Source of the DNA: an uncultured Pseudomonadota bacterium
GTDB taxonomy: Bacteria; Myxococcota_A; Polyangia; Fen-1088
Assembly (NCBI GenBank): GCA_963774325.1
Contig: CAVZEF010000005.1
Location: forward strand, 680,296 to 744,295
Reading direction: 5' to 3'
DNA: 64,000 bases
Part shown: positions 1-64,000 of the stretch, piece after piece
Numbering within the stretch: the first letter of the stretch is position 1
Layout: the number at the start of each line of letters is the position of its first letter
Made by a program: the position numbers and the translations under genes
Notes under the pieces: model-generated
What the model saw: the letters and a program-made list of their open reading frames with translations, nothing else
The model's database searches: none
Told to the model about the DNA's origin: nothing

Positions 1-590
1 TCGAAGGCGATGAAGCGCTGGTCGGCGAGGCTGGCGGCGGTGAGCCGCGGCGGGCGCCGCGCCAGCGCGTGGTCCGGCGGGCAGACCAGGACCAGCTCGT
101 CGGGGCGCAGCGGCACGATCTCGATCTGCGAGCGGCGCCCGGGGATCGCGACCATGCCCAGATCGACGGCGCCGTCGAGGCACGCCTGGTAGATCTCGTC
201 GGTGCGGCGGTAGACCAGGCGCAGGTTCACCTGCGGGTGAGCGCGCAGAAACGTCTTCATCGGCGCGGGCAGGGTGTGCAGACCCACGCTGTACACCGAC
301 GCGATCGTCACCGAGCCGGCGACGACGCCGGGGCGCTGGCGCAGCCGATCTTCCAGCGCGGCCAGCCGCTCGACGACGGCGCGCGCGTCGCCGAGCAGCA
401 GCTTGCCCGCCTCGGTGAGCTGCAGGGTCCGGCGCGCGCCGCGGTCGACGAGGCGGCGGCCGTAGTGACGTTCGAGCGCGCGCAGCTGCTGGCTGACCGC
501 CGACTGGGTGACGAAGTTGAGACGGGCCGCGCGCGAGAAGCTGCCGGTCTCGACAAGGTCACAGAAGGTCTTGAGCGTTTCGAGCATCAT
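1..590 (-). CDS. LysR-family transcriptional regulator (3' end runs off the window)
   Basis: Manual translation from ATG at 590 gives MMLETLKTFCDLVETGSFSRAARLNFVTQSAVSQQLRALE, a classic LysR HTH. It is divergent from sdhC and missing from the ORF track because it is truncated. Confidence 0.92.
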   Translation of the reverse strand, partial: MMLETLKTFCDLVETGSFSRAARLNFVTQSAVSQQLRALERHYGRRLVDRGARRTLQLTEAGKLLLGDARAVVERLAALEDRLRQRPGVVAGSVTIASVYSVGLHTLPAPMKTFLRAHPQVNLRLVYRRTDEIYQACLDGAVDLGMVAIPGRRSQIEIVPLRPDELVLVCPPDHALARRPPRLTAASLADQRFIAF

Positions 591-675
591 TAGAAAACTT
601 CATCCAAACAATCATTTTATTAGAGTTGTCGCGGAATGCACGATCCCGTAGTTCAGATCCCAGGAGGTTCGTCGC

Positions 676-1328
676 ATGTCGAGGCTGCGCACGCTGGGTC
701 GAACGAGCGTCGGGAAGAAGGCCATCAGCGCCGCCAGCGGCCTGGTGCTGTGCGGGTTCGTGCTGGCGCACATGCTGGCGAACCTCCAGATCTTCGCCGG
801 GCGCGCGCGCATCGACGCCTACGCGCGCGGGCTGCGCGCGTCGCCGGTCGTGCTCTGGTCGGCGCGCGCGCTGCTGGTGGCGGCGTTCGGTGCGCACGTG
901 GTGGTGGCGCTTCAGCTCGCGGCGCGCCGGCGGGCCGCGCGGCCCGTCCCGTATCAGGGCCGCGCGCTCGCCGGTCCGGGCTGGGCCGCGCGCGCCATGC
1001 TCGCGTCGGGGGTGCTGCTCGCGCTCTTCGTGGTCGTGCATCTCGCGAACCTGACCTGGGGCGTCTGGCATCCCGGCTTCGTGCCGCTGGCGGTCCACGA
1101 CAACGTCGTGGCGCTGTTTCGCGTCCGGATGTGGAGCGTCTTCTACGGGCTCGCCGTTGCTGCGCTCGCGCTTCACGTTGCGCACGGCGCCTGGAGCGCG
1201 CCGCAATCGCTCGGCCTGACGCCGGAGCGGGGCGCGCCGGGCTTGCGGCGCGTCGCGGGTGTCGCGGCGTTCGCCGTCGCGGCCGGGATGCTCGCGGTCG
1301 TGGTCGCCGTGCTCGCGGGAGCGGTGCG

Positions 1329-1332
<4 letters not shown>
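676..1332 (+). CDS. sdhC: Succinate dehydrogenase/fumarate reductase cytochrome b subunit
   Basis: [12 protein letters not shown]...HMLANL, several TM helices with His ligands, SD CAGGAGG, first gene of sdhCAB. Confidence 0.9.
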
Positions 1333-3250
<1,918 letters not shown>

Positions 3251-3255
<5 letters not shown>

Positions 3256-3416
3256 GGATGGGAACCCTGAGAGGGTTCCCAAACCCTCCCGCGACGGGCT
3301 CAGCCTGGCGGAGCCAGGCTTCGCCCACGCGAATGAAGCTGGGAACCCTGAGAGGGTTCCCAAACCCTCCGCGACGGGCTCAGCCTGGCGGAGCCAGGCT
3401 TCGCCCACGCGAATGA
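3251..3416. repeat. Two tandem ~80-bp palindromic (REP/MITE-like) units between sdhA and sdhB
   Basis: Units of 81 and 80 bp delimited by AATGA at 3251, 3332 and 3412. Each has the hairpins GGGAACCCT-GAG-AGGGTTCCC and AGCCTGGC-GGA-GCCAGGCT. Confidence 0.92.
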
Positions 3417-4177
3417 AAATGACTTTGCACGTATGGCGGCAGCGCTCCGCGAGCGAGCCGGGCGCGTTCGTGCGTTACGACGTCGAAGGCGTAACCCCGG
3501 ACATGGCGTTCCTGGAGATGCTCGACGTGCTCAACGAGCGGATCGCGCGCGCGGGGGGCGAGCCGATCGCGTTCGAGAGCGACTGTCGCGAGGGCATCTG
3601 CGGCGCGTGCGGCTTCATGATCAACGGCGTCGCGCACGGCCCGCGCGCGCGCACGACCGTCTGCCAGCTTCACCTGCGCAGCTTCCGCGACGGCGAGGAG
3701 CTGTGGCTCGAGCCCTGGCGCGCGCAGGCATTCCCGGTCGTGCGCGATCTGGTCGTCGACCGCGGCGCGCTCGATCGCATCATCGCGGCGGGTGGCTACA
3801 TCACCGCGCCCACGGGCAGCGCGCCCGAGGCCAACGCCACCCGGATCGCCAAGCCCGACGCCGACGCTGCGATGGACGCCGCCGCCTGCATCGGCTGCGG
3901 CGCTTGCGTCGCGGCGTGTCCCAACGCCTCGGCGTCGTTGTTCACCGCCGCGAAGATCGCGCACCTCGGACACCTACCCCAGGGCCAGCCCGAACGCGCC
4001 TCTCGTGCGCTGCGCATGGTTGGCGAAGCGGAGAACGAGGGATTCGGCGGGTGCAGCAACGCCGGCGCTTGTGAGGCGGTCTGCCCCAAGGGGATCCGGG
4101 CGTCGTCGATTGCGCGCCTGAATCGCGACTACCTCGGCGCGGTGCTCGCGGCGCGGGGCGGGGCGGATGGTTCATGA
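3413..4177 (+). CDS. sdhB: Succinate dehydrogenase/fumarate reductase iron-sulfur subunit
   Basis: DCREGICGAC, CIGCGACVAACP, CSNAGACEAVCPKGI. Confidence 0.95.
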   Translation: MKMTLHVWRQRSASEPGAFVRYDVEGVTPDMAFLEMLDVLNERIARAGGEPIAFESDCREGICGACGFMINGVAHGPRARTTVCQLHLRSFRDGEELWLEPWRAQAFPVVRDLVVDRGALDRIIAAGGYITAPTGSAPEANATRIAKPDADAAMDAAACIGCGACVAACPNASASLFTAAKIAHLGHLPQGQPERASRALRMVGEAENEGFGGCSNAGACEAVCPKGIRASSIARLNRDYLGAVLAARGGADGS

Positions 4178-4197
4178 CGCGACTTTGCGTCGTGACT

Positions 4198-4568
4198 TCA
4201 TGAGGCGACCTCGAGCACGCCGTGAATCCGCGCCTCGCGCACGGTCGTGAGCGGGCCGTCTCGCGTGCCGGCGGCGAGCCCGCCGGCGGCGGCGAGCGCG
4301 CTCAACGCCGCGCCCAGCGACGGCGCGTCCTCGACGGCCTGGAGCACCGCCAGGTGGCTCGCGCCCGCGTGCCAGTCGGCGCCGATCCCGGGGCTGCCGA
4401 CGCGAATCAGCCGCGCTCCGCCGGTGCCCGTCGCGGCCGGGGGCTCGTCGGACACCGAGGCGCAGGGCGACACGCGCAGGCACGCGCGCTCGAGCTCCTC
4501 GGGCGCCAGCGCCAGGAGATCCGGCCCGCGCTGCGCGCGCGTTTCCGCGCATGCGTGGCGGACGTCAT
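4198..4568 (-). CDS. Hypothetical protein (probable frameshift near the N-terminus)
   Basis: Protein-like frame ...PDLLALAPEELERACLRVSP...VREARIHGVLEVAS. The nearest ATG (4568) is in another frame, just downstream of the FAD oxidoreductase stop. Confidence 0.45.
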
Positions 4569-4582
4569 GCTCGGCGCGGCGA

Positions 4583-6035
4583 TCACAAAACTTTGCCCGG
4601 GTTCATCAGGCCGCGCGGATCGATCGCGTCCTTGATCGCGCGCATCAGGCGGCGGTCGAGCGCGGGGCGGTAGTGCCAGAGCTCGTCGCGTTTCAGCTGG
4701 CCGATGCCGTGCTCGGCGCTGATGCTGCCTTCGTGCGCGGTGACCACGTCGTGCACGGCGCGCCACACGCGCGCGTGCACGTCGGGCGGGATGCGGTCCT
4801 TGCCCAGGCCGGGCGGCACCACGTTCAGGTGCAGGCTGCCGTCGCCGAGGTGGCCGAACAGGATGATGCCGGCGCCGGGCAGCACCGCCTCGACCGCGGC
4901 GCGCGTGGCGTCGACGAACGCCGGGATCAGCCCGGGGCGGACGCTGACATCGTGCTTGATCGCGCTTGCCGCGCGCCGCTCGGCCTCGGGGACGTCCTCG
5001 CGGATGCGCCACAGCGCGGCCGCCTGCCCGTCGTCGCGCGCGACGATCGCGTCGTCGCACAGGCCGGCCTCGCTGGCGCGCGCCAGGCTGTCTTCGACGG
5101 CGTCGGCGGCCGAGAAGCCGCGCCAGAAGCTCGCCACCTCCAGCAGCACCGAGAACGGCGGCGTGTGCGCGAACGGCGGCGCGTGCCCGGGCACGAGCTT
5201 CAGCACCAGATTCGAGCGCGACGTCGGCGATGAGCTCGAAGGTGATCACGTTGTCGCCCGCGTCGGCCTGCAGGTGACGCAAGAGCTGCACCGCTGCCGA
5301 CAGGTTGGGCACGGCCACCATCGCCGTGATCACCTCGCGCGGCTGCGGGAACAGCTTCAGCGTCGCCGCCGTGACCACGCCCAGCGTCCCCTCGCCGCCG
5401 ATGAAGAGCTGCTTGAGATCGTAGCCGGTGTTGTCCTTGCGCAGCCCGCGCAGCAGCGACAGCACCTCGCCGGTCGGCAGCACGACCTCGAGGCCCAGCA
5501 CCAGGTCGCGCGTCATCCCGTAGCGCAGCACCGCGGTGCCGCCGGCGTTGGTGGAGATGTTGCCGCCGATCTGGCAAGTCCCCTCGGCGGCCAGCGACAG
5601 CGGGAACAGCCGCCCCGCGGCGCGCGCGGCCTCTTGCACCGCTTGCAGGATACAGCCCGACTCGACGGTGATGAGGTTGTCGAACGCGTCGACCGACCGC
5701 ACGCGATTCATGCGCGACAGCGACAGGAGCACCGCGCGTCCCGATTCGTCGGGCGTCGCGCCGCCGCACAGGCTGGTGTTGCCGCCCTGCGGGACGACCG
5801 CGATCCCGCGCGCCCAGAGCAGGGCCAGCACGCGCGAGACCTCGTCGGTGCTCGTAGGGCGCACCATGCACACGGCGCGGCCCTTGAATCGGCCGCGCCA
5901 GTCTTGCAGCTGCGGATCGAGATCGTCGGGTGCGGTCACGACGGCTGGCGCTCCGACGATCGCCGCCAGGGCCGCCAGCAGCTCGGCGGCGTCGAAGGTC
6001 GATGCCGGGCCGGGCGAGGTCTCGGTGCTTGCCAT
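4583..6035 (-). CDS. FAD-binding oxidoreductase, D-2-hydroxyacid dehydrogenase/GlcD-like (frameshift near 5210)
   Basis: PQGGNTSLCGGA, GGNISTNAGG, LRKDNTGYDL, GGEGTLGVVT, FGHLGDGSLHLN, SISAEHGIG, MNPGK. Confidence 0.9.
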
Positions 6036-6101
6036 GCCGGCATCTTGTCAGATGCGCCGAGGTTGCCAAGCGGGGCAGACCCGGAAAAACCTCTCACGCG
6101 C

Positions 6102-6128
6102 TGTCACAGCCGCGGGAGCTATCTCGTC
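6102..6128 (+). promoter_or_regulatory. ECF41-type promoter TGTCACA-N16-CGTC
   Basis: TGTCACA at 6102-6108, exactly 16 nt, then CGTC at 6125-6128, upstream of an oxidoreductase-ECF41 sigma pair. Confidence 0.85.
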
Positions 6129-6149
6129 TCCCTGGCAGGGAGGCAAGAC

Positions 6150-7304
6150 ATGAAGATCCTCATCCTCGGCGGCGGCTACGCGGGCATGATGACGGCGCTC
6201 CGGCTCGGCAATCGCGGGCTCGGCAGCCACGTGACGCTGGTCAACGCGCTGCCGGACTTCATCGAGCGCGTGCGCCAGCACCAGCTCGGCGCCGGCCGGG
6301 TGCCGCCGCGGCGCGCGATCACGCGGATGCTCCGCGGCACCGGCGTCCGCTTCGTCATGGGTCGGGTCACCTCGCTCGACCTCGACCGGCGCGTGGCCCG
6401 GCTCGTCGGTGGCAACGAGCTCGGGTTCGATCGGCTGGTCTTCGCGCTGGGCAGCGTGGGCGACACCGGGACCGTCCCCGGCGTTCGAGAGCACGCGGCG
6501 GTGGTCGGCGACGAGGCGGGTGCGCACCGGCTGCGCGCGCAACTGGCGCAGGGGGCGCGCGAGGTGGTGGTCGTCGGCGGCGGGCCGACCGGGATCGAGA
6601 CCGCGGCCGAGCTCGCCGAACAGGGCGCGCGGGTCACGCTGGTGGCCTCGCCGGGCGTCGGCGGCTTCCTCTCGCCGGCGGGTCAATGGTACCTCGTGCG
6701 CGCGCTCGCGCGGCTCGGTGTGCGGATCGTCGAGGCGCGCGTGCGCGAGGTCCGGGCGGGCGCGGTCGTGGTCGACGGCGGCGAGCTGCCCTGCGATGCG
6801 TGCGTGTGGGCCGGCGGCTTCCGCGCGTCACGGCTGGCTCGCGAATCAGGCCTGGAGGTCAGCGTCGAAGGGCGCATCATCGTCGACGCGCAGCTGCGCT
6901 CGGTGTCGCACCCGGTGGTGTACGCCGTCGGTGACGCCGCCGAGGCCCGTTCCGAGGCGGGTGCTCCGCTCGCCGCCGGGTGCAAGCACGCGATGCCGAT
7001 GGGCGCGCACGCGGCCCTGAACCTGGCGCGCTCGCTCGCGGGTGAAGCCGAGCGTCCGTTCCGCATCGGCGAGATTCCGCTGTGCCTCAGCCTGGGGCGC
7101 CGCGATGGGCTGTTCCAGATGGTGGGCCACGGCGGGAAGCCCGGTCGCATCATCACCGGGCGCTCCGCGGCCTGGCTCAAGGAAGGGATCCTTCGTTTCA
7201 CTGTCTGGGCATTGGGGCTGGAGCGGCACTTCGCCTTTGCCTTCTGGCCGAAACCGAAGCGCCTGCCGCCGCAGCAGCCCCAGGCCAAGCAACTCGCGGC
7301 CTGA
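6150..7304 (+). CDS. FAD/NAD(P)-dependent pyridine nucleotide-disulfide oxidoreductase (NDH-2-like)
   Basis: MKILILGGGYAG, VVVGGGPTGIETAAE, VYAVGD, SD GGGAGG. Confidence 0.9.
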   Translation: MKILILGGGYAGMMTALRLGNRGLGSHVTLVNALPDFIERVRQHQLGAGRVPPRRAITRMLRGTGVRFVMGRVTSLDLDRRVARLVGGNELGFDRLVFALGSVGDTGTVPGVREHAAVVGDEAGAHRLRAQLAQGAREVVVVGGGPTGIETAAELAEQGARVTLVASPGVGGFLSPAGQWYLVRALARLGVRIVEARVREVRAGAVVVDGGELPCDACVWAGGFRASRLARESGLEVSVEGRIIVDAQLRSVSHPVVYAVGDAAEARSEAGAPLAAGCKHAMPMGAHAALNLARSLAGEAERPFRIGEIPLCLSLGRRDGLFQMVGHGGKPGRIITGRSAAWLKEGILRFTVWALGLERHFAFAFWPKPKRLPPQQPQAKQLAA

Positions 7305-7333
7305 CCGGGCTGCATGACAATATCGGAGGCGTC

Positions 7334-8170
7334 ATGATCGATCTCGAGGAGCACCGGCGGGTCCTGTTCGGCATCGCGTACCGGATGCTCGGCGACCGCG
7401 CCCAGGCGGAAGACGTCGTGCAGGAGACGTTCTTCAAGGCGCGCGCCGCCGACCCCGACGTCGTGGAGTCGCCGCGCGCCTGGCTCTCGACGGTGGTGAC
7501 GCGGCTGTGCCTGGACCATCTGAAGAGCGCGCGCGTGCGCCGCGAGGAGTACATCGGGCCGTGGCTGCCCGAGCCGGTGCCCACCGACGGCGCCGTCGAG
7601 CGGGAGACGATCTCGATGGCGTTCATGGTGCTGCTGGAGACGCTGTCGCCGATCGAACGTGCCGTGTTCCTGCTGCACGACGTGTTCGACTACACGCACG
7701 CTGAAGTGGCGGCGATCGTGCAAGAACAAGAGGCCACCGTCCGCCAGATCCTGCATCGCGCGAAGGCGCACGTCGTGGCGCGGCGCCCGCGCTTCTCGGG
7801 CACGCGCGAGCAGCACGCGCTGCTGATGGACGGGTTCATCCAGGCTTGCGTCGCCGGGGACATCGAGGGCCTGGGCCGGCTGCTCGCCGCCGACGTGGTC
7901 TGCTACACCGACGGTGGCGGAAAGGCGGTGGCCGCGACCAAGCCGGTGCAGGGCGCGGTCAACACGGCGCGCTTCCTGGCCGGGCTCGCCCGCAAGGGGA
8001 CCGCCGGCGCGACGTTCGAGCGGATCACGCTCAACGGCGAGGCGGCGCTGGTGGCGCGCGTCGGGGGGCGCGTCGACACGGTGATCTCGATCGCGACGGA
8101 CGGCGAGCGCATCACCGAGATCGACATCCTCCGCAACCCCGACAAGCTCGCGCGCCTCGCGCCGAGCTGA
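7334..8170 (+). CDS. ECF41 (SigJ-like) RNA polymerase sigma factor with SnoaL-like C-terminal domain
   Basis: AYRMLG..AEDVVQE, YIGPWLPEP, DGGGK and RNPDKL, the ECF41 signatures. Confidence 0.92.
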   Translation: MIDLEEHRRVLFGIAYRMLGDRAQAEDVVQETFFKARAADPDVVESPRAWLSTVVTRLCLDHLKSARVRREEYIGPWLPEPVPTDGAVERETISMAFMVLLETLSPIERAVFLLHDVFDYTHAEVAAIVQEQEATVRQILHRAKAHVVARRPRFSGTREQHALLMDGFIQACVAGDIEGLGRLLAADVVCYTDGGGKAVAATKPVQGAVNTARFLAGLARKGTAGATFERITLNGEAALVARVGGRVDTVISIATDGERITEIDILRNPDKLARLAPS

Positions 8171-8207
8171 GCGGCGCGCCGCGGGAGGCCGTCGCCGCCG
8201 ATCGCTG

Positions 8208-8903
8208 CTACGACACGTCGCCGCGCCGCACGCGCGGCAGATGCCGGAGCTCCTCGCCCGTCAGGATGAAGATCACCCGCTCGGCGACGTTGGTGGCGTG
8301 GTCGCCGATGCGTTCGATGTACTTGGAGATGGCCTGGATCCGCGTGGCGCGGAAGATGTTGTCGGGGCTCTCGCGCATCCGGCTGAGCACATCGTTGAAG
8401 ATCTGCGTGTAGTACCCGTCGACGACGTCGTCCTTGGCGATGGCGCGCGTCGCGCGCTCGACGTTCTCGGTCTCGAGCGCGCCCATCGCCTCGGCCAGCA
8501 TCTCGCGCGCGATGGTCAGCATCCGGATCAGATCCTCGCTTCCGGTCAGCGCCGGTTCCGCCGTGAGCTCGACGACGCGCGCGGCGACGCTCACGCCGAG
8601 ATCGGCGATGCGCTCGAGCTCGATCACCAGCTTCATCGCCGACGTCAGCAGGCGCAGGTCGCCCGCGACCGGCTGGCGGCGCGCCAGCGTCTCCAGGCAC
8701 AGGTGATCGATCTCCAGCTCCATCGAGTCGGTCTCCCGGTCGCCGAGGATGACCCGGTTGGCCAGCTCGGCGTTGCGTGTGCTGAGCGCGCGGTCCACGG
8801 AGCTCAGCACGTCGTCGACGTGGCGACCCATGGCCAGCAGCTGCCGGCGCACTGACTCGAGCTCGGCTTCGTACTCCTGGCTGGTGTGCTGTTGAACGCT
8901 CAC
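8208..8903 (-). CDS. phoU: Phosphate signalling protein PhoU
   Basis: [39 protein letters not shown]; GTGA overlap with the pstB stop. Confidence 0.93.
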
Positions 8904-9778
8904 CCGAACCTGCCGGTGATGTACTCTTCCGTCTGCTGGTTCGTCGGTTTGGTGAACATGGTCTTGGTGTCCCCGAACTCGATGACCCGTCCCAGGTACA
9001 TGAACGCAGTGTAGTCCGAGACACGCGCCGCCTGTTGCATGTTGTGAGTCACGATGGCGATTGTGTACTCCTTGCGCAGCTCGGACAGCAGCTGCTCGAT
9101 CTTCTGCGTCGAGATCGGATCCAGCGCCGAGGCCGGCTCGTCGAGCAAGAGCACTTCGGGCTTCACGGCGACCGCGCGCGCGATGCACAGGCGTTGCTGT
9201 TGCCCGCCCGACAGCGCGGTGCCGTCCTGGCGCAGCTTGTCCTTGACCTCGGACCAGAGCGCGGCTTTCTCCAGCGCCCACTGCACGCGCTCCTCCATCT
9301 CGCCGCGCGACAGCTTCTCGTAGAGCGCGACGCCGAAGCGGATGTTGTCCTGCACCGACATCGGAAACGGCGTCGGCTTCTGGAACACCATGCCGATCCG
9401 GGCGCGCAGCAGGTTGACGTCGTCGGCGTGATCGAGCAGGTTGCGCCCGCCGAGCATGACCTCCCCGGTCGCGCGCTGGCCGGGATAGAGCTCGTAGATT
9501 CGGTTCAGCGTGCGCAGCAGCGTGGATTTGCCGCAACCCGACGGGCCGATGAACGCGGTGATCTGGCGATCGTGGATGTCGAGGTCGATGTCGTGCAGCG
9601 CCTGGAACTTGCCGTAAAAGAAGCTCAGGCGGCGGATCTCGACCTTGGCCTGCCGCCCGGGCGCCGGACCCGTCGCGGGGATGCTGGCCGCCGGGTGAAG
9701 GGAGATCTCTCGCGCCGCGCCTGACGGTGACGCCGGCGGTGGGGGCTGGCTCGCGGTCCATTGATCGGGGCTGCTCAT
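8900..9778 (-). CDS. pstB: Phosphate ABC transporter ATP-binding protein
   Basis: [42 protein letters not shown]. Confidence 0.95.
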
Positions 9779-9786
9779 GAGATCCT

Positions 9787-10623
9787 TCAGCGGCGCGCCC
9801 GTCTCAGCAGGAGTCGCGCCACGACGTTGATGACCAGGATCGAAGCGGTGATCAGCAGGGCGCCCGCCCACGCCAGGTGCTGCCAGTCCTCGTAAGGGCT
9901 CATGGCGAACTGGAAGATCACCGTCGGCAAGTTGGGGAACGGCCGGCTCATGTCGGTGGTCCAGAACTGGTTGTTGAGCGCGGTGAACAGCAGCGGCGCG
10001 GTCTCGCCGCTGATGCGCGCCACGCCGAGCAGCACGCCGGTCAGGATGCCGGGCAGGGCGCTGCGATAGACCACGCGCACGGTGATCTTCCACATGGGCG
10101 CGCCCAGCGCGGCCGCCGCTTCCCGCAGGCTGTCGGGCACGAGCCGCATCATGTTCTCGGTGGTGCGCACCACGACCGGCAGCACGATCAACGCCAGCGC
10201 GACCGCGCCCGCCCAACCCGAGAAGTGCCCGCTCGGCAGCACGATGAGCGCGTAGACGAAGACGCCGATGATGATCGACGGCGCGCTCAGCAGGATGTCG
10301 TTCACGAAGCGCACCGCCGACGCCAGGCGCGACCGTCGGCCGAACTCGGCGAGGTAGGTCCCGGCGAGGACGCCGGCCGGCGCGCCGAGCGCGATCCCGG
10401 CGAGCGTGAGGATCGCGCTGCCGGCGATCGCGTTGGCCAGGCCCCCCGGCGAGCCTGGCGGCGGCGTCGACTCGATGAACAGGCGCGGGTGGATCCAGCG
10501 CAGTCCGTTGCCGACCAACGTCGACAGCAGCCAGCCGAGCCAGAACAATCCAAAGACGGTGGCCAGGACCGAGAGCGAGAGCCCGACCCGGTTGACCAGC
10601 CGCCGGCGCGCGTAGAGGGTCAC
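9787..10623 (-). CDS. pstA: Phosphate ABC transporter permease
   Basis: [28 protein letters not shown]. Confidence 0.95.
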
Positions 10624-11630
10624 GTTCGCTCCCCGTCGCGCGCGCGAAGCTTCGACAGCATCAGCCGCGCCGCGACCAGGACCACGAACGTGAGGATGAA
10701 CAGGATCAACCCGAGCGCCAGCAGCGACGAGGTGTAGATCGGTGTCACCGCCTCGGTGAACTCGTTGGCCAGCGTCGACGAGATCGTGTTGCCGGGCATG
10801 AACAGCGACGCGTTGATCTCGTGGGCGTTGCCGATCACGAAGGTCACCGCCATCGTCTCACCCAGCGCGCGGCCGAGCCCGAGGATGACGCCGCCGATCA
10901 CGCCGGCGCGCGTGTAGGGCAGGACCACGCGCCACACCACTTCCCAGGTCGTGCAGCCGAGCGCGTAGGCCGACTCGCGCAGCGACGCGGGGACGGTCTC
11001 GAACACGTCGCGCATCACCGCCGCCATGAACGGAATGATCATGATCGCCAGGATCAGCCCGGCGGTCAGCATCCCGAGCCCCATGGGCGGACCCTGGAAG
11101 AGCGGTCCGATCAGCGGCCACGCGCCCAGGTGGTCGGTGAGCCAGGGCTGCACGTGCGCCGCGAACACCGGCGCGAAGACGAACAGGCCCCACATGCCGT
11201 AGATGATGCTGGGGATCGCGGCCAGGAGCTCGATCGCCGTGCCGATCGGCCGCTTGAGCCAGGACGGCGCGAGCTCGGTGATCACCAGCGCGACGCCGAA
11301 GCTGACCGGCACGCCGACCAGCAACGCGATCACCGCCGTGACCACCGTGCCGTAGAGCGGGGCCAGCGCCGCGAACTGGCCGGTGACGGGGTTCCACTCC
11401 TTGCCGGCCAGGAATCCCAGCCGGAAGGTCTTCAGCGCCGGCAGCGACCCGTGCAGCAGCACGATCAGCACGCCGCAGACCGCGAGCAGGACCAGCGCCG
11501 CGAACGCGCCCACGAGCGCGCGAAACAACCGATCGGCCAGCGAGCCGGCGCGCGCGCGCGATCGCGGGCGGATCGGACGGCGGGACGAGAGGGTGCGAAG
11601 GTCTTCGCTGGCCGCGGTGGCGGATGTCAC
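10620..11630 (-). CDS. pstC: Phosphate ABC transporter permease
   Basis: [36 protein letters not shown]; GTG start with SD GAGGG. Confidence 0.93.
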
Positions 11631-11647
11631 GTTCCCTCGCCGATGCT

Positions 11648-12724
11648 CTAGTTCTCGGCACGCTTGTCGGCGGGCCACAGCTTGCGGCCCGATTCATCGG
11701 TCAGCTCGCGCGACCAGGTCTTCTCGACCATCTCGATGACGTTGGCGGGCATCGGAACGTAGCCGAGCGCTTCCGCGGCCACCGTCCCCTTGCGATAGCC
11801 CCAATCGAAGAAGCGCAGCACGGCGCGCCCGGTATCGCCGCTCTTCTGTTGCTTGTGCATGAGGACGAACGACGCGCCGGCGATTGGCCACGCGCTCGGA
11901 CCGGGCTGATCGGTCAGCACCACGTAGTATCCGCGCGCGTTTGCCCAGTCGCCCCCCTTGGCCGCGGCCTGCACGTTCTCATCCGAGGGCTCGACGAAGG
12001 CCCCGTCGCGATTCTTGAGCTTGGCGTGCGCGATGTGGTTCTGGCGGGCGTACGCCGACTCGACGTAACCGATCGCGCCCTTGATCCGCTGCACGTACGA
12101 CGCGACACCCTGGTTACCCTTGCCGCCGACGCCGGTGGGCCACGAGACCGACTTGTCGTTGCCGACCGCCTTCGCCCAGTCGGGGCTGACCTTGCTCAGG
12201 TAGTTGGTGAAGATCCAGGTCGTGCCCGAGCCGTCGGAGCGGTGGACCACCGTGATCGCGGTGTCGGGGAGCTTGACGCCAGGGTTGCTGGCGGTGAAGC
12301 GCGGATCGCTCCACTTCTTGATCTTGCCGAGGAAGATGTCGGCCAGTAATTCAGGCGTGAGCTTGACCTCGCCGGCGTTCACGCCCGGGATGTTGACCAC
12401 CGGCACGACGCCGCCCATCACCACGGGAAACTGAACCAGGCCGGCCTTGTCCAGCTCTTCCGGCTTGAGCGGCGCGTCCGACGCGCCGAAGTCGACGGTT
12501 CCTTCGGTGATCTGCTTGATGCCGCCGCCCGAGCCGATCGCCTGGTAGTTGAGGTGTACGGTCGTCTCGCGCGAGTACATATCCGCCCACTTCGAATAAA
12601 CCGGATAGGGGAAGGTCGCCCCCGCGCCGGAGATCGTCGTGCTGTCCGCGGCCAGCGTCGCGACGGCCGTCGACAGCGTTGCCGCTCCCACTACCAACAG
12701 CGTTGCGTGCCTGAGCTTGAACAT
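11648..12724 (-). CDS. pstS: Phosphate ABC transporter substrate-binding protein
   Basis: Signal peptide, GAGATFPYP, NYQAIGSGGG, DFGASD, HRSDGSGTT, GGKGNQGV. Confidence 0.95.
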   Translation of the reverse strand: MFKLRHATLLVVGAATLSTAVATLAADSTTISGAGATFPYPVYSKWADMYSRETTVHLNYQAIGSGGGIKQITEGTVDFGASDAPLKPEELDKAGLVQFPVVMGGVVPVVNIPGVNAGEVKLTPELLADIFLGKIKKWSDPRFTASNPGVKLPDTAITVVHRSDGSGTTWIFTNYLSKVSPDWAKAVGNDKSVSWPTGVGGKGNQGVASYVQRIKGAIGYVESAYARQNHIAHAKLKNRDGAFVEPSDENVQAAAKGGDWANARGYYVVLTDQPGPSAWPIAGASFVLMHKQQKSGDTGRAVLRFFDWGYRKGTVAAEALGYVPMPANVIEMVEKTWSRELTDESGRKLWPADKRAEN

Positions 12725-12847
12725 CACAACCCCCTTCGTTTGCAATGCGCGGGTTCGCATTCGAACCGCGCTTGAAATGTGGGGTTCGCCGTCGCGCGCC
12801 ACGCATCAATCGCGTGACAATTGAAGCGTTGGCTGTACGCGCGTGAT

Positions 12848-14608
12848 CTAGTCGGCGGGCCGCGCGCCGCCGCCGCCCAGCATCGCGTCGCGCAGCAGCC
12901 CGATCGGAGGGCCGCCACGGCTGAGCAGGTCGTCGTGGAACGCCTTCCAGGCGGCCGGCGCGCTGCCGCCGTGGATCTTCATCCAGTCGTCGCGCATCTG
13001 CCGGATCGTCAGCTTGCCCAGCGTGTAGTTGAGGTACGCGGGATCGAACGTGCCGCGCGCCGCCTGCTGGTGCGCGGTCGGCTCCGACTGCAGGCCCTGC
13101 TCGCGGAACAGCTGCTCGGCCTCCGCCAGCGTCATCCCGCGCGCGTGCATCCCGATCGATGCCAGGAAACGCGCGTCGCGCAGCAACGCCTCCGAGATCT
13201 GGCCGATGTGGGTCTCGGGATCGCCGTGGTGCAGGCCAGCTTCCCACATCATCTCCTCGGCGTAGTGCGCCCAGCCTTCGGCGAAGGCGTAACCGACGAA
13301 CACGCGGCCGAAGAGGTCCGGCGATCGATTGGAGTGCAGGAACTGGAGGAAGTGCCCGGGCCAGACCTCGTGAACACTGGTGAAGAGCAGCTCGGCCATG
13401 CCCGGCAAATAGTCGGCCTTCTGCTTCTCGCTCCACGACGGATCGGGCGGCGCGACGTAGTAGACCGAGGGCAGGCCGTGCTCGTACGGCCCTGGTGGAT
13501 CGATGTACGCGAAGTTCCAGCGCATGTACGGCGGCGACTCGCGCACCTCGGCCTGCTCGTCACCGGGGATCGACACCAGGCCTTTCTCGAGGACGAACGC
13601 CTTCAGGCCGGCGAGCTGGGCGCGCGCGGCGTCGACGCTGCCTTGCGTGGCCTTGTGCGCGTTCATTTTTTCGGTGCACTCGCGCACGCTCTTTCCCGGC
13701 GCGTAGCGCGCGCACGCCTGCTCCAGCGCTTTCCGGTTGCGCGCCAGGTCGGCGCGCCCCATCGCCTCCGCCTGGTCGACGGTCAGGTTGACCCGCTCGG
13801 TCATCCACAACATCTTCTGATAGCGCTCGGGGCCGAGCGCGAAGCTGCCGGCGGCGCTGGCCTTCTGCGTGTCGAACCAGGCGCCCATGTCGCGGAAAGC
13901 GGCGGCGGCGCGCGTGCGCGCGCTGTCGAACGGCGCGCGCAGCTCGGGGTCGGTCACCGCGGCGAACGCCTGGGGCACGTCCTTCTCGAGATAGGTCGCC
14001 AGGCCTCCGAAGCGGACCTTCCCGATCTCGGCGAGCGGCAGCGGCATCGGCGTCTGCAGCGTCGCGCGGATCTGGGCGAGCGCCGCGGGCGCGGCGCTCG
14101 CCCACGCCGTCAGCGCCTTCATGCGCTCCGGCAGCGGCGCGTACGGGCGCGCGATGTAGACGTTGGGATCCAGCGCGTCCCCGTAGAAGGCCGGGTTGGT
14201 CCAGGGAAAGCGCGCCTCTTCCATCCAGAAGAGATCCCGGTCGACGATCGCCAGCAGGTAGTCGCGCTGGAACCGCCGGCGCGGATCGAGCGTCGCGGCC
14301 TCGAACGCCGAGGCCTGCGTGTGCTCGCGGTGCAAACGCGCGATCTCGGCCCGCGCGCCGGCGGCGCTCCAGTCGGGGAACTGCCCGTCGTAGTCGTGCT
14401 TGCCCTGAAAGACGGCGAACGTCGGGTTGGCGCGGAAATAGTCGTCGAGAAAGCCCTGGACGTAGGCGTCCCAATCCTCCGGCCTGGGGGGCGAAGTGAC
14501 AGCCGGCTGGCTGTCGGACTGGCTACCGGACTTTGTACCGGATTTGCAACCAAGGACGGCGAGCGACAGCGCGAGGGCGGTCGCGAGGGGGGCGCGGGAG
14601 CGGGTCAT
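12848..14608 (-). CDS. DUF885-family lipoprotein (putative metallopeptidase-like)
   Basis: Lipobox LAVLGC, HEVWPGHFLQ, FAEGWAHYAE, YLNYTLGKL. Confidence 0.85.
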   Translation of the reverse strand: MTRSRAPLATALALSLAVLGCKSGTKSGSQSDSQPAVTSPPRPEDWDAYVQGFLDDYFRANPTFAVFQGKHDYDGQFPDWSAAGARAEIARLHREHTQASAFEAATLDPRRRFQRDYLLAIVDRDLFWMEEARFPWTNPAFYGDALDPNVYIARPYAPLPERMKALTAWASAAPAALAQIRATLQTPMPLPLAEIGKVRFGGLATYLEKDVPQAFAAVTDPELRAPFDSARTRAAAAFRDMGAWFDTQKASAAGSFALGPERYQKMLWMTERVNLTVDQAEAMGRADLARNRKALEQACARYAPGKSVRECTEKMNAHKATQGSVDAARAQLAGLKAFVLEKGLVSIPGDEQAEVRESPPYMRWNFAYIDPPGPYEHGLPSVYYVAPPDPSWSEKQKADYLPGMAELLFTSVHEVWPGHFLQFLHSNRSPDLFGRVFVGYAFAEGWAHYAEEMMWEAGLHHGDPETHIGQISEALLRDARFLASIGMHARGMTLAEAEQLFREQGLQSEPTAHQQAARGTFDPAYLNYTLGKLTIRQMRDDWMKIHGGSAPAAWKAFHDDLLSRGGPPIGLLRDAMLGGGGARPAD

Positions 14609-14670
14609 CGACGGGACGCTATCGTCCCGGTATCGTGGGAGCAAGCCCGCGGTCGCGCGCGCCCCCGCTC

Positions 14671-16032
14671 ATGAGCTTGCGACTCTACTCGTGGTTGCGC
14701 ATGTTCCTCCGCCTGGTGGTCGGCGTGTTCTTCCGCCAGGTCGAGGTCGTGGGCCTCGAGCACGTGCCCGAGAGCGGGCCGGTGATCTTCGCGGGCAACC
14801 ACCCCAACTCGCTGATCGACCCGCTGCTGATCGTCGTGTCGTGCGGGCGCGTGGTGCGTTTCGCGGCCAAGGATGTCCTCTTCCGCAGCCCGTTCCTGCG
14901 GCCGGTGCTGCGTGCGCTGGGCGCGGTGCCGATCGCTCGCCGTTCGGATCACCCGGACGCGCGCGACGCGGCCGCGCACAACGAGGTCGCGTTCGACACG
15001 CTGATCGAAGTGCTCGCCGGCGGTGGCACGATCGGCATCTTTCCCGAGGGTCTCTCGCACGACGCTCCCCAGCTGGCGCGGCTCAAGACCGGCGCGGCGC
15101 GCATCGCTGCCGGCGTCTGCCAGCGCCACCCGGAGCAGGCGGTCTCGATCGTTCCCTGCGGCCTCACCTACATGCAGCGCCGGCGCTTTCGCAGCCGCGT
15201 GCTGCTGCAATTCGGCGCGCCGCTGGTGGTCGACGCCGCGCGGGCGGCTGCCGCCGACGCGATCTCCGCCGTGACCGCCGACCTCGATCGAGGATTGCGC
15301 GCGCTCACGGTGAACGCGGCCGACTGGGAGACCCTGCGCGTGCTCGATGGGTTCCGTCGTCTCTACCAGCCGCCGCAGATCTCGATCCACGACCGCGTCG
15401 AGCTCGCGCGCCGGTTCAACGCCGAGTATCCGCGCGTGCGCGACGAGCCCGAGATCAGGGCGCTCTACGCGCGGGTCGCGGCGTATCTGGATCGGCTCGA
15501 CGCCGCGGGCGTGACCGATCGCGATCTGCGGCGCACGCTCTCGCGCGGCGAGGCGCTGGCCCGGATCGCGCGCCACCTGCTGCTGATTGTCGTCTGGCTG
15601 CCGCTGGCGCTGCCCGGCGCGATCCTGCACGCGCCGGCCGGGGTGCTGGCGCGGCTGGCGGCGCCGGTGCTGACGCCGCGAAAGGACGTGCTCGCGGCGA
15701 CGAAGCTGCTGGCGGGGTTGCTCATGGTCATGGCGTCGTACGCGGCCGGCATCGCCTGGCTCGGGTGGCACGCCGGTGCCGGCGCGGCGCTGCTGGCGCT
15801 GATCGCGCTGCCGATCACGGGCTACGCCACGCTGCAGGTCTTCGACCGCGGCGCCTCGCTCCGGCGCGGCCTGTCGACGCTGGTGCGGCTCTTCTCGTTC
15901 GACCGCGAGATGGCGTCGTTGCGCGCCGAGCGCGCCGAGCTGGAAGCTGCCGTGGTCGCGGCCGTGAATCGGTTTCGTCCCGCCGACATGGTCTTGCTCT
16001 TTCCGCGCGATCCGGAGTCCACGTCGCGATGA
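14671..16032 (+). CDS. Lysophospholipid/glycerol-3-phosphate acyltransferase (PlsC family) with C-terminal TM region
   Basis: GNHPNSLID, FAAK, IFPEG, LKTGAARIA. Confidence 0.88.
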   Translation: MSLRLYSWLRMFLRLVVGVFFRQVEVVGLEHVPESGPVIFAGNHPNSLIDPLLIVVSCGRVVRFAAKDVLFRSPFLRPVLRALGAVPIARRSDHPDARDAAAHNEVAFDTLIEVLAGGGTIGIFPEGLSHDAPQLARLKTGAARIAAGVCQRHPEQAVSIVPCGLTYMQRRRFRSRVLLQFGAPLVVDAARAAAADAISAVTADLDRGLRALTVNAADWETLRVLDGFRRLYQPPQISIHDRVELARRFNAEYPRVRDEPEIRALYARVAAYLDRLDAAGVTDRDLRRTLSRGEALARIARHLLLIVVWLPLALPGAILHAPAGVLARLAAPVLTPRKDVLAATKLLAGLLMVMASYAAGIAWLGWHAGAGAALLALIALPITGYATLQVFDRGASLRRGLSTLVRLFSFDREMASLRAERAELEAAVVAAVNRFRPADMVLLFPRDPESTSR

Positions 16033-16733
16033 GCCTGCCGCCCTCGCGTCCCGTGGTCGTGCTGCTGCACGGCCTCGCGCGCTCGCGCTTCTCGTTGCTC
16101 CGTCTCGGGCGCCACCTCGAGCGCGCCGGCTTCACGACCTGGTCCCGCACCTATCCGTCGCGGCGGCTGTCAATCGCCGCCTCAGCCGACCACATCGCCG
16201 ACGCGCTCGCGCGCGAGCTGCCGGCGGGGCAGCCGCTCGCGGCGGTCACGCACTCGCTCGGTGGGATCGTGCTCCGCCACGTCGCGCTGCGGATCCCGTT
16301 CCAGCGCGTGGTGATGCTGGCGCCGCCCAACCAGGGCAGCCGTCTGTCGCGCGCGCTGCGCGACCGAGCGGTTTACCGCTGGTTCTTTGGCGCCGCGGGC
16401 CAGGAGCTGGCCGCCGCCGCTGCGGCCGCCGATTCGGAGGCCTGGCCGTCGCTGCCGCCGTCGACCGTGGTGCTCGCGGGGACGCGCGCGCCGCGCGGGT
16501 GGAATCCTGTCGGGTGGATCGGCCGCCGCGCGCGAGTCTTCGCGCCCGGCGAGCCCAACGACGGCACGCTCGCCGTCGCCGAGACCCAGATCGCCGGCAT
16601 GGCGGCGTTCGCCACCGTCGACGCGGGCCACAGCGGGATCATGAACCACCCCGCGACGCGCGCGCTGGTGGTGCGCTTCCTCGACGCCGGTACGCTCGAT
16701 TTGGCCGCGGAGCCGATCACGGGCCGGGCGTGA
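16029..16733 (+). CDS. Alpha/beta hydrolase (lipase/esterase-like)
   Basis: VVLLHGLAR, THSLGG nucleophile motif, MLAPPNQGS, NDGT, H; ATGA overlap with the acyltransferase. Confidence 0.88.
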   Translation: MSLPPSRPVVVLLHGLARSRFSLLRLGRHLERAGFTTWSRTYPSRRLSIAASADHIADALARELPAGQPLAAVTHSLGGIVLRHVALRIPFQRVVMLAPPNQGSRLSRALRDRAVYRWFFGAAGQELAAAAAAADSEAWPSLPPSTVVLAGTRAPRGWNPVGWIGRRARVFAPGEPNDGTLAVAETQIAGMAAFATVDAGHSGIMNHPATRALVVRFLDAGTLDLAAEPITGRA

Positions 16734-16760
16734 CGCGACCGGGGACGCAACGGAACGCGT

Positions 16761-17529
16761 CTATTGCAGTGTCGGCAAGTCGGCGGGGAACGGCTGCTCG
16801 ACGGGCATGTCCTGATCGAACAGCGATTGCAGCAGCGCGCACCGATCGGGCTCGGCTTTCGGGTCGCAGATGGCGAGCTCGTTCGCCAGCGAGGCGATGC
16901 TGACCGCGTAGCTGTCGAGCGGGCGCAGCGCCACCGACGTGAACGCCGTCGCGAAGGAGATGTCGGGGTCGGGCTGCCTCCACCGGGTGACAGAACCCGC
17001 AACGCGTGACGGTGGGCGAGAACAGGATGCGCTGGAACGGGATCGCCGGGTCGAGCGGCGTCGTCACCGGGAACAGGATCTCGGCCTTGAGTGAGCGCGA
17101 TTCGTCGCGGATCTCTCCCAGCTCCAGCAGCGGGCTGCCCGCGCCGGCCGGCACGATCGACAGGCGCAGCCCGTCGAAGAACAGGAAGATGCGCGGGCTG
17201 CGCGGGCCGACCGAGGGCTGCGCGCTGATCAGGCTCACCGAGGCGTGGACCTTGAGCGGCCGCGCCAGCGCCTGCATGAAGCAGGGCAGGGTGACCGGGC
17301 TCGGCAACGCGTCGACGAGCGCGAGCACATCGGCGATGGACTGGGGTGACGTCGGTGCGCCTTCGGGCGCGACGCAGCGAGCCGTCGGGCCGATGCCGGC
17401 GTCGCTGGGCTTCTGGGAGCCGCCGCTCATGCAACCGGATGAGCTGGCCGCGAGCGCGGACGCCAGGCCGAGCCCGACGAGGCCGCGCGCGATGCGCGTC
17501 CAGCTGGTTTTGATGGGGGCGTACCACAT
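16761..17529 (-). CDS. Hypothetical lipoprotein with one CxxCH motif (frameshift near 16975)
   Basis: Hydrophobic signal ending SSGC, RCGFCH, continuing in another frame to ...PFPADLPTLQ-stop. Confidence 0.6.
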
Positions 17530-17658
17530 TCCCGGTGCTGCGAGGCGGTTCACAGCATGTCCCATGCCGGCCCGTCAGGCGAGACATTAGAGCGCGCTGG
17601 TGCTATCCAGGTTACGCAGAATCGCCGGTGCGCTCGTGGCCGCGCGTTGCCGAAATCC

Positions 17659-18297
17659 ATGCCTTTCTTCGATCCCCAGCCGGTTCCGTCGGGCGGCCTG
17701 CACGCCGCCGCCACCGAGCGCAATCGCGAGCCGATTCTCGACGTGCTGCGCCGCGTGTTGCCGCCGGCGGGGCTGGTGCTGGAGATCGCGAGCGGGACCG
17801 GCCAGCACGTGGCGTTCTTCGCGCGCGCGTTGCCGGCGCTGCGCTGGCAGCCGTCGGATCCGTCGCCGCCTCATCGGGACAGCGTGCGCGCGTGGGCAGG
17901 CGCGTTCTCCGTCGACAACGTCGCCGGCCCGGCGGCGCTGGATGTCGAGACCTGGCCCTGGCCCATCACGCGCGCCGACGCGATCGTCAACATCAACATG
18001 ATCCACATCGCGCCCTGGTCGGCGGCGGTCGCGCTGTTCCAGGGCGCGTCGCGCGTGCTGCCGGCGGGCGGTGTGCTCTTTCTCTACGGGCCGTTCAGGC
18101 GCGGCGGCGCTCACACAGCCGAGAGCAACCAGCGTTTCGACGAGCGCCTGCGCGGCGAGGACCCGCGCTGGGGCGTGCGCAACCTCGAGGACGTCGAGGC
18201 GGCCGCGGCGGCGGCGGGCTTCGACGCGCCCGAGATCGTCGTCATGCCGGCGAACAACCTGTCGCTGGTGTTCCGTCGCGGCGCGGGCGAGCGCTAG
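17659..18297 (+). CDS. DUF938-family SAM-dependent methyltransferase
   Basis: AATERNREPIL, LEIASGTGQH, WQPSD, NMIHI, LYGPF, SNQRFD, MPANN. Confidence 0.9.
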   Translation: MPFFDPQPVPSGGLHAAATERNREPILDVLRRVLPPAGLVLEIASGTGQHVAFFARALPALRWQPSDPSPPHRDSVRAWAGAFSVDNVAGPAALDVETWPWPITRADAIVNINMIHIAPWSAAVALFQGASRVLPAGGVLFLYGPFRRGGAHTAESNQRFDERLRGEDPRWGVRNLEDVEAAAAAAGFDAPEIVVMPANNLSLVFRRGAGER

Positions 18298-18381
18298 AGT
18301 CAATGCACGTCAGGTAACCGCCAAGACGCCGCAGACGCCACGTCCGGAACTCTGAGGTCTCCTCCGAAGGTCCGAGGATCT

Positions 18382-18780
18382 TCATCCGTCCGGCAGCGCG
18401 CAACGCTGCTGCACAATCTCGCCCGCGCGGCGGCAGCGCAGCCGGGCATCGGCGCAGCCATCGGCGATCGGATCGCCGGCGGGGTAGCGCGCGGCGATCG
18501 CGCAGATGTGCTCCGCCAGCGTGCAGATGTTGCGCGCGAGCAAGCGGATCCGCGAACAGTCGGGCGCCGCTTCGAGTTGCTCGGTGTCGAGCGCGTGGCT
18601 CTGCCCGTCGAGGACCTCGCGGATCGCGTCGAGCTGCGCGCGATCGGCGGGCGTGGCCGCGGAGGGCGGCCCCGCTGGTTGCGCCGCCGGGGCTTCGCGC
18701 GGCCCGGAGCTGGCGCAACCGACCCCGGCGACGAGCGTCGCGAGCAGCACGATTTGCAGTCGCCGGATGCCGATCGTCAT
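18382..18780 (-). CDS. Small Cys-rich hypothetical lipoprotein
   Basis: Lipobox VAGVGC; helical domain with six further Cys (C..NIC..AEHIC..C..ARLRC..RC). Confidence 0.65.
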   Translation of the reverse strand: MTIGIRRLQIVLLATLVAGVGCASSGPREAPAAQPAGPPSAATPADRAQLDAIREVLDGQSHALDTEQLEAAPDCSRIRLLARNICTLAEHICAIAARYPAGDPIADGCADARLRCRRAGEIVQQRCALPDG

Positions 18781-18875
18781 CGCGGCGACGCGGGCGGGTC
18801 GGTGAAGGTCACGGGCAGGCACGGTGGGGCAGGGCGGCGCGCCGGATGTGCGGTGGCGCGCCGCTCCCGTGCATC

Positions 18876-19097
18876 CTAGTCGTTTCGGCGCGCCAGGGCC
18901 TGGGCCTTTGCCGCCAGGTGCGGGGACGCGCGCAGCGCGAGCCCGAACGCCGCCACCGCGGCCGCGAAGCGGAAGTCGTTCGACATCGCGCCGAGCGCGA
19001 GCCGCGCGTCGCACACCGTCCAGGTCGTGAGACGGCGCTCACCTCCGTCGAGCGCCTTTTAGCGCACCTCGCGCGTGCCGAGCTCGCCTGCGTTCAC
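18876..19097 (-). pseudogene. Relic of a YfbK/DUF3520 (vWA-associated) C-terminal domain
   Basis: GELGTREVR*KALDGG...MSNDFRFAAAVAAFGLALRASPH, with in-frame TAA at 19059-19061 where the family has VRYK. Confidence 0.65.
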
Positions 19098-19103
19098 TCT
19101 GCG

Positions 19104-19571
19104 TCAACCTCCTTCGCCGTCTTCGATCGCGATGGCGTCGATCTCGGCGTTGAGCAGGCAGTCCTCCTCGCTGCGCAGGTCCATGAGCAAGGCGTCGGCG
19201 ACCGCGCGCACATGCTCGATCACGCGCGCCCGCGGCTGCGCCTCCGGTCTCAGCGCCGACATCGCCGACGCCAGCGTCGCGCGCTGCCTCCGGTGCCCGG
19301 CATCGATCTGCGCGTGCAGCATCGATCCGCAGCCGATGACGTCGCTGAGCGCCGTGGCCAGGATGCGCTCCTCGAAGTCCATGTACTCCTCGAAGGCCTG
19401 GTACAGCTCGCGCGCGTGCGCGCACAGCGGCTCGAAATCCCGCTCCGACCGGGTCGCGTCCTCCGCGCAGTGAATGGTCTCGTTGGCTAGCCCACGGAGC
19501 TCGTCGTGGCACGAGAGGATCGCGTCGCGCGCGTCACTCGAGGAGAGCTCTTCCACCGTCGTCGTTCTCAT
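19104..19571 (-). CDS. Hemerythrin/HHE-like four-helix protein
   Basis: ILSCHDELR, YMDFEERIL, AGHRRQR, DLRSEE pattern; SD GAGGTG. Confidence 0.6.
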   Translation of the reverse strand: MRTTTVEELSSSDARDAILSCHDELRGLANETIHCAEDATRSERDFEPLCAHARELYQAFEEYMDFEERILATALSDVIGCGSMLHAQIDAGHRRQRATLASAMSALRPEAQPRARVIEHVRAVADALLMDLRSEEDCLLNAEIDAIAIEDGEGG

Positions 19572-19853
19572 GTCCGCACCTCACCCCCGTGAAATGGTCA
19601 CCGTTCCATTGCGGGCAATGTTAGGACGAGTGGTTGTGGCTCGTCAGCCGCGAAGTAGCTCGTTTACGCAAGTTCCTCGCGCGCGAAACGGTTTCTTGAC
19701 CGAAACGCCGCATTTGTAGGGTTCAAACGAAAAGATCGGGGGCACGTTGTCGGGAATACAACGGGCCCGATTCCGGGAGTCGCCGCGCGAGTCGGGTCGG
19801 TTGCAGGTGCATGTGAGGTCGTCGATCCAGATGTCGCAGCGCCGCCACCAAGC

Positions 19854-21584
19854 CTAGCGCGCGATGAGCCGGCGGGTCATCGCGGGCGAACGGGCGATCT
19901 CGCGCAGCAGCCCGGCGAACGTCTGATCCGGCGCGGCGGCAAAGCGCGCCGTGATGTCGTCCACGGCACAGCTATCCAGCGCGGGCAGCGTCGCCAAGAG
20001 CGCCAAACCGTAGTGCAGGAAGCTCTGCGCGAGGCACGCGACGAAGGTGTGGCTCTGCGCGAGCTTCCTCGACAGGTCGACGCCATCCTTCACCGGTTGA
20101 TTGTCGAACGCCGGTGGCAGTGTCGCCGACGAGTCGACCGGTTGCCCCTGCTCATCCTGCGTGCGCGTGCGCCCGATGATGTCGTAGCCCTCGAGCGCCA
20201 GTCCGTAGGGATCGATGCGTGCGTGGCAGCCGCTGCATTCGGGCAGCGATAGTCGCTGCTCCTCCTGGGCGCGCTGGGTCCAGCCCCCGGTCGCCTTGCC
20301 GATCGCCGCTTCCTCCACCGCGAAGGAGTCGGGCGGCGGCGGGACGATGTCGCACGCTACTTTCGATCCGATCACGATCGCGCGGGCCAGGTCGCTGCCG
20401 ATGTCGGTGCGCGCGCGCGCCGTGATGAACCCCGCGCGCGTGAGCAAGCCGGCCCGCTGTTCGGCGGGCAGCAGGACGCGCACAAAGTCGGTGGTCGTCG
20501 CGCCGGTCGGGACCGGGATGCCGTAGACGATGGTGGCGAGGTCGGTGTTCACGAAGCTGGTCGTCGAGGTCAGCATGTCGCCGAGCTGGCCGTGCCAGAG
20601 CACGTCGTCGAGGAACATCCGCGACTCGGTCACCATCGCGTCCGCCAGCGCCGACGAGTACGCGGGGACATGGAGCGGATCGATCACCACGTTGCCCAAG
20701 AGATTGATCCCCAGATTCGTGGAGACCGCGTCACCGAGGTTGCGTTGCGCGCCGGCGGTCGCCAGCAGCCGGTCGACCTCGGCGGCGATCCCGGCGTCGG
20801 TGGCCAGCGTGCCCTGGTTCGCGGCGTCGAGCAGCGGCGCGTCGGGCGGGGCGTCCGTGAGCATGAACGCGAGCTGGCTCGCCATCTCGTACGACGTCAG
20901 CGCGACGCTCGGCAGTGATGGCGCTGCCGAGGCTGACGACGGATCGCCGAGCTCGGTGCGGTAGAGAAACCCCGGCGCCATCAAGACCGCGTAGACGCCG
21001 TACTGCGCCAGCTCCTGGGCGCTCGACCCGAGCGACAGCAGGTCGGAGATCTCCTGGTTCAGGCTGTCGGTCTCGGCCGGGGCAAGCGGGCGCCGGTAGG
21101 CCCGCTCGGCGAAGGTGCCGAGGTACGCGCGCACGCAATCGACGCCGGCGTCGCAAGCGGTGACGTCGGCGAAGTGGTCGGCGACGTACTGGCCAGAGGC
21201 GGCGGCGATCATTTCTGTCTGCTGGAGGCGGCCATCGAAGATCGTGTCGCCCTCGCGCGTGCTCTCGAGGGGCGGAAAATAAGCCTGCGTCGGCTCGTTC
21301 AGGCCCTGCTGCACGCGAACGAGCGAGGCGAGATCCTGGGACAGCAACGTCCCGAGCGCGTTCGCCGCCTCGAGCAGCGTCAGCCTGACGATGCGCTGGG
21401 GCACGTACGGTTGCACCTGACACGACGTCGGCGGGACCGGCGGCACCGGCGGCATCGTGCCGCCGCCGCCGGGCAGCGGAACGTTGCGGGAGCAAGCGGC
21501 GAGCGCCAGCACGACGGCGGCGATCGCGAAGGCCTGCGCCGCCCTCCCTCCCTTGCCGTTCCCGCCGAGGCGATTCCTGCCCAT
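19854..21584 (-). CDS. DUF1592/DUF1588/DUF1595 (PSD-domain) lipoprotein with a CxxCH motif
   Basis: Lipobox LAAC, RLT, FAERAYRRPL, FLYRTELG, YEMASQL, RAGLLT, CSGCHARIDPYGLALEGYD. Confidence 0.85.
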   Translation of the reverse strand: MGRNRLGGNGKGGRAAQAFAIAAVVLALAACSRNVPLPGGGGTMPPVPPVPPTSCQVQPYVPQRIVRLTLLEAANALGTLLSQDLASLVRVQQGLNEPTQAYFPPLESTREGDTIFDGRLQQTEMIAAASGQYVADHFADVTACDAGVDCVRAYLGTFAERAYRRPLAPAETDSLNQEISDLLSLGSSAQELAQYGVYAVLMAPGFLYRTELGDPSSASAAPSLPSVALTSYEMASQLAFMLTDAPPDAPLLDAANQGTLATDAGIAAEVDRLLATAGAQRNLGDAVSTNLGINLLGNVVIDPLHVPAYSSALADAMVTESRMFLDDVLWHGQLGDMLTSTTSFVNTDLATIVYGIPVPTGATTTDFVRVLLPAEQRAGLLTRAGFITARARTDIGSDLARAIVIGSKVACDIVPPPPDSFAVEEAAIGKATGGWTQRAQEEQRLSLPECSGCHARIDPYGLALEGYDIIGRTRTQDEQGQPVDSSATLPPAFDNQPVKDGVDLSRKLAQSHTFVACLAQSFLHYGLALLATLPALDSCAVDDITARFAAAPDQTFAGLLREIARSPAMTRRLIAR

Positions 21585-21673
21585 GGCCTGTCCGGAAGTG
21601 GCTGGTGGCACCGGGGACGGCGCAGAAATCGAGGGTGCGCCGGGCGCACGCAAGCCGGTGCCTCGTCCTCGCC

Positions 21674-22579
21674 TCACCCGGCGAGCAGCACCTTGCCGCC
21701 GCCGCCGCTCTCGGCCAGCTTCTGCGCCTGCGCGGCCTCGGCGAGCGGAAAGCGCCGCGCGATCGGGATGACCAGCTTGCCGCCTGCGACGGCGCCCGCG
21801 AGCTCGGCGAGGCGCCGGGAGTCGGCGTGCGCCATGATGGCGCGGACGACCAGGCCCCGATCGCGCGCGCCTGTGGGCTCGCCGACGACGCTGCCGATGG
21901 TGCCGCCGGCCTTGAGCTTGCCGAGCAGCCGCTGCGTCACCTCGCCGCCGACGGTGTCGGCGATCGCGTCGAGCGCGGGCAGGCCCGCGATTTCTCCGTC
22001 GTCGTCGAGCGCCACGACCTGGTCGGCGCCCAGCCCCGCCGCCTCCGACCGGTGCTTGGCGCGGACCCCCGCGAGCACGCGCGCGCCCGCGGCCTTGGCC
22101 ACGAACACGGCGACGCGGCCGGTGCTGCCGGTGGCGCCGGTCACCAGGAGCTGGTCCCCGCGCGCGGGCCGGACCGCGTCTTCGACCAGCTGCGCCCCGG
22201 TGAGCAGCACCAGGGGATAGGCGGCGGCGTCGACCAGATCCATCCCGGGCGGCAGCGCCGTCCACGCCTCGGTCGGGCCGACCACGAACTCGGCGTAGGT
22301 GGCGTTGACGCGCCCCATGACCCGCGCGCCGACGGCAAAGCCGGTGACGCCCGCGCCGACGGCGACCACCGTGCCCGACGCGTCCCGTCCGAGGATCGCC
22401 GGCAACTGCAGCGGCATGAACGCGTGGTAGGCGCCGCTGCGGAGCTTCCAGTCGATGGGATTGATGCTGGCGCCGGCCATGCGAACCTTGATCTCGTTCG
22501 GTCCCGCGGTCGGCTCGGGCACGTCGCGCAGCTGGAGCCGGTCGACGTCACCGTAGGCAGTCAAGAGAACGGCTTTCAT
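21674..22579 (-). CDS. NADP-dependent oxidoreductase (zinc-independent MDR/quinone reductase)
   Basis: MKAV..YG, ASINPIDWK, ILGRDASG, LVTGATGSTG, GKVLL. Confidence 0.9.
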   Translation of the reverse strand: MKAVLLTAYGDVDRLQLRDVPEPTAGPNEIKVRMAGASINPIDWKLRSGAYHAFMPLQLPAILGRDASGTVVAVGAGVTGFAVGARVMGRVNATYAEFVVGPTEAWTALPPGMDLVDAAAYPLVLLTGAQLVEDAVRPARGDQLLVTGATGSTGRVAVFVAKAAGARVLAGVRAKHRSEAAGLGADQVVALDDDGEIAGLPALDAIADTVGGEVTQRLLGKLKAGGTIGSVVGEPTGARDRGLVVRAIMAHADSRRLAELAGAVAGGKLVIPIARRFPLAEAAQAQKLAESGGGGKVLLAG

Positions 22580-22969
22580 TTCGATCCTCCTCTCGGAGCT
22601 GGCTCCGAGCCTCCCGGTCTAGCGCATGGCGGCGCGCGGCGCCCGTCGCGCGCGCTCATTCGGGTCACGCACCGATGAGGCGGGCAACGCTTCCGCTTGC
22701 GCCGGCGTCTCACGAGGCGAGAGAGCACAACGGAGCACGCCGGGAGTTGACCCGTTTTTTCGAGCTGGTGCCACTAATAGGCGGGGACGGAGACGACGTG
22801 GGACGGGACAAGAAGCAGGGGGTAGGGGCGCATCGCCAGCGCGGGTGGCGTGGTGTGTGAGGGAGGCGTGGGGCGTTGGGGGAGCCCGGTGATGCGGGGC
22901 GGGACATCGGCGCCGGCGCGGACGTAGATCCGGCGCCGGCGCCGGTGCTCGCTCGTGCGGTGGCGCGGC

Positions 22970-24010
22970 TCAACGGTCGACTCCACCACCGATCCGTCTC
23001 GCGGGCCGCGCGCGGTGGATTCGCCGCCAGGCGCCGGGAGACTCGCCGACGGCTCGGCGGAACGCGCGCGCGAACGCGGCCTCGTTCTCGTAGCCGACCT
23101 CGAGCGCGACGTCGATGACCTTGGCGTCGGTGTCGCGCAGCGAGCCCGCCGCCAGCTGCATCCGCCAGTGGGTCAGGTACTGCATGGGCGGCTGCCCGAT
23201 GAAGTGCACGAACCGCTCGTGCAGCGTCGAGCGCGAGATCGCCGCCTCCTCGCCGAGCCGGTCGAGCGTCCAGTCCTCGGCGGGCCGCGCGTGCATCAGC
23301 GCCAGCGTGCGCCCCACGCCCGGGTCGCGCATGCCGGCGAGCCAGCCGGTCTGCTCCGGGGGCAGCTCGTGGGCGTAGTGCCGCAGCACCTCGACGAACA
23401 GCATCTCGCTCATGCGCTCCAGCACCGCCTCGCCGCCGGGCCGCTTGCGGTTCGACTCCTCGACCAGCGAGCGCATGAAGCTGGCGATCCACGAGCGCCC
23501 GTCTCTGGCCAGCCCGGGGATGCGCAGCACGCGCGGCAGCGACGCCAGCAGCGGATTGAACGGCGTGGTGTCGAAGCCCAGGAACCCGCACACGACCGTG
23601 GTCCGGTCGCTGCCGCCGCCGTCGAGCAACGCCGTGGTCTGACCCTGGCCGTCGACGCTGATCGCGAACGGCAGCTGCGGCGGCTTGGGCGCGAAGAAGA
23701 CGCCCGGATCGACGACCTTGGCGCGCATGCCGGGTGCGCTCGAGATGACGTGGGGGTCGCCCTGCGGGAAGATCACGATGTCGCCTTCGTCGAGGCGCAC
23801 TGGCTCCTCGCCGGCGATCGCGGCCCAGCACGAGCCGCGCGCGACCACGTGAAATTCCATCAGGTGATCCACGCCGGGCAGGATCGCAGGGATGAGCAGC
23901 TTCGACTGGGGCGTCTCCGCGACCCAGGGATCCGCGCCCTCGACGTAGAAGAAGATCGCGCCGCGCAGGCGGATGGCACGCAGCAGGTCGGAGAGGGTGT
24001 CGGCGCTCAT
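22970..24010 (-). CDS. AraC-family regulator with cupin_6 N-terminus
   Basis: DTLSDLLRAIRL, FHVVARGSCW, PQGDPH, WTLDRL, PPMQYLTHWRM, VGYENEAAFARAF. Confidence 0.92.
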   Translation of the reverse strand: MSADTLSDLLRAIRLRGAIFFYVEGADPWVAETPQSKLLIPAILPGVDHLMEFHVVARGSCWAAIAGEEPVRLDEGDIVIFPQGDPHVISSAPGMRAKVVDPGVFFAPKPPQLPFAISVDGQGQTTALLDGGGSDRTTVVCGFLGFDTTPFNPLLASLPRVLRIPGLARDGRSWIASFMRSLVEESNRKRPGGEAVLERMSEMLFVEVLRHYAHELPPEQTGWLAGMRDPGVGRTLALMHARPAEDWTLDRLGEEAAISRSTLHERFVHFIGQPPMQYLTHWRMQLAAGSLRDTDAKVIDVALEVGYENEAAFARAFRRAVGESPGAWRRIHRARPARRIGGGVDR

Positions 24011-24129
24011 CGAGATCCGGACGAACGGCACAAGTTTCCAGACGGGCGGCAGGGCGTCAAGGTGGGGCCGTCGGGCATGGTTGGTGGCGTGGGAATGAGC
24101 CCACAGGCCCAACCGAAAGGAAAGATGCC

Positions 24130-25011
24130 ATGCCCAGCTCGACGACGAATCTCGCGCCCGTGCCCACTATGACCACCGGCCCCGCCCCTGGTCACGCGAC
24201 CGGCCTCACGATGCCCGACTACGGCGCCATCAAGACCCGCCAGCAGGCGACCTGGTCCGCGGTCGATTTCGGCCGCATCGGCGTCCGGCTGCAGATCGTC
24301 GGTGAATCGCTGTGCGAGGCGGTCGATCTCCGCGCCGGAGAGAAGGTCATCGACGTCGCGGCGGGCAACGGCAACGCGTCGCTCGCGGCCGCGCGCCGAT
24401 TCGCCGAGGTGACGTCGACCGACTACGTCGCGGAGCTGCTCGATCAGGGCTTGCGCCGCGCCGACGCCGATGGATTGTCGATGACGGCGCGGATCGCCGA
24501 CGCCGAGGACCTCCCCTTCGACGACGACAGCTTCGACGTCGCGCTGTCGACGTTCGGTGTGATGTTCGCGCCCAATCCGCCGCGCGCGGCCGACCAGATG
24601 CTGCGGGTGATCAAGCCCGGCGGCCGCATCGGTCTGGCGAGCTGGACGCCCGACGGGTTCGTGGGCCAGTTGCTGCGCGTGGTGGGCCGGTTCGTGCCGC
24701 CGCCCGCCGGCGTGACGCCCCCGACGGCGTGGGGCACGGAGACGCGCATCGTCGAGCTGTTCGGGCCGTACGCCCGCGACATCCGCACGCAACGGAAGCC
24801 CTACGTCTTTCGCTTTCTCTCGGCGGCGCACTGGATCCAGATCTTCCGCAACTTCTACGGCCCGGTGAACCGCGCGTTCGCGGCGCTCGACGCTGGCGGC
24901 CAGGCGGCGCTGCACCTGGCGCTGCTCGAACTGCTCGACGCGTGCGACGTCGGCGGCGGCCGCGGTCTGGTCGTGCCCGGCGATTACCTCGAGGCCGTCG
25001 TCACCAAGTGA
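24130..25011 (+). CDS. Class I SAM-dependent methyltransferase
   Basis: IDVAAGNGN, DAEDLPF, STFGVMFAP, KPGGRI; divergent from AraC. Confidence 0.9.
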   Translation: MPSSTTNLAPVPTMTTGPAPGHATGLTMPDYGAIKTRQQATWSAVDFGRIGVRLQIVGESLCEAVDLRAGEKVIDVAAGNGNASLAAARRFAEVTSTDYVAELLDQGLRRADADGLSMTARIADAEDLPFDDDSFDVALSTFGVMFAPNPPRAADQMLRVIKPGGRIGLASWTPDGFVGQLLRVVGRFVPPPAGVTPPTAWGTETRIVELFGPYARDIRTQRKPYVFRFLSAAHWIQIFRNFYGPVNRAFAALDAGGQAALHLALLELLDACDVGGGRGLVVPGDYLEAVVTK

Positions 25012-25090
25012 TCGCATCGCAACGACGTTCCCCGACCCCCGCAATCAAGTCGTCCATTGTTAGCCAACACCAGAAACGGAGATTGTTGCC

Positions 25091-26500
25091 ATGACCACTC
25101 TGCACACAACGAAGCTGGAAGACAGGATCAAGACCCTGTCGGTCGGATTCTCCGGCCGGATCTTCCTGCCAGGAAACGACGCGTACGAAGACGCGCGCCG
25201 GATCTGGAACGCGATGATCGACCGGCGGCCGGCGCTGATCGCCCGCTGCGCGTCGGTGTCCGACGTCGCGCGCGCGGTTGGCTTCGCGCGTGAGACGGGG
25301 TTGGCGCTGGCGGTGCGCGGCGGTGGCCACAACATCGCCGGCAGCGCGATCTGCGAGGGCGGCATCGTGATCGATCTGTCGGGAATGAAGGCAGCGACCG
25401 TCGACGCCGGCGCCCGCCGGGTCACCATCGAAGCCGGCGCGACGCTGGCCGACCTCGACGCCGCGACCCAGGCGCACGGGCTGGCGACGCCGGTCGGCAT
25501 CAACTCGACGACCGGCATCGCCGGCCTCACTCTGGGCGGCGGCTTCGGGTGGCTCAGCCGGAAACACGGCATGACCGTCGACAACCTGGAGGCGGCCGAG
25601 GTGGTGACGGCGACCGGCGCCGTCGTGCGCGCCAGCGGCCGAGAGGAAGACAACGAACACGCCGATCTCTTCTGGGCCCTTCGCGGCGGCGGAGGCAACT
25701 TCGGCGTGGTCACGCGCTTCACCTATCGATTGCACGCGGTCGGGCCGCAGGTGCTGAGCGGCCTCATCGTCTATCCGATGGCGCAGGCCAAGTCGGTGCT
25801 GCAGCAGTACCGCGCCTTCATGGCGACGGCGCCCGACGAGCTCTGCGTCTGGACCGTTCTGCGCAACGCGCCGCCGCTGCCGTTTCTGCCCGAGAGCGCT
25901 CACGGCCAGCCGGTCCTGGCGCTGGCGTTGCTGTACGCCGGCGATCCCGACCAGGGCCGCGCGCTGGTCGATCCGCTGCACCACCTGGGCACGCCGGTGG
26001 GCGCGTTCGTGGGCGAGCAGCCGTACACCGCCTGGCAGCAGGCGTTCGATCCGTTGCTGGCGGCCGGTGCGCGAAACTACTGGAAGTCGCACAACTTCAC
26101 GCAGCTCGACGACGGTCTGCTCGACGTGGTGCTCGGGTACGCCGAGAGCCAGCCCTCGCCCCAGTGCGAGATCTTTCTCGCGGCGCTCGGCGGTGCCACC
26201 ATGCGGCCGGCGCCCGACGCGACGGCGTACGCTCATCGCGAGACACGCTTCGTGATGAACGTCCACGGCCGCTGGGAGGATCCGGCAGACGACCAGCGCT
26301 GTATCGGCTGGGCGCGCGACTTCTTCGCGGCGACGAAGCCGTTCGCCACCGGCGGCGTCTACGTGAACTTCATGACCGCCGACGAGAGCGAGCGCATCCC
26401 GGCCGCGTACGGCTCGAACTATCGCCGGCTGGCCGAGATCAAGGCGAAGTACGATCCGGACAACCTGTTCAGCGCGAACCAGAACATCCAGCCGGGCTGA
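25091..26500 (+). CDS. FAD-binding oxidoreductase (BBE/6-hydroxy-D-nicotine oxidase-like)
   Basis: VRGGGH (covalent FAD His), GLTLGGGFGW, LRGGGGNFGVV, YVNF, KYDPDNLF. Confidence 0.92.
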   Translation: MTTLHTTKLEDRIKTLSVGFSGRIFLPGNDAYEDARRIWNAMIDRRPALIARCASVSDVARAVGFARETGLALAVRGGGHNIAGSAICEGGIVIDLSGMKAATVDAGARRVTIEAGATLADLDAATQAHGLATPVGINSTTGIAGLTLGGGFGWLSRKHGMTVDNLEAAEVVTATGAVVRASGREEDNEHADLFWALRGGGGNFGVVTRFTYRLHAVGPQVLSGLIVYPMAQAKSVLQQYRAFMATAPDELCVWTVLRNAPPLPFLPESAHGQPVLALALLYAGDPDQGRALVDPLHHLGTPVGAFVGEQPYTAWQQAFDPLLAAGARNYWKSHNFTQLDDGLLDVVLGYAESQPSPQCEIFLAALGGATMRPAPDATAYAHRETRFVMNVHGRWEDPADDQRCIGWARDFFAATKPFATGGVYVNFMTADESERIPAAYGSNYRRLAEIKAKYDPDNLFSANQNIQPG

Positions 26501-26509
26501 GGCGGCGGC

Positions 26510-27220
26510 TCACGCCATGCGAAAGTCGGGGTCCCAGCCGAGCTCTCGCAGCACCTTGTCCGTCGCTGCGTGAGGGCTCGGCTCGGCGACGTTGTAGGCA
26601 CCCGGCGCGCCGCGCTCGATCGCCAGCACGGCGGCTTGCGCGGCGGCGTCGACGTGGACGCCCGGGCTGCCCGCCGGCTTGGCGTTGGCGCCCGGGCCGT
26701 AGAACCAGCCATAGCGCAGCACCACGCCCTCCACGGGGCGCGCGCCGAGCACGGCGCTCTCCAGCGCGATGACTCCGTCCTGGACCGGATCGATCACATC
26801 GGCTTCGCTGTGCGGCTCGGGCCCGGGCGCGTAGACCCAGACGATGCTCTGCGCGATCAGGCGGCGCGCGCCGGCGGCGTGCGCCGCGGCCACCAGGTTG
26901 GACGTCGCCTCGGTGCGCAGGCGCGCGTTGCGCGCGAGCGTGTCGTTCACCTTGTCGGGCGCGAAGCCGCCCGCCAGGTCCGTGAGCTGATGGATGATCA
27001 CGCCCGGCGATACGCCGGCGACCGCGCGCACGAGCGCCTGCCGGTCATAGGCGTCGACGATCACCGGCGTCACGCCCATCCGCTCCAGCTCTGCCGCGCG
27101 CTCCAGCGAGCGCGTCGTCCCGAAAACCTGGTACCCGCTCCGGCGCAGCAGCGGAATCATGCGCCGGCCGATGACGCCGGCCGCCCCAGCGACGAAGATC
27201 CGTTCTCCCGACACGACCAT
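26510..27220 (-). CDS. NAD-dependent epimerase/dehydratase
   Basis: IFVAGAAGVIG, IHQLTDL, AQSI, LRYGWFYGP, VHVDAAA. Confidence 0.88.
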   Translation of the reverse strand: MVVSGERIFVAGAAGVIGRRMIPLLRRSGYQVFGTTRSLERAAELERMGVTPVIVDAYDRQALVRAVAGVSPGVIIHQLTDLAGGFAPDKVNDTLARNARLRTEATSNLVAAAHAAGARRLIAQSIVWVYAPGPEPHSEADVIDPVQDGVIALESAVLGARPVEGVVLRYGWFYGPGANAKPAGSPGVHVDAAAQAAVLAIERGAPGAYNVAEPSPHAATDKVLRELGWDPDFRMA

Positions 27221-27393
27221 GGTGTGTCTCCATTCCTCACCGTCAAGCGTAGAGCCGGATCGATGTCGTGGCCAGCACGACCGTGACGGAGCGCCGCGCG
27301 TAACGGCGTAATTTTTCTGTCACCGATCGACGAGGATCGCGCTCTGTGCACATGCGGGCGAGTGATCACGCAATCGAGGAGGAGGAATGAATC

Positions 27394-28644
27394 ATGAAGA
27401 ACCTACAAAGCAGACGCAGTGTTGATGGATGCAAACGATTCGCGCGCCTCGCGAGTCTCGGTACGATCGTGCTCGCCGCCGGTTGCGGCAACAGTTCGAA
27501 CACGCAGGCCGTCAATGACGGCAGCAAAGATCCCGTCATGGTCGCGCAGGGGCAGCAGATCTTTCGCTTCGACACGTTCGGCGACGAGACCAAGTGGACC
27601 GACGCGCTTCACCTGAATGACGTGATCACGGCGGCGGTCGATCCCACGACCGCGCTCTCCGTCGGGCTCAAGGTCGACGCTGACGCCTTGCCGGCCGACG
27701 TCGTCGCCGCGATCCAGAGCGGCGCCGTCGATCTCACCAGTCCCGCCACGACGATCACGCTGCTCAAGCTCAACGCCGTCGTCGGCGTCCAGGGGACGGT
27801 CACGAACGTCAACGGCGTCGATACGCTCTCGCGCGTGGGCATCACCTGCGCGCTCTGCCACTCGACCGTCGACGACTCATTTGCGCCCGGAATCGGCAAG
27901 CGGCTCGACGGGTGGGCCAACCGCGATCTCAATCCAGGCGGGATCATCGCGCTGTCGCCGGCATTGACCGCGGATCAAAAGGCGGTCTTCGGCTCATGGG
28001 GCAAGGGCCTCTACGATCCGCGCTACAACCAGGACGGCCAGAACGGGCCGCAGGCGATCCCGCCCGCGTATGGGCTCGAGGGCGTCCACAAGGTCACGGT
28101 CACTGGTGACGGTGACAACCTCGAGTACTGGAATCGCTACGTCGGGGTCACCCAGATGGGCGCTCACGGAACGTTCTCGGAACCGAGAACCGGCGTCAAC
28201 GTCACGAACGGTACCGACGATCTGATCAGCGACAAGCTGGCGCCGCTGCAGGCGTATCAGCTGTCGTTGCCGGCGCCGGCGCCCCCGGCGGGCAGCTTCG
28301 ACACCGGAGCGGCCGCGCGCGGAAAGGTGGTATTCGACGGCGCGGGCAAGTGCGCTTCCTGCCACAGCGGGCCGCAGCTCACCGACGCCAACTCCCGCCT
28401 GCATTCGCCCAGCGACGTGGTGAGCGAGCCCGAGCCCAACGGGGCGCCGAGCTACGCGTCGCGCAGCGCGACCAAGATGTACCGGACGGCTCCGCTGGCC
28501 GGCCTGTGGCAGCACCCGCCGTACTTCCACAACGGCAGCGCGGCGACGCTGGCCGACGTCGTGTCGACGTACAATACGCGAAAGACGTTGAATCTCGGCG
28601 CCGATCAGATGTCGGATCTGGTCGAATACCTGAAGTCTCTGTAA
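27394..28644 (+). CDS. Di-heme c-type cytochrome lipoprotein
   Basis: Lipobox LAAGC, CALCH, CASCH, PYFHNGSAATL..VV (peroxidase/RoxA-like C-terminus), strong SD GAGGAGG. Confidence 0.85.
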   Translation: MKNLQSRRSVDGCKRFARLASLGTIVLAAGCGNSSNTQAVNDGSKDPVMVAQGQQIFRFDTFGDETKWTDALHLNDVITAAVDPTTALSVGLKVDADALPADVVAAIQSGAVDLTSPATTITLLKLNAVVGVQGTVTNVNGVDTLSRVGITCALCHSTVDDSFAPGIGKRLDGWANRDLNPGGIIALSPALTADQKAVFGSWGKGLYDPRYNQDGQNGPQAIPPAYGLEGVHKVTVTGDGDNLEYWNRYVGVTQMGAHGTFSEPRTGVNVTNGTDDLISDKLAPLQAYQLSLPAPAPPAGSFDTGAAARGKVVFDGAGKCASCHSGPQLTDANSRLHSPSDVVSEPEPNGAPSYASRSATKMYRTAPLAGLWQHPPYFHNGSAATLADVVSTYNTRKTLNLGADQMSDLVEYLKSL

Positions 28645-28799
28645 ATACACGAATCGCCGTCGCGTGCGATGAGCGGCACAATTGGAATTGCGCAAACCCC
28701 GGCGCGCCGGCGCCGGGTGATTTGCTGAGGTGAGATAAAAATCACACTCCGGGAGTCTTTTCCTGTCACCAACGCCTCCGAGTCTTTATCCAAGGACTC

Positions 28800-29534
28800 G
28801 TGGACAAAGTCGTCAAGACCGGTGTTGAGGCAGCTCCCGGTGGCCCGATAACGGCGGCGCAGGGCGATGAGTACCTGGTCGAGCGCGCCAAGCTCGGAGA
28901 CATGGCGGCCTGCGAGGCGCTCATGAGGCGGCACAACCAGCGTCTTTATCGTGTCATCCGGTCGGTGTTGCGCACCGGCTCCGACGTCGAGGACACGATG
29001 CAGGACACGTATCTGGCGGCGCTGCGCAACCTCGACCAGTTCGAGGGGCGCGCCAAGTTCGGCACCTGGCTGATCAAGATCGGGCTCAACGTGGCGCTGG
29101 CCCGCATGCGCCAGCGCATGCGCGTGGTCGCGCTCGACGATCTGCCCGACCTGGACGAGCCGGAGGTGGAGCTCGATGCGCGCGCGGAGACGCCGGAACA
29201 GCAGGTGTCGAACAACGAGATGGTCGCCATGGTCGAGGAGGCGATCGATCGCCTGCCCTACGACTATCGGCAGGTGTTCGTCCTGCGCACGGTCGAGGCG
29301 CTCGACACGCAGGAGACGGCCGAGCTCCTCGGTCTCAACGAGGTCGCGGTGAGGCAGCGGCTGCACCGCGCGCGAGAGATGATTCAAGCCGACATCCAGC
29401 GCCGCATCGGCGCCGCGGCACGCAGTGCGTTCGGGTTTCTCGGCCGTCGGTGCGACCGCGTCGTGGCGAAGGTGCTCCGCCGTCTTCGGGATGACGACGA
29501 AGACGACGACATGGCCGGCCGCGGCTGGAATTGA
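28800..29534 (+). CDS. ECF RNA polymerase sigma factor
   Basis: LMRRHNQRLYR, EDTMQDTY, F.TWL..I, LPYDYRQVFVLR, VRQRLHRAR; C-terminal FGFLGRRCDRVV. Confidence 0.9.
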   Translation: MDKVVKTGVEAAPGGPITAAQGDEYLVERAKLGDMAACEALMRRHNQRLYRVIRSVLRTGSDVEDTMQDTYLAALRNLDQFEGRAKFGTWLIKIGLNVALARMRQRMRVVALDDLPDLDEPEVELDARAETPEQQVSNNEMVAMVEEAIDRLPYDYRQVFVLRTVEALDTQETAELLGLNEVAVRQRLHRAREMIQADIQRRIGAAARSAFGFLGRRCDRVVAKVLRRLRDDDEDDDMAGRGWN

Positions 29535-29754
29535 GCCGCGCGCGCGCCGGCAGCTTCGGCGCGCGCGTGTGATCGTGCGCGCGATCCCAAGTTGGGCGCG
29601 CAACGAGTCGGTGTCGGTCCCCGCGACGATTGAGCGAAGTGTTCACAGAGCGCAGCCGGGAAGATCGTTACGCTTGCGCGTTCTATGCAGGGCTGCGCCC
29701 TCGTGAGCGCAGCCGCTGCGCACGCTTCCACGCTCATTGGTAAGGGAGGACAAC

Positions 29755-30582
29755 ATGTCAGTCATTCAAGTCGGGTTGGTGGACAAGACCGGAAAGCTGG
29801 ATCCGTCGTTGGTGGAGAGCACGGCTGCTGCGCTGAACATTCAGGTGATGCGTGATCTCACGCAATACTGGAACGTGCACGCGACCGTGCGCCACCTGCC
29901 GAGCGCCAGCAAGATCCCCTCGGGCGTCTGGCCGGTGTTCCTGGTGGCGAAGCTGCCGCCGGGCGAGGGCGGAGTCCACCTCGACAAGAAGAACCAACCG
30001 TACTCGCTGGTGATTGGCACACCCGACAATGACGAGTGGACCATCGACGCCAGCCACGAGACGCTGGAGATGCTCGTCGATCCGTTCGGCAACCGGCTGC
30101 AGACGTCGCGCGCGATCAAGATCGCGGGCAAGGGCGTCGAGGACACCAACGGCGAGTTCGAATACCTCGTCGAGGCGTGCGATCCGTGCGAGGGCAATCA
30201 GTACGCCTATTCGATTCACGGCATTGCGGTCTCGGACTTCATCACGCCGCGCTTCTACGACCCGGTCGTGACCGCGGGCACGCGTTACAGCTTCGGCGGC
30301 AACATCAAGAAGCCGCGACAGATCCTCCCGGGCGGCTACATCTCGTTCGTCGATCCGCAGAAGGACGAGGTCGAACAGATCCTGTTCCTCGGCGACGTGC
30401 CGGAGCTGCGCGACCTGGGCTCGGCGAGCGGGAGCAGCCTGCGCGTCTTCGTCGACGGAAAGACGCGCGAAAAGGTGCGGAACAACCGCACGCCCAATCA
30501 GGTGCTGGCGCAGGCCAATCGCCAGCACCGCGAGCTGCTCAACGCGGTGGCGGCGCGGCGGGCCAAGCAGTATCAGGACTAG
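29755..30582 (+). CDS. Hypothetical protein with HExxE...DP / EACDPCE motifs
   Basis: Clean ORF with SD GGGAGG; ASHETLEMLVDP, VEACDPCE, VSDFITP. Confidence 0.8.
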   Translation: MSVIQVGLVDKTGKLDPSLVESTAAALNIQVMRDLTQYWNVHATVRHLPSASKIPSGVWPVFLVAKLPPGEGGVHLDKKNQPYSLVIGTPDNDEWTIDASHETLEMLVDPFGNRLQTSRAIKIAGKGVEDTNGEFEYLVEACDPCEGNQYAYSIHGIAVSDFITPRFYDPVVTAGTRYSFGGNIKKPRQILPGGYISFVDPQKDEVEQILFLGDVPELRDLGSASGSSLRVFVDGKTREKVRNNRTPNQVLAQANRQHRELLNAVAARRAKQYQD

Positions 30583-30590
30583 CGGGTAAG

Positions 30591-31025
30591 TTACGGGCGC
30601 TTCGCCTCGACGCCCACGCCGCGCCGGAACACCAGGTCGCCGCCGAACCACCCGGTCACCGCGAGGCAAAGCGCTCCCGCCGCCTCCAGCCCCAGCACCA
30701 GCACGCCGGGGCTGCCGGCGGCGCCGCCGCGCAGAGCGAAGGCGACACCGAAGAGGCTCAGCATGGTGAGCGCGAGTCCGGCGTGGATCAGCGCGGCCTT
30801 GGCGTTGGCCGTCTCGGACTGCGGGATCTTCATCAGATCCGCGAACCCGGCGATCATGGCGAGGCCGGCGGCGATCAGGCCGGCGGCCTCGCTGTAGTAC
30901 GCGGTGGTGCGCCCGTCTTTCAGGACGTTGGCCCAGGCCAGCGCGTCCCAGATCGGCGTCAATGCCAGGAGCGCGATCGGGAACGCGACCAGCATCGGGT
31001 GAACCGGGTGGCGAAAGAGACGCAT
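30591..31025 (-). CDS. DUF2231 membrane protein
   Basis: HPVHPMLVAFPIAL, AGFAD, GWFGGDLVFRRGVGV. Confidence 0.85.
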   Translation of the reverse strand: MRLFRHPVHPMLVAFPIALLALTPIWDALAWANVLKDGRTTAYYSEAAGLIAAGLAMIAGFADLMKIPQSETANAKAALIHAGLALTMLSLFGVAFALRGGAAGSPGVLVLGLEAAGALCLAVTGWFGGDLVFRRGVGVEAKRP

Positions 31026-31051
31026 GCGGGAGATTCGTCCCGGCGCCGGGC

Positions 31052-31387
31052 TCAGTGCCCGAGCAGCAGGATCAGGAACGCCGCGACCGCGACCAGCGCG
31101 TGGACCACGACCAGCCAGATCGGCAGCGCGACCTTGCGGATGTGGTGGAAGAACAGCCCAAAGCCCCCCAGCGCCGCGACGATGAAGAGGACCAGCGCCG
31201 TCGTCGCGGAGGATGTCCCCTGGTGCTGCGCGACCAGCGCAATCAGCGTGACCAGGCCGGCGGCGGCGACCGCGCCGTGCACCAGCGCCAGCGCCAGCGG
31301 GGGATAGGGCTTCCCCTTGAAGCGAATCAGCGCGAGGACGATTCCGCCGACGGCGGCGACGGCAAACAGAATGAGAGCAATGTTCAT
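31052..31387 (-). CDS. Small four-TM hypothetical membrane protein
   Basis: Hydrophobic ORF with two LVH/VVH motifs; SD GGAGG. Confidence 0.8.
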   Translation of the reverse strand: MNIALILFAVAAVGGIVLALIRFKGKPYPPLALALVHGAVAAAGLVTLIALVAQHQGTSSATTALVLFIVAALGGFGLFFHHIRKVALPIWLVVVHALVAVAAFLILLLGH

Positions 31388-31486
31388 GGCGAGAGCGCCT
31401 CCACGCGCTTTGGGGGGTTCCCCGCATGGAGTCGGCTCGGGGGTGAGAGGTTACGGGCCGAGGTGCGTTTTCCTCAATCTCGCGCG

Positions 31487-31518
31487 GCCCGAGGCCCGCG
31501 GCCCGAAGCCTGAGGCCC
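31487..31518. repeat. Heptamer tandem array GCCYGMR
   Basis: GCCCGAG GCCCGCG GCCCGAA GCCTGAG GCCC; the same unit recurs near 52.3-52.4 kb. Confidence 0.75.
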
Positions 31519-31522
31519 TTCC

Positions 31523-34102
31523 CTAGGGCGTCATCCAGCCGCCGTCGCGGTAGACCTGCCCCTGGTGCGCCGGCGTCCAGGGCGTCAGCGTGAAGGTGAT
31601 CGAGTTGGCCAGCGCCGACGGGAGGCGGGCCGCCGAGATCTCGGGGACGCAGTCGTGCTCGCGATCGGTGGTGATCGTGCGCGGGCTGCCCGGAGGCGTG
31701 AAGTTGTCGAGCGACCCTGACTCCGCGGTCAGCACGCGCTCCGCCATCTGCAGGCCGCCCAGGCCCATCGGTGTTCCCGTCAGGTCCAACCCCGACTTGC
31801 GCGCACTCGCTGGGCCAGGCGATGAGCTGGTCCTGGTCGCGATCGTCCCAGCCGTTCAGCACGAGCTTGTTGAGCCGGCCCACGCGAGTCCTCGATCAGC
31901 CGCGCCATCGCGTCGTTGCCGGGCAGGAGCGCGATGAGCTCGTAGGTGTCGCGCAGCGCGCCCTGCAGGATGCCGAAGCGGCGCGGGCGTGAACGTCACC
32001 GTCGGTCCGCGGTCGCCTGCGATGGCGCGGTAGACGCGCGCGCTCGGATCGTAGAAGGCGCTCTCGAGGCGCGCGAAGACGGCGGCGGCGCGGTCGCGGA
32101 TACTTTGGCGCGCCGGTGGCGAGATACGCGACGAGCAGGCCGCGGATCACCGCCGCGTGCCCGTCCAGGCTCGTCCCGCCGTCGGTCGCGGCGCCGCTGG
32201 GCCAGGTTCCAGCCGCCGTACGCCACGCCGTCGGCGGTGCTGAGCTTGTCGTAAAAGAGGCCGGCGAGGCCGTCGATGAGCTGGTCGAGGCGGGTCCCGA
32301 AGATCGACGCCGTCGATCGTGGGGAAGGCGTCGAGCGGCGTCGGGATCCCTGCGCGTCGGGCGTGGTGTTGGTGTAGAGCGTCGAGCTCCGAGTCGAGCG
32401 CGCGGCGCGCCGTGCGCAGCGCCAGCAGCGTGTACGCGGCGACGTCGCTCGACAGCGTCGTCCCGCGCGTCGCCGCGCCGCCCGCCAGCGTGGCGTCGTC
32501 GGCGAAGAGTCCGGTCGCCGGCGCGACGTGCAGCCGATCGATGTTGACGATCGCGACGCGCATCATCGCCAGCGCGCGATCGTGCAGCGTCGGCGATCCG
32601 TCGGGCGTCTGGTTCTGCACCGGGAAGGGATCGCCGTCGAAGTAGACCATCGCGGGCTGGCTGCCGCCGACGTCGGCGTTGCCAAGGTCGGTCAGCGAGT
32701 AGGCGCTCGCGTACGCGCCGAGGATGCCGGCCAGGTCCAGCAGATGGCTGTCGGCCGACGTGATGGCGTAGCCGGTCGGTCGCGGGAACCCGCTGGCGTC
32801 AGCGGTCTCGGTCACCTTGATCGCGGCCGGAAACCAGCGCAACGGGCTTTGCGGCGCGTACGCCAGCGCGTCGCTCAGGCTGGCGAAGCCGCCCAGCGTC
32901 GCTCCGTCGGTGGTCGTCAGTTGCGACAGCCACTGCTGCGCTTGGTTGTCGAGGATCTGGATGAAGTTGCCGGCCTGGAAGCCCTCGACGTCGCTCGACC
33001 CGAGGTAGGTGCCCGCCAGGACCGAGCCCGAGACCAGGTTGCCGGGTTGACCCACGAACGGGAGCTGTCCCGAAAAAACGCTGTCGACCGCGCCCTCCTT
33101 CCAGTTGTGCATGACCTGCAGGTAGTTCAGCGTCCACAGCGCTTCCTTCCAGTCGGTCCAACCGGACGGGCCCGGGCCGATGGTCATCGAGACCTGCGCC
33201 GCGCGGTCCGGCAGGTGCAGTGTCGTGTAGTCGCACTCGTATTCGTCGGAGATGACCGCGCCATGAAGGCCGCGGTTGTCGTCGGAGCTGAGCGAGCAGC
33301 CCGTGGCGTTGGTCGGCGCGATCGCCGGGTTCCACGACGAGAACGGTTGCAGCGTCGGCCAGAGCCCGGGCCACCCGAGGGGCACGTCGCCGGACGTCGC
33401 CATCACGAAACGGCTGACGGCGTTGCTCTCGACGCCCATCAGCGAGAACCAGGCCTGGCCGAGTTGCAGGGCGTCGAGACCGGTCGCGCCGGTCGGGTTC
33501 AGCACGGGCCCGAACAGCAGCGAGGTGCCGGCGCCCGATTCGAAGGCGATGTTGTTCATCGGCTGCTTCGAGTACTCGTACGATTCGACGGCCGACGAGT
33601 AGCCGGGGATGTCCAGTTGCTCGGTGCCGTCGGGATCGTTGGGGTCGACGTAGACGCTGGGCGAGCAGACGTCGAGCTGGCAGACGTAGTCGCGGCTGTA
33701 GCCGCCGGTGTCGCGCCCCATCGCCTCGGCGAACGGCTCACCGGATAGCTGCATCTCGACCGCGGCGATGAAGTGGTCCTCGGTGGCGAACGTGGTGTCG
33801 ACGGCGGTGACGGTCAGCGCCAGCGTCTGCGGCGGCGGTGGCGGCGGCGCCCCATCGTCGCTCGCATCGGTGAGCGAGGCGTCGACGTCGCCGTTGCCGC
33901 CGTCAGCGAGCGCGTCGGTGCGAGCGTCGGCGCCCGAGCCGCCACCCGCGCCGGTCGCCGCATCGGGGCGCGCCTCCGCCGGTGCATCGGCCTGCGCATC
34001 GCGGACAGACGAGCTAGCGGATTTCCAGCAGCCGGCGTTCGCCAGTGCGGGCGCCGCGATCATTGCGATCGCGGCGCGCCACAGGATCGGTCTCGACAAC
34101 AA
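31523..34102 (-). CDS. Large secreted hypothetical lipoprotein (multiple frameshifts at about 31.9-32.4 kb)
   Basis: Signal ending NAGC, Ala/Asp/Pro linker, long globular region; the C-terminal fragment ends ...VYRDGGWMTP-stop at 31523. Start codon uncertain. Confidence 0.65.
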
Positions 34103-34118
34103 CCCCGAGATCCCGTGC

Positions 34119-36018
34119 TCAGCGCCCGCGCCGGCGGCGCTGTCCCAACACGATCGCGAGGCCGGTCAGCAACCCGAGGCCGCCCAGGCCCATGCCCGCC
34201 GACGGAGCGTCGGCGACCACGCAGGCGCAACCGCCGCTCTCGCCGCCGCCGCTGGTTCCGGTGCTGCCACCCACGCTGCCACCGCTGGCGCCCGCCGAGC
34301 CGGTCGAGCCTGCGGTGCCCGTCGTGCCGCCCGAGCCGGTCGCGCCGCCCGCGCCACCCGACGTCGCGCCGCCCGCGCCGGTCGCCGTATCGGGCGAGCC
34401 GCCGTCGGTTCGACCGCCGGTGCCGCCCGCGCGTCCGCCGGTCCCGGCCATGCCGCCGGTCCCGCTCATGCCGCCCATGCCCGTGGCGCCGCCGCTCCCC
34501 ATCGCGCCGCCCGCACCGTTCGTGCTCTGGCCGACGGTGAAGGGGAAGGCGATCCTTCGACTGCACGCCGACCGCCGACACGAACAGGCTGTACGACCCC
34601 GGCGCCAGGCCCGCGGGCGTCGACGAACTGGGCGGTCTCGGGCGCGCTGCCCTTGCTGGGCATCATGTTGCTGAAGTTGAACGAGCGACAGAACGTAGAC
34701 GTTGCCCGCGGTGTCCTTGAGCCAGATGATCGGGTAGTTCTGCGGCGATGGTCATGTCGTCGCCCTCGTCGGACGCCGTTGACCAGGCCGCTGATCTGCG
34801 TGCCGGTCAGCGTGTAGTTGTTCTGGGCGGCGTTGAAGATCACCGACTGCACCACCGGCCGCCAGCTGTCGTCGGGCTGGCCGTCAGGCGTGAGGATCCA
34901 GTTCTGCGCCGCGGCCGTCACCATCACCGTGCCGTTCGGCAGGTTGACGTAGCCGATGGGGAAGGGATTGCCGCGATCGGGCGGCGGCGTGAACGACGTG
35001 ACCGTGTTGGTGGTCGGATCGAATTGCTGCAAGACCGTGCCCGGGCCGAACATGACGTTGACCAGCGCGCCCATCACCATGCCGTTGGGCAGGATGTCGC
35101 TGAACTCGTCTTCCGCCTCGTTGTCGAGCAGCGTCGGCCCCTTGACCCAGGTGCCCGGATCGCTGGCGGTCGCGCCGGGCGTGTAGATGTAGCTGTTCTT
35201 CTGGAGGCCGTAGACGAACACGCGCCCGTCGAACATCTGCGTGATGCCGCCCGTGTCGCCGGTGTTGAAGCCGGCGGGGACCGCGCCGGTGCGGATCCAC
35301 TTGTTGGTGGCCGGGTTGTAGATCGCCGCACCGGCGCCGTTGAAGCCGACCGCGAGCACGCCGCCGTTCTGCAGCGACGCCCAGGCGTTCTCGTCGCCGG
35401 TGTTGAGCGGCATCGACGGTCCGATCGTCCAGGTGTTGGCGACCGGATCGTAGATCTGGATCCCGCTACCGTTGCGCGTGCTGTCGAGGATGCGGCCGTC
35501 GCCCAGGTGGCGCTGCCGGTGTCGCCGATGTCCATCGGCGCCGTCGCCGCCGCGGTCCAGGTATTGGCGACCGGGTCGTAGATCTCGGTCGTCGGGCAGA
35601 GCGCCGCGGTGCAGGCCGGGCCGTCGATGAACTCGCCGCCGGCCTGGAAGAAGCGCCCGTCCTTGAGCATGTGCTGCTGCGCGCCGCCGCGCGCGTGCAC
35701 GCTGGCGGCGACTGACGTCCAGGTCCCCTTGGCGTAGTTGCCGGTCTTGTCCGGAGTCAGCACCACCCAGCGGTTGAGCGCGCTGCCGTGCGACAGTACG
35801 CGCCCGTCGGTGAGCATCCACATTCCGAAGGCATTGCCGCCGGCCTGGGTGTTGACCGGCGCAGCTGTCCAGGTGAACGCGTGGGCCGGCGAGGCGAGCG
35901 CGGCGAGCACCATCAACAGCGCAATGCCGCCGCCGGCCGACAGCCTGCGTGTGCGCTTGCGCACGGAAATGGAGTGAGGACGACGGGAAAGGAAACCTGC
36001 GGTGGGGTGAGATTCCAT
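34119..36018 (-). CDS. Secreted Kelch/galactose-oxidase-like beta-propeller protein with Gly/Thr linker and MYXO-CTERM anchor (frameshifted)
   Basis: Signal ..SPAHA, repeated L.DGRV...EIYDPVANTW blades, GGATG-rich linker, GGCACVV...GLGLLTGLAIVLGQRRRR. Confidence 0.75.
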
Positions 36019-36111
36019 CACGTCGAAGGTCACGGGGCCCGCGCGCGACGGCTCAAAGAAAGCTGAGTCATTTTCGCGCACCGCGAGAACCCGACTCAGG
36101 CGCGACCCCGG

Positions 36112-36240
36112 TCACTTCAGCGCGGGTCGTTCGACGAATGCGCGCAGCTGATCGAGTGCTTCGTCCCACTGCGCCGAGACCTGGTCCAGGCTCTCCCCGC
36201 ACCAAGCCGGCGTCCGCCAGCGTCATCAGGCGCTTGCCGC
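36112..36240 (-). pseudogene. Relic of an ArsR/SmtB-family regulator
   Basis: KRLMTLADAGLVR joined out of frame to LDQVSAQWDEALDQLRAFVE; the N-terminus and the wing are missing. Confidence 0.55.
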
Positions 36241-36257
36241 CGCCCGGACCGGAGCTG

Positions 36258-36956
36258 TCACCCCACGCGCACGAAGCGCCAGGCGTCGAGGAGCTTCTCG
36301 GACGGACGGTCTTCGATTGCATCCGCGTGGGCCACGAGGAGACGCTTCAACGGGAGCACGGCCATGCGATTGATCGACCGCGCGGCAGCGTCGTTGGGCG
36401 TGGTCTTCGTCCGCACGTCCGGCGGCGTTCGGACTTTGTCATAGCAACCCGTGAGCCGCGCGGCCCAGCGCCAGCTCCAATGGTCACGCGCGCAGGCGCT
36501 GATTACGATGTCCGCGCCGATGAGCGAGGCCGTCGGACGATGGAAGAACACCGTCTCGTCCAGAAAGGGACAGCCATCGAGCGGGATCGCGTCGAGCTCC
36601 TTCACCGCACCGAGGAACGCGGCGTCCCGTAGCCCCAGGTGGAGCTGGAGCTGCGGGTTGCGCGCTGTGGCCGAGGGCGGACCGACGACCCTCGCCGCCG
36701 GGAAGCGCGCGGCGGTGGCCCGCGCGCCGAGGTGATGGAAGCAGTTCGGCACGACGATCCAGCGAAGCTCGCCCAGCGCGCGGAGCGCTGCGCAGAACTC
36801 CTCCGTCGGCTCGGGCGGGCTGTGCACGAGGAGCCCGCCGTCGTCGAGTCGCAGCACCGTGCTCCGCGCGCGCAGGCGAACCCCGCCAAACCACACCGGC
36901 CGCTCGCTCACCCAGATCGCGTTCGGGACGACGACTGACAGTTCGCTTGTATCCAT
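36258..36956 (-). CDS. DUF4336-family protein (metallo-beta-lactamase-like fold)
   Basis: RSTVLRLDDGGLLVHSP, IVVPNCFHH, ETVFFHRPTASLIGAD, LLVAH. Confidence 0.85.
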   Translation of the reverse strand: MDTSELSVVVPNAIWVSERPVWFGGVRLRARSTVLRLDDGGLLVHSPPEPTEEFCAALRALGELRWIVVPNCFHHLGARATAARFPAARVVGPPSATARNPQLQLHLGLRDAAFLGAVKELDAIPLDGCPFLDETVFFHRPTASLIGADIVISACARDHWSWRWAARLTGCYDKVRTPPDVRTKTTPNDAAARSINRMAVLPLKRLLVAHADAIEDRPSEKLLDAWRFVRVG

Positions 36957-37076
36957 TCAGGACCCCGCGGTGGCCGTGCGTGGTGCCACGCGCTCTCAGG
37001 GCCCCGACGATAGAGTCCAGCCGACGACCGGTCAATGGGGACGGGTTGCGTTGTCGGGTTCGCAGGGCTCGCCCTG

Positions 37077-38183
37077 CTAGCCGCGGCCGACGAGGCGGAC
37101 GCGCAGTCGCGCGGCGCGCAGGAAGAGCGGTGAGTCGCGGAGCAGCGCCTCGACCGTCTCGGCCGGGACGCCGCGAGCGCTCGCACCGGCGCGCAGTGCG
37201 CGCACGTCGGCCTCGCCGCCTGCGCGGTCGAGCAGCTCGACCAGCGCCGCTTCGTTCGCCGTGAGCGCGACGGTCGGCTCGGGCGCGCGCCGTCGCAGCC
37301 AGCGGCCGTCGATCTCGACGCCGGCGACCTCCGACAGGTAGCGCTCGAGCACTCGACGGGGCACGCGGTCGGCGCGCGGGCGGCCCTTGTCGAGCGCGCA
37401 GCGCAGCTCGCCGAGCGCGATCCGATCGCACACGGCGAAGACCTGACCGACGGCGCGAGCCAATCGGCTGCCGTCGCCCGCGAACGAGAACCAATCCATG
37501 TCGTCGTCGAGCCAGCGCAGCTGCGGCAGCGCCACGAGCAGGCGGCAGACCATCGGCTTGCTGGTGTCGAACGCCTTCACGAGGCGCACGCGGTCGATGA
37601 CCGATTGCACGGTTGCCAGGCCCCAGAACGACACCAGACGCGCGGCGGTCGCGATCACCGTGGCGGAGAAGCCGTGGCCGTTGGCGGCGGTGGGCCAGAT
37701 CGAGTCGCAGGCCGTCACCGGCGCGGGCGTCTGGTCCGGCGAGGCGTCCGCTTCCTCGCACGCCGCGAGCAGGTCGACCAAGCAGCGGGCGCCGAAGCTG
37801 GGGAGTTGCAGGTAGCGGCCGACGGTCCAGCGCGGCTCCTTGGCGATCAGCGGCAGCACCCGGTCGATGACGCTGCGGGTTCGGTTCTCCAGCGCGAGCG
37901 ATCGCAGCGCGACCGTCGGATGCGGCATCGGCAGATCGAGCAGATCGCGTCCCAGGCTGCGCAGCGCGCGCGACGTCTGCAGCACGACGTCGCGTCCGAT
38001 GTGCTTGCGATCGAGCGTCGGGCTCGGCGGCCGCGCGTAGAGCTCGCCGAGCGCACGGGGCACCAGCACACCACGCGGCCGCGGATAGTCACTGTCGCGC
38101 GCGCCGATCTTTTGCGCGAGCTGCGAGCGATTGAGCAGCGGTGGCGCGAGGGGAGCGGCCGGAAATGCCATGCGCAGTTCCAT
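37077..38183 (-). CDS. Hypothetical protein with an RNA polymerase alpha-CTD-like HhH domain and probable winged-helix C-terminus
   Basis: LRSLALENRTRSVI...TVGRYLQLPSFGARCLVDL resembles the alpha-CTD pattern L.L..R..N.L...LL..PN.G.KSL.EI. Confidence 0.6.
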   Translation of the reverse strand: MELRMAFPAAPLAPPLLNRSQLAQKIGARDSDYPRPRGVLVPRALGELYARPPSPTLDRKHIGRDVVLQTSRALRSLGRDLLDLPMPHPTVALRSLALENRTRSVIDRVLPLIAKEPRWTVGRYLQLPSFGARCLVDLLAACEEADASPDQTPAPVTACDSIWPTAANGHGFSATVIATAARLVSFWGLATVQSVIDRVRLVKAFDTSKPMVCRLLVALPQLRWLDDDMDWFSFAGDGSRLARAVGQVFAVCDRIALGELRCALDKGRPRADRVPRRVLERYLSEVAGVEIDGRWLRRRAPEPTVALTANEAALVELLDRAGGEADVRALRAGASARGVPAETVEALLRDSPLFLRAARLRVRLVGRG

Positions 38184-38350
38184 GGAGCCATTCCATACAA
38201 GCAGATTGATCGCGCGGTCGCATCAATGAAGCGTAAACAACGCGCGATTTCCTCGAAAAAAGCCGCCATCCGTGCAGAAAGCAACATTGGCCTCCTCAAA
38301 GCATTGTGAGTTGCAATGACCGATGGAACAACGGTTGGGTGATTGCGAAT

Positions 38351-38366
38351 CGCAATGAAATGGCCA
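38351..38366 (-). promoter_or_regulatory. Candidate sigma54 (-24/-12) promoter
   Basis: Minus strand TGGCCATTTCATTGCG (GG-N10-GC, with TTGC) in an AT-rich intergenic region, overlapped by the palindrome ATTGCG-AAT-CGCAAT. Confidence 0.5.
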
Positions 38367-38510
38367 GGGATCGTGCATTGTGAAATGGTTCGTACGTCGC
38401 CAAGCCAACGAAGTTACGTCGATTTAGTGCCGAGGAAACGGCTGGTTAACGGCACACCGGTAGATTGCGGCCAAACGATCGTTTTCCACGATCCCTCAAG
38501 GAGAAGACCA

Positions 38511-40400
38511 ATGGCTGATTCACAATCGACCGGCCCCGCCCAGGGCACCAGTCGCGCCACCCTGGGCCTGACCGGGCTCACGATCAACGCCATGGCGTTG
38601 ATCGCGCCCGGCGCATTCCTGTGGCTGACTTTCCAGATTCAGTCCCTCTACGGCGCGCCGATGGCCGGATCGGCGATGTGGTTCGGGATCGTCGCCGCCT
38701 TGTTGCTGTGCCTGGCGACCGCGGTGAGCTACGCCGAGCTGTCCAAGCTCTATCCCGGCGCCGGCTCATCCTATTTCTTCGCGGAGCAGGCGTTTCTCAA
38801 CAAGACCCACGCGTTCAAGTTCGCGCGCGTCGCCAAGTTCATTACCGGGTGGGCCAGTCACCTTTATTACTGGGTCTACCCCGGCTGCATGGTCGGCGTG
38901 ACCGCGATCATCAGCGGCTATCTGCTGAACCAGTTCTTTCCCAATACGTTCAGCGGCACGTTCAATAGCCCCCTGTTCATGATCCTGTTCTGCGGCGTGT
39001 TCGCGCTCGGCGTGGCCTACATTGCATTTCGCGGTGTCACCGGCACCACGATGGTCAACATGGTCATCAACATCGTGCAGATCACCGCGCTGCTGGTCTT
39101 CTCGATCATCGCGATCGCCTACCGCGTGAATCATCCCGAAGGCGCGCGCGGCCTGCAGCTCGTCAACGGGACCCCGGTCGACTTCGTGGTCGCGCAGGAG
39201 CCGGTGATGGACAACGGCAAGCCCAAGCTCGACGGCGCCGGCCAGCCGGTGCTGCAGAACAAGATGGACACCGACGGAAACCCGGTGCCCGAGATGAAGG
39301 ACGGCAAGCCGGTGCCATACCTCCTGACCTATGCCGCCGATCAGGGCACGGTGATGGAGCCAACCGACGCCGATCACCCGAAGGACCTGACGCCGCACTT
39401 CAAGTTCCACCCGACCGCCAGCTCGGTCACCGCGCCGCACAACGTCTTCTTCATCTTCATCCAGGCCTGCATCGCGATCCTGATCCTCGTCGGGTTCGAG
39501 TCGGTGACGTCGATGGGCGAGGAAGCGAAGAACGCCAAGCGCGACATCCCGCGCGCGGTGTTGCTGTCGCTCGCGATTCAAGGCGCAGTCTGCTACCTGT
39601 TCGAGTACTTCGCCGCCAACTACTTCTTGAACCCCGGCTACAACCTGGCGGCCGCCGCCGGATCGGGCGCGCCGATCGGCGACATGATGGTCATGGTCGG
39701 CACCTGGCTGTTCGGCAGCTACTCGGCCGGCCGCGCCTTCATGCTCGTCGAGGCGTTCACCGTCTTCCTGGCGCTCATCGGCACCACGCTCGCCTGCCTG
39801 AACACCGGCGCGCGCGTGACCTACGCGATGGGCAAGGACGAGGAGGTGCCCGAGCACTTCGGCATGCTGCACGGCAAGAACCTGACGCCGCACCGATCGA
39901 TCTGGACGCTCGCGGTGATCTCCGCGGTCATCGGCATCGTCACCGTCTCGGTCTACCTCGGCGGCACGACGCCGGCGCCACTGGACCCGAAGTACGCCAA
40001 CATCTGGTACAGCTTCGGCATCTTCAACCCGGCGACGATCGCCAAGCTGCCCAACACGCTGGTCGTCGTCACGCTGATCAGCAACTTCGGCACGTTCCTG
40101 CTCTACATGCTCACGTGCATCATCGCGATCGTCGCGTTCCGCGAGCACCACTCGTTCAGCGGCTTCAAGCACATGTTCGTGCCGATGTTCGGCCTGGTCG
40201 CGAATTTGCTGTGCATGCTCTTCTACCTCGTCGGTCCGTTCACCGTCTCGGGCATGAGCGTCAAGGAGCCGTACATCGCGCTGGCGGTCTGCGCGGCGTG
40301 GGGCGTCTACGGCGCCCTCTACTTCGCTCGCACGAGCAAGGTGAAGGGAAAGTCGGTCCTGCTCGAACAGCGTCCGAGCCCGTCGACGGCCATCACCTGA
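38511..40400 (+). CDS. APC-family (amino acid/polyamine/organocation) permease with a large loop insertion
   Basis: AMALIAPGAF, YAELSKLYPGAGSSY, GFESVTSMGEEAKN..RDIPRA, ARVTYAMGKD; SD AAGGAG. Confidence 0.92.
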   Translation: MADSQSTGPAQGTSRATLGLTGLTINAMALIAPGAFLWLTFQIQSLYGAPMAGSAMWFGIVAALLLCLATAVSYAELSKLYPGAGSSYFFAEQAFLNKTHAFKFARVAKFITGWASHLYYWVYPGCMVGVTAIISGYLLNQFFPNTFSGTFNSPLFMILFCGVFALGVAYIAFRGVTGTTMVNMVINIVQITALLVFSIIAIAYRVNHPEGARGLQLVNGTPVDFVVAQEPVMDNGKPKLDGAGQPVLQNKMDTDGNPVPEMKDGKPVPYLLTYAADQGTVMEPTDADHPKDLTPHFKFHPTASSVTAPHNVFFIFIQACIAILILVGFESVTSMGEEAKNAKRDIPRAVLLSLAIQGAVCYLFEYFAANYFLNPGYNLAAAAGSGAPIGDMMVMVGTWLFGSYSAGRAFMLVEAFTVFLALIGTTLACLNTGARVTYAMGKDEEVPEHFGMLHGKNLTPHRSIWTLAVISAVIGIVTVSVYLGGTTPAPLDPKYANIWYSFGIFNPATIAKLPNTLVVVTLISNFGTFLLYMLTCIIAIVAFREHHSFSGFKHMFVPMFGLVANLLCMLFYLVGPFTVSGMSVKEPYIALAVCAAWGVYGALYFARTSKVKGKSVLLEQRPSPSTAIT

Positions 40401-40417
40401 CGGTCGGCCGCCGGACG

Positions 40418-41254
40418 TTGGAAGCGGAAGGGCAAGAGAAAGACGAGCAACCCGCGGCGTGCGCATTCGAGGCCTCCGTCGTTTCGGACGTCGGCACCGA
40501 GCGCGAGCACAACGAAGACGAGTGTGCTTGCTTCGCCGAGAGCGCCACCGCGGGCATCGTCGCCATCGCCGACGGGGTCTCGAGCTACCCCGCCGGCGAG
40601 ACGGCGAGCCGCACCGCGATCGAGGCCACGGTGCGCAGCTACCGCCAGCTCGCGGGCATGAAGCTGGACCGGCGGTTGCCGCGCGCGGTGCAACAGGCGA
40701 ACATCGACGTCTATGACCTCGGCGTCGTCGTCCCCGAGCTTCGCGGGATGGCGACGACGCTGACGGCGCTGGCCATCGAGGACGGCGCGCTCACCGCCGC
40801 GCACGTCGGCGACTGCCGGCTCTATCTGTGCCGCGCCGGCGAGATCACCCAGCTCACCAAGGACCACACCGTCACCGGCGAGCGCGTGCGCATGGGACTC
40901 ATGAGCGAGAAGCGCGCGCGCGACCACCGGGACCGGTCGACGCTGACCCGCTGCCTGGGCCGCGAGCTGATCGTGGCCATCGATCGCATCGGCGCGCCGC
41001 TGCGCCAGGGCGACGCGCTGATCCTGTGCAGCGACGGGCTCTACAACGTCGTCGCCGAGCTGGAGATGCTGGAGATCGTGCGCGGTCAGCCGGCGGCCGT
41101 CGCGAGCCGCGCGCTGCTCGACGCGGCCAACGAACGCGGCACGCCGGACAACGTCAGCGTCGCGGTGATCAACATGATCGGCGCGACGCCGGAGCCGCCC
41201 CCGCGGCGCGGCGCGCTGCGACACCTGGCGCGCTGGATCGGCCGCCGCGCGTGA
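40418..41254 (+). CDS. PP2C-family Ser/Thr protein phosphatase
   Basis: SDVG..REHNED, IADGV, HVGDCRLY, LTKDH, LCSDGL, GTPDNVS; TTG start is approximate. Confidence 0.9.
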   Translation: MEAEGQEKDEQPAACAFEASVVSDVGTEREHNEDECACFAESATAGIVAIADGVSSYPAGETASRTAIEATVRSYRQLAGMKLDRRLPRAVQQANIDVYDLGVVVPELRGMATTLTALAIEDGALTAAHVGDCRLYLCRAGEITQLTKDHTVTGERVRMGLMSEKRARDHRDRSTLTRCLGRELIVAIDRIGAPLRQGDALILCSDGLYNVVAELEMLEIVRGQPAAVASRALLDAANERGTPDNVSVAVINMIGATPEPPPRRGALRHLARWIGRRA

Positions 41255-41293
41255 TAAGGTGCGCCGCGTGTCTCCCCGCGACGCCGTGAGCGC

Positions 41294-42307
<1,014 letters not shown>

Positions 42308-42311
<4 letters not shown>

Positions 42312-43671
42312 CGATGCCGCCGACGCGCCGCGCCGTCGCTGGAGTCGTCGCTGAACCTGGCCTGGGTGCTGATCGGCGCGTTTCTCGTGATGTTCATGCA
42401 GGTCGGCTTCGCGATGGTCGAGACCGGCTACGCGCGCGCCAAGAACGCCGTCCACGTGATGGCGATGAACCTGGTCGTCTATCCGGTCGGCGTGCTCGGC
42501 TTCTGGCTCACCGGCTTCGCGTTCATGATGGGCGGCGTGTCGGGCTGGCCGACGCTCGGCGCGCGCCGTCGCCCGGCGCGCGCGAGCTCGGCGCCCGCAC
42601 ATCGGTGGCCACTTGTTCGGGCTCTTCGGCGCGTCGCGCTTCGCGCTGGTCAGCGCCGCGCAGGATCCGAGCAGCCTGGCGATGTTCCTGTTCGCCGCGG
42701 TCTTCATGGACACGGCGGCGACGATCCCGACCGGCGCGCTGGCCGAGCGCTGGCGGTTCGCCGCGTTCCTCTGCTACGCGCTGTTCATGTCGATGATCCT
42801 CTACCCGCTCTACGGCAACTGGGTGTGGGGCGGCGGCTGGCTGTCGGCGCTGGGGCAGACGGCGGGCCTCGGCCACGGCCACGTCGACTTCGCGGGCTCG
42901 TCGGTGGTGCACATGACCGGCGGCGTCGCCGCGCTGGCGGGCGCGATCGTCGTCGGGCCGCGCGCGGGCAAGTTCCGGCGCGACGGCACCATCGTCGCCA
43001 TGCCCGGCCACAACCTGCCGATGTCGGTGCTGGGCACGCTGGTGCTCGCCTTCGGCTGGTTCGGCTTCAACGCCGGGTCGACGCTGTCGGCGACCGACGC
43101 GCGCATCGCGATCATCGCCGTCAACACGATGCTGGCCTCGGCGGCGGGCGCGGTGTCGGCGCTGATCTACGTCTGGTACACGGTCGAGAAGCCCGACATC
43201 GCCATGGTTTGCAACGGGCTGCTCGGCGGGCTGGTCGCGATCACCGCGTCGTGCGCGTTCGTGACCCCGCCGGCCGCGGTGCTGATCGGCGCGGTCGCCG
43301 GCCTGCTGGTGGTCTGGACGGTGGTCGCGCTCGAGCGCCGGCTGCGCGTCGACGATCCCGTGGGCGCGATCGCCGTCCACGGCGCGTGCGGCGCCTGGGG
43401 CGCGCTGGCGCTGGGCCTGTTCGCCGACGGCAGCTACGGCGCGGGCTGGAACGGCGTCGCCGGCCCGGTGCGCGGCCTGCTCTTCGGCGACGCGGGCCAG
43501 CTCGCCGCGCAGGCGATCGGCGTCGCGACCAACGCGGTCTTCGTCTTCGCCGCCGCCTACGGCTTCTTCGTCGCCTGCGATCGCGTGATCGGCAACCGCG
43601 TCGCCGCCGAGGTCGAGTCGGTGGGCCTCGACTCGATGGAGATGGGCTCGGAGGCCTATCCGCCCGGCTGA
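42308..43671 (+). CDS. amt: Ammonium transporter (Amt family), frameshifted near the N-terminus
   Basis: FMQVGFAMVETG..RAKNA, GALAER, WVWGGGWL, DFAGSSVVH, GWFGFNAGS, DDPVGAIAVHG, RV..E.E..GLD..E.G..AY. Confidence 0.93.
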
Positions 43672-43812
43672 TAGCGGCATCGCGCGCTGATGGACCGCAA
43701 TTGCGCGCGGCCAGTGCCACGTGCGCCGCGAGGGCTGACACGAAATCGTGACACGGCCGGCGACCGATCGCGCACGCGACGCGGCCGCCGGCTTGCTACG
43801 CTCGAGCCGTTC

Positions 43813-44485
43813 ATGACGTCGACGTCGACGGCGCCAGCGACGGGAACCCGGTGGCGGTGGCTCGAGCTCGCCGCGTCTTCGGGTCGCGCCGCTGGTGCTG
43901 GCGCTGGCGCCGCGCCGGATGGTCACGCTGGGGATCATCGGCAGCGGCCTGCTCTCGCTGGTCGCGCTGCTGCTCGATCCGACCTTCCCGCGGCGGGCGC
44001 TCTGGGACGCGACGCTGGCGCGCCAGGGCCTGCGCGACCTGGCGGTGCGCACGATCTTCGTCTGGACCGGGCTGCTGGCGTTTGCGTTGCTGCGCGCGCG
44101 CCCGCACCTGTTCGAGATGCCGCGCACGCGTCCCGTCGCCTGGCTGCTGGTCGTGATCCTGTATCCGCCGATCTCGGCCTTCTCCCAGGAGATCATGTTC
44201 CGCACGCTGTTCTTTCATCGCTACGCGGCGCTGCTGCGGCGGCCGGCTGCGCGCGTGATCGCCAGCGGCCTGCTGTTCGGCTGGGCGCACATCGTCGTCC
44301 ACAACCTGTCGGCGATCTTCCTCGCCTCCGTGGGCGGCCTGCTGTTCGCCGCGACCTACGAGCGCCGCCGCTCGACGCTGCTGGTCTCGATCGAGCACGG
44401 GCTCTACGGCGACTTCATCTTCACGATCGGGCTCGGCGGCCTGTTCTACAACGTGCACCGCGCGCTCGAGGCGCTCGCGCGCTGA
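43813..44485 (+). CDS. CPBP (Abi/CAAX-type) intramembrane metalloprotease (frameshift near 43880)
   Basis: QEIMFR, FGWAH, EHGLYGD motifs in a hydrophobic ORF. Confidence 0.82.
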
Positions 44486-44509
44486 GGCGCGCGATGTGCA
44501 CGCTGTCTC

Positions 44510-44537
44510 TTGACAGTCGCTGCCCGGTCGCTAACCT
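44510..44537 (+). promoter_or_regulatory. Candidate sigma70 promoter
   Basis: TTGACA (44510-44515), N16, TAACCT (44532-44537), upstream of the ankyrin gene leader. Confidence 0.65.
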
Positions 44538-44543
44538 CGCGGC

Positions 44544-44667
44544 GAGTGTGTAGGGCGCTTCCTGTCCGCGGAGAGGGACCGAGTCCCACCTATCGATTGA
44601 ACAGCGAGCAGGTGCGCTTCTTTCTGCCCGGAACCGCGGACGTCGGGCGTGATGAAAGGAGCTGCAC
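44544..44667 (+). ncRNA. Candidate structured 5' leader RNA (cis-regulatory, possible pseudoknot)
   Basis: Hairpins GGGAC/GTCCC, ACCT/AGGT and GCCCG/CGGGC; loop CCGCGGAC (44634-41) is complementary to GTCCGCGG (44564-71); ends at SD AAAGGAG. Confidence 0.5.
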
Positions 44668-46104
44668 ATGCCCTCCCGATCCCTGCCGGCGCGTCCCGAT
44701 CTCACTCAGCTCAGGCTGCAGGCCAAGGAGCTGCGTCGGGCACATCGAAACGGCAGTCCTTCGGCCGCGGCGCGCATCCTGACGCATCACCCCCGCCTGC
44801 GCCGCCGGACGTTTCGCGACGCGCAGGAGGCGACAATTCTCGCTGGCCGACGCGCAGCTCGTGGTGGCGCGAGAGTACGGGTTCGAGAGCTGGATCGCGC
44901 TCAAGCGGCACGTCGCGATCTCGCGGCGGCTGGTGCACATGCGGACGCACCCGGGATTCGCGGCCGCGGTCGAGGCGTTCGACCGCGGCGACCTCGATCG
45001 CCTGCGCGGCTTGCTCGCCGCAGGATCCGACGCTGGTGCGCGCGCGCGGATTTCTGGAGCCCCCGTTTGGCTATTTCAGCGGCGCGACACTGCTCCACCA
45101 CGTTGCCGGCAATCCCTGCGCGCGCCGCTACCGCCGAACGTCGTCGAGATCGCCGCGTTCCTGATCGAGGCCGGCGCCGAGGTGCAACGCGCGCACGCTG
45201 TCGCCGACCTACGGTGAGACGACGATGGATCTGGTGCTCACCAGCCAGCACGCCAGCGAGGCGGGCGTGTCGGGGGCGCTCATCGATCTGTTGCTCGCGC
45301 ACGGCGCGCGCCTGGACCTGCGCGCGCCCGACGTGCTGCACCGGTCGCTGTCCAACCACGCGACGCGCGCGGCGGAGCGGCTCATCGAGCTCGGCGCCGA
45401 GGTCGACGTGTGCGCGGCGGCGGCGCTCGGCCGCATGGATCGGCTGCGCGACGCCTTCGACGCCGGCGGGCAAGCTGAAGACACCGGTGCGGCGCGGGAC
45501 CGAGACGCTGTCCGAGCGCGACGCCATCGGGCTGGCGATGCTGTTCGCCTACGTGAACGGCCGGCGCGAGGCGGTCGACTTCCTGCTGGAGAAGGACGGC
45601 AACTGGAACATGATCGGCGTGAACAACGGCACCGCGCTCCATCGCGCGGCCGGCGCCGGCGATCGCGCGATGGTCGAGCGGCTGGTGGCGAAGGGCGCCG
45701 ACCTCTACGACCGCAACAACCCGTTCAACGCCACGCCGCTGTCCTGGGCGGATCACGAGGGAAGGACCGAGGTCTTCCACTGGATGCGCACGCACTGCCC
45801 GGTCGACATCCACGACGCGGTCTGCTTCGGCCTCATCGATCACGTGCGCGCGCGCATCGCCGAGCGCGCCGACTGCGTCAACGACGCCATCGATCAATGG
45901 CAGATCCCGCGCGCGACACCGCTGCACTTTGCGGCTCACATGCGCGCGGCGGCGATCGTCACGCTGCTGCTCGACGCCGGCGCGCAGCCGAGCACGCTGG
46001 CGGGCGACGGGCGCACCGCGCTGGACATCGCGGAAGCGCGCGGCGCGGTCGAGGTCGGCAAGCGGCTGGCCGCGCGCGGTGGCGTGCGCGCGTCGGAGTT
46101 CTAG
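44668..46104 (+). CDS. Ankyrin-repeat protein with an N-terminal LPARP-L-QL--QAK / AQ--VAREYGF-SW domain (several frameshifts)
   Basis: MPSRSLPARPDLTQLRLQAKEL..LADAQLVVAREYGFESW; ankyrin motifs GATLLHHVA, GTALHRAA, ATPLSWA, ATPLHFAA, GRTALDIA. Confidence 0.82.
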   Translation: MPSRSLPARPDLTQLRLQAKELRRAHRNGSPSAAARILTHHPRLRRRTFRDAQEATILAGRRAARGGARVRVRELDRAQAARRDLAAAGAHADAPGIRGRGRGVRPRRPRSPARLARRRIRRWCARADFWSPRLAISAARHCSTTLPAIPARAATAERRRDRRVPDRGRRRGATRARCRRPTVRRRWIWCSPASTPARRACRGRSSICCSRTARAWTCARPTCCTGRCPTTRRARRSGSSSSAPRSTCARRRRSAAWIGCATPSTPAGKLKTPVRRGTETLSERDAIGLAMLFAYVNGRREAVDFLLEKDGNWNMIGVNNGTALHRAAGAGDRAMVERLVAKGADLYDRNNPFNATPLSWADHEGRTEVFHWMRTHCPVDIHDAVCFGLIDHVRARIAERADCVNDAIDQWQIPRATPLHFAAHMRAAAIVTLLLDAGAQPSTLAGDGRTALDIAEARGAVEVGKRLAARGGVRASEF

Positions 46105-46265
46105 TGTCCTGTCTCAGAAATCCGCCGTGGCACCGAGGGCGTGAATGCGGCCGGATCGCGAGGCGCGAGGAGCGCGCATACTGGACGTATGTAAGTGACG
46201 AGCAACGAAGCGAGCGGGCCGCAGTCGCGCCCGAATGCAGGCGGATTTCTGAGACAGGACACTAG
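46101..46265. mobile_element. MITE-like element with 26-bp perfect terminal inverted repeats bounded by CTAG
   Basis: CTAGTGTCCTGTCTCAGAAATCCGCC (46101-46126) and its exact reverse complement (46240-46265); 165 bp; no transposase. Confidence 0.88.
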
Positions 46266-46277
46266 ATATGCAGTTCG

Positions 46278-47202
46278 CTAACGCTGCGGGTCCCGTGGAT
46301 CAAAGGCCACGGTCGCGGCGTGCGGGTCGACGGCGGCGCGCCTCGGGCGCGCGCGCTGCGACAGGACCAGGCTCACGCCGCCGATGCACGGCGGCGGCGG
46401 CGACGATCAGGCGCGGGCTCAACGTCTCGCCGAGCAGCGCGACCGCGCCGCCGGCGGCGATCACCGGCACGCTGAGCTGCAGCACCGCCGCGGTGGTCGC
46501 GGTCAGACCGCGCAGCGCTCGGTACCAGATGGCGTAGCCGAGCCCGGAGGTGATGCCGCCCGCGATCAGCGCCAGCAGCAAGCCGCGCGCGCTGGCGCGC
46601 GCCCCCGACGACGCGATCACGTTCAGGAACATCGTCGCGGGCAGCGCCCAGATGAAGCTGCGCGCGTTGGCCTCGAGCACGTCGTGCGCGCCCTTCCCCG
46701 CCAGCGAGTAGACGCCCCAGGCGCAGCCGGCCGCGACCATCAGGGCGCTGCCGATCGGATCGGGCCTGGCGCCCACCGACGGGAACGTCAGCCAGGCGAG
46801 CCCGGCGGCGGCCAGCGCCAGGCCCAGCCAGGTGCGCGCCCGCGGCCGTTCGCCCGAGATGATGCCCCAGCCGATCATGGTGATCTGGACCGCGCCGAAC
46901 AGCAGCAGCGCGCCGGCCGCGGCGCCGATGCGCACGTAGGCGAACGAGAACGGCGCTGCGTAGATCGCCAGCGCCAGCGCCCCGACCAGCGCGCGCCCGC
47001 GCGGCGGCGACCAGCTGAACGGGCGCCCGCGCAACCGCACCAGCAACCCCAGCACCAGCGCCCCCGCCGCGAGGCGCGCCGTGGTGAACGTCGCGGCGTC
47101 CATGAGTCCGGTCCCCAGCGCCAGGCGCGTCAGGATCGAGTTGGACGCAAAGGCGATCAGCGCCAGGAACGTGAGCAGCGCGGTTTCGGCGAGGTGGGGC
47201 AT
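46278..47202 (-). CDS. DMT/EamA-family transporter (frameshift near 46385)
   Basis: AFASNSILTR, FSFAYV..GAAAGALLLFG.VQ, TSGLGYAIWY, QLSVPVIAA.GA..LLGE. Confidence 0.88.
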
Positions 47203-47270
47203 CGGCGAGCGCCCGGCGTGGCTGCCGGGGGCGGGTGGAGGACCCTACCACGCCGAGCCGTGCGTCGCGC

Positions 47271-47735
47271 TCAGCCGCCGGGGCCGTCCGCCATCAGCTC
47301 ACGCTCGAGGTTGTCGACCTTGAGCGCGAGCTCGGCGGAGTCGGACGCCAGCATGTTGGCGTCGCGCACGAGCACCCAGTGCCCGCCGAACTCCTTGCGA
47401 AAGATCGACAGCACCGGCCCGCGCCTCACGGTCGGCGTGCCGCCGTCGAGCGGCGCCATGGTCACCGTGAGCGTGGCCCAGCAGCAGGCGAGGTCGCCCG
47501 AGACCAGGATCTCCTCGATCTCGGCGCTCGACTGGATCGCGCTCGACTCCGTGGCCGCCGCCAGCTCGTGCGCGAACGCGGTACGGCCGCGCATCGGTGC
47601 GCGTTCAGCCGCCAGGAACACGGCATCTTCGGAGATCATGGACAGCAGCGCCGCCAGATCGCCCGCGCCCATCGCCCGGTGCCATCGGTTCACCCACGCT
47701 CGGATCGCCTTTTCGTCTCGACCTTGTGAGCCCAT
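47271..47735 (-). CDS. SnoaL-like/DUF4440 (SgcJ/EcaC-type) NTF2-fold protein
   Basis: DEKAIR..WH.A..GDL..L..EDAVFL, IEEILVSGDLA, LSIFRK..G.W...RDANML. Confidence 0.85.
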   Translation of the reverse strand: MGSQGRDEKAIRAWVNRWHRAMGAGDLAALLSMISEDAVFLAAERAPMRGRTAFAHELAAATESSAIQSSAEIEEILVSGDLACCWATLTVTMAPLDGGTPTVRRGPVLSIFRKEFGGHWVLVRDANMLASDSAELALKVDNLERELMADGPGG

Positions 47736-47923
47736 GGCCAGTTCTCCCTAGAGGGCGCGCCCGTCCCGTCACTCGATTGTGAGCATCGTCGGCGCGCCCA
47801 CAAGAGCGCGCGCGCAAGACGTTGCCGGTGACGACAAGTCGCTCTCGACGCCTTGACGGACGAGTTCCGAACCCTACGCTCTCTCCGCGCCCCTCTCGTT
47901 GTCGTTACACCGGAGGCCCTGGT

Positions 47924-49056
47924 ATGGATTCGTCTCGCGACGGCAGCCGCCGCGCTCCCTCGTTCTCGCTTCGCCGCGATGGCCAGCCGCCCGTGACGCT
48001 GGAGCTGTTTGGCGGGCAGCCGATGGTGCTCGCGCTGTGCAGCGGGCCGCTCGCGACATCGTCCTATACGTCCTCCGATACGTCCTGGAGCCACGGCGGT
48101 GATCGGGATCGCCCAGTCACCGGGATCGCGCGCGACCGCGATCGCGATGACGATGGCCTGGGCGCGGTGCGCGCGGAGCTGCGCGGCCTCGGCGCCGTGT
48201 TGTTGCTGGTCTTCGAGGACGGCGCGCTCTGCCTGGGTCCCGAGGACGAGGTCTGGCGCATCGACCCGGGCGACGCGCGCGACGCCGCCGATCGCGCGGC
48301 GATGCGCGCGCGCTACGGTGTATCGGCGGGCGCGACCGGCTTGTTCGTCATCGACGGCGACCAGAGGCTGCGTTTCTCGTACATCGAGGTCGCACCCCGG
48401 CACGGCACGCTGCAGACGATCGCGGGCGCGCTGTCGGCGACCGGGCACATCGACGTGTCGCGGTTCACCCTGTCGCGGCGCGAGCTGGTGGTGAGCACGC
48501 TCGCGGCCGCGTTCGCGCTCACGTTGACCGAGGCGCCGGCGCGCGCGGTGACCGCGCCGGCCTCCGCCGCCGGAGCCGAGGTGACGTCCAGCGAGGTCGA
48601 GATCGTTCTTCAGCTCAACGGCGAGGCGCGGCGCCTGCGCCTCGATCCGCGCGTGACCTTGCTCGATGCCCTGCGCGAGCGCCTGGGCCTGACCGGCACG
48701 AAGAAGGGCTGCGACCAGGGCCAGTGCGGCGCGTGCACGGTGCTCGTCGACGGCCGGCGCGTGAACGCCTGCCTCACGCTCGCGGTCATGGCCGAGGGCG
48801 CGCCGATCACCACCATCGAAGGGCTGGCGAAGGGAGACGGTCCTGCACCCGCTGCAGGCGGCGTTCATCGCGCACGACGGCTTTCAGTGCGGGTACTGCA
48901 CGCTCGGGGCAGATCATGAGCGCCGTCGGCCTGCTGGCCGAGGGGCAGCGCACGAGCGACGACGAGGTGCGCGAGCAGATGAGCGGCAACATCTGCCGCT
49001 GCGGCGCCTACCCGAACATCGTCGCCGCGATCCAGCAGGCGCGAAAGGAGCTGTGA
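47924..49056 (+). CDS. Xanthine/aldehyde oxidoreductase 2Fe-2S subunit (PaoA/YagT-like) with an N-terminal redoxin-like extension (frameshifted)
   Basis: [44 protein letters not shown]; N-terminal APSFSL..RYGV....[12 protein letters not shown]. Confidence 0.85.
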
Positions 49057-49057
49057 G

Positions 49058-50050
49058 ATGCGCGCGTTTCGCTATGTGCGCGCCGCGGATCGGCCGGCGC
49101 GTGCACGCGGCGGGCGCTCCGGGCGCGGCGTTCATCGCCGGCGGCACGACGCTCGTCGATCTCATGAAGCTGGGCGTCGAGTCGCCCGACACGCTGGTCG
49201 ACGTCAACCACATCGACGCCGGTCCCGCGGTCGAGGAGCTGCCGGATGGCGGCGGCCTGCGGATCGCGGCGGGCGCGCGCAACAGCGACGTCGCCTACCA
49301 CGCGCTGGTGCGCGAGCGCTTCCCGGCGCTGTCGGAGGCGCTGCTCGCCGGGGCCTCGCCGCAGCTGCGCAACATGGCGACGGTCGGCGGCAACCTCCTG
49401 CAGCGCACGCGCTGCGCCTATTTCCGTGACGTGGCGGTCGCCGAGTGCAACAAGCGCGCGCCGGGCTCCGGCTGCGCGGCGCAGGACGGCTGGACGCGCA
49501 TGCACGCGATCCTCGGCGGCAGCTCGCGCTGCATCGCCGCGCATCCCGTCGGACATGTGCGTGGCGCTGGTCGCGCTCGACGCGGTCGTGCACACGCAAG
49601 GGCCGCGCGGCGCGCGCCAGATCCCGATCGCCGACTTTCACACGCTGCCCGGCCGAACACCCGGAGGTCGAGACCACGCTCGAACGCGGCGAGCTCATCA
49701 CCCATGTGACGTTGCCGGCGGCGCGGTTCGCCGCGCGCTCGGGCTACGTCAAGGTGCGCGATCGCGCGTCGTTCGCGTTCGCGCTGGCATCGGCCGCGGT
49801 CGCGGTCGAGCTGCACGGCGGGACGGATGCGCGCCGTGCGCGTCGCGCTCGGCGGCGTCGCCACCAAGACCGTGGCGCAGTCACGAGGCCGAGGCGGCGC
49901 TGGTCGGGCAGCCGGCTCGGCGATCGTCCTTCGAGCACGCGGCGGCGTTGGCGCTGCGGGGCGCCGACGTGCGGCCCGACAACGAGTTCAAGGTCAAGCT
50001 CGCGCAGCGGACGCTGGTGCGCGCGCTGGAGACGGTGGTCAGCCGGTGAG
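49058..50050 (+). CDS. Xanthine/aldehyde oxidoreductase FAD subunit (PaoB/YagS-like, frameshifted)
   Basis: [66 protein letters not shown]. Confidence 0.9.
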
Positions 50051-52306
50051 CGGCTCGGCGGCCGGCGACGCGGGCGCGGCGGCGCCCCCGCCCGCGCACG
50101 CGATCACCGGCGCGGGGATCGACCGCGTCGACGGCCGGCTCAAGGTCACGGGCAAGACGCCCTACGCGCCCGAGACCGCGGTCGCCAACGTCGCGCACGC
50201 CGTGATCGTCGGCGCCACCGCGGCGCCCGGGCGCTTGCAGTCGATCGAGACGCACGACGCCGAGCGCGCGCCCGGCGTGCTGCGCGTGCTCACGCACGCG
50301 AACGCGCCGCGCTTGCCGGGCGCGGCGCACGGCGAGCCCGGCGAGCGCGTGCTGCAGCTCTTGCAGGACGACCGCGTCCTCTACAACGACCAGCCGATCG
50401 CGGTCGTCGTCGCCGACACGCTGGAGAACGCGCAGCACGCCGCGAGCCTGGTCCGCGCGGTGGTGCGCGCCGAGCGGCCCGCGCTGGGCCTCGGCGATCA
50501 CCTCGGCGAGGCGTACGCGCCCGCGAAGACGCCGCGCGGCCCGACGGACAGCCACACTGGCGACTTCGACCGCGCCTACGCGGACCGCCGCGTACCGGAT
50601 CAGCGCGACCTACACGACGCCGGTGCACAACCACAACCCGATGGAGCCGCACGGCACGATCGCGGTGTGGAACGCCGCGGATCGCGTGACGGTGTACGAT
50701 GCGACGCAGGGCATCACCGGCGTGCGCAAGCGCATCGCGCGCGCTCTTCGGCTTGCCGCGTCGACGACGTGCGCGTCATCTCACTGTTCGTCGGCGGCGG
50801 GTTCGGCTGCAAGGGCACGCCGTGGTCGCACGTGCCGCTCGCCGTGATGGCGGCGCGCGTGCTCGGGCGGCCGGTGAAGCTGGTGCTCACGCGCCACCAG
50901 ATGTTCTCGCTCGTCGGGCACCGTCCGGTGACGCGGCAACAGGTCGCGCTCGGCGCCGATGCGCGCGGCCGCCTGCTCGCCATGCGCCACGACGTGTACG
51001 CCGAGACCTCGCGCTTCGACGAGTTCGTCGAGCCGAGCGCGGCGCAGACGCGCATGTCGTACGCGTGCGCGAACATCCGCACGTCGCACCGGCTGGTGCG
51101 CCTCGACGTGTCGACGCCGACGTTCACGCGCGCGCCCGGCGAGGCGTCGGGCAGCTTCGCGCTCGAGTCGGCGATGGACGAGCTCGCGTACGCGCTCAGG
51201 CTCGATCCGCTCGAGCTGCGCCTGCGCAACTACGCCGAGCGCGATCCGGAGACCGGCAAGCCGTTCTCGAGCAAGTCGCTGCGCGCGTGCTATCAGCAGG
51301 CGGCGGAGCGATTCGGCTGGGCGCGCCGGCGCGCGACGGTGCGCGCGACGCGCAGGGGGCACGAGTGGGTCGGCTGGGGCATGGCGACGGCGACGTACCC
51401 GGCGGGGCAGAGCCCGGCGCAGGCGGTGGCGCGCATCCGCGCCGACGGCACGGCGCTGGTGCAGGCGGGGACGCAGGACCTCGGCACCGGCACGTACACG
51501 ATCATGACGCCAGATCGCGGCCGACGCGCTCGGCCTGCCCGTCGATCGCGTGCGCTTCGAGCTCGGCGACACCGCGCTTGCCCGAGGCGCCGCTGTCGGC
51601 GGGCTCGCGCACCGCGGCCAGCGTCGGGCCGGCGGTGAAGGGAGCGGCCGAGGCGGCGCGCGCCGCGATCGTGGCGCTGGCGCTGGCCGACACCGGCTCG
51701 CCGCTGTATTCGATGCCGCCGGCTGACGTGGTGCTGGCGGACGGCTGTCTCGTCGACGCGCGCGATTCGGCGCGCCGCGATCCGTTCCCGGCGATCTTGA
51801 AGCGCGCGGGGCGCGCGGAGATCGAGGGCCGCTACGCCGCGGAGGAAGGCGCCGCGCGCAAGGACTACGCGCTGCACTCGTTCGGCGCGCAGTTCGCCGA
51901 GGTGCACGTCGACGCCGACCTCGGCCAGGTCCGCGTCACCCGCTTCGTCGGTGCGTTCGCGGGCGGCAAGATCCTGAACGCCAAGACCGCGCGCAGCCAG
52001 TTCATCGGCGGCATCGTGTGGGGCATCGGCATGGCGCTGCACGAGGAGACGCTGCGCGATCAGCGCACCGGCCGCGTGGTCACGCGCGATCTCGCCGACT
52101 ATCACGTGCCGGTCCACCTGGACGTGCCGGCGATCGAGATCATCGCCGTCGACGAGGTCGATCCCATCGTCAACGCGGTCGGCGCCAAGGGGATCGGCGA
52201 GATCGGCATCACCGGCGCGGCGGCGGCGATCGCCAACGCCGTCTATCACGCGACCGGCATGCGGGTTCGCGATCTGCCGATCACGCCCGACAAGTTGTTA
52301 GGCTGA
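50047..52306 (+). CDS. Xanthine/aldehyde oxidoreductase molybdopterin subunit (PaoC/YagR-like, frameshifted)
   Basis: RVDGRLKVTG, HNPMEPH, VGGGFGCKG, RAPGE, QDLGTGTYT, GAKGIGEIG, RVRDLPITPDKL. Confidence 0.92.
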
Positions 52307-52320
52307 AACGCGGTCGGGAA

Positions 52321-52405
52321 GCGGGCCTCGGGCTTCGGATCTCCGAGCTCCCGGCGATGAGCGCAGCACCTTCGAAAGCCTGAAGCCCGAAGCCTGAGGC
52401 CCGAG
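52321..52405. repeat. Inverted heptamer arrays (GCCYGAR) between convergent genes
   Basis: GCCTGAA GCCCGAA GCCTGAG GCCCGAG at 52378-52405, with inverted copies GCGGGC CTCGGGC TTCGG at 52321-52338. Confidence 0.7.
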
Positions 52406-52430
52406 GTCTCGATCCGGGATTGGTCTCGAT

Positions 52431-53855
52431 TCAAGGCAACGTGATGCGGCCGGGCGCGCCGTTGGCGCCGGTCTGCGTGTGGCACGAGTTGCAGTCGCCG
52501 CTGGTCTGCGCGACCGGCATGATGCGCTCGCGTCCCTGGTAGGTGACCTTGGCATGATAGGGCGCGGTGATCGCGGTCGTGGACATGAAGTTGCCGGCGG
52601 CGTTGGGCGTCAGCGTGATCGTGCGGTTGGCGGCGTCGACGATCACCACGCGCGCGCCGGTGGTGCCGTTCACGCCGTTGCACAAGTTCGGCTCGTGGCC
52701 CGTCGGATAGAGCGTGCCGGCGATGGTGAAGCGGGGCGCGCCGCCCTGGGTGGCGTGGCACGTGATGCAGGCGCGGCCGGGGTTCATCACGGGGTTGCCG
52801 TTGTTGCCGCCGGTCCAGGTGGTGCCGCTGGTGCAGCGCGCGCTCGCGCCCAGCGGATCGACGGTGCCGGTGCCGCCGCCCGCGCCGGTGCCACCGCCCG
52901 CGCCACCGGCGCCACCCGCGCCGCATGTTCCGGCGGGGTAGCCGGCCGCGATCCAGTCGTTGACGGTCGTGACCTCGGCGGGGGTCGCGCCCGTGCCGGG
53001 TGCCGGCGGCATCGGCGTCGTGGCGCTCTGCATGCGCACGACGGTGCGCTGGGCAAAGGTCATCGCCGCGCTGACGAACGACGGCGTCATGAGATTTCCG
53101 CGCGTGACCAGCGGCATCGGCGCGCCATTGACCGGCGTCGCCGCGTGGCAGGTGGTGCAGTGGGTCTGATAGACCGCCTGGACGTCGCACGGGAGCCCCT
53201 CGTTGGTCGCGCCACCGGCCCCGCCGGTGCCGATGCGCCCGCCGGTTCCGGTCGCGCCGCCGGTGCCGGTGCGCCCGCCGGTCCCGGTCGTGCCGCCCGC
53301 GCCGGTCGTGCCGCCCGCGCCGGTGCCGCCGCAGGTCGCGCTCGGGTAACCCGCGGAGATCCAGTTGCCGAGCGACTGGATCTCCGCCGCGGTGGCGCTC
53401 GGGTTGGGCGCCGGCGGCATCTGGCCCGCAGTCTGCTGAATGCGCGCCAGCGCGCGCTGCGCGAACGTCTTGGTGGGATCGGCGAACGACGCCGCGAGCA
53501 GGTTCGCGAGGTTCACGAGCGGCATCGGCGCGCCGTTGACCGGCGGCGACGCGTGGCAGCCGATGCAGCGGGTCTGCAGCAGCGCCTGCACGTCGCAGGG
53601 GAGCCCGGTCGCGACCACGCCGCCGGAGCCACCCGCGCCGGCGCCGCCGGTGATGCCGCCCGCGCCACCGCCGCTGCCGGTGACCGCGATCCCGCCGAGG
53701 CCGCTCGCGCCCGCACCGCCGGTCGTGCCGCCGTCGCCAAACACCGGACTGCCCGGGTCGAAGCCGCTGTCCCCGACGGTGCCGGTGCACCGGGTGAGGA
53801 AAAAGAGAGACAACAAGGCGAGGAGAGTGGAGAGCCCAGTCTTCGTCGTGCGCAT
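52431..53855 (-). CDS. Tetraheme c-type cytochrome lipoprotein with Gly/Thr linkers
   Basis: Signal ending TRC; CIGCH, CTTCH, CITCH, CNSCH; duplicated GLPCDVQA..CxxCH..PVNGAPMPLV..MPP module. Confidence 0.85.
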   Translation of the reverse strand: MRTTKTGLSTLLALLSLFFLTRCTGTVGDSGFDPGSPVFGDGGTTGGAGASGLGGIAVTGSGGGAGGITGGAGAGGSGGVVATGLPCDVQALLQTRCIGCHASPPVNGAPMPLVNLANLLAASFADPTKTFAQRALARIQQTAGQMPPAPNPSATAAEIQSLGNWISAGYPSATCGGTGAGGTTGAGGTTGTGGRTGTGGATGTGGRIGTGGAGGATNEGLPCDVQAVYQTHCTTCHAATPVNGAPMPLVTRGNLMTPSFVSAAMTFAQRTVVRMQSATTPMPPAPGTGATPAEVTTVNDWIAAGYPAGTCGAGGAGGAGGGTGAGGGTGTVDPLGASARCTSGTTWTGGNNGNPVMNPGRACITCHATQGGAPRFTIAGTLYPTGHEPNLCNGVNGTTGARVVIVDAANRTITLTPNAAGNFMSTTAITAPYHAKVTYQGRERIMPVAQTSGDCNSCHTQTGANGAPGRITLP

Positions 53856-54319
53856 CAGAATGTGTGATCCAGGTACCCCTTCGTCGTCCGAAGCAGGCAG
53901 ATCGACCACACCTTTTTTGGGAAATTCGAGCTGTTGGCGAACACCAACGTGTCGCCGTTCCCCGTCGCTGCGCGCTGTTGCCGCGCTACGGGCAGACGCC
54001 GCTGCCGGCGTCGACGAAGGCGACCATGTCCTTGCTCATCTTGCTGCCGGCGTCACCGTGCGCGCGGTGCCCGGCGGACAATCCATGTGGCCGGCGACGT
54101 TGAGCACCTGCGCGCCTGGACGCCAGGACTACGTGACCGCCTTCGAACCAGAACCGAAGAACGATGGAGAGCCACGCATCGACGTCATGTCGGCGCCGGC
54201 TCAATCCGATCGAGGAATCTACCAGACGGAAAAAGTAACCGGGTCGGCGGTCGAGAGCGCGTCCAGACAAGCCGAAGGCCGTCCGGAGCTGCCACTCGGC
54301 CGCCCGACCCGAGAAGGCG

Positions 54320-54490
54320 TTACTCGGCCTTCTTCTCGTCCTTCTTCTCGCCGTCGGCCTTCTTGCTCTTCTTGGCCTTCTTCTCCTTCTTCGGGGTCTC
54401 GCCGGCCGGCGCGTCGTCGGCCTTGGCAATGGTCCAAGAGGCGGGGAGCAGAACGGCAATGGCCAGGAAGATGGTGCGGGTGAGGTTCAT
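54320..54490 (-). CDS. Small secreted Lys/Glu-rich protein (56 aa)
   Basis: MNLTRTIFLAIAVLLPASWTIAKA-DDAPAGETPKKEKK...; SD AAAAGGAG; AxA cleavage site. Confidence 0.75.
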   Translation of the reverse strand: MNLTRTIFLAIAVLLPASWTIAKADDAPAGETPKKEKKAKKSKKADGEKKDEKKAE

Positions 54491-54544
54491 CGGTGTCTCC
54501 TTTTGGGGTTCGCCCCGACGGTGGGCCGGGGCACGCAACCAGCA

Positions 54545-54560
54545 AGCACCGCCCATGCCA
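54545..54560 (-). promoter_or_regulatory. Candidate sigma54 promoter for the small secreted protein
   Basis: Minus strand TGGCATGGGCGGTGCT (GG-N10-GC), about 55 nt upstream of the ATG. Confidence 0.5.
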
Positions 54561-54769
54561 TCCCGACGCGGGCTCACGACCATCGAGATCGGGGCGCATT
54601 TCGCCACGCGCGCGACCTCCCGCTGGGACCTGACGACGGCGGCGTGTGGCGGAATGGCGCACAGCGCCTGGGCGCGTGTGCATCGACGCCCCACCGGCGC
54701 CTCACGGTCGAGCCGCGGAGGATCGTTTCGACGGTGTTTCGAAGGGCGGCGCGCGCGCCGCCCCGCGGT

Positions 54770-55009
54770 CTACGGAGGGGCCGGGTTTTGCGAAGCGCAA
54801 CTCGGGTCGACGAGCTGCTGCTGGTCGAGCGCCTGAAGGTCCGCCGCCAGGCGCGCGATGCCGCCGGGGGAGGGCGGCGTCATCGCCGTCGAGCTGCATC
54901 CCGCGCCGAACCACGCCAGCGCGGCAGCGACGAGGACGAGCAGGGCCGCCATCGCCGCCGGGGCGCGGCGATAGGGCGCAAGGACGTCTCCGCTTCGCCT
55001 CGTTCCCAT
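54770..55009 (-). CDS. Small hypothetical lipoprotein
   Basis: Hydrophobic stretch ending FGAGC, then a short polar tail. Confidence 0.4.
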   Translation of the reverse strand: MGTRRSGDVLAPYRRAPAAMAALLVLVAAALAWFGAGCSSTAMTPPSPGGIARLAADLQALDQQQLVDPSCASQNPAPP

Positions 55010-55188
55010 GCTGTGGATCGGCAGCAAGAGGCGTGCCCATGCGAAGGGCCCGGATCCCACGCCCTTGGCGCGAACCGATTTCAGAAAACTGGGGACCTGG
55101 CGCCCGAGGTCGGATCGCCAAGTCCTGGATCGATGCCGGGAACGACGTCCGGAGCGATGTCCCGGAAATGCGCGCGGCGGTGACTCGC

Positions 55189-56583
55189 TCAGGGCAGCGC
55201 GTGCGCCAGCGGCGTGAACGCCGGAGCGGGGTAGAGCGCGAACCAGCCGGCGTAGCCGAGGTCGGGGCTCGCAATGATGATGTCCGGCCTCACTGTGCCC
55301 GAGCCGGTGAGCTGGCTCGCGCCGAAGCAGGCGAACTGGCCGGCGACGTCGGCGAACCACATGCCGCCGAGCTCATCGAACGCCATGCCCAGCGGCAGCG
55401 ACTGCACGTCGGGCTGGATCTGAACGCCAGGCGTGATCGTCTTGGTCCCGGTGCCGGCCTGGTCGGTGGGCGTGAGGCGCGCGAACGTGCCGTCGTAGTT
55501 CACCCAGAGGTTACCGTCGCCGTCGAACGCCAGGCCGAGCGGCGATGAGAGCGGCCCGATGACCGGCGGCGGCGAGAGCGCGACGATGGTCAGGTCAGCG
55601 CCGGTGCCCGACGTCGTCAGGTGCGCGCCGTTGATGCGCACGATCGTCGACGCGCCGCTGGCCACCCAGAGGTTGCCGGTGCTGTCGAACGCCAGGCCCT
55701 CGGGCGCGCTGATGCCACCTTCCTCCACGGCCGCGACCGGCGCCGTCGAGCCGGGCGTCTCGAGCGCCGCGGCGGCGATCTTCACGACCTTGTCGGCGGA
55801 GACGACCGAGACCCACAGGTTTCCGTCGACGTCGAACGCCAGCGCCGTCGGGCCGGGGATGGCGTTTCCGAACGAGGGGCTGTCGATCACGATGTCGGGC
55901 GTCTTCAAGCCGTCGGTGCCGAGCGCCGCGGCCGGGATGCGCGCGACCGGCGGATCGGCGGTGGTGCCGCCGATGACCCAGGCGTTGCCGAAGACGTCGA
56001 AGGTGAAGCCGTCCGAGCCGCCGGTGCGGGCGGCGACGGTCGCGGGCGACGTGCCGCTCGAAGCGAGGTCGCCGGGCAGGTACGACAGCAACGTCGCGCT
56101 CGACGGCGTGTTACTGGCGCCGAGCCAGAGCGCGCCGCTGCTGGCGATGCGGGCATAGACGACGTTGACGACGGTGGTCTGGCCGGCGCGCACGCACGGC
56201 GCGGGAACATCGACCGTCGGCGAATAGGCGACGCGCACCATCTGGCTCCCCTCGGCGACCAGATAGGCGGTCACGGTTTCGGGGCCGGCAGGCAGCGTGA
56301 GATCGTTGCTGGCGGTCAGCGTGGAGCCACCGGCGAGGCCGACCGATCCGTGGCCGCTGGGCGTGCCGCTGATGCGCAACGACAGCGTGCCGCTCGCGTT
56401 GCTCGACGGGCAGGTCGACCCGGTGCTGCCACCCGATCCCGAGCCGCCAAATCCGCCGCCGGTGAAACCGCCGAGGCCGGGACCGGGACCATTCGAGGCG
56501 CCGCCGCAAGCGGCGAGCATCGACAACATTCCAGAGACGACGACTACCTGACCTTGGTGTCTGCGCGCATGTCGGTTCGTCAT
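55189..56583 (-). CDS. NHL/Vgb-like beta-propeller lipoprotein
   Basis: Lipobox LAAC, Gly linker, repeated P.GLAFD..GNLWV blades. Confidence 0.82.
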   Translation of the reverse strand: MTNRHARRHQGQVVVVSGMLSMLAACGGASNGPGPGLGGFTGGGFGGSGSGGSTGSTCPSSNASGTLSLRISGTPSGHGSVGLAGGSTLTASNDLTLPAGPETVTAYLVAEGSQMVRVAYSPTVDVPAPCVRAGQTTVVNVVYARIASSGALWLGASNTPSSATLLSYLPGDLASSGTSPATVAARTGGSDGFTFDVFGNAWVIGGTTADPPVARIPAAALGTDGLKTPDIVIDSPSFGNAIPGPTALAFDVDGNLWVSVVSADKVVKIAAAALETPGSTAPVAAVEEGGISAPEGLAFDSTGNLWVASGASTIVRINGAHLTTSGTGADLTIVALSPPPVIGPLSSPLGLAFDGDGNLWVNYDGTFARLTPTDQAGTGTKTITPGVQIQPDVQSLPLGMAFDELGGMWFADVAGQFACFGASQLTGSGTVRPDIIIASPDLGYAGWFALYPAPAFTPLAHALP

Positions 56584-56597
56584 GCCGCGTGCTATCG

Positions 56598-56613
56598 GCG
56601 ACTTGTGTGCCAA
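56598..56613 (-). promoter_or_regulatory. Candidate sigma54 promoter
   Basis: Minus strand TTGGCACACAAGTCGC (TGGCAC-N5-TCGC), directly upstream of the NHL lipoprotein. Confidence 0.45.
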
Positions 56614-56700
56614 ACCTGAGCAGGCCGGCGTGTGAATTCGGCGTGTCGCCGCAGATGCCCCCTGGCCGCCGGGCTCGAGAGCCGCTAGAAAAGGGCCATC

Positions 56701-57721
56701 ATGAGCGCCGAGCTGCCGATCCTGAATTTCATCCTTCGCAACTACAAGAACTTCAACGCGCGCGCCACGCGCGACGCGACCCTCGCCTACTGGCGGCATA
56801 TCGAGCGCGGCGGGCGCATGTTCTGGGCGGTCGCCGGCGCGATGTCGTCGGCCCAGCTCGGCATCACGATGGCGCCGGCGATCCGCGCCGGCCTGATTCA
56901 CGGCCTGTCGGTGACCGGCGCCAACCTGGAAGAGTCGCTGTTCCGGCTGGTCGCGCACGACCACTACAAGGACTTCCCCGACTACCGCTACTTCACCAAG
57001 CAGGACGACACCAAGATCCTCGACGACCGCATGCGACGGGTGACCGATACCAGCATCCCCGAGGACGAGGCGTTCCGCGCCGTCGAGAAGATCGTCGTCC
57101 CCATGTGGAAACGCGCCAGCGAGCGCGGCGAGCGCCGCTTCTGGCACGAGTACTTCTACGAGCTGATCCAGAGCCGTGCCCGCCAATCTGCGGCAGGGGC
57201 CGGCCGACGAGTGCTGGCTGCTCGCGGCGGCGCAGGCCAAGCTGCCGGTGGTCGTCCCGGGCTACGAGGACTCGACCTTTGGCAACATCTTCGCGTCGCA
57301 CGTGAAGATCGGCGAGTGCAGCGCCGCGATCGCGAAGTCGGGCATCGAGTACATGGGGGCGTTCTATGACGACTATCGCGAGCTGTCGTCGGGGCACGGT
57401 GTCGGCTTCTTCCAGATCGGCGGCGGCATTGCCGGCGACTTCCCGATCTGCGTGGTGCCGTCGATCAAGTACGACCTCGAGCAGCCGGTGAAGCCGTGGG
57501 CGTACTTCTGCCAGATCTCCGACTCGACCACGTCGTATGGCTCGTACTCGGGCGCGACCCCCAACGAGAAGATCACCTGGGACAAGCTCACGGCGGAGAC
57601 GCCGATGTTCGTCGTCGAATCCGACGCGACCATCGTGGCGCCCCTGATGATGAACGCGCTGCTCGAGTGCAAGCGCCACCCGGGCGAGGCGAACGCGCTC
57701 ATCGCCGCGGCTCGGCTCTAG
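56701..57721 (+). CDS. Deoxyhypusine synthase-family protein (homospermidine synthase-like; frameshift near 57175)
   Basis: AGAMSSAQLG, TGANLEE, RVTDTSIPE, QIGGGIAGDF, QISDSTTSYGSYSGATPNEKITWDK. Confidence 0.9.
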
Positions 57722-57790
57722 GCGAGCCCTCTCGGCGCAGTGCGCCAGTGACCGTAACCGGAGGCCCTGCTCCGGCGTAAAGTTCACATC

Positions 57791-58990
57791 ATGAAACCAC
57801 GGACGCTCGATTCGGGAATCTCAGGGGCCGCGGTTCTGTCGTTGCTGGCCCTGGGGGCGGCGGTTGGCGGCTGCCGCAGCAGCGCCGCCGCCGAGGGTGG
57901 TCCGGACCAGCAACCTCACGGGCCGCGGACGGCCGTCCTGTCGAAGAAGACCTATACCAAGCCGGCGGACGAGGCGCTGCGGCGCAAGCTGACCCCGATG
58001 CAGTACGAGGTCACGCAGAAGGACGCGACCGAGCCGTCGTTCCACAACGACTACTGGGACAACCACAACGCCGGCCTGTACGTCGACGTGGCCACGGGCG
58101 AGCCGCTCTTCAGCTCGACCGACAAGTTCGAGTCGGGCACCGGCTGGCCCAGCTTCACGCGGCCGGTCGAGCCCGGGCGCGTGATCGACAAGACCGACCG
58201 CACGATGGGCATGGCGCGCACCGAGGTGCGATCGAAGGCCGGGAGCTCGCACCTCGGCCACGTGTTCGACGACGGACCGGAGCCGACCGGCCTGCGCTAC
58301 TGCATCGACTCGGCGGCGCTGCGTTTCATTCCGGTCGACAAGCTGCAGGCCGAGGGCTACGGCGAATACCGCGTGCTCTTTGGCGAGGGCGTCGCCGCGA
58401 AGGGTGGCGCCGCCGCGGCGAAGACCGCGCTTCCGGCCGGCGCCGCGACGGTCAACTCCTGCACGCGCCCCGGGCCGGGCGACAAGCCGGGCTGCGAGAC
58501 CACGTTCGAGACCGCGTACCTGGCTGGCGGCTGCTTCTGGGGCATGGAAGAGATCCTGCGCAAGATCCCCGGCGTCATCCAGACCGAGGTCGGCTACAGC
58601 GGTGGCAAGACGAAGTCACCGAGCTACGAGGAGGTCTCGAGCGGCGCCACCGGCCACGCAGAGACGGTGCGCATCGTGTTCGATCCCAAGAAGCTGTCCT
58701 TTGCCGACCTGCTGGAGAAGTGGTTCTTCCGCATGCACGACCCGACCACGCTCAACCGCCAGGAGAACGACGTGGGCACGCAGTATCGCTCGGCGATCTT
58801 CTTCACGACGGACGAGCAGCGCAAGACCGCCGAGGCGGTCAAGGCGCGCGTCGCCCGATCGGGCAAGTGGAAGCACCCGATCGTCACCCAGATCGTACCG
58901 GCCGGCGAGTTCACGCGCGCCGAGGAGCACCACCAGAAGTATCTGGAGAAGAACCCCGGCGGCTACATGTGCCACTACTTGCGGGACTGA
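57791..58990 (+). CDS. msrAB: Bifunctional methionine sulfoxide reductase MsrB-MsrA with lipoprotein signal
   Basis: MsrB: [29 protein letters not shown]. MsrA: [27 protein letters not shown]. Lipobox VGGC. Confidence 0.92.
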
Positions 58991-60935
58991 GGTCCGCCGC
59001 CGGCGCCCTCGAGCACCTCGCGCACCTTGCGCAGCAGCGAATCGGGCACGATCGGCTTTTGCAGGAACGAGATGCCCGAGTCGAGGATGCCGTGGTGCAC
59101 GATGGTGTTCTCGGTGTAGCCCGACAGGTAGAGCACCTTCATGTCGGGGCGCAGCGGCATCAGCCGCTCGGCGAGCTGCCGGCCGCTCATGCGCGGCATG
59201 ACCACGTCGGTGACCAGGATGTGGATGCGCGCCGAGTGGCGCTCGCAGACCAGGAAAGCCTCGCCGCCGTTGGCCGCTTCGAGCACGTTGTAGCCATGGC
59301 GGCGCAGGATCGTGCGCGAGATGACGCGCACCTGCTCGTCGTCCTCGACCAGCAGCACGGTCTCCGTCCCGCGCAGCACGACCGGCCCCGACGGCGCGAT
59401 GTCGGCGCTCTCGACCACGCCGTCGGTGCGCGGCAGGTAGATCCGGAACGTCGTGCCCTTGCCGAGCTCGCTGTAGACCCAGATGTGGCCGCCCGACTGC
59501 TGGACGATGCCGAAGACCATCGACAGCCCCAGGCCCGTCCCCTTGCCCTTCTCCTTCGTGGTGAAGAACGGCTCGAAGATGCGCGCCTGCGTGCCCGCGT
59601 CCATGCCGATCCCGGTGTCGGTCACGGCCAGCAGCACGTAGGCGCCGGGCTTCACGCCGACGTGGCCCGCGGCGTACTCCCCGGTCAGCTCGACGTTGTC
59701 GGTCTCGATGGTGATCTTGCCGCCTTCGGGCATGGCGTCGCGCGCGTTGACCACCAGGTTCATGAGCACCTGCTCGATCTGCCCGGGATCGGCGCGCACC
59801 TGGCCGAGCGCGCGCGCGTTCAGCAGCGAGAGCTCGATGTCCTCGCCCAGCAGGCGCCGGAGCATTCCCTCGAGGCCGTTCACGACCTGGTTCAGGTCCA
59901 GGTTGCGCGGCTGCAGGACCTGCTGGCGGCTGAACGCGAGCAGCTGCCGCGTCAGCGCCGCCGCGCGCTCGCCCGCGCGGCGGATCTCGTCGAGCTCGGC
60001 GCGCATCGGATCGCCGACCTTGAGGCCGTCGATGATCATCTCGGCGTAGCTGAGGATCACCGACAGCAGGTTGTTGAAGTCGTGGGCGACGCCGCCCGCC
60101 AGGCTGCCGATCGCCTCCATCTTCTGCGATTGCCGCAGCTGTTGCTCGAGCCGCCGGCGCGGCGAGAGGTCGACGAACGTGGCGACCGAGCCGAGGCGGA
60201 CGCCGTCGCGCCTCACGGGGAACATGCGGATCTCGACCTCGAAGCGCGACCCGTCGCCGCGGTCGAGCGCCTCGTCGTCGAGGACCGCGCTGTCTTCGCC
60301 CACCAGCGCCTGGCGCAGCCGGCAGCTCGGGCCCGCGCAGCGGACTTCGTGCGGCTTGCCGTGGTGCAGGAGCGCGTGCGTGTCCCGACCCACCAGCGAT
60401 CCCTGTCCGGCGTAGCCCAGCATGGAGGTCGCCGCGCGGTTGGCGAACGTGAAGTTGCCCTGGCGGTCGACGCCGAAGAACCCTTCGCCGGTCGAATCCA
60501 GCAGCAGGCGCACGTACTCCTCGCTCTCGCGCAGCGCCTTCTCGGCCTCGCGCCGCGCCTGGCGCATGCGGCTCTCTTCCAGCTCGCGCTCGACGGCGTG
60601 CAGCAGGCGCGCCAGCTTGCCCTTGACGATGAAGTCGCGCGCGCCCCCGCGCAGCGCCTCGACCGCGCTCTCCTCGCCGATCGTGCCCGACACCACCATG
60701 AACGGCAGCTCGAGCCCGCTCTCGCGCAGCACGGCCAGCGCCGGCAGCGCGCCGAAGCCGGGCATGGAGTAGTCGGAGATGATGATGTCCCACTGCCGCC
60801 GCTTCAGGGCCTCCACCATCCCCGTCGCGGTCCAGACTCGCTCGTGCTCGACGTCGAACCCGCGCCGCAGCTCCAGCAGCAAGAGCGCGGCGTCGGCCTC
60901 GCGGTCCTCGAGCACCAGCACCCGCAACGGCTTCT

Positions 60936-60939
<4 letters not shown>
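58975..60939 (-). CDS. Hybrid sensor kinase (REC-PAS-HisKA-HATPase-REC)
   Basis: [64 protein letters not shown]; 3' end overlaps msrAB by 16 nt. Confidence 0.93.
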
Positions 60940-62987
<2,048 letters not shown>

Positions 62988-63000
62988 GTTGCCGCCTCCG

Positions 63001-64000
63001 TCATCGGCGCGCCTGGCCCGGTCCGGCCGCCGCGAGCGCGATCGCGGGGCCGATCTCTTGAATGGGCAGGATCTGCTCGGCCGCGCCGATGAGCGCCGCC
63101 TCGCGCGACATGCCGTAGACCATCGACGTCGCCTCGTCCTGCGCGATGGTCGCGCCGCCGGCGCGCCGGATCCCGAGCAGGCCGCTGGCGCCGTCGCGCC
63201 CCATGCCGGTGAGCAGCGCCGCGATCGCCTCGGCGCCCCGCTCGCGCGCGATCGACTCGAAGAGCACGTCGATCGACGGCCGGCACGAGTGGCGCTCGGG
63301 ATCGGATGTCAGGGCGAGCCGCGCGCCCGCGACCACCAGGTGCCGGCCCGGCGGCGCCATCAGGACGCGCCCGGCGCCGGCGCCGATGAGCGCGCCGTCG
63401 CGCGCATAGCCGACCCGGTGCGCGGTCTGTCCGTCGAGCCACTCGGCGAACGCGGCGCCGAACGGCTCGTCGATGTGCAGCACGATCAGGACCGGCAGCG
63501 GAAAGTCGACGGGCAGGCCACGCAGGATCTCGACCAGCGCGCCCGGCCCGCCGGTCGACGCGCCGATCGCGACCAGCCGGCGCACCGGCGAGCCATCGGC
63601 CGCGCGCGCGACCGCGCCGGAGGGGAGGGCGTCTCGAGCGAGGTCGGGCGCGCGCCCGAGTCCGGGGAGGCGCGCGCGCAGGTGGGTGATGACCTTGATG
63701 CGCGACACCAGCTTCAGCGCCGCCAGGTAGCGCCGCTCCCAGTCGTCGCCGTGCTCGTCGCCGCGCGGCTTCTCGAGCACGTCGACGGCGCCCGCCGCCA
63801 GCGCGTCGTAGGTCCGGAACAGCTCACCGCGGTTGGTCGACGCCGACACGATCAGGATCGGCGTCGGGAAGTGCGCCATGATGTATTCGGTGGCGGCGAC
63901 GCCGGTCATGATCGGCAGCATCATGTCCAGCGAGACCACGTCGGGGCGCAGGTCGTGGCAGAGCTCGATCGCGCGCTTGCCGTCGGTGGCCTCGCCGACG
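63001..64000 (-). CDS. cheB: Chemotaxis response regulator protein-glutamate methylesterase (5' end off the window)
   Basis: REC (PDVVSLDMMLP), GASTGGP, VLHI, RPSIDVLF, LTGMGRDG, AQDEATS.VYGM. Confidence 0.93.
   Translation of the reverse strand, partial: VGEATDGKRAIELCHDLRPDVVSLDMMLPIMTGVAATEYIMAHFPTPILIVSASTNRGELFRTYDALAAGAVDVLEKPRGDEHGDDWERRYLAALKLVSRIKVITHLRARLPGLGRAPDLARDALPSGAVARAADGSPVRRLVAIGASTGGPGALVEILRGLPVDFPLPVLIVLHIDEPFGAAFAEWLDGQTAHRVGYARDGALIGAGAGRVLMAPPGRHLVVAGARLALTSDPERHSCRPSIDVLFESIARERGAEAIAALLTGMGRDGASGLLGIRRAGGATIAQDEATSMVYGMSREAALIGAAEQILPIQEIGPAIALAAAGPGQARR

Follow-up and report, generated by a model that had tools for sequence, protein, structure and literature searches.

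In the translational riboswitches SAM-II, preQ1-II, and preQ1-III, a pseudoknot holds or abuts the Shine-Dalgarno (SD) sequence, and the S15 and S4/alpha-operon leaders of Escherichia coli are autoregulatory, with pseudoknots that include the ribosome-binding site. Here we describe a leader RNA of about 124 nt (~44544-44667, on the plus strand, like every feature below) located 5′ of an ankyrin-repeat gene in a 64-kb stretch of bacterial DNA, referred to as the window. Like the three riboswitches, it is a pseudoknotted 5′ leader acting in cis, with conserved unpaired bases and a ribosome-binding site that would be occluded in the folded state. It differs from them in its length, in having two crossing pseudoknots and a separate SD hairpin of 16 pairs, in matching nothing in Rfam 15, in preceding genes for repeat proteins, and in a two-way coupling to a single protein domain. 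With the S15 and S4/alpha leaders it shares a position ahead of the gene for its putative binder, a pseudoknot tied to the ribosome-binding site, and a one-to-one coupling of RNA and gene, whereas the putative binder here is a non-ribosomal protein without a known RNA-binding fold. The E. coli ribosomal protein leaders are reported to be narrowly distributed (PMC3616713), while the sequence of the present leader is conserved across phyla. For the pnuC motif, or NAD+-II riboswitch (PMC7749635), the ligand was reportedly suggested by the known transport substrate of the gene; the present RNA precedes an uncharacterized gene family and is found on nearly every member examined.

Family Status and Transcript Start

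The leader is one copy of a widespread and uncatalogued family of RNAs that share a predicted fold, and it is probably a new genetic switch. No Rfam 15 family matches the window or any of 20 diverse member loci at the gathering threshold, in line with an earlier reading of this DNA (the preliminary description), which could place the leader in no known riboswitch class. When positions 44400-44760 were compared with Rfam at E ≤ 10, the sole match was noise, a snoRNA model scoring 14.6 bits where its threshold is 45. Literature searches on ankyrin genes with riboswitch terms, and on the motif strings, found no publication describing the leader family, nor does a word search of the main text of PMC11109978 and PMC5737381 find it described there. 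BLASTN of the leader against its own genome returned the self-match only, and this genome holds one copy of the RNA and one gene for the associated domain, adjoining each other. All strings named in the preliminary description were found in place by direct reading of the sequence, including the two occurrences of GCGCTTC (44555-61 and 44614-20).

A −35 hexamer that matches the consensus perfectly, TTGACA (44510-44515), is followed after a 16-nt spacer by the −10-like hexamer TAACCT (44532-44537), with three of six consensus matches. Of the near-consensus sigma70 promoter proposed earlier, the −35 element stands, while the best available −10 element reaches only half of the consensus, and a promoter scan called no site at TTGACA/TAACCT by its criteria. 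Of 97 distinct upstream regions, 73 carry TTGAC 50-62 nt 5′ of the GUCCGCG anchor, with a peak at −55 to −57, and 31 of these 73 also carry TAnnnT 16-18 nt further on. The transcript would start at about 44544. Contigs assembled from RNA libraries (four runs) start at ~44542-44556, and none spans 44502-44535; these libraries may contain DNA, and the contig ends near 44542-44556 are a weak hint of the transcript start. No terminator-like site was detected by a site scan in 44510-44670.

A Double Pseudoknot Supported by Covariation

Folded as a single sequence, the region 44540-44675 has a minimum free energy of −52.6 kcal/mol compared to −51.5 ± 4.1 for shuffles (z = −0.27). This is no better than chance, and the case for the fold is therefore built on comparison. 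In three alignments, covariation lies above all 500 shuffles on all five measures and above all controls in which the pairing partners were slid. Pairing in the broad alignment (102 sequences) holds for 92.2% of cells, compared to 80.5 ± 0.3% in shuffles and 45-52% with slid partners; changes on both sides are seen in 30 of the 37 pairs, none of the 500 shuffles reaches any of the five measures, and the two other alignments gave the same outcome. Covariation upstream of homologues, especially in the long-range helix, had been suggested earlier as a check, and it came out positive; the overall reading of the region as a structured leader is likewise borne out by the excess over shuffles and slid controls. 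A covariance model finds a match in 96 of the 100 sources given to it, and some 45 bases are nearly invariant across phyla, as are long unpaired stretches.

The 5′ end of the leader is formed by hairpin P1 (44544-44560), in which GAGUGU pairs with GCGCUU around the loop GUAGG (changes on both sides in four of five pairs, and 89% of cells paired, in the broad alignment). This loop (44550-44554) is also the 5′ strand of the first pseudoknot, PK1, whose 3′ strand CCUAU (44589-44593) lies 3′ of hairpin Pa. All five PK1 pairs show changes on both sides in the three alignments, and in a partner-swap test the native helix had a mean of 4.18 bp vs. 3.55 ± 0.06 after swapping, with none of 1000 swaps reaching the native value. 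Both P1 and PK1 had been missed in the preliminary description. Extra pairs proposed by RNAalifold between GG (columns 40-41) and CC (columns 59-60) compete with PK1, whose covariation is better, and were rejected.

Hairpin Pa, GGGAC-CGA-GUCCC (44575-44587), had already been recognized as a pairing; RNAalifold predicts it de novo, and it is kept in the broad alignment, with changes on both sides in four of five pairs and 98.9% of cells paired. The pairing suggested earlier between ACCT (44588-91) and AGGT (44610-13) fared differently: the strings are present, but the pairing is not kept, both same-genus relatives having TGGT, and the partner of the ACCU stretch is the loop of P1. A variable linker follows (44594-44613), which includes the non-conserved AGGT, forms a hairpin in many relatives, is weak here, and differs in length and sequence between loci. 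The last hairpin, Pc (44626-44648), pairs GCCCG (44626-30) with CGGGC (44644-48), as had been proposed, and is retained in 97.6% of cells in the broad alignment, with changes on both sides in four of five pairs.

The loop of Pc carries the 3′ strand of the second pseudoknot, PK2, CCGCGGAC (44634-44641), which is the exact reverse complement of GTCCGCGG (44564-44571), as noted before. PK2 is paired in 99.8-100% of cells in the three alignments, and four sequences (L272, L279, L253, and L283) show compensatory changes, which supports the long-range helix described earlier as a pseudoknot; its conserved core is of 6 bp, GUCCGC (44564-69) with GCGGAC, and not of the 8 bp first given. The GG that completes the helix in the window adds two pairs whose loop-side partners differ among unique leaders, and the relative G002 has a G-A mismatch at the second-to-last pair. 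As a separate observation, a GUCC motif (CGT codon bias) occurs in the early coding region; since it is unchanged where Pa or PK2 varies, a pairing partner cannot be assigned to it.

The Shine-Dalgarno Helix

Pc runs down into a further helix of 11 pairs, Pd, in which the anti-SD strand (44614-44624) is paired with 44654-44665, leaving U44663 bulged. The latter strand includes the SD sequence AAGGAG (44656-61), within the AAAGGAG string (44655-44661) that precedes the ATG at 44668, and the ribosome-binding site would thus be buried. In the broad alignment, Pd is paired in 90% of cells, with changes on both sides in 10 of its 11 pairs. RNAalifold finds this helix, like Pa, without guidance; in the preliminary description, the last hairpin had ended a few nt short of the SD string. 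The SD helix is rich in G-U pairs, which are compatible with the sense RNA only. Taken alone, Pc and Pd fold at −26.3 kcal/mol. Comparative analysis of the leaders establishes the predicted fold and the occlusion of the SD sequence within it.

Two candidate pairings that would free the SD sequence were examined by covariation and rejected. Pairing of the anti-SD strand with the purine run GAAAGG 5′ of Pa occurs in 83.4% of cells vs. 82.9% in shuffles, a level reached by 107 of the 500 shuffles, and pairing with the 5′ strand of P1 in 48.9% vs. 49.0%. Covariation is absent from both, and neither is thus a conserved alternative pairing for an ON state.

Distribution Across Genomes

A search with the full-length protein through 151 genomes of the class returned the gene itself and one partial relative, and orthologues were then gathered from a large protein collection and from genome contigs. 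The preliminary description proposed that leaders of this kind stand before homologues from other phyla, and indeed 33 of the 34 orthologue loci with a recovered gene start carry the RNA at E ≤ 0.001. The record titles of the orthologue loci name Myxococcales, Planctomycetota, Gemmatimonadota, Acidobacteriota, and Steroidobacteraceae, and the RNA family as a whole is found in genomes labeled as five phyla. In the phylum of a Gemmatimonadaceae MAG, 41 of 151 sampled genomes carry the RNA, in 70 copies, and in that of an Acidobacteriota MAG, 13 of 151; the RNA is also present in Myxococcota, in Planctomycetota, and in one gammaproteobacterial MAG, with one to five copies per genome. The distribution across phyla is patchy and follows the domain gene, which 8 of the 301 genomes sampled from the phylum of the window carry.

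The Downstream Gene and Its N-Terminal Domain

The gene that the leader would regulate (44668-46104) encodes an N-terminal helical domain followed by ankyrin repeats when read in three frames, as at least five frame changes are present in this assembly. At the matching place, the relatives G002 and G004 have same-frame ORFs of 477 and 478 amino acids, the G002 ORF being the only one of the two that was translated. Pfam recognizes ankyrin families only in the protein. The N-terminal domain is uncharacterized, about 85 residues long, and begins with LPxRP, and the C-terminal part behind it varies between ankyrin repeats, leucine-rich repeats, or both. A weak Pfam match to Glyoxalase_8 hints that the domain may have relatives in Actinomycetota. 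A predicted model of the domain (pLDDT 86.6) has five helices; Foldseek returned no solved fold for it at E ≤ 0.001, the best Z in VIA-align was 3.8, and a profile search of the sequences of solved structures gave nothing below E = 0.45. With no match to solved folds, the model shows no sign of a known RNA-binding fold.

RNA and domain are coupled in both directions. An ORF starting with the domain follows 67 of the 70 RNA copies, as judged by eye in the 41 carriers of the 151-genome sample from the Gemmatimonadaceae phylum, and the RNA is found upstream of 17 of 17 domain genes in five genomes. At one locus, a DinB_2 gene and not the domain gene comes directly after the RNA. When 39 of the 49 non-main ORFs at 25 orthologue loci were scanned with Pfam (the other ten being either very short or pieces that overlap the main gene), none turned out to be a partner shared across phyla.

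Possible Modes of Regulation

Our preferred scenario, held tentatively and drawn from sequence comparison, is that the leader is part of an autogenous feedback loop. The leader would be made from its own promoter and fold into a compact double pseudoknot, in which the P1 loop joins the five bases just 3′ of the GGGAC/GUCCC hairpin as PK1, and GUCCGC joins the GCGGAC that the last hairpin carries in its apical loop as PK2. This hairpin would extend into the 11 pairs that a pyrimidine-rich strand makes with the SD region, and the buried ribosome-binding site may hold off translation of the ankyrin gene. The effector would then be the product of the gene itself, whose conserved N-terminal helical domain may bind the leader and determine how strongly the gene is translated. 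As a 5′ UTR element of the domain gene, the leader has the SD sequence inside its structure (Pd), and we infer the binding step because RNA and domain are coupled nearly one to one. A more specific and somewhat more doubtful version is that leader and domain are a co-evolving RNA-protein pair, the domain being a novel RNA-binding fold with the double pseudoknot of its own mRNA as ligand. Several observations count against autogenous control. Co-duplication of the gene with its leader would equally yield one-to-one coupling, nearly invariant unpaired stretches are equally typical of small-molecule aptamers, the DinB_2 locus has the RNA directly before a gene other than the domain gene, the domain has no match to a solved fold, and no conserved pairing that frees the SD sequence was found.

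Some of these observations suit a riboswitch for a small molecule or ion, which we consider possible but rather unlikely, and to which autogenous feedback is preferred. According to this explanation, the double pseudoknot is an aptamer whose ligand docks the loop of the SD hairpin onto the 5′ domain through PK2 and so locks or releases the SD helix. The conserved structure with its covariation (30 of 37 pairs), the two pseudoknots, and an expression platform in which Pd, with the SD sequence, continues the hairpin of the PK2 loop, are all as such a switch would have them. The long unpaired stretches are nearly invariant in five phyla while the orthologous proteins are only about 55% identical; the one to five copies per genome resemble a regulon, and one of the copies stands directly before a DinB_2 gene lacking the domain. 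However, the downstream genes, which combine the helical domain with ankyrin or leucine-rich repeats apart from the one DinB_2 gene, suggest no common metabolite or ion. They encode repeat scaffolds and not enzymes or transporters, so that nothing points to a ligand, and neighboring genes are not conserved across phyla. Moreover, coupling of RNA to domain in both directions, with the RNA on 17 of 17 domain genes, is unusual for riboswitches.

A constitutive, non-switching 5′ structure, which either guards the mRNA from 5′-end-dependent decay or fixes a low rate of translation, is an improbable explanation of the leader. P1 does begin at the presumed 5′ end, no alternative ON-state pairing shows covariation, and the SD helix is very stable. 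Yet such roles seldom need about 45 nearly invariant bases together with two pseudoknots that covary across phyla, and permanent burial of the SD sequence at −26 kcal/mol would nearly silence a conserved gene. Less probable still is that the leader serves the whole gene family as a binding site for another regulator that acts in trans, be it a small RNA or a global RNA-binding protein. Although GUCCGC/GCGGAC and the purine-rich stretches are invariant between the copies of a genome, the ORFs scanned at the loci include no candidate regulator gene, and the patchy distribution tracks the domain gene (8 of 301 genomes in the phylum of the window), with which such a regulator would have to co-travel.

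In RNA thermometers of the ROSE and fourU types, the SD helix is short and imperfect, so as to melt near physiological temperature, and little of the sequence is conserved. The leader does not fit this description: its SD hairpin has 16 pairs at −26.3 kcal/mol, and it combines two pseudoknots with long stretches of invariant sequence. Finally, it is very improbable that conservation acts on the DNA because a transcription factor binds there: GTCCGCGG and CCGCGGAC form an inverted repeat around palindromic CCGCGG cores, as operators might, just 3′ of the candidate promoter, but compensatory changes preserve pairing and not sequence in six helices, the frequent G-U pairs are workable on one strand only, and the element always ends with the SD sequence and start codon.

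Significance

Provided that the fold is right and does gate translation, the leader would represent a new widespread class of structured cis-regulatory RNA. It is unusual for an RNA and a protein domain to be coupled nearly one to one, and if the two are a co-evolving pair, soil and marine bacteria from at least five phyla would have autogenous control of this kind or a functional ribonucleoprotein. Its size of about 124 nt, its two crossing pseudoknots, and its very strong conservation make the leader a good target for structure determination and for the hunt for its ligand or partner. It also offers a first way into a large family of bacterial proteins with ankyrin or leucine-rich repeats and a common uncharacterized N-terminal domain, and whatever the leader senses should tell when these proteins are needed.

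Structure of the Leader RNA

A leader RNA of about 124 nt (approximately 44544-44667) precedes an ankyrin-repeat gene that starts with ATG at 44668, all coordinates being on the + strand. A sequence check found every element of the preliminary description in its place, namely the -35 element TTGACA (44510-44515), the segment GTCCGCGG (44564-44571), the hairpin GGGAC-CGA-GTCCC (44575-44587), the pairing GCCCG/CGGGC (44626-44630 and 44644-44648), the loop CCGCGGAC (44634-44641), which is the exact complement of 44564-44571, and AAAGGAG (44655-44661). By itself, the window leader has a folding energy within the range of dinucleotide shuffles (z = -0.27), and that of its Pc and Pd hairpin is -26.3 kcal/mol.

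The alignments give a hairpin at the extreme 5′ end, P1 (44544-44549 with 44555-44560); a pseudoknot, PK1, between the P1 loop and the five bases after Pa (44550-44554 with 44589-44593); the helix Pa itself (44575-44579 with 44583-44587); a variable linker (44594-44613); the helix Pd, in which a pyrimidine-rich strand pairs with the Shine-Dalgarno (SD) region (44614-44624 with 44654-44665); Pc, stacked directly on Pd (44626-44630 with 44644-44648); and a second pseudoknot, PK2, pairing GUCCGC with GCGGAC of the Pc loop (44564-44569 with 44636-44641). PK2 had been described as an 8-bp helix, and in the window the pairing does extend to 8 bp, but the conserved core is 6 bp, as remains in the same-genus genome G002, where an A lies inside the helix.

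The RNA Family and Its Covariation

An 801-nt query matched two same-genus genomes at 90% and 86% identity. By our own count on the alignment their leaders (44545-44667) carry 3 and 9 differences and 0 indels, and the spacer from the upstream stop codon to the -35 element is not conserved. An ACCT/AGGT pairing proposed earlier is lost, AGGT being TGGT in both relatives. Farther afield, full-length orthologues of about 55-60% identity are numerous in a large protein collection, and a scan of genome contigs gave 45 loci labelled as Myxococcales, Planctomycetota, Gemmatimonadota, Acidobacteriota, and Steroidobacteraceae MAGs; in the 34 loci with a recovered gene start, the roughly 130 nt upstream are strikingly alike. 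A 23-letter degenerate pattern derived from these leaders matched at least 120 metagenome stretches, from which 80 loci were retrieved. The covariance model R1, built from 95 distinct leaders (alignment A3), matched 96 of the 100 sources given to it (98 matches in total), including 33 of the 34 orthologue loci, which bears out the earlier statement that similar leaders precede homologues in other phyla. The 34th locus, L075, keeps the 3′ hairpin alone. Of the other sources, L079 and L144 look like chance matches to the pattern, and L087, missed by R1 at E ≤ 0.001, was matched in part, over 82 nt (E = 7.6e-4), once the filters were removed.

Several variants were seen among the leaders. In a subfamily on metagenome contigs (L083, L084, L099, L119, L125, L126, and L131), an additional hairpin, variable in sequence, is inserted between Pc and the SD strand, the one base separating Pa from the PK1 strand is missing, and the domain at the start of the downstream genes differs slightly. 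The last hairpin of the metagenome leaders L092 and L107 contains three tandem copies of a unit of about 22 nt that includes the GCGGAC loop motif. Back-to-back pairs occur at L044 (2155-2289 on the - strand and 2367-2503 on the + strand) and L119 (387-557, -, and 695-857, +), where the two leaders point in opposite directions and each drives a separate paralogue of the gene family.

Covariation was assessed on three alignments. In A3 (MAFFT, 95 sequences) 93.3% of cells are paired, compared with 90.9% after shuffling and 39-53% with slid partners, and 15 of the 37 pairs show changes on both sides. The corresponding values are 94.0, 90.8, and 41-53%, with 20/37 pairs, in A4 (model-based, 98 sequences), and 92.2, 80.5, and 45-52%, with 30/37 pairs, in A6 (broad, 102 sequences, paralogues included). 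Because the fit of A4 and A6 used the nested helices, their counts on these helices lean towards the model; PK1 and PK2 were absent from that model. In each alignment, none of 500 shuffles attained any of five measures. All five PK1 pairs covary, and swapping the partners of the loop-to-tail helix lowered its mean length from the native 4.18 bp to 3.55 ± 0.06 bp, with the native mean attained in 0 of 1000 swaps. PK2 is near-invariant, and its pairing is kept by compensatory changes in four sequences, as GCCUGC with GCAGGC (L272), GUCCAC with GUGGAC (L279), GUUCGC with GCGAAC (L283), and, compensated in part, in L253. RNAalifold, run on A3 with no structure supplied, recovered Pa and the whole SD helix. 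G-U pairs are frequent in Pd (A6), and since they fit the sense strand only, they argue for an RNA and against DNA sites. With covariation exceeding both the shuffled and slid controls, and with the PK2 compensations, the structured leader with a long-range pseudoknot that had been proposed is upheld. Comparison among family members shows a conserved knotted fold, an SD enclosed in a long helix, and docking of the loop of that helix to the 5′ domain.

Promoter and Transcription

Of the near-consensus sigma70 promoter described earlier, TTGACA is present, but the promoter scan called no site at the leader, owing to the weakness of the best -10, TAACCT. Across the family, 73 of 97 distinct upstream regions have TTGAC 50-62 nt ahead of GUCCGCG, taken as the anchor (peak at -55 to -57), and TAnnnT follows 16-18 nt later in 31 of these 73, a spacing by which transcription would begin at approximately the first P1 base. 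The leader and the gene start are covered by contigs from four metatranscriptome runs, two of which resemble a duplicate filing of the same data, and one contig agrees with 44554-44704 apart from 4 differences. The start of three contigs lies at about 44542-44556, and 44502-44535 is left uncovered by all, a weak hint at the transcript start, as these are contigs and DNA carry-over is possible.

The Downstream Gene and Its N-terminal Domain

The ORF at 44668-46104 changes frame at least five times. In the relatives G002 and G004 the matching place holds a same-frame ORF, 477 and 478 aa long (that of G002 alone was translated), and in the window an ammonium-transporter gene near the leader is likewise split over two frames (42366-43751 and 42613-43671); the breaks in both genes therefore look like indel errors of long-read assembly, the window genome being a 6-contig assembly rated 78% complete. 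Contigs of relatives have one base fewer near 44834-44839. In the intact protein, Pfam detects ankyrin repeats only, in the C-terminal part, and has no match in the first ~90 residues. The gene upstream of the leader encodes a CPBP/Rce1-like protease. Both the window (47271-47735, - strand) and a Longimicrobiales locus (L065:988-1449) have a SnoaL-like or ketosteroid-isomerase-like gene close to the ankyrin gene, and a database name given to a relative (P0118) combines the two, probably by coincidence.

In the window genome the RNA and a gene for the N-terminal domain each occur once, next to each other, and five other genomes carry 1-5 RNA copies each. Sampling of 151 genomes from the phylum of G163, a Gemmatimonadaceae MAG, gave 70 RNA copies in 41 genomes; 67 of the 70 are followed by an ORF opening with the LPxRP...AKxL...ADAQL..AREYGF.SW domain as read by eye, a strict regular expression flagging fewer (26/37 of a subset), and the remainder are one locus at a contig end and two weak partial RNA matches. 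The RNA occurred in 13 of 151 genomes from the phylum of G162, an Acidobacteriota MAG. The coupling also holds in reverse: the RNA lies upstream of all 17 domain genes in five genomes, and in the window's phylum, where 8 of 301 sampled genomes have a domain gene, it precedes 6 of 8 further domain genes (E ≤ 0.005), with RNA scores dropping as the domain match weakens. The sole observed case of another gene between RNA and domain gene belongs to this five-genome set. It is G166:C162:2453-3723 (L215, L284), where a secreted DinB_2-family ORF of 291 aa comes immediately after the RNA and the domain gene begins 5 nt past the end of that ORF.

Beyond the domain, the proteins contain, where scanned, ankyrin repeats, leucine-rich repeats, or both. 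Acidobacterial orthologues (~910-1070 aa) have a long cysteine-containing leucine-rich-repeat region after the ankyrin part, as in L047, L049, L052, L053, L056, and L066 (~1055-1067 aa) and also L039, L040, and L048. Genes for RtcB, RNA 3′-phosphate cyclase, or an ATP-dependent DNA ligase domain adjoin the domain gene at L043:3945-5513, L057:4219-5232, and L048:4927-5748, in two phyla, and in P0104 (809 aa) the ankyrin part is fused to ligase domains; the adjoining cases are too few for a link to ligation or repair. The Arg of LPxRP (Arg-Pro codons at about 44689-44694 in the window) is CGT in 62 of 99 genes, compared with 10.5% (416/3948) of their other Arg codons, a count that shared ancestry may inflate. 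This preference creates a GUCC motif some 25 nt downstream of the gene start; the motif showed no covariation with Pa or PK2 variants.

Novelty and Proposed Function

Searches against Rfam 15 returned 0 matches at gathering scores over the whole window, a noise match only at E ≤ 10 for 44400-44760, and none for 20 diverse members of the family, in agreement with the first impression, in which the leader could not be matched to a familiar riboswitch class. The literature searched on ankyrin together with riboswitches, structured RNAs, and the carrier phyla yielded no description of the leader, and its motif strings were absent from the papers searched. Two large motif surveys (PMC11109978 and PMC5737381) make no mention of ankyrin, Gemmatimonad-, Acidobacter-, Planctomyc-, or leucine-rich in their main text.

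Judging from its fold, the leader would gate translation initiation, and some factor may modulate this gating; two candidate ON-state partners of the anti-SD strand were tried and neither covaries. With its two pseudoknots and its long unpaired segments of invariant sequence, the leader would suit a riboswitch sensing a small molecule, but the regulated genes offer no metabolic hint, and we regard this main rival as rather unlikely. We lean tentatively towards the gene's own product, acting through the N-terminal domain, because RNA and domain are coupled both ways, across phyla and paralogues. The domain is modelled with confidence as five helices (pLDDT 86.6), and as no resemblance to solved structures was found, this effector is one that we infer. 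SD-occluding pseudoknot riboswitches and autoregulatory ribosomal-protein leaders are known systems that would work similarly, although the leader does not appear to be a member of either, and we rate it as a new family of putative cis-regulatory leader RNA.
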